A stretch of 15,724 nucleotides of DNA from Gemmatimonadota bacterium (lineage in GTDB: Bacteria; Gemmatimonadota; Gemmatimonadetes; Longimicrobiales; RSA9): assembly GCA_040905425.1 (NCBI GenBank), contig JBBDRO010000109.1:1-15724 (forward strand), read 5' to 3'. Position numbers and translations under genes: made by a program. Each line of letters begins with the position of its first letter. Positions within the stretch are counted from its first letter, which is position 1. Shown piece after piece: positions 1 to 15,724 of this stretch. The notes beneath the pieces were generated by a model that made no database searches, had not been told where the DNA came from, and saw only the letters and a program-made list of their open reading frames with translations.

Positions 1-1
1 T

Positions 2-1321
2 CCCCTTCTCGAAGTTCTCCACGCTCATCCACTCGTCCGGCGCGTGGGCGTTCTGCCCGGGCAGGCCGAAACCCATGAGCAGCGCGGGCGCGTCCAGTAG
101 TTCCTCGAACTCCACCACGATGGGGATGGAGCCGCCCTCGCCGGCGTAGATGACCTCGGCGCCGAAGGCCTCCTCGAGCGCCTTGGAGGCCGCCGCGTAG
201 AGCGGACCCTCCAGCTTGCCGCGCCACGGCCGGCCGCCGTGCAGCACCCGCACTACCACCTCCACGCCCGCCGGCTTCAACTTCTCCACGTGGGCCTGGA
301 AGAGCTTCTCGATCTCCTTGGGATCCTGGTCGGGCACCAGCCGACAGCTCACCTTGGCCATGGCATGCGACGGTAGCACCGTCTTGGCTCCCTCGCCCGT
401 ATACCCCGACAGGAATCCGTTCACCTCCACGGTGGGCCGCACCCAGAGGCGCTCCGGGGTGGTGAAGCCCTCCTCACCGCCCAGCGCGGGTGAGCCCGTC
501 TCCTTCCTGAAGGTCTCGTCGTCGAAGGGCAGCGCCCGGATCTGCTCCTTGTACTCGGGCGCGGCCGTCACCCTGTCGTAGAAGCCATCGATGGTGGCGT
601 GCCAGCGCTCGTCGTGGAAGGAGGCAATGATCCGGCAGAGCGCGGTGGCCGGGTTGATGACGGCGCCGCCGTAGCTGCCCGAGTGGAGGTCCTGAGCCGG
701 TCCGGTGACGTCGAGCTGGAAGTAGGTGAGCCCGCGCAGCGACGCCCCGATGGTGGGCATCCCCTCGGCAAACATGCTGGAGTCCGAGATGACGATGGCG
801 TCCGCCGCGAGCAGGTCGCGGTGCTCCTTCACGAAGGGCATGAGGTGCTCGCTACCCACCTCCTCCTCACCCTCGGCTATGACCACCACGTTGACGGGCA
901 GCTTGCCGTTGGCCTCCATGTGGGCCTCGAGCGCCTTCACGTGCAGGTATAGCTGCCCCTTGTCATCCACCGAGCCGCGGGCGTAGATGCGGCCCTCGCG
1001 CACCTCCGGCTCAAAGGGCGGCGTAGTCCATAGCTCCAACGGTTCGGGCGGCTGGACGTCATAGTGCCCGTAGATGAGCACCGTCTGCGCGTCGGGGCCG
1101 GCGCCGCGCCACTCGCCGGTGATGATGGGGTGCCCCTCGGTCTCGTGGACGCGCACCTCCAGCCCCGCGCCCTTCATCTTCTCCGCCAGCCACTCCGCCG
1201 TCTGCCGCGTGTCCTCGTTGTGCTCGCTCCGGGCGCTCACGCTGGGCATGCGCAGGAACTCGAAGAGCTCTTCCTGGAAGCGCTCGCGGTTGGCGTCTAT
1301 GTATTGGTGGACGTCAGGCAT
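2..1321 (-). CDS. M20 family (ArgE/DapE/CNDP-like) metallo-dipeptidase; 3' end runs off the window
   Basis: Not in the ORF track because its stop is outside the window. Manual translation from ATG 1321 (upstream GGAGGGG): MPDVHQYIDANRERFQEELFEFLRMPSVSA...VLIYGHYDVQPPEPLELWTTPPFEPEVREGRIYARGSVDDKGQ...AEGEEEVGS...GLPGQNAHAPDEWMSVENFEKG. It has the M20 metal-ligand motifs GHYDVQ, DDKG, EEE.GS and H.PDE. Confidence 0.93.
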   Translation of the reverse strand, partial: MPDVHQYIDANRERFQEELFEFLRMPSVSARSEHNEDTRQTAEWLAEKMKGAGLEVRVHETEGHPIITGEWRGAGPDAQTVLIYGHYDVQPPEPLELWTTPPFEPEVREGRIYARGSVDDKGQLYLHVKALEAHMEANGKLPVNVVVIAEGEEEVGSEHLMPFVKEHRDLLAADAIVISDSSMFAEGMPTIGASLRGLTYFQLDVTGPAQDLHSGSYGGAVINPATALCRIIASFHDERWHATIDGFYDRVTAAPEYKEQIRALPFDDETFRKETGSPALGGEEGFTTPERLWVRPTVEVNGFLSGYTGEGAKTVLPSHAMAKVSCRLVPDQDPKEIEKLFQAHVEKLKPAGVEVVVRVLHGGRPWRGKLEGPLYAAASKALEEAFGAEVIYAGEGGSIPIVVEFEELLDAPALLMGFGLPGQNAHAPDEWMSVENFEKG

Positions 1322-1415
1322 GTGGTCCCCTCCCCGTTCGTGTTGCGGTCCGCACGGCAATATGCGTGGGGGTGCGGAGCGGGGCCATGTGCCGAGGGAA
1401 TCGGGCTGCGCCGCC

Positions 1416-3284
1416 TCACCAGCCCTTCAACGGCCAGTGCATGGATGCGACCGGCGGCCAGACCAGGTTGGCCTCCTCAAGCCGGGCGGCCAGGTTGGGC
1501 GCGACGTCGAGATCGAACGGCGCGCCGCACATGCAGAAGTAGATGCCGACCATCAGCAGCAGCGGCCCCGCCGGCCGGGCATCGATTTCCGCTGCCACCG
1601 CATTGGCGGCCGCGCGGTCGCCGGTGCGGGCGGCCATCACCACGTCGGCAGCAATCCCCACCGGAAGAGCCGGGTCGGTCGGCCGCCTCCGCAGCGCCTC
1701 GAGGCGCTCCCGATCGCCACGGGCAGCGGCCAGCCAGGCTTCGCCCTTTTGGCGATTGCTGTTGGTCGAGCCGTCCAGCCGCGGCAGGGAGGCGCGAGCC
1801 TCGTCGAGGCGCCCGCCCGCGATCAGGGCCTGGAGCCGGGCTTCCTCCAGCCCGAATCCGGTCACGTTGGCCACCGAGAGCCCTCGCTCGGCAATATCCA
1901 GGGCACGGTCGGCGTCGCCGGTATAGATCGAAGCCATCACCGCATGTAGCCAGTGGGCCTCATCCAGGGCATTGCAGCGCGTGGCGCGCAGGAAGAACTC
2001 ACGCGCCGGTTCAGCCATGCCGAAGGCCAGTCCCGCCACGTGCAGCCACTGGTCGCGGCCGCAGGCCTCCGTGTGCTCGAACGTCCGTCGCGCCAGTTCT
2101 GCGAGGCCGGTCCAGTCGTCCGAAAACATGCGCCGGGTAATCTCGATGAAATCGCGGGCAGCCTCATTGGGCGCGACCCGCCAGGCGTCCCGCAGGCGCC
2201 GCTCGTGCTCGGCGCGGGCGCGCGCCACTTCTCCGGCCGGTAGCGACTCCGGCTCGACGCCGGCGGCCAGGTCGAGCAGGATGTGGCCGTACAGGTCGGA
2301 ACTGTGGAAGCGTGCCACCCAGAGCCTCGGTGCCCGCGCGAACGCCCGGTCGAAGAGGGCGTTGGCCTCCATCAGCGTCGGGATCTGCGGCGCGCCGCCG
2401 TGGGCGAGCTGATAAAGCTCGTAGCCGCGCGCAAAGAGGGCGTAGGCCTCGGGATCACGTACGCCGGCCTCGGCCATCCGCTCGCGCTCGCGTTCGTCGA
2501 GCAGTATGCCGAGGGCGGAGGCCACCTGGCTGGCGATGTCGGTCTGGACCACGAAGGCGTCGTCGACCGGCCGGTCGTAGGCGGCCGACCAGACCTGGAA
2601 TCCATCCCGGGCCCGCACGAGCTGGGCGGTCACGCGCATCATCTCGCCGGAGTGCCGCACGGTGCCCTCGAGCACGTGATCCACGCCGAGGCGCGCGGCA
2701 ATCTCGTCGACCGGTACGTCCTTGTCCTTGTAGAAGAAGGATGACGTACGCGCCGTGACCAGCAGGTTCGGCACCGCGGTCAGCGCGTTGAGGATTTCCT
2801 CGGTCAGTCCGTCGGCGAAGTAGCCCTGCTCCGGGTCGGAGGAGAGGTTGTCGAAGGGCAGCACCGCAATCGACGACCCCACCTCGACGCTGCCCGCGGA
2901 CTCCACCTCGGCAGCCGGTCCGGAGCCGGCGCCTGGATTCAGCAACCACCCGGCGGACAGCCCGATGCCCACCGCAACCAGGAACCCGGCAACCACGAGG
3001 GTACGTTTGCCCAGCGGCGGCGCGCTTCCGCCGGCGTCCCCCCGGGCCGCTGGTGCCGTTCGCCGTATCGAGCCCTCGGGCGTCACCTCCAGCGCCCAGG
3101 CCAGCACGAGCGCCACCGGGAAGCCCAGCATCACCAGCGCGACCACCAGGCTCATGGCCCAGTTCGGCACGCCCATCCGCGGCAGCATGAGGTCCGCCGC
3201 CTCGAGCACCGCGAAGGCGGTGGCACCGTACACCACCGCCACGCGGAAGACCTTCCGGCGCCTTAGTTCCTCGAAGAAGGTCAT
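1416..3284 (-). CDS. Membrane-anchored TolB-N-like/TPR protein with no catalytic output domain
   Basis: N-terminal FFEELRRRKVFRVAVVY...LGFPVALVLAWALEVTPEG membrane module, a third TM (TLVVAGFLVAVGIGLSAGWLL), a TolB-N-like domain (SIAVLPFDNLSSDPEQGYFADGLTEEILNAL...ARTSSFFYK...VLEGTVR), then helical TPR-like repeats. Start taken at ATG 3284 from the family N-terminus; ATG 3308 is an alternative. Confidence 0.85.
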   Translation of the reverse strand: MTFFEELRRRKVFRVAVVYGATAFAVLEAADLMLPRMGVPNWAMSLVVALVMLGFPVALVLAWALEVTPEGSIRRTAPAARGDAGGSAPPLGKRTLVVAGFLVAVGIGLSAGWLLNPGAGSGPAAEVESAGSVEVGSSIAVLPFDNLSSDPEQGYFADGLTEEILNALTAVPNLLVTARTSSFFYKDKDVPVDEIAARLGVDHVLEGTVRHSGEMMRVTAQLVRARDGFQVWSAAYDRPVDDAFVVQTDIASQVASALGILLDERERERMAEAGVRDPEAYALFARGYELYQLAHGGAPQIPTLMEANALFDRAFARAPRLWVARFHSSDLYGHILLDLAAGVEPESLPAGEVARARAEHERRLRDAWRVAPNEAARDFIEITRRMFSDDWTGLAELARRTFEHTEACGRDQWLHVAGLAFGMAEPAREFFLRATRCNALDEAHWLHAVMASIYTGDADRALDIAERGLSVANVTGFGLEEARLQALIAGGRLDEARASLPRLDGSTNSNRQKGEAWLAAARGDRERLEALRRRPTDPALPVGIAADVVMAARTGDRAAANAVAAEIDARPAGPLLLMVGIYFCMCGAPFDLDVAPNLAARLEEANLVWPPVASMHWPLKGW

Positions 3285-3683
3285 GCGTTGCCAACCAGGG
3301 CCGGTCATCGTACTGCCTTAAGCGACCCGGCGCCCCGACCTTCGAGCGCACCAACGATCATCGCGCGCAGTCGCTCCAGGACCGTGGCTCCGTCATGCGG
3401 CGGAGATCCTTTGCGGAGGTGGTGGTCTGGTGAAGGTGTGTCGGGCGAACGGCCCGACATCCCAGAGTACATCAGCCGGCCGGGCCGGGCAATGATGTCC
3501 CCGTCTCTGGCACCGCCCCCCCCACCCCCAACCAAACCGCCCCCTCGCGCGCCTGATAGCGGGGCGTAGCGCCCCCCGTGCCGCCGCCTTGCCTCCTGGC
3601 CCGCCACGGCCAAATTGCACACCAGGCGCGCAGCCGATCCCTCCCGGCCCACGCGCCCGCCGTATCCACCTGGAGAAGACAGC

Positions 3684-6590
3684 ATGCGAACGATGACGTT
3701 CCTCCGCCGCCGCGCGGACCTTGCGACCATGGCGGCGCTCGCCCTGCTCGTGCCCGCCGCCGCCGCGGCGCAGCAGCGCTCCGCCCTGGACGCCACCACC
3801 TTGGCGACCATCGAGGCCCGCTCTCTCGGGCCCGGGCTGGTCACCGGCCGCATCGCGGACATAGCCATCGATCCGCGGGACACCAACGTCTGGTACGTGG
3901 CCACGGCGTTCGGCGGCGTGTGGAAGACGGACAACCGGGGGCTCTCCTTCGAGCCGATCTTCGATGACGGCGGCACCCACAACATGTGCTGCATCGTCAT
4001 CGACCCGGAAGATTCCAACGTCCTCTGGCTGGGCACGGGCGAGAACCACAGTCAGCGCAGCGCCCACTTCGGGGACGGGCTCTACAAGTCCACCGACGCG
4101 GGGGAGAGCTGGCGGCGGGTAGGGCTGGCCAGCTCGGAGCACATCGGCGCCATCCGCATCGACCCGCGTGACTCGGACGTGGTCTACGTGGCGGCGCAGG
4201 GTCCGCTCTTCTCGGCCGGCGGCGACCGCGGCCTCTACCGTACCAGCGACGGCGGCGCCACCTGGGACCGCGTCCTCTTCGTGAGCGACGACACCGGCAT
4301 CACCGACGTGGTGCTGGACCCGCACGACCCGGACGTCCTCTTTGCCGCGGCCTATCCGCGCCGCCGCCACGTGGGCCAGGCCCTCGGCGGCAGCCCCGAG
4401 GGCGGCATCTTCCGGAGCCCGGACGGCGGGCGGAGCTGGGAGAAGCTGGGCAACGGCCTGCCCACCGCCGACTTCGGGCGGGCCGGGCTGGCCATCGACG
4501 GGCGCACCAGCCCCTCGCAGCTGCTCGCGCTCATCCAGGCGGGCCAGGGGCAGTCGGGCATCTACCGCACTCTGGACGGCGGCGATAGCTGGGAGCGCTT
4601 CGGCGTCATGGAGCAGCAGGGCCAGGGGCGCGGCGGCCCGCCGCGCGGCGGCGACCCGGATGACGAGGACGAAGAGGAGGAGGATGCCGACCCGGACTGG
4701 TACGCCGACGGCATCGGTCAGTACTACAGCGAGCTGTTCCTGGATCCGCACCGGCCTGGCCACGTCTACTCCATGGCCGTGCGCCTGGCGCGCAGCACGG
4801 ACGGCGGCGCCACCTGGGGCCGCGCCGGCTGGGAGAGCGCCGGCGTGCACGTGGACCACCACGCCCTGGCCTTCGACCCCGAGGATCCCGACCACATCCT
4901 GCTCGGCAATGACGGCGGGCTCTACGAGACCTACGACGCGGGGGAGAGCTGGCGCTTCTTTGCCAACCTGCCCGTCACACAGTACTACCGCGTGGGCGTG
5001 AACAACGCCACGCCCTTCTACCACGTGTGCGGCGGCACGCAGGACAACTTCTCCATGTGCGGCCCCTCCCGCACCACCAACGGCTGGGGCATCCGCAACA
5101 GTGACTGGTTCATCATCGCGGGCGGCGACGGCTTCCAGGCCCGCGGGGACATGGAGGACCCCAACACCTTCTACGGGGAGTCGCAGAACGGCGGCCTGTC
5201 CCGCTTCGACGCGCGCAGCGGGCGCGGCACCAGCATCCGGCCGCGCATCAACACGGCGCCGGCCGCCTTCGGCCATGCACCCGCCGACTCCACCTGGCGC
5301 GACCGCTTCAACTGGGACACGCCCTTCATCCTGAGCCCGCACCAGTCCAGGCGGCTTTACTTCGCCAGTCAGTTCCTCTACCGCAGTGACGACCGGGGGG
5401 ACAACTGGCAGCGCGTGAGCCCGGACCTCACCCGCCAGCTGGACCCGGACACGCTGCCCATCATGGGCAAGGTCTGGCCGCGCGGCTCGGTGGCGCTGAA
5501 CGTCTCCACCACCGCGCTCAGCAACATCGTTACGCTGGACGAGTCCCCCCTCCTGGAGGGCCTCATCTACGCCGGCACCGATGACGGTCTGCTGCAGGTC
5601 AGCGAGGACGGCGGCGCCAGCTGGCGGCGCATCGACCGCTTCCCCGACGTGCCGCGCTGGAGCTACGTGACGGACGTCTTTGCCTCACCGCGGGACGCCG
5701 GCACCGTCTTCGTGGCGCTGAACAACTGGCAGCGCGGGGACTACGCCCCCTACATCGTCAAGAGCACGGACCGCGGCCGCAGCTGGACCAACATCACCGG
5801 CAACCTGCCCACCAAGCACAACGTGTGGACCGTGGCACAAGACCACGTGAACGCCAACCTGCTCTTCGCGGGCACCGAGTTCGGCCTCTTCTTCTCCCCG
5901 GACGGCGGCGGGCAGTGGACCCAACTGAAGGGCGGCATGCCCATAGCCCAGGTGCGGGACCTCATCCTGCACCGCCGCGAGCATGACGTGGTCATGGCCA
6001 CCTTCGGGCGCGGCTTCTACGTGCTGGATGACTACAGCGCGCTCCGCGCGATCACCCCCGCCACGCTGGCCGAGCCTGCCCGGCTCTTCCCGCTGCGCCA
6101 CGCCTACAGCTACGTCCAGGGCGGCCTGGCCCCCGCGGGCGCGGCCGGCGTGCTGGCCATCTCCGGCAACTACTCTACCGCCAACCCGCCCGTGGGCGCG
6201 TGGATCACCTACCACGTGCGCGACGCCGTGCCCGAGGACGCCCGCCTGGTGCTCACCATCACGGACGGCAGCGGTGAGGCGTTCCGCCGCTGTGAGCTGG
6301 AGGGCCAGCCGGGGCTCCGGCGCTTCGCGTGGAACCTGCTGGGGGACCCCGCGCCCGGGGAGCCGGACGAGGACGATCCCGACGCCGAGGAGGAAAGTGG
6401 CGCGGAGATCACCTCCTGCACCGGCGGTGGTGGCGGCGGCGGTTTCGGCGGCGGCGGCCGCGGCCGGCGCCCCACGCCCCGCGCCGAGCCCGGCGTCTAC
6501 CGCGCCTCGATCGGCTTCCTGTTCGGTGACGAGGTAACGGAGATCGGACCCAGCCAGACGTTCAACGTGCTACCGCTGCCGGAGCGGTAG
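3684..6590 (+). CDS. Secreted BNR/Asp-box (VPS10/sortilin-like) beta-propeller protein, often annotated 'glycosyl hydrolase'
   Basis: GGAGA RBS at 3672-3676 before ATG 3684; signal peptide ([14 protein letters not shown]); many Asp-boxes ([48 protein letters not shown]); family motifs [44 protein letters not shown]. Confidence 0.9.
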
Positions 6591-6611
6591 TCCGCCGTCC
6601 CCTTCCGGGGG

Positions 6612-6663
6612 TAAGCGACGATGCCCGGCCGGCTTCTTCCGCTCCGCGGGAAGCCGGCCGGGC
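6612..6663 (+). repeat. 52-bp hairpin element copy 1; probable intrinsic terminator of the BNR/VPS10 gene
   Basis: TAAGCGACGATGCCCGGCCGGCTTCTTCCGCTCCGCGGGAAGCCGGCCGGGC. 14-bp perfect stem GCCCGGCCGGCTTC/GAAGCCGGCCGGGC followed by TCTGTTCGT, starting 21 bp after the stop at 6590. 50/52 identical to 11023-11074. Confidence 0.9.
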
Positions 6664-6683
6664 TCTGTTCGTGGGTGCGTCCG

Positions 6684-6728
6684 TTGCGTCTCCGGCTTCT
6701 GTCCTGTATGATGTATAAAAGCATCATA
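6684..6728 (+). promoter_or_regulatory. Sigma70-type promoter of hipBA with an overlapping palindromic operator
   Basis: TTGCGT (6684-6689), 17-bp spacer, TATGAT (6707-6712). The perfect inverted repeat TATGATG-N8-CATCATA (6707-6728) covers the -10 element and start site. Confidence 0.75.
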
Positions 6729-6747
6729 TCTCCTTTGTGAAGACCAT

Positions 6748-7044
6748 ATGACCGATTTACGCATCGAAAATCGCACCGATGCCGAGATCCTGGCGGAACT
6801 GGGCGAGCGCCTGGCCCGTCTGCGCACCGGTCACGGCCTGACCCAGGAGGAAGCGGCCCGCCAGGCGGGCGTGGCACGCACCACCGTCTCGCGGGCCGAA
6901 CGGGGTGAGAATCCCAACCTCCTCACCGTGGTCCGCCTGCTCCGCGTATACGGGCGCCTGGGCGCGCTGGACAGCTTCATCCCCGAACCGGAGGTGAGCC
7001 CGATGGCGCTCATACGGTCCAGTCGAGGGACGGGCCGTGGCTGA
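6748..7044 (+). CDS. hipB: XRE-family HTH antitoxin (HipB-like)
   Basis: 98 aa with Cro/C1 HTH (LARLRTGHGLTQEEAARQAGVARTTVSRAERGENPNLLTVVRLL); overlaps the GTG start of the downstream HipA gene by 8 bp. Confidence 0.85.
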   Translation: MTDLRIENRTDAEILAELGERLARLRTGHGLTQEEAARQAGVARTTVSRAERGENPNLLTVVRLLRVYGRLGALDSFIPEPEVSPMALIRSSRGTGRG

Positions 7045-8341
7045 GGCGGCGGCGTTCGCGGAGATCCGCCTGTGGGGGCGGACCCTGGGGGGAGTGGCGG
7101 AGCTGGCAGACGGCGGCGTGGTCTTCGAGTACGACCCCGGCTTCCGCCGCTCCGGGCTGGAGCTCTCCCCGCTGCGCCTGCCGCTCTCCCTGCGCGGCCC
7201 GGTGCGCTTCACGGAGCTGCTGCGCCAGGAGGGCTTCCGCGGGCTGCCCGGCGTGCTGGCCGACGCCCTGCCCGACGCCTTCGGCACGAGCGTCATCCGC
7301 GCCTACTATACGGCCCGAGGGCGGTCCGAGAAGGCGTTCTCCCCGGTGCAGCATCTGCTCTACGTGGGCGAGCGCGCCCTTGGCGCACTCACCTTTCACC
7401 CCGCCGAGGAGCTGGAGCCGCGACCGAGGGAGGTGGGGGCCCTGGACGTGGAGGCGCTGGAGGTGGCCGCGCTGGTGGCCGACGCCCGGCGCATCATCGC
7501 CGGCGTGGCGGACGTCACCGTGCCGGAGATCTACCGCATCGGCTCATCCGCGGGTGGCATGCGCCCCAAGGCCATCGTGCTCTTCAACCCCGGCACGGCA
7601 GAAGTGCGCTCCGCCTTCGCGCCGCCCTGCCGCGGTGACATCCCCGCGCTGGTGAAATTCGATGGCGTGGGCAAGCGCACCATCCACCAGGAGCTGGGCC
7701 AGCCGGAGCACTACAATCGCGTTGAGGCCGCCTACGCCCGCATGGCCCGGGACGCGGGGCTGGACGTGGTCCGCATCCACATGCTCGAGAGTCCCGACGG
7801 CCATGCCCACCTCATCATTCCGCGCTTCGACCGGCGGGACGGCGAGCGCCTCCATCAGCACACGCTGGGCGGGCTCCTGCACGTGGACTACAACGATCCC
7901 GGCGCCAGCAGCTACGAGGAGTACCTGCGCACCATCCTCCGCCTGGGGATGCCGCCGGCCGCGGTCATCGAAGGTTACCGGCGCATGGTCTTCAACGTGC
8001 TGGCCGTGAACCAGGATGACCACGTGAAGAACCTCTCCTTCCACATGAGCCCCGACGGCATGTGGTCCCTCACCCCCGCCTACGACCTCACCTTTGCCCG
8101 CGGCGGCGGCTGGACCGCCACGCACCAGATGCGCATTGCCGACAAGCGTGCCGGCATCGCCCGCGGCGATCTGCTGGCCGTGGCCGCCACGTTCGCCATC
8201 CGCAACCCGAACGGCATCATCCAGCGCGTAGCGGACGTGCTGGCGGAGTGGCCGCGCTACGCCCGCGAAACCGGCGTGCCGCGGGAGACCGTGCGTGAGG
8301 TGGAGGTGGCGCTGGAGGAGCGGCGGGAAGAGGTGGGGTAG
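7037..8341 (+). CDS. hipA: HipA-family serine/threonine kinase toxin (type II TA)
   Basis: 434 aa; HipA N-domain (FEYDPGFRRSGLELSPLRLPL...LADALPDAFG), Gly-rich loop GSSAGGMRPKA, LVKFD, catalytic NQDDHVKNLSF and LTPAYDL. Confidence 0.93.
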   Translation: MAEAAAFAEIRLWGRTLGGVAELADGGVVFEYDPGFRRSGLELSPLRLPLSLRGPVRFTELLRQEGFRGLPGVLADALPDAFGTSVIRAYYTARGRSEKAFSPVQHLLYVGERALGALTFHPAEELEPRPREVGALDVEALEVAALVADARRIIAGVADVTVPEIYRIGSSAGGMRPKAIVLFNPGTAEVRSAFAPPCRGDIPALVKFDGVGKRTIHQELGQPEHYNRVEAAYARMARDAGLDVVRIHMLESPDGHAHLIIPRFDRRDGERLHQHTLGGLLHVDYNDPGASSYEEYLRTILRLGMPPAAVIEGYRRMVFNVLAVNQDDHVKNLSFHMSPDGMWSLTPAYDLTFARGGGWTATHQMRIADKRAGIARGDLLAVAATFAIRNPNGIIQRVADVLAEWPRYARETGVPRETVREVEVALEERREEVG

Positions 8342-8386
8342 AGGGCGCGCGGGAGGCCGGACTTCACAGACGGAGCGCCAACAATG

Positions 8387-8812
8387 CTACGCAGGCCTGT
8401 TCCTGAAGAGATCCTCCGCCCATGACGAAAATGCTTCCGTCTCGCGCAAGATCCGCTGACCCTGCTCGAGGGTGTAATAGTTGCCGCTGTAGGAGGCGTG
8501 CGTCTTCGCATCCAGGATCCTTCTCAAGCGCTCGATCTGGTCGGGGTCGGCTCGGTGTCCGAGAGCGTGCATGAGAACTTCGGCTCCCCGCCGATGATCG
8601 CCATCGGTCGACCTGATCTCTCGGTAGGCAGTCGAAAGCGCATCCGTAAACGCGATTGCGGCGTGGATCGCCACGATGGCCAGGCCGTTACCGTACTTCG
8701 CTTCAGCGAGCGTCTCCAAATCATGGGCGGTACGCAGTAGCGCCTGCCCGACGGCGTGGTACTTGGCCGCGGTGCTCCGGTCCTGCCGTTTCGTGGCTCC
8801 AAGCTTCACCAC
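8387..8812 (-). CDS. HEPN-domain protein, partner of the upstream nucleotidyltransferase
   Basis: 141-aa all-helical pattern (AIVAIHAAIAFTDAL...DGDHRRGAEVL...RILDAKTHASYSG...AFSSWAEDL). Its GTG start overlaps the TAG stop of the MNT gene (TAGTG). MNT-HEPN pairing is an established operon type. Confidence 0.72.
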   Translation of the reverse strand: MVKLGATKRQDRSTAAKYHAVGQALLRTAHDLETLAEAKYGNGLAIVAIHAAIAFTDALSTAYREIRSTDGDHRRGAEVLMHALGHRADPDQIERLRRILDAKTHASYSGNYYTLEQGQRILRETEAFSSWAEDLFRNRPA

Positions 8813-9435
8813 TACGACAGCAGATCCTGAAGGGAATTACCGATCAACGTTCGGCCCTCCGTACTGATTGCTTGCATGAGCGGGTCGCCGTCCTGGTACC
8901 GGAACGATGCATCGGCCCTCGAGAGGACATACGGTGACAACCACAGACCCAAGCGGCGGCTCAAGGGAGCTGCAGCCTCTCTGATCCGCTCCTCGACTGC
9001 AGCGGTGGCCTCCTCTCCCCCGGTGAGGACCAGCACGTCCAGATCACTACCCGGCCGCGACTTGCCTGTGGCCGCACTTCCGAAGACCACCACACTCAGG
9101 ATCTCCGGTGCCACGCCGGCGTGGCCCAACGCACGCTCCAATTCGGTCCTGACGACGTCCAGACTCCCCCGCTCCCGTTCAAACAGCCCGGCGAGCGCCT
9201 CGTAGAAATAATGGGCCGTGTTGATCTGGTAGAGGTGAGCCCCGCCCGCTTCGGTTCGTTCCAGGATACGGAGATCGCTCAGTTCGTCCAGGGCGCGCTG
9301 TGCGCCGGCGTTGCTCCGGATTCCACCGAGCCTCTGGGTCTCTCTTCCGCTCGCCGGGGAGTCCAGGGGCAGAAGGGCTCTCAGAATCTGAACCTTGCTG
9401 TCTGAGCCGAGGACATGGTCGAGCAGGTTCAGCAT
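8812..9435 (-). CDS. Winged-HTH + minimal nucleotidyltransferase (MNT, Pol-beta fold) protein
   Basis: Likely start ATG 9435 (207 aa, MLNLLDHVLGSDSKVQILRALL...). N-terminal wHTH (SGRETQRLGG...AQRALDELSDLRILERTEAGGAHLYQIN), then the NTase motif VVVFGSAATGKSRPGSDLDVLVL (GS-x10-DxD). The ORF-track extension to 9969 overlaps the next gene out of frame. Confidence 0.85.
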   Translation of the reverse strand: MLNLLDHVLGSDSKVQILRALLPLDSPASGRETQRLGGIRSNAGAQRALDELSDLRILERTEAGGAHLYQINTAHYFYEALAGLFERERGSLDVVRTELERALGHAGVAPEILSVVVFGSAATGKSRPGSDLDVLVLTGGEEATAAVEERIREAAAPLSRRLGLWLSPYVLSRADASFRYQDGDPLMQAISTEGRTLIGNSLQDLLS

Positions 9436-9488
9436 AGAACTTTGAGAAAGGGGAGCCAATGCCCCATTTATAGGGCGACTGACCCAAT

Positions 9489-10649
9489 TTAGGGGCGGAG
9501 ACGCTGTAAGGCAAGCGCCGCGCGCTCGATGCGGAACACCCGGCCAGCACCGGTCACGAGGTACATCTCGCCGGCGGCGTCGGTGCCGAAGGACGTGACG
9601 TTGCCGGCACCGCGGATCCACTCCAGTCGATCGACGGCCGCGCCGTCGTCCATGCGGAAGGAGCGGATCCAGCCGCCGCAGTAGTCGGCGTAGAAGTAAT
9701 GGCCGCGGAGCTCGGGGATGAGCTGGCCACGGTACACGGCGCCGCCGCTGACGGAGCAGCCGTCGCCATGTGAGTATTCGAGCACCGGCAGGGCCAACCC
9801 GCTCTGGTCGCAGCTCCCGCCGCCATAGCAGTGCCGGCCTTCCATGACGTTCCAGCCGTAGTTCACACCGCCCGAGTCGGCGGGCTCCACGTGGATCTCC
9901 TCCCACTGGTTCTGCCCCACGTCGGCAATGTAGAGCAGGCCGCTCGGCGGATCGAAGTGGAAGCGCCACGGGTTGCGCAGGCCGTACGCCCAGATCTCGG
10001 CGCGCGCGGCCAGGGTGCCCGTGAACGGATTGTCACTCGGTAGCGCGTACGGCTCGCCGGCATCCACATCGATGCGCAGCAGCGCACCCAGCAGCGTGGC
10101 CAGGTTCTGGCCGTGCTCGAGCGGGTCGCCACCCGAGCCGCCGTCGCCCATGCCAATGTAGAGCATGCCGTCCGGTCCGAAGGCCACCTGCCCGCCATTG
10201 TGGTTGCCGAACGGCTGCGCCACCGCCAGCACGAGCGAGGCCGATGCGGCGTCCGCCACGTCGGCGTCGGCCGACACCGTGTAGCGCTCCACGCGCGTGT
10301 CCCCGCTCGTGTCCGTGTAGTTCACATAGAAGCGGCCGTTGGCGGCGTAGTTCGGGTGGAAGGCCACGCTGAGCAGGCCGCGCTCGCCGCCGCTGCCCAC
10401 CTGCGCCGTGATGTCCAGGAACGCGCGCTCGAGCAGCGCGCCGTTGCGGATGATGCGGATGCGACCGGGCTGCTCGACAACGAACAGGCGCGCATCGCCG
10501 GACGGCGCGGCCACGTGCACGGGTGACTGCAACCCCGCCGCCACTTCGACCAGGCGAAGCTCCAGTGATCCAGGAGGCGTGGTGCCGTCATCGGCCGGCG
10601 CCGTTGAATCGGCGCAGGCCAGGGCGAGCAGCAGGGCCAGGAAGCGCAT
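9489..10649 (-). CDS. PQQ-dependent soluble glucose/sorbosone dehydrogenase family lipoprotein
   Basis: Start ATG 10649, MRFLALLLALAC (lipobox); motifs GERGLLSVAFHP, NHNGGQVAFGPDGMLYIGMGDGG, EIWAYGLRNPWRF, ADVGQNQWEEI, NYGW..MEG. Confidence 0.92.
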   Translation of the reverse strand: MRFLALLLALACADSTAPADDGTTPPGSLELRLVEVAAGLQSPVHVAAPSGDARLFVVEQPGRIRIIRNGALLERAFLDITAQVGSGGERGLLSVAFHPNYAANGRFYVNYTDTSGDTRVERYTVSADADVADAASASLVLAVAQPFGNHNGGQVAFGPDGMLYIGMGDGGSGGDPLEHGQNLATLLGALLRIDVDAGEPYALPSDNPFTGTLAARAEIWAYGLRNPWRFHFDPPSGLLYIADVGQNQWEEIHVEPADSGGVNYGWNVMEGRHCYGGGSCDQSGLALPVLEYSHGDGCSVSGGAVYRGQLIPELRGHYFYADYCGGWIRSFRMDDGAAVDRLEWIRGAGNVTSFGTDAAGEMYLVTGAGRVFRIERAALALQRLRP

Positions 10650-10680
10650 GGTTCGGTCCGATGAGTGTGGGAATGTCACA

Positions 10681-10790
10681 CGGCTGCCCGTTGCCGCTTC
10701 GGCTGCCGCGCCCCGCTTCGGCTGCCCGCATGCCGCTTCGGCTGCCCGTGTGCCGCTTCGGCTGCCCGCGTGCCGCTTCGGCTGCCCGCG
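10681..10790. repeat. Tandem array of about 5.5 copies of a 20-bp unit, TGCCGCTTCGGCTGCCCGCG
   Basis: Units start at 10692 (19 bp), 10711, 10731, 10751 and 10771, with a partial unit at 10681. Core CCGCTTCGGCTGCC is invariant in the five full units; variation is limited to the junctions. Confidence 0.95.
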
Positions 10791-10823
10791 CCCCATCAAA
10801 GCCGCACGCGCAGGGGTCCGGCC

Positions 10824-10934
10824 GAACCGTTGCGGCTCTGGTTGCGATTATTCCAATCAAAGCCGCGCGCGCGATCGGCGCAGCCGCGCGTGCGGGTCCT
10901 GTTGGACTATTTGCTACGAATAGCGCAACGGCTC
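10824..10934. repeat. Long degenerate palindrome centred at 10879; outer arms may extend to 10793-10964
   Basis: Manual ungapped pairing of 10824-10873 with 10885-10934 gives 34/50 Watson-Crick pairs plus 3 G-T, including CCGTTGCG/CGCAACGG, TCCAA/TTGGA and an 11-bp inner stem. Outer CCATCAAA/TTTGATGG at 10793-10800 and 10957-10964. Confidence 0.7.
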
Positions 10935-11022
10935 TCAGAACGCGCGCGGTTGCACGTTTGATGGCACATCCGCGCGGCGGACACGTGCGGTTATGCAGAG
11001 GCCGCCCGCGTTGAACCCCCTA

Positions 11023-11074
11023 TAAGCGACGAGGCCCGGCCGGCTTCCTCCGCTCCGCGGGAAGCCGGCCGGGC
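11023..11074 (+). repeat. 52-bp hairpin element copy 2; probable terminator of the S46 peptidase gene
   Basis: TAAGCGACGAGGCCCGGCCGGCTTCCTCCGCTCCGCGGGAAGCCGGCCGGGC. GC-rich perfect stem lying 38 bp beyond the S46 stop; direct repeat of 6612-6663. Confidence 0.9.
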
Positions 11075-11112
11075 CACACTTCATGCTCGCCAGACCGAGC
11101 TGGACGCTTCCA

Positions 11113-13389
11113 TCAGTTGCGACCAGCCCTGGTCAGCTCCTCCAGCAGCGCGTCCGCCTGGTAGATGCTGCGGAGCGCCTCCAGGATGCCGGCGGCGTGC
11201 ACGGCAATGGTGCGGCCGCCCGTCTCGGTGCGGAAGACGTACTCGTTGGGGAGCTGCTCGATGTTGCCGTCGAAGGCCAGGCCCACCACGCGCGCGTCCC
11301 GGTCGATGACCGGGCTGCCGCTGTTGCCGCCGGTGATGTCCAGGGTGGCCACGAAGTCCACGGGCTTGCTCATGTCAATGAACTGGCGCCGCTCCTCGAA
11401 GCGCGGCGGCAGGTTCCAGGGCTCCTCCTGCTCGAAGGCGTAGGCGCGCCCGAACATGCCGTGGAAGGTGGTCTTCGGCGCGGCGAAGGTGCCGTTGTAG
11501 GCGTAGCGCGCGGTGACGCCGTCGCTGATGCGGAGGGTGAGCGTGGCGTCGGGAGGCACGTCCGTGCCGTAGGCGGCAAAGAGAGCGCGCCCCATGCGCT
11601 GCTTCTGCACCGTCTCGGCGTCCACGATCTCCGCCCAGCGCGGCAGCAGTTCCTGGTAGCGCGCCTCCATGGCCACGGCGGCGCGGACGCACGGATCGGC
11701 TGATCCCTCGGCGGCCGGCAGGCCGCTACGTAGTAGCTCCTGCCGGAACGCCACGTCCGCCACACGACAGTCGGTGGCCAGGCGCGCGGCGGCTTCGGAC
11801 GGGGTTTCCCCGGCGCGCAGGAGCAGGCCGCGTACCGGGTCGCTTGATAGAAGCCAGCGGTCGGCCATACCCAGGAAGTGGGCGAGCGGCAGGGTCTCCT
11901 GCACACCGCCGAGGGGCGTGGGCTGGCCGAGCAGCGCCTGCACCTGCGCCGGGTCGAAGCCCGCGGTGCGCTCGCCGGCCGGCAGGTCTTGCTCGCGCAG
12001 GTAGCGTACGAGCAGTCCGGCCAGCTGCAGCTGCGGCACGCCCAGGAACTGCGTGTTGGACATGTTGAGCGGCGGGCTGGTGCGCACCTTGGCGCGCTGC
12101 AGCGCCGCCATGCTGTCCCACAGCGTGCCGTACTCCGCGCGCAGCGCCGCGTCCCGGTTGATGCGCTCCCGGAATTCGGCCTCCCAGACCAGCTTGCGCG
12201 CCACCAGCAACGTATCCTCCAGACCCGCCTGCTCGCCGCGATACTTCTTCAGGTTGTTCTCCAGCCCGAAGAGCTGCTCGCGCACCTGCATCTGGAGCTG
12301 CGGATTCTCCTCCGCCAGCGCGTTCAGCAGCTCGACCTGGCCCTCCCAGATCTGGATGTTGAAGGGGTGGCGGTACTGCCCCTCGTACATGAGCTGCGGC
12401 ACGGTGATGAGGCGGGCCGTGGAGCCGGGGTTGCCGGTCAGGAAGATGGGCTCGCCCTCCGCGGCGCCGTCCGGGTCGAAGGGGAAGAAGTGGGGCGTGG
12501 CGGCCGGCACACCGTTCTCATAGGCGCGCACGAAGGCCATGTCCAGCGCCCAGCGCGGGTAGACGAAGTTGTCCGGGTCGCCGCCGAAGAAGCCCGCCTG
12601 CAGCTCGGGCGCGAAGACCAGCTTGACCTCCGTGTAGCGCTTGTAGCCGTAGAGCTGGTACTGGCCGCCCTGATAAAGGGGCACCACCCGGCAGACGTCC
12701 GGCTCGCCGGCCTGGCACTCCGCCACGAGCCGCCCCTGCACCGCCTCCAGCGCCTCGGCCACCTGCGTGGGCGGGGCGTTGGACGGCAGCGCCGCGCGCA
12801 CGCGCTCGGTGACGTCTTGGATGGCCACGAGCTGGTCCAGGTAGAGCTGCGGGCAGGTGAACTCCTCCGCGTTCGTGGCCGCGTAGAAGCCCGTGGCCAC
12901 GTTGTCCTCCCCCGGTCCCGAGGACGCGTTCACGCAGCGCCGGGCGCAGTGGTGGTTGGTCATCACCAGCCCGCCCGGTGACACGAACGAGGCCGAGCAG
13001 AAGCCGCCGAAAAGCACCGAGGAGAGGCGCACGTGCTCCAGCCACTCGGGCGTGGCCTGGAAGTCATAGGTGTCCCGCCAGTACTCGAGCGGCGGATTCT
13101 CAAAGGTCCACATGGTGCCGAGCTCGCGCCCGCTCAGCGTGACGTTCTGGGCGGCCTGGACGGCGGCCCCGGGCGGCTGCAGCGTGACGCCCGGCGCCAG
13201 CTCCTGCGGCCGCTGTGTGAGCTGGAGCGTGGGACCGGAGGGGGTGGCGGCCGCCTCGGCCGTACGGGCCTCCGCCGCCACGGCGCCCGGCTCGCCCGCC
13301 GGCGCTGCTCCGGAGGAAGCGCAGGCGGCGGCGAAGAGGGGCAGGATCAGGAAGAGCAAGGCCGCGGTACGGCGGCGTACAGAAGGCAT
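11113..13389 (-). CDS. S46 family dipeptidyl peptidase (DPP7/DAP BII-like), probable lipoprotein
   Basis: AGGAG RBS before ATG 13389; signal ending FAAAC; catalytic triad motifs CSASFVSPGGLVMTNHHC (His), FGGDPDNFVYPRWALD (Asp), DITGGNSGSPV (Ser); also PDATLTLRISDG and GLAFDGN. Confidence 0.95.
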   Translation of the reverse strand: MPSVRRRTAALLFLILPLFAAACASSGAAPAGEPGAVAAEARTAEAAATPSGPTLQLTQRPQELAPGVTLQPPGAAVQAAQNVTLSGRELGTMWTFENPPLEYWRDTYDFQATPEWLEHVRLSSVLFGGFCSASFVSPGGLVMTNHHCARRCVNASSGPGEDNVATGFYAATNAEEFTCPQLYLDQLVAIQDVTERVRAALPSNAPPTQVAEALEAVQGRLVAECQAGEPDVCRVVPLYQGGQYQLYGYKRYTEVKLVFAPELQAGFFGGDPDNFVYPRWALDMAFVRAYENGVPAATPHFFPFDPDGAAEGEPIFLTGNPGSTARLITVPQLMYEGQYRHPFNIQIWEGQVELLNALAEENPQLQMQVREQLFGLENNLKKYRGEQAGLEDTLLVARKLVWEAEFRERINRDAALRAEYGTLWDSMAALQRAKVRTSPPLNMSNTQFLGVPQLQLAGLLVRYLREQDLPAGERTAGFDPAQVQALLGQPTPLGGVQETLPLAHFLGMADRWLLSSDPVRGLLLRAGETPSEAAARLATDCRVADVAFRQELLRSGLPAAEGSADPCVRAAVAMEARYQELLPRWAEIVDAETVQKQRMGRALFAAYGTDVPPDATLTLRISDGVTARYAYNGTFAAPKTTFHGMFGRAYAFEQEEPWNLPPRFEERRQFIDMSKPVDFVATLDITGGNSGSPVIDRDARVVGLAFDGNIEQLPNEYVFRTETGGRTIAVHAAGILEALRSIYQADALLEELTRAGRN

Positions 13390-13538
13390 GAGCGCATCTC
13401 CTGGCAAGGCCGCACCGGGGCCGCCTGGGGGAAGCGCGCCGGCCGTGGCCTCAGCGGGTTGTGGCGGCGGGCCCGAGGGGGCGGGCGCGCCTGGGGGGGA
13501 ATTTAGGTGGGGGTGGGGTGGCGGGGGAAGGTGGGGGC

Positions 13539-13563
13539 CCGGGCCGTACGCGCCCCGGCCCGG
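13539..13563 (-). terminator. Possible terminator hairpin after the small membrane ORF
   Basis: 8-bp stem CCGGGCCG/CGGCCCGG immediately after the TGA at 13565; no clear U-tract. Confidence 0.35.
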
Positions 13564-13564
13564 C

Positions 13565-13714
13565 TCAGATCGGCAGTTGCGTGAGCGGCTGGCGCGCGGA
13601 AGGCACCGGGCAGCCGTTCTCCTCCAGCGCCTCGACCAGCAGGCCGGCCGTGGCGCCGTAACCGATCACAAGGAGCAGGATGAGGGCACTGCTCGAGAAC
13701 GCGATCACCGGCAC
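13565..13714 (-). CDS. Small hydrophobic ORF (49 aa) or 3' remnant of a disrupted membrane-protein gene
   Basis: From GTG 13714: VPVIAFSSSALILLLVIGYGATAGLLVEALEENGCPVPSARQPLTQLPI*. Strongly GC3-biased codons and one TM segment; below the ORF-track size cut-off; no clear RBS. Confidence 0.4.
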   Translation of the reverse strand: MPVIAFSSSALILLLVIGYGATAGLLVEALEENGCPVPSARQPLTQLPI

Positions 13715-13887
13715 CGCGACAATGAACCCGCGTCAGGGCTTTAGAAATGTCCCCTACTCGGGTTGATCCTGGGTGAGGCCGCTCAGGCGCTGGCGGAGCC
13801 CGACCCGGAACCCGGACGCGGCCGAGCTCGCGGCGTCGGCGGGTCCCTCTGGATCAGCGTCGTCGAGGGATCGCACACCCGCCCCCC

Positions 13888-15447
13888 TTACCCCGCCGAA
13901 ACCCGCCGATGCACCGCGTCCACCGCCTGCCACGCCGACTCGATGGCGCCCTGCAGCCAGGCGGGGCGGGTGCCGGTGCCCGCCGAGCCCAGGTAGAGGC
14001 GGCCGTCCGCCTTGGCGAGCTGCGCACGCACGTCCTCCTCGGGTGAGCGACCATAGGCGCCCAGGCTGTAGGGCACCTTTTCCCACCAGACGGCGTAGGC
14101 CGTGTCGAACTCCTGGCGCATCTGCGGGTGGACCTTGCCGGCCTGCGTGAGCACGTACTCGATGCGCTCGCGGATCGGCTGCTGGTTCAGCTCCGCGGTG
14201 CTCCCGCCGGCGTAGAAGCCCAGCAGGATGCCCTTCTCGGTCAGGTAGTCATTGGAAGGATAGGAGAACTCGCCCAGGCCGAGGCTGCGATTGAAGAGAT
14301 GGCCGCCGAAGATGCCGTCATCCTCCTCCCAGAAGCGACGCTTCATCTGCAGGCCCATCTTGGCGCTGTCGCTGTGGGTGGTGCTGGCCACCGCCTCCGC
14401 CATCTCCGGCGACAGGTCCACGTCGATGGTCTTCAGGACGGCCATGGGCAGGCAACAGATGCAGTACTCGGCGCTGGCCTCACCTTCCTCACCCGTCCGT
14501 ACGTTCCGGTGCGCCACCCGCACCTGGCTATCCGTCTGGCGGATGGAGACCACCTCGGTGCCCAGCACCACGCGGTCCTGCATGGCGTGGTGGAACGCCA
14601 GCGGGATCTGGTTCATCCCACCGACCGGCTGGAAGACGGGATCGGGTCCCCCGGTGTTGGCGTAGAGCGAGCGGACCCGCGCCCCGAAGCCCGCGGTCAA
14701 CAGCGCACCCAGATCGTAGCGCTCCTCGGAGCCGCGGAGTGCGGGCGGTCGGTAGACGTAGTCGGCCGAATCCAGATAGCCGGCCTGCACCAGGAAGGTG
14801 ACCAGCCGCTCCCGGTCCTCCGGGGTGAGAGGCACATCGAGCTGCCCCTGATCCATGGCCTTGGCCAGCAGCTCCGTAATCGAGCCCCAGAGGTCCGCCT
14901 TCGCCTCTCTCAGTTGCACCCGCCGCCCCGCCAACGGACCGCGCTCGGGGTCCTCCTCGTAGAGGAAGTTGGCGTCGGTGGAATTGACGAACAGCTCCAG
15001 CGGCACCCCCAGTTCGGCGCAGTAGTCCAGCACGCCGGTGTCGGCATGCGGAATGCGCCAGGCGCCGGCATTGAAGTACTGCCCCTCATCGAAGTCGCAG
15101 ACCTGGCGCTCCCCACCGATCTCCGTGTGGCTGTCCCCGCGCCGCACCGTCCAGCAGAGCCCGCCCACCGACTCGCGCGCCTCCAGGATCCGGCAGTCGT
15201 AGCCCAGCTTGCCGAGCTCCCAGCCGGCCACCAGACCCGACAGCCCGCCGCCCAGGATGAGCACGCTGGCCTGCCGCTCGCCCCGCTGCCACGCGGGCCT
15301 GGGTTCCCGGGCTGCCCCCATCAGATCCCACGCACCCATCGTCCCCATCACGAGCGACGAGCCGCCCACGAGCCCGAGCCGGTGCAGGAGCTGGCGCCGG
15401 GTCATGAGGGATGGAGGCGTGCTGAACGACGTGGGATAATCGGTCAT
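13888..15447 (-). CDS. Flavin monoamine oxidase / L-amino-acid oxidase family protein
   Basis: FAD-binding VLILGGGLSGLVAGWEL...ILEARESVGG; YFNAGAWRIP; FQPVGGMNQIP; C-terminal AWLQGAIESA; Tat-like TRRQLL N-terminus. Alternative start ATG 15405. Confidence 0.92.
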   Translation of the reverse strand: MTDYPTSFSTPPSLMTRRQLLHRLGLVGGSSLVMGTMGAWDLMGAAREPRPAWQRGERQASVLILGGGLSGLVAGWELGKLGYDCRILEARESVGGLCWTVRRGDSHTEIGGERQVCDFDEGQYFNAGAWRIPHADTGVLDYCAELGVPLELFVNSTDANFLYEEDPERGPLAGRRVQLREAKADLWGSITELLAKAMDQGQLDVPLTPEDRERLVTFLVQAGYLDSADYVYRPPALRGSEERYDLGALLTAGFGARVRSLYANTGGPDPVFQPVGGMNQIPLAFHHAMQDRVVLGTEVVSIRQTDSQVRVAHRNVRTGEEGEASAEYCICCLPMAVLKTIDVDLSPEMAEAVASTTHSDSAKMGLQMKRRFWEEDDGIFGGHLFNRSLGLGEFSYPSNDYLTEKGILLGFYAGGSTAELNQQPIRERIEYVLTQAGKVHPQMRQEFDTAYAVWWEKVPYSLGAYGRSPEEDVRAQLAKADGRLYLGSAGTGTRPAWLQGAIESAWQAVDAVHRRVSAG

Positions 15448-15577
15448 CAGGCCGCCCCCTGCGGTGGGTAGGTACCGTCCAGATAGGAGAGTTCAGCGGA
15501 CCGTTCGGCCGCTGAGCCAAGGTAGGAAGGCGTGGGCGCGCGGGTCAACGATAGCGGCCAGGCGGGCCCCACTGCAG

Positions 15578-15724
15578 CTACAATTCCTCGGCAAACCCCT
15601 TCGGATTTGCGCCGTAGGCGTTGCTACCCTCCTGGCTGTCCTTGACCGTCCAGTAGAGCAGCACCAGCTGGCCGATCAGCGGGATGAAGGTGATGAGGAA
15701 CCACCAGCCGGAGCGCCCCACGTC
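15578..15724 (-). CDS. DUF805 (YhaH/YhaI-like) inner-membrane protein, C-terminal part
   Basis: Manual translation DVGRSGWWFLITFIPLIGQLVLLYWTVKDSQEGSNAYGANPKGFAEEL* matches the DUF805 pattern D.G.SGWW...IP.IG...N.YG..P; 5' end is outside the window. Confidence 0.88.
   Translation of the reverse strand, partial: DVGRSGWWFLITFIPLIGQLVLLYWTVKDSQEGSNAYGANPKGFAEEL

Follow-up and report, generated by a model that had tools for sequence, protein, structure and literature searches.

The window, the whole stretch of 15,724 nt analyzed here, comes from a 4.12-Mb, 96.7% complete assembly of a sediment bacterium. Two direct copies of a 52-bp hairpin element were identified at 6612-6663 and 11023-11074, both on the + strand, 50/52 identical and 4411 bp apart. 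Copy 1 starts 21 nt past the stop (6590) of a BNR/VPS10 gene (3693-6590, +), and copy 2 ends 38 nt ahead of the stop (11113) of a peptidase S46 gene (11113-13359, -). The segment enclosed by the hairpins encodes a HipB-like HTH antitoxin (6748-7044, +; Pfam HTH_3/HTH_31, couple_hipB below cut-off), a HipA-family toxin (7037-8341, +; Pfam), a 141-aa protein with a predicted HEPN-type fold (8387-8812, -), an HTH-MNT nucleotidyltransferase (8812-9435, -; Pfam MNT, below the MntA cut-off) and a glucose/sorbosone (PQQ-type) dehydrogenase (9489-10649, -; Pfam GSDH). The 141-aa protein gave no Pfam HEPN match, and its model (pLDDT 92.5) was closest to HEPN domains (top TM 0.69, E 0.023). Upstream of copy 2 lie a tandem array of 5.6 copies of a 20-bp unit (10681-10790, +) and a repeat at 10776-10996. 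The placement of the hairpins, the cargo and the lack of a recombinase, as described in the initial annotation, were all confirmed, the last by the absence of any recombinase-family match in Pfam among the nine window proteins scanned. The "long palindrome" at 10776-10996 is present, but it folds weakly (z -2.05; 7/200 shuffles equal) and is a member of another dispersed family, of repeats about 200 bp long, with 14 other matches on six contigs and four copies in L037/L038. In many relatives a dipeptidase gene directly follows S46. Here this usual downstream neighbour, an M20 dipeptidase gene (2-1321, -), is separated from S46 by a wider block that includes the BNR/VPS10 gene, and the true left edge of the inserted or plastic zone is at about 1322.

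Copy 1 forms an 18-pair stem with a 2-nt bulge and a 3-nt loop, and is made up of about 28 bp of a genome-wide motif (core AAGCGACG[AT]) and a partial inverted arm. Both copies fold better than shuffled sequences (z -3.7 and -5.8), with 0/200 shuffles equal to either. The elements had been called terminator-like; the hairpin is real, but no hairpin followed by a U-tract was found on either strand between 6500 and 11200, and compensatory pairs were absent among the seven known copies. The full 52-mer occurs twice in the whole assembly, with an additional 37-nt partial match ending contig C55, and no match was detected in plasmids, phages, viral contigs or Rfam. Species genomes searched with a degenerate pattern of 28 letters yielded 18 single matches, scattered among them, while a 16-letter pattern hit eight viral contigs with one to three core matches each and no clear tail. 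A shared origin of the two copies is supported, although the conserved 5' flank is no proof of it on its own because TAAGCGACG has 256 genomic occurrences.

The two copies were compared with those of a metagenome relative, 91-93% identical, which is represented by three contigs (L036-L038) that may not be one organism. Both hairpins adjoin the same genes there (52/52 in L037, and 51/52 between copy 2 and L038), and the two flanking genes lie on different contigs, with a hairpin next to each. In place, the hairpins are unchanged at 103/104 bases vs 62-83% identity in their flanks. The copy-specific bases and the neighbours are kept, while the interior cargo differs. The relative has other genes in place of 8361-9521, its MNT gene lies upstream of S46 and outside the two hairpins, and its tandem array is longer. 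At 8342-8360 the window retains the tail remnant of a - strand motif copy, which is intact in the relative and interrupted here by the HEPN/MNT pair. These comparisons contradict the proposal that the cargo moves as one unit. A hipBA pair 74-76% identical to that of the window was found in genomes G017 and G039, at loci without a 52-mer match.

In the initial annotation, the hairpin was interpreted as an attachment site (attL/attR-like) for a recombinase or HUH/RAYT-type enzyme acting in trans, with toxin-antitoxin (TA) addiction holding excisable cassettes. Several observations suit this model. All seven known copies, two here and five in the relative, have the same orientation and fall in one region; the five surround TA genes, and the three on L036 separate small TA and transposon genes (HicB-like, TnpB, MNT, BrnA, DUF2283 and RHH). 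The shared block begins 0-1 nt from the motif at C109, C80 and C98, a Gp49/HTH TA-like pair is enclosed by the C98 pair, and a scarcity of close direct pairs would suit deletion between sites. However, 40 family genomes have both flanking genes, and the matches listed for them, with scoring limited to 11 BNR candidates per genome, included no empty site and no adjacent BNR and S46 genes. Neither an excised circle nor an empty-site joint was present among the joints listed for runs X1-X4, which belong to one study, X1 possibly being the source run, and consist of assembled contigs that drop rare variants, one of the listings covering 15 of 96 joints; one run-X1 contig spans copy 2 unbroken. The junctions and copy-specific bases are the same in G000 and the relative despite the reshuffled interior, the hairpin sequence differs at each locus, and the C80 triple had no TA match among the eight genes scanned. 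The 96.7% complete assembly gave no PF01797 match (RAYT/Y1 transposase) and no IS110 or serine recombinase/resolvase, and its tyrosine recombinases comprise only XerC-like, XerD and one phage integrase within its own 59-bp repeat. Scores for the integron integrase profile TIGR02249 were 108.8, 149.7 and 29.1 (cut-off 265), and attC end boxes were absent from alignment A1 of the copies. A conjugative origin or a TnpB link was rejected, as no VirD4-type or TnpB domain occurs in the assembly. What was found is largely what had been named as contrary to a cassette, a motif dispersed at ordinary gene ends and flanking genes that were not adjacent. Common origin and recurrent local direct duplication are supported, but a discrete 4.4-kb attL/attR unit is not, and we consider the attachment-site model very unlikely. 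The 4.4 kb between the hairpins is probably part of a wider plastic gene region that has been reshuffled.

The 5' half of each 52-bp repeat is a motif with 486 sites in the genome, and its 28-bp consensus has a strict core and a long weak tail. TAAGCGACG is the top 9-mer of the genome (256 observed vs 9.7 expected), and TAAGCGACG[AT] occurs 231 times here vs at most 16 times in 72 family genomes and at most 20 in 400 other genomes of the class. A core variant with one mismatch is present in the window at 3319-3327 (+), read directly, just upstream of a - strand gene (1416-3284). The motif occurs at ordinary gene ends and supplies 46/222 TAA stops. Its sites lie in coding DNA in 222/486 cases, and it is written into genes by way of rare codons: GTA was used in 25/50 Val-AGC-GAC-G contexts vs 3.9% genome-wide, and GCT in 27/30 GTC-Ala-TAC contexts vs 3.2%. 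Such synonymous writing into core genes would not be expected of a cassette site. Motif sites arise by substitution, and an insertion footprint was rejected because 4/4 ortholog alignments were gap-free. A promoter or RNA signal was likewise rejected, because within genes the motif points either way (113 vs 109), and convergent spacers contain it more often than divergent ones do. Strong hairpins follow 52/256 intergenic sites, only slightly more often than they follow control stops (98/600).

The spacing of the motif depends on strand. Neighbouring sites were in opposite orientation 234 times, compared with 177±9 under a context-preserving null (maximum 205 in 2000 shuffles), and in the same orientation 120 times. 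From 0.2 to 6 kb, same-orientation pairs reached 0.09, 0.29, 0.57, 0.55 and 0.60 of expectation, and opposite-orientation pairs about 1. The same-orientation share was 0.26, whereas none of 1082 control 9-mers fell below 0.39; these controls rule out generic slippage between abundant 9-mers. A USS-rich genome, the one control of this kind, was orientation-blind (200 same, 196 opposite). Per strand, the sites are evenly spaced (variance/mean 0.60-0.84) and their strands balance within contigs (chi2 23.4 on 50 df); on a crude skew proxy no strand skew was detected (70/76 and 71/54).

Blocks rooted in the motif are duplicated locally and in direct orientation at seven loci. Such blocks were shared by 9/391 local direct pairs vs 9/171,657 distant pairs. 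Of 77 local direct repeats listed, 10 are motif-bearing blocks, as are about one third of the non-coding ones, which far exceeds the fraction of non-coding DNA that such blocks occupy. On the upstream side, several duplicated blocks extend past the motif by 55 nt to over 300 nt. About 18 nt of leader upstream of copy 2 is similar to the three L036 leaders, and therefore the unit that was duplicated exceeded 52 bp. These long blocks, together with the even per-strand spacing and the per-contig balance, would also fit a site for an oriented chromosome-organising or DNA-translocating protein, with the 52-bp pair a constrained 3'-end hairpin left from old ordinary tandem duplications and mechanistically unlinked to the motif. 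The share of motif blocks among the local repeats argues against this explanation, and by our reasoning an architectural protein would seldom be restricted to a single genus out of 401 genomes. We regard it as quite unlikely.

Another explanation is that the motif is a DUS/USS-like uptake tag, generated by biased uptake with an added polar step such as one-sided entry or cutting, and that the 52-mers are tagged gene-end hairpins anchoring homologous swaps as in Neisseria minimal mobile elements. The strict core with its long weak tail, the intergenic excess of TAAGCGACG (161/256), the rare-codon forcing and the lack of strand skew agree with this, as do the ComEC and DprA families in the assembly. 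Among genes, the tenth that looks least native has the lowest motif density (3.1 per 100 kb vs 4.9-7.4), and the word is lineage-specific, comparable to the DUS dialects described in the accessible part of PMC3630211. Abutting inverted pairs were in 10.8-fold excess here vs 10.1-fold in the USS control; this matching excess favours an uptake tag. However, uptake in H. influenzae is indifferent to orientation according to the available portion of PMC1939737, and the USS control has no same-strand bias, whereas the spacing here is strand-specific. The motif is also sparser than in the control (0.12 vs 0.64 per kb), and no clear dominant 9-mer dialect of this type was detected in three relatives covered by 120-160 kb each. 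An uptake tag is a possible but unlikely explanation.

We tentatively prefer a reading in which a lineage-specific motif, in duplicated hairpin form, makes up the 52-mers and likely serves as a polar signal for DNA-end processing and recombination, while the interior is probably part of a wider plastic, TA-rich zone punctuated by the hairpin copies and not a site-specific cassette; this reading could well be wrong. The motif would be recognised one way only by an enzyme that tracks along DNA, such as a helicase-nuclease of the AddAB type working on linear DNA that is broken or incoming. Each strand would therefore need a site of its own every several kb, and little would be gained from another in the same orientation less than about 6 kb away. 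Motifs after gene ends might often acquire an inverted partial copy, giving a hairpin with nearly all bases constrained, and such constraint would account for the 50/52 identity without recent or precise insertion. Recombining ends bearing the motif may sometimes pair with a nearby copy in the same orientation, producing local direct duplications and deletions. TA pairs between direct copies would resist deletion and could accumulate.

Two AddA-like helicase-nucleases are encoded in the assembly, and the AddAB-like pairs lie at C97:10282-16436 and at C81:62191-65598 with C81:84436-87543. AddA-like genes also occur in motif-less relatives (9/72 and 48/72), and no enzyme is tied to the motif; a genus-specific AddAB was rejected, both AddA-like genes being common to these relatives. 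The absence of leading-strand polarization and a consensus of 28 bp vs 5-8 nt for Chi are points against a polar tag, and so is the position of the breakpoints that separate G000 from the relative: of 12 distinct ones, only 3 are 30 nt or less from a motif.

In the portions available of PMC1939737, PMC3630211 and PMC8022716, sequence-specific uptake tags are described from two bacterial families only, and Chi-type sites are known from just a few species. A literature search, with most subscription papers and supplements outside its scope, returned no report linking DNA uptake sequences, overrepresented motifs or transformation to Gemmatimonadota, and no match for TA, direct-repeat or REP cassettes or for same-strand USS spacing. 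The cassette as first described has little import alone and looks like an ordinary accessory-gene zone. A lineage-restricted tag with strand-specific spacing, checked against a real USS genome, provides a simple statistic separating polar from orientation-blind tags, which could be used on other DUS-like words. It also raises a bench question, namely whether recognition of the motif by an AddAB pair or by the uptake machinery is one-directional.

Among known systems, REP elements associated with RAYT are GC-rich imperfect hairpins found in intergenic DNA after stop codons, and the 52-mers resemble them in these features. They differ in that no Y1 transposase is present, what is conserved is a linear motif, often within coding DNA, and the hairpins are locus-specific. 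Integron attC sites and CALIN arrays are same-orientation bulged hairpins near stop codons with TA cargo and RYYYAAC/GTTRRRY ends. The hairpins here share the bulge, the orientation, the position near stops and the TA cargo, but they lack such ends, enclose multi-gene segments in two orientations, and have neither an integrase above cut-off nor an Rfam match. In Neisseria, minimal mobile elements also form plastic accessory-gene regions between conserved genes, there swapped by homologous recombination (PMC2784325, accessible text); here the conserved genes are S46 and the dipeptidase, repeated same-orientation hairpins punctuate the region, and the region is known from sequence comparison.

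The motif shares with USS of Pasteurellaceae and DUS of Neisseriaceae a non-palindromic strict core, equal over-representation on both strands, permissive frames, intergenic excess, inverted pairs after genes and a lineage-specific word (available parts of PMC3630211 and 10.1101/2025.10.24.684340). The difference is in spacing, as exclusion in the USS control is orientation-blind and below 1 kb, while that of the motif acts on the same strand only, extends to 6 kb and goes with a density five times lower. Like Chi and Chi-like sites of RecBCD/AddAB, the motif is a dispersed signal whose behaviour depends on orientation, in a genome with AddA-like genes, and the core opens with four bases that also occur in the B. 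subtilis and S. aureus motifs given in the accessible part of PMC8022716. Published Chi motifs are 5-8 nt and polarized on the leading strand (same part of PMC8022716). Here consecutive sites alternate without bias on the crude skew proxy, the opposite of the Chi test in that source, and the motif has a longer consensus, is over-represented about 90-fold and occurs in hairpin pairs. It is conceivable, though doubtful, that the motif represents an undescribed class of genome-wide polar recombination tag, neither Chi nor DUS/USS, with a one-way range of about 6 kb per strand and hairpins serving as integrase-free junctions that build same-orientation TA arrays.

The two direct 52-bp repeats described in the initial annotation were recovered at 6612-6663 and 11023-11074 with an identity of 50/52, on a contig of an assembly of 4.12 Mb that is 96.7% complete and that, judging by the names of homologues, probably belongs to Gemmatimonadota. 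An 18-pair stem was predicted for each copy, and the absence of a U-tract speaks against calling these hairpins terminator-like. Among the cargo genes, HTH, HipA, MNT, the glucose/sorbosone dehydrogenase (Pfam) and the 20-bp array agreed with the initial annotation, and the HEPN assignment comes from the predicted structure of a 141-aa protein, which has a putative HEPN-type fold with no E-value below 0.001. The supposed long palindrome folds weakly and is one member of another dispersed family, whose ~200-bp copies lie at 10776-10996 in the window, on contigs L037 and L038 of a metagenome relative (91-93% identical) and on contigs C65, C50, C103, C20, C18 and C70 of the genome under study. 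Members of this family often abut 20-bp tandem arrays, and on C65 direct copies at 14197-14353 and 16434-16590 flank three small accessory genes, by eye a toxin-antitoxin-like pair and an AbiEi/DUF559-type gene. Contig depth at 6654-9998 was 45 vs 35-38 on either side in sequencing run X1, and in run X2 it was 16.6 compared with about 14; depth is not copy number, and the rise could be noise or could mean that some members of the population have an extra hipBA-HEPN/MNT copy. The last codons of the dehydrogenase (9489-9521) derive from sequence located upstream of MNT in the relative, and this sequence comparison suggests a deletion joining two modules in the window.

The peptidase S46 gene was directly followed by the dipeptidase gene (located at 2-1321 in the window) in 11 of 12 relatives' loci, which had been picked for matches to both genes on one contig. 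Among 11 further S46 loci, the dipeptidase was adjacent in five, two reached the contig end and four had no dipeptidase match; three of these four were additional S46 copies, their genomes having another one with the dipeptidase adjacent. Therefore, the plastic zone begins near 1322, ends near 11110 and takes in the BNR gene. The expected empty site did not emerge, the closest BNR-S46 pair on one contig being at least 340 kb apart among the matches listed in 40 family genomes with both genes. Of the two closest BNR orthologs, one (L112:6400-7200 in genome G074) likewise precedes a convergent small gene that by eye resembles a PIN toxin, with no 52-mer match.

In the relative, L037 carries BNR, copy 1, hipBA, two other genes, the dehydrogenase and the array, and L038 carries copy 2 and S46, with MNT, a gene for an AAA ATPase and a further long repeat after them. 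The two genomes have both hairpin junctions in common and differ in the interior. A discrete 4.4-kb cassette does not fit with fixed junctions around a differing interior and an MNT gene sitting past S46. One X1 contig runs through copy 2 without a break. The joints listed for the runs include neither an empty site nor a circle, a weak negative given that contigs drop rare forms. The RAYT/HUH enzyme invoked earlier had no Y1 match in the assembly, nor was there a match to IS110 or resolvase; the tyrosine recombinases were three, XerC-like, XerD and one phage integrase. This phage-type integrase belongs to the conventional island of the genome, the integrative element C94:10369-18214, which has perfect 59-bp direct repeats at its ends.

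The first ~28 bases of each 52-mer represent a genome-wide motif, and the remainder is a partial inverted arm, so that nearly all bases of these inverted-copy motif hairpins are constrained. Hairpins of this kind were found at a minority of the motif sites. The hairpins were identical to those of the relative at 52/52 (copy 1) and 51/52 (copy 2) positions, and the adjacent non-coding flanks at 68/84, 13/21, 28/38 and 50/60. With such constraint and in-place conservation, the high identity and sharp edges would need no recent or site-specific event.

The word TAAGCGACG is the most over-represented 9-mer of the genome (256 copies vs 9.7 expected), and the core AAGCGACG[AT] occurs at 486 sites with a weak pyrimidine-rich tail reaching about position 28. 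The genome contains 231 copies of TAAGCGACG[AT] vs at most 16 in each of 72 family genomes, and at most 20 were present in each of 400 class genomes, a set including the unpublished G422, which was used for this count alone. Core density was 5 sites in 25 kb on three contigs of the relative vs 2 across 783 kb drawn from loci of the family and order, the former being biased upward since these contigs were found using the motif. With genes predicted by a purpose-made hexamer gene caller, 161 of the 256 TAAGCGACG sites were intergenic. The motif provides 46 of 222 TAA stops, including those of ftsA-like and fumarase-like genes (named by eye from sequence). In-gene sites arise through rare synonymous codons and aligned without gaps to orthologs in four of four cases, indicating a site defined at the DNA level that arose through point changes and not as an inserted element.

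Motif positions 10 and 12 are strongly coupled genome-wide (0.51 bits; A10 with G12, T10 with C12, in the same register), yielding two sub-variants. Head-to-head overlap of two copies forms a 16-bp palindrome at C30:43232, C32:20028, C98:14063 and C111:19513-19552, the last with full tails on both sides between convergent genes. The backwards control word was enriched in genus g29 (G032, 158 copies; G034, 79; G028, 54), with just 2 matches in the 160 kb of G032 examined, hinting at a different repeat family.

Adjacent motif sites more than 200 bp apart were opposite in 234 cases and same in 120, compared with 177 ± 9 in a shuffle keeping gene context. Between 0.2 and 6 kb, same-orientation pairs reached only 0.09-0.60 of the expected number and beyond that were normal, opposite pairs were near expectation, and none of 1082 similarly abundant 9-mers approached this depletion. 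Orientation balance per contig exceeded chance, and no leading-strand bias was found on a crude codon-skew proxy. The control genome G731 was chosen for its 1065 copies of the USS word; in the 732 kb analysed of its 2.0 Mb, repulsion was orientation-blind and below 1 kb (200 same, 196 opposite), with a tenfold excess of abutting inverted pairs, as for the motif. The motif has a USS-like anatomy and appears to act directionally. This anatomy would suit a polar uptake tag, a reading that we consider rather unlikely; according to PMC1939737, orientation is without effect on uptake in H. influenzae.

Three further hairpin copies, sharing one orientation and spaced by 3.4 and 1.6 kb, lie on contig L036 of the relative and separate HicB-like, TnpB, IS1595-fragment, MNT, BrnA, DUF2283 and RHH genes. 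The TnpB gene (L036:4030-5547) encodes a 505-aa TnpB/Cas12f-like nuclease with a TNB domain, under all NCBIfam cut-offs, and lies, beside the N-terminal fragment of IS1595, in the interval separating two hairpin copies; the TNB domain had no match in the assembly under study. In the genome under study, long motif-rooted blocks were shared by 9 of 391 same-orientation pairs at local distance (7 loci), compared with 1 of 530 opposite pairs at local distance and 9 of 171,657 distant pairs. Two further regions, C98:2003-11391 (with a Gp49/HTH pair) and C80:118-13750 (with ordinary accessory genes), have other motif-hairpins in direct orientation at their ends. Motif sites are thus tied to local direct duplication, which, like the L036 copies, speaks for the initial annotation; the hairpin sequence is nevertheless specific to each locus, and no common crossover point was seen. 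The shared block begins 0-1 nt from the motif in the window and at C80 and C98, and elsewhere upstream of it, by between 8 and over 300 nt. Recombination at attachment sites is judged improbable, and the initial annotation, right in its observation, was mostly wrong in its cassette reading. In a manual count, only 3 of 12 distinct breakpoints between the genome and its relative lay within 30 nt of the motif. An architectural site with unrelated duplications is judged slightly less doubtful than the attachment-site model.

Our tentative preference, held short of even confidence, is a one-way end-processing signal with mis-pairing of direct copies. The per-strand need, the ~6 kb range and the lack of a link to replication direction would fit an end-processing enzyme that works on two-ended breaks or on incoming linear DNA and that the motif stops or loads in one direction. 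Where such an end terminates at the motif, it may mis-pair with a direct copy close by; this would yield the duplications and also the loss of close direct pairs, and toxin-antitoxin pairs may protect the surviving segments. Two AddA-like genes were detected, and each was also found in motif-less relatives, so neither is linked to the motif. The AddAB-like sets lie at C97:10282-16436 and at C81:62191-65598 and 84436-87543; the C97-type set was matched in 9 of 72 family genomes.

No earlier report of such a polar motif or of motif-bounded cassettes was found in the literature searched. By the tests applied, the motif is not a member of the DUS/USS, Chi, REP/RAYT or integron systems. The plastic S46-dipeptidase region resembles the minimal mobile elements of PMC2784325. 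The motif works most like DUS/USS and Chi; any per-strand spacing data in the supplements of PMC3630211 and 10.1101/2025.10.24.684340 could bear on the claimed difference, and Chi is defined in PMC8022716 through same-strand runs, whereas the motif displays the reverse pattern.
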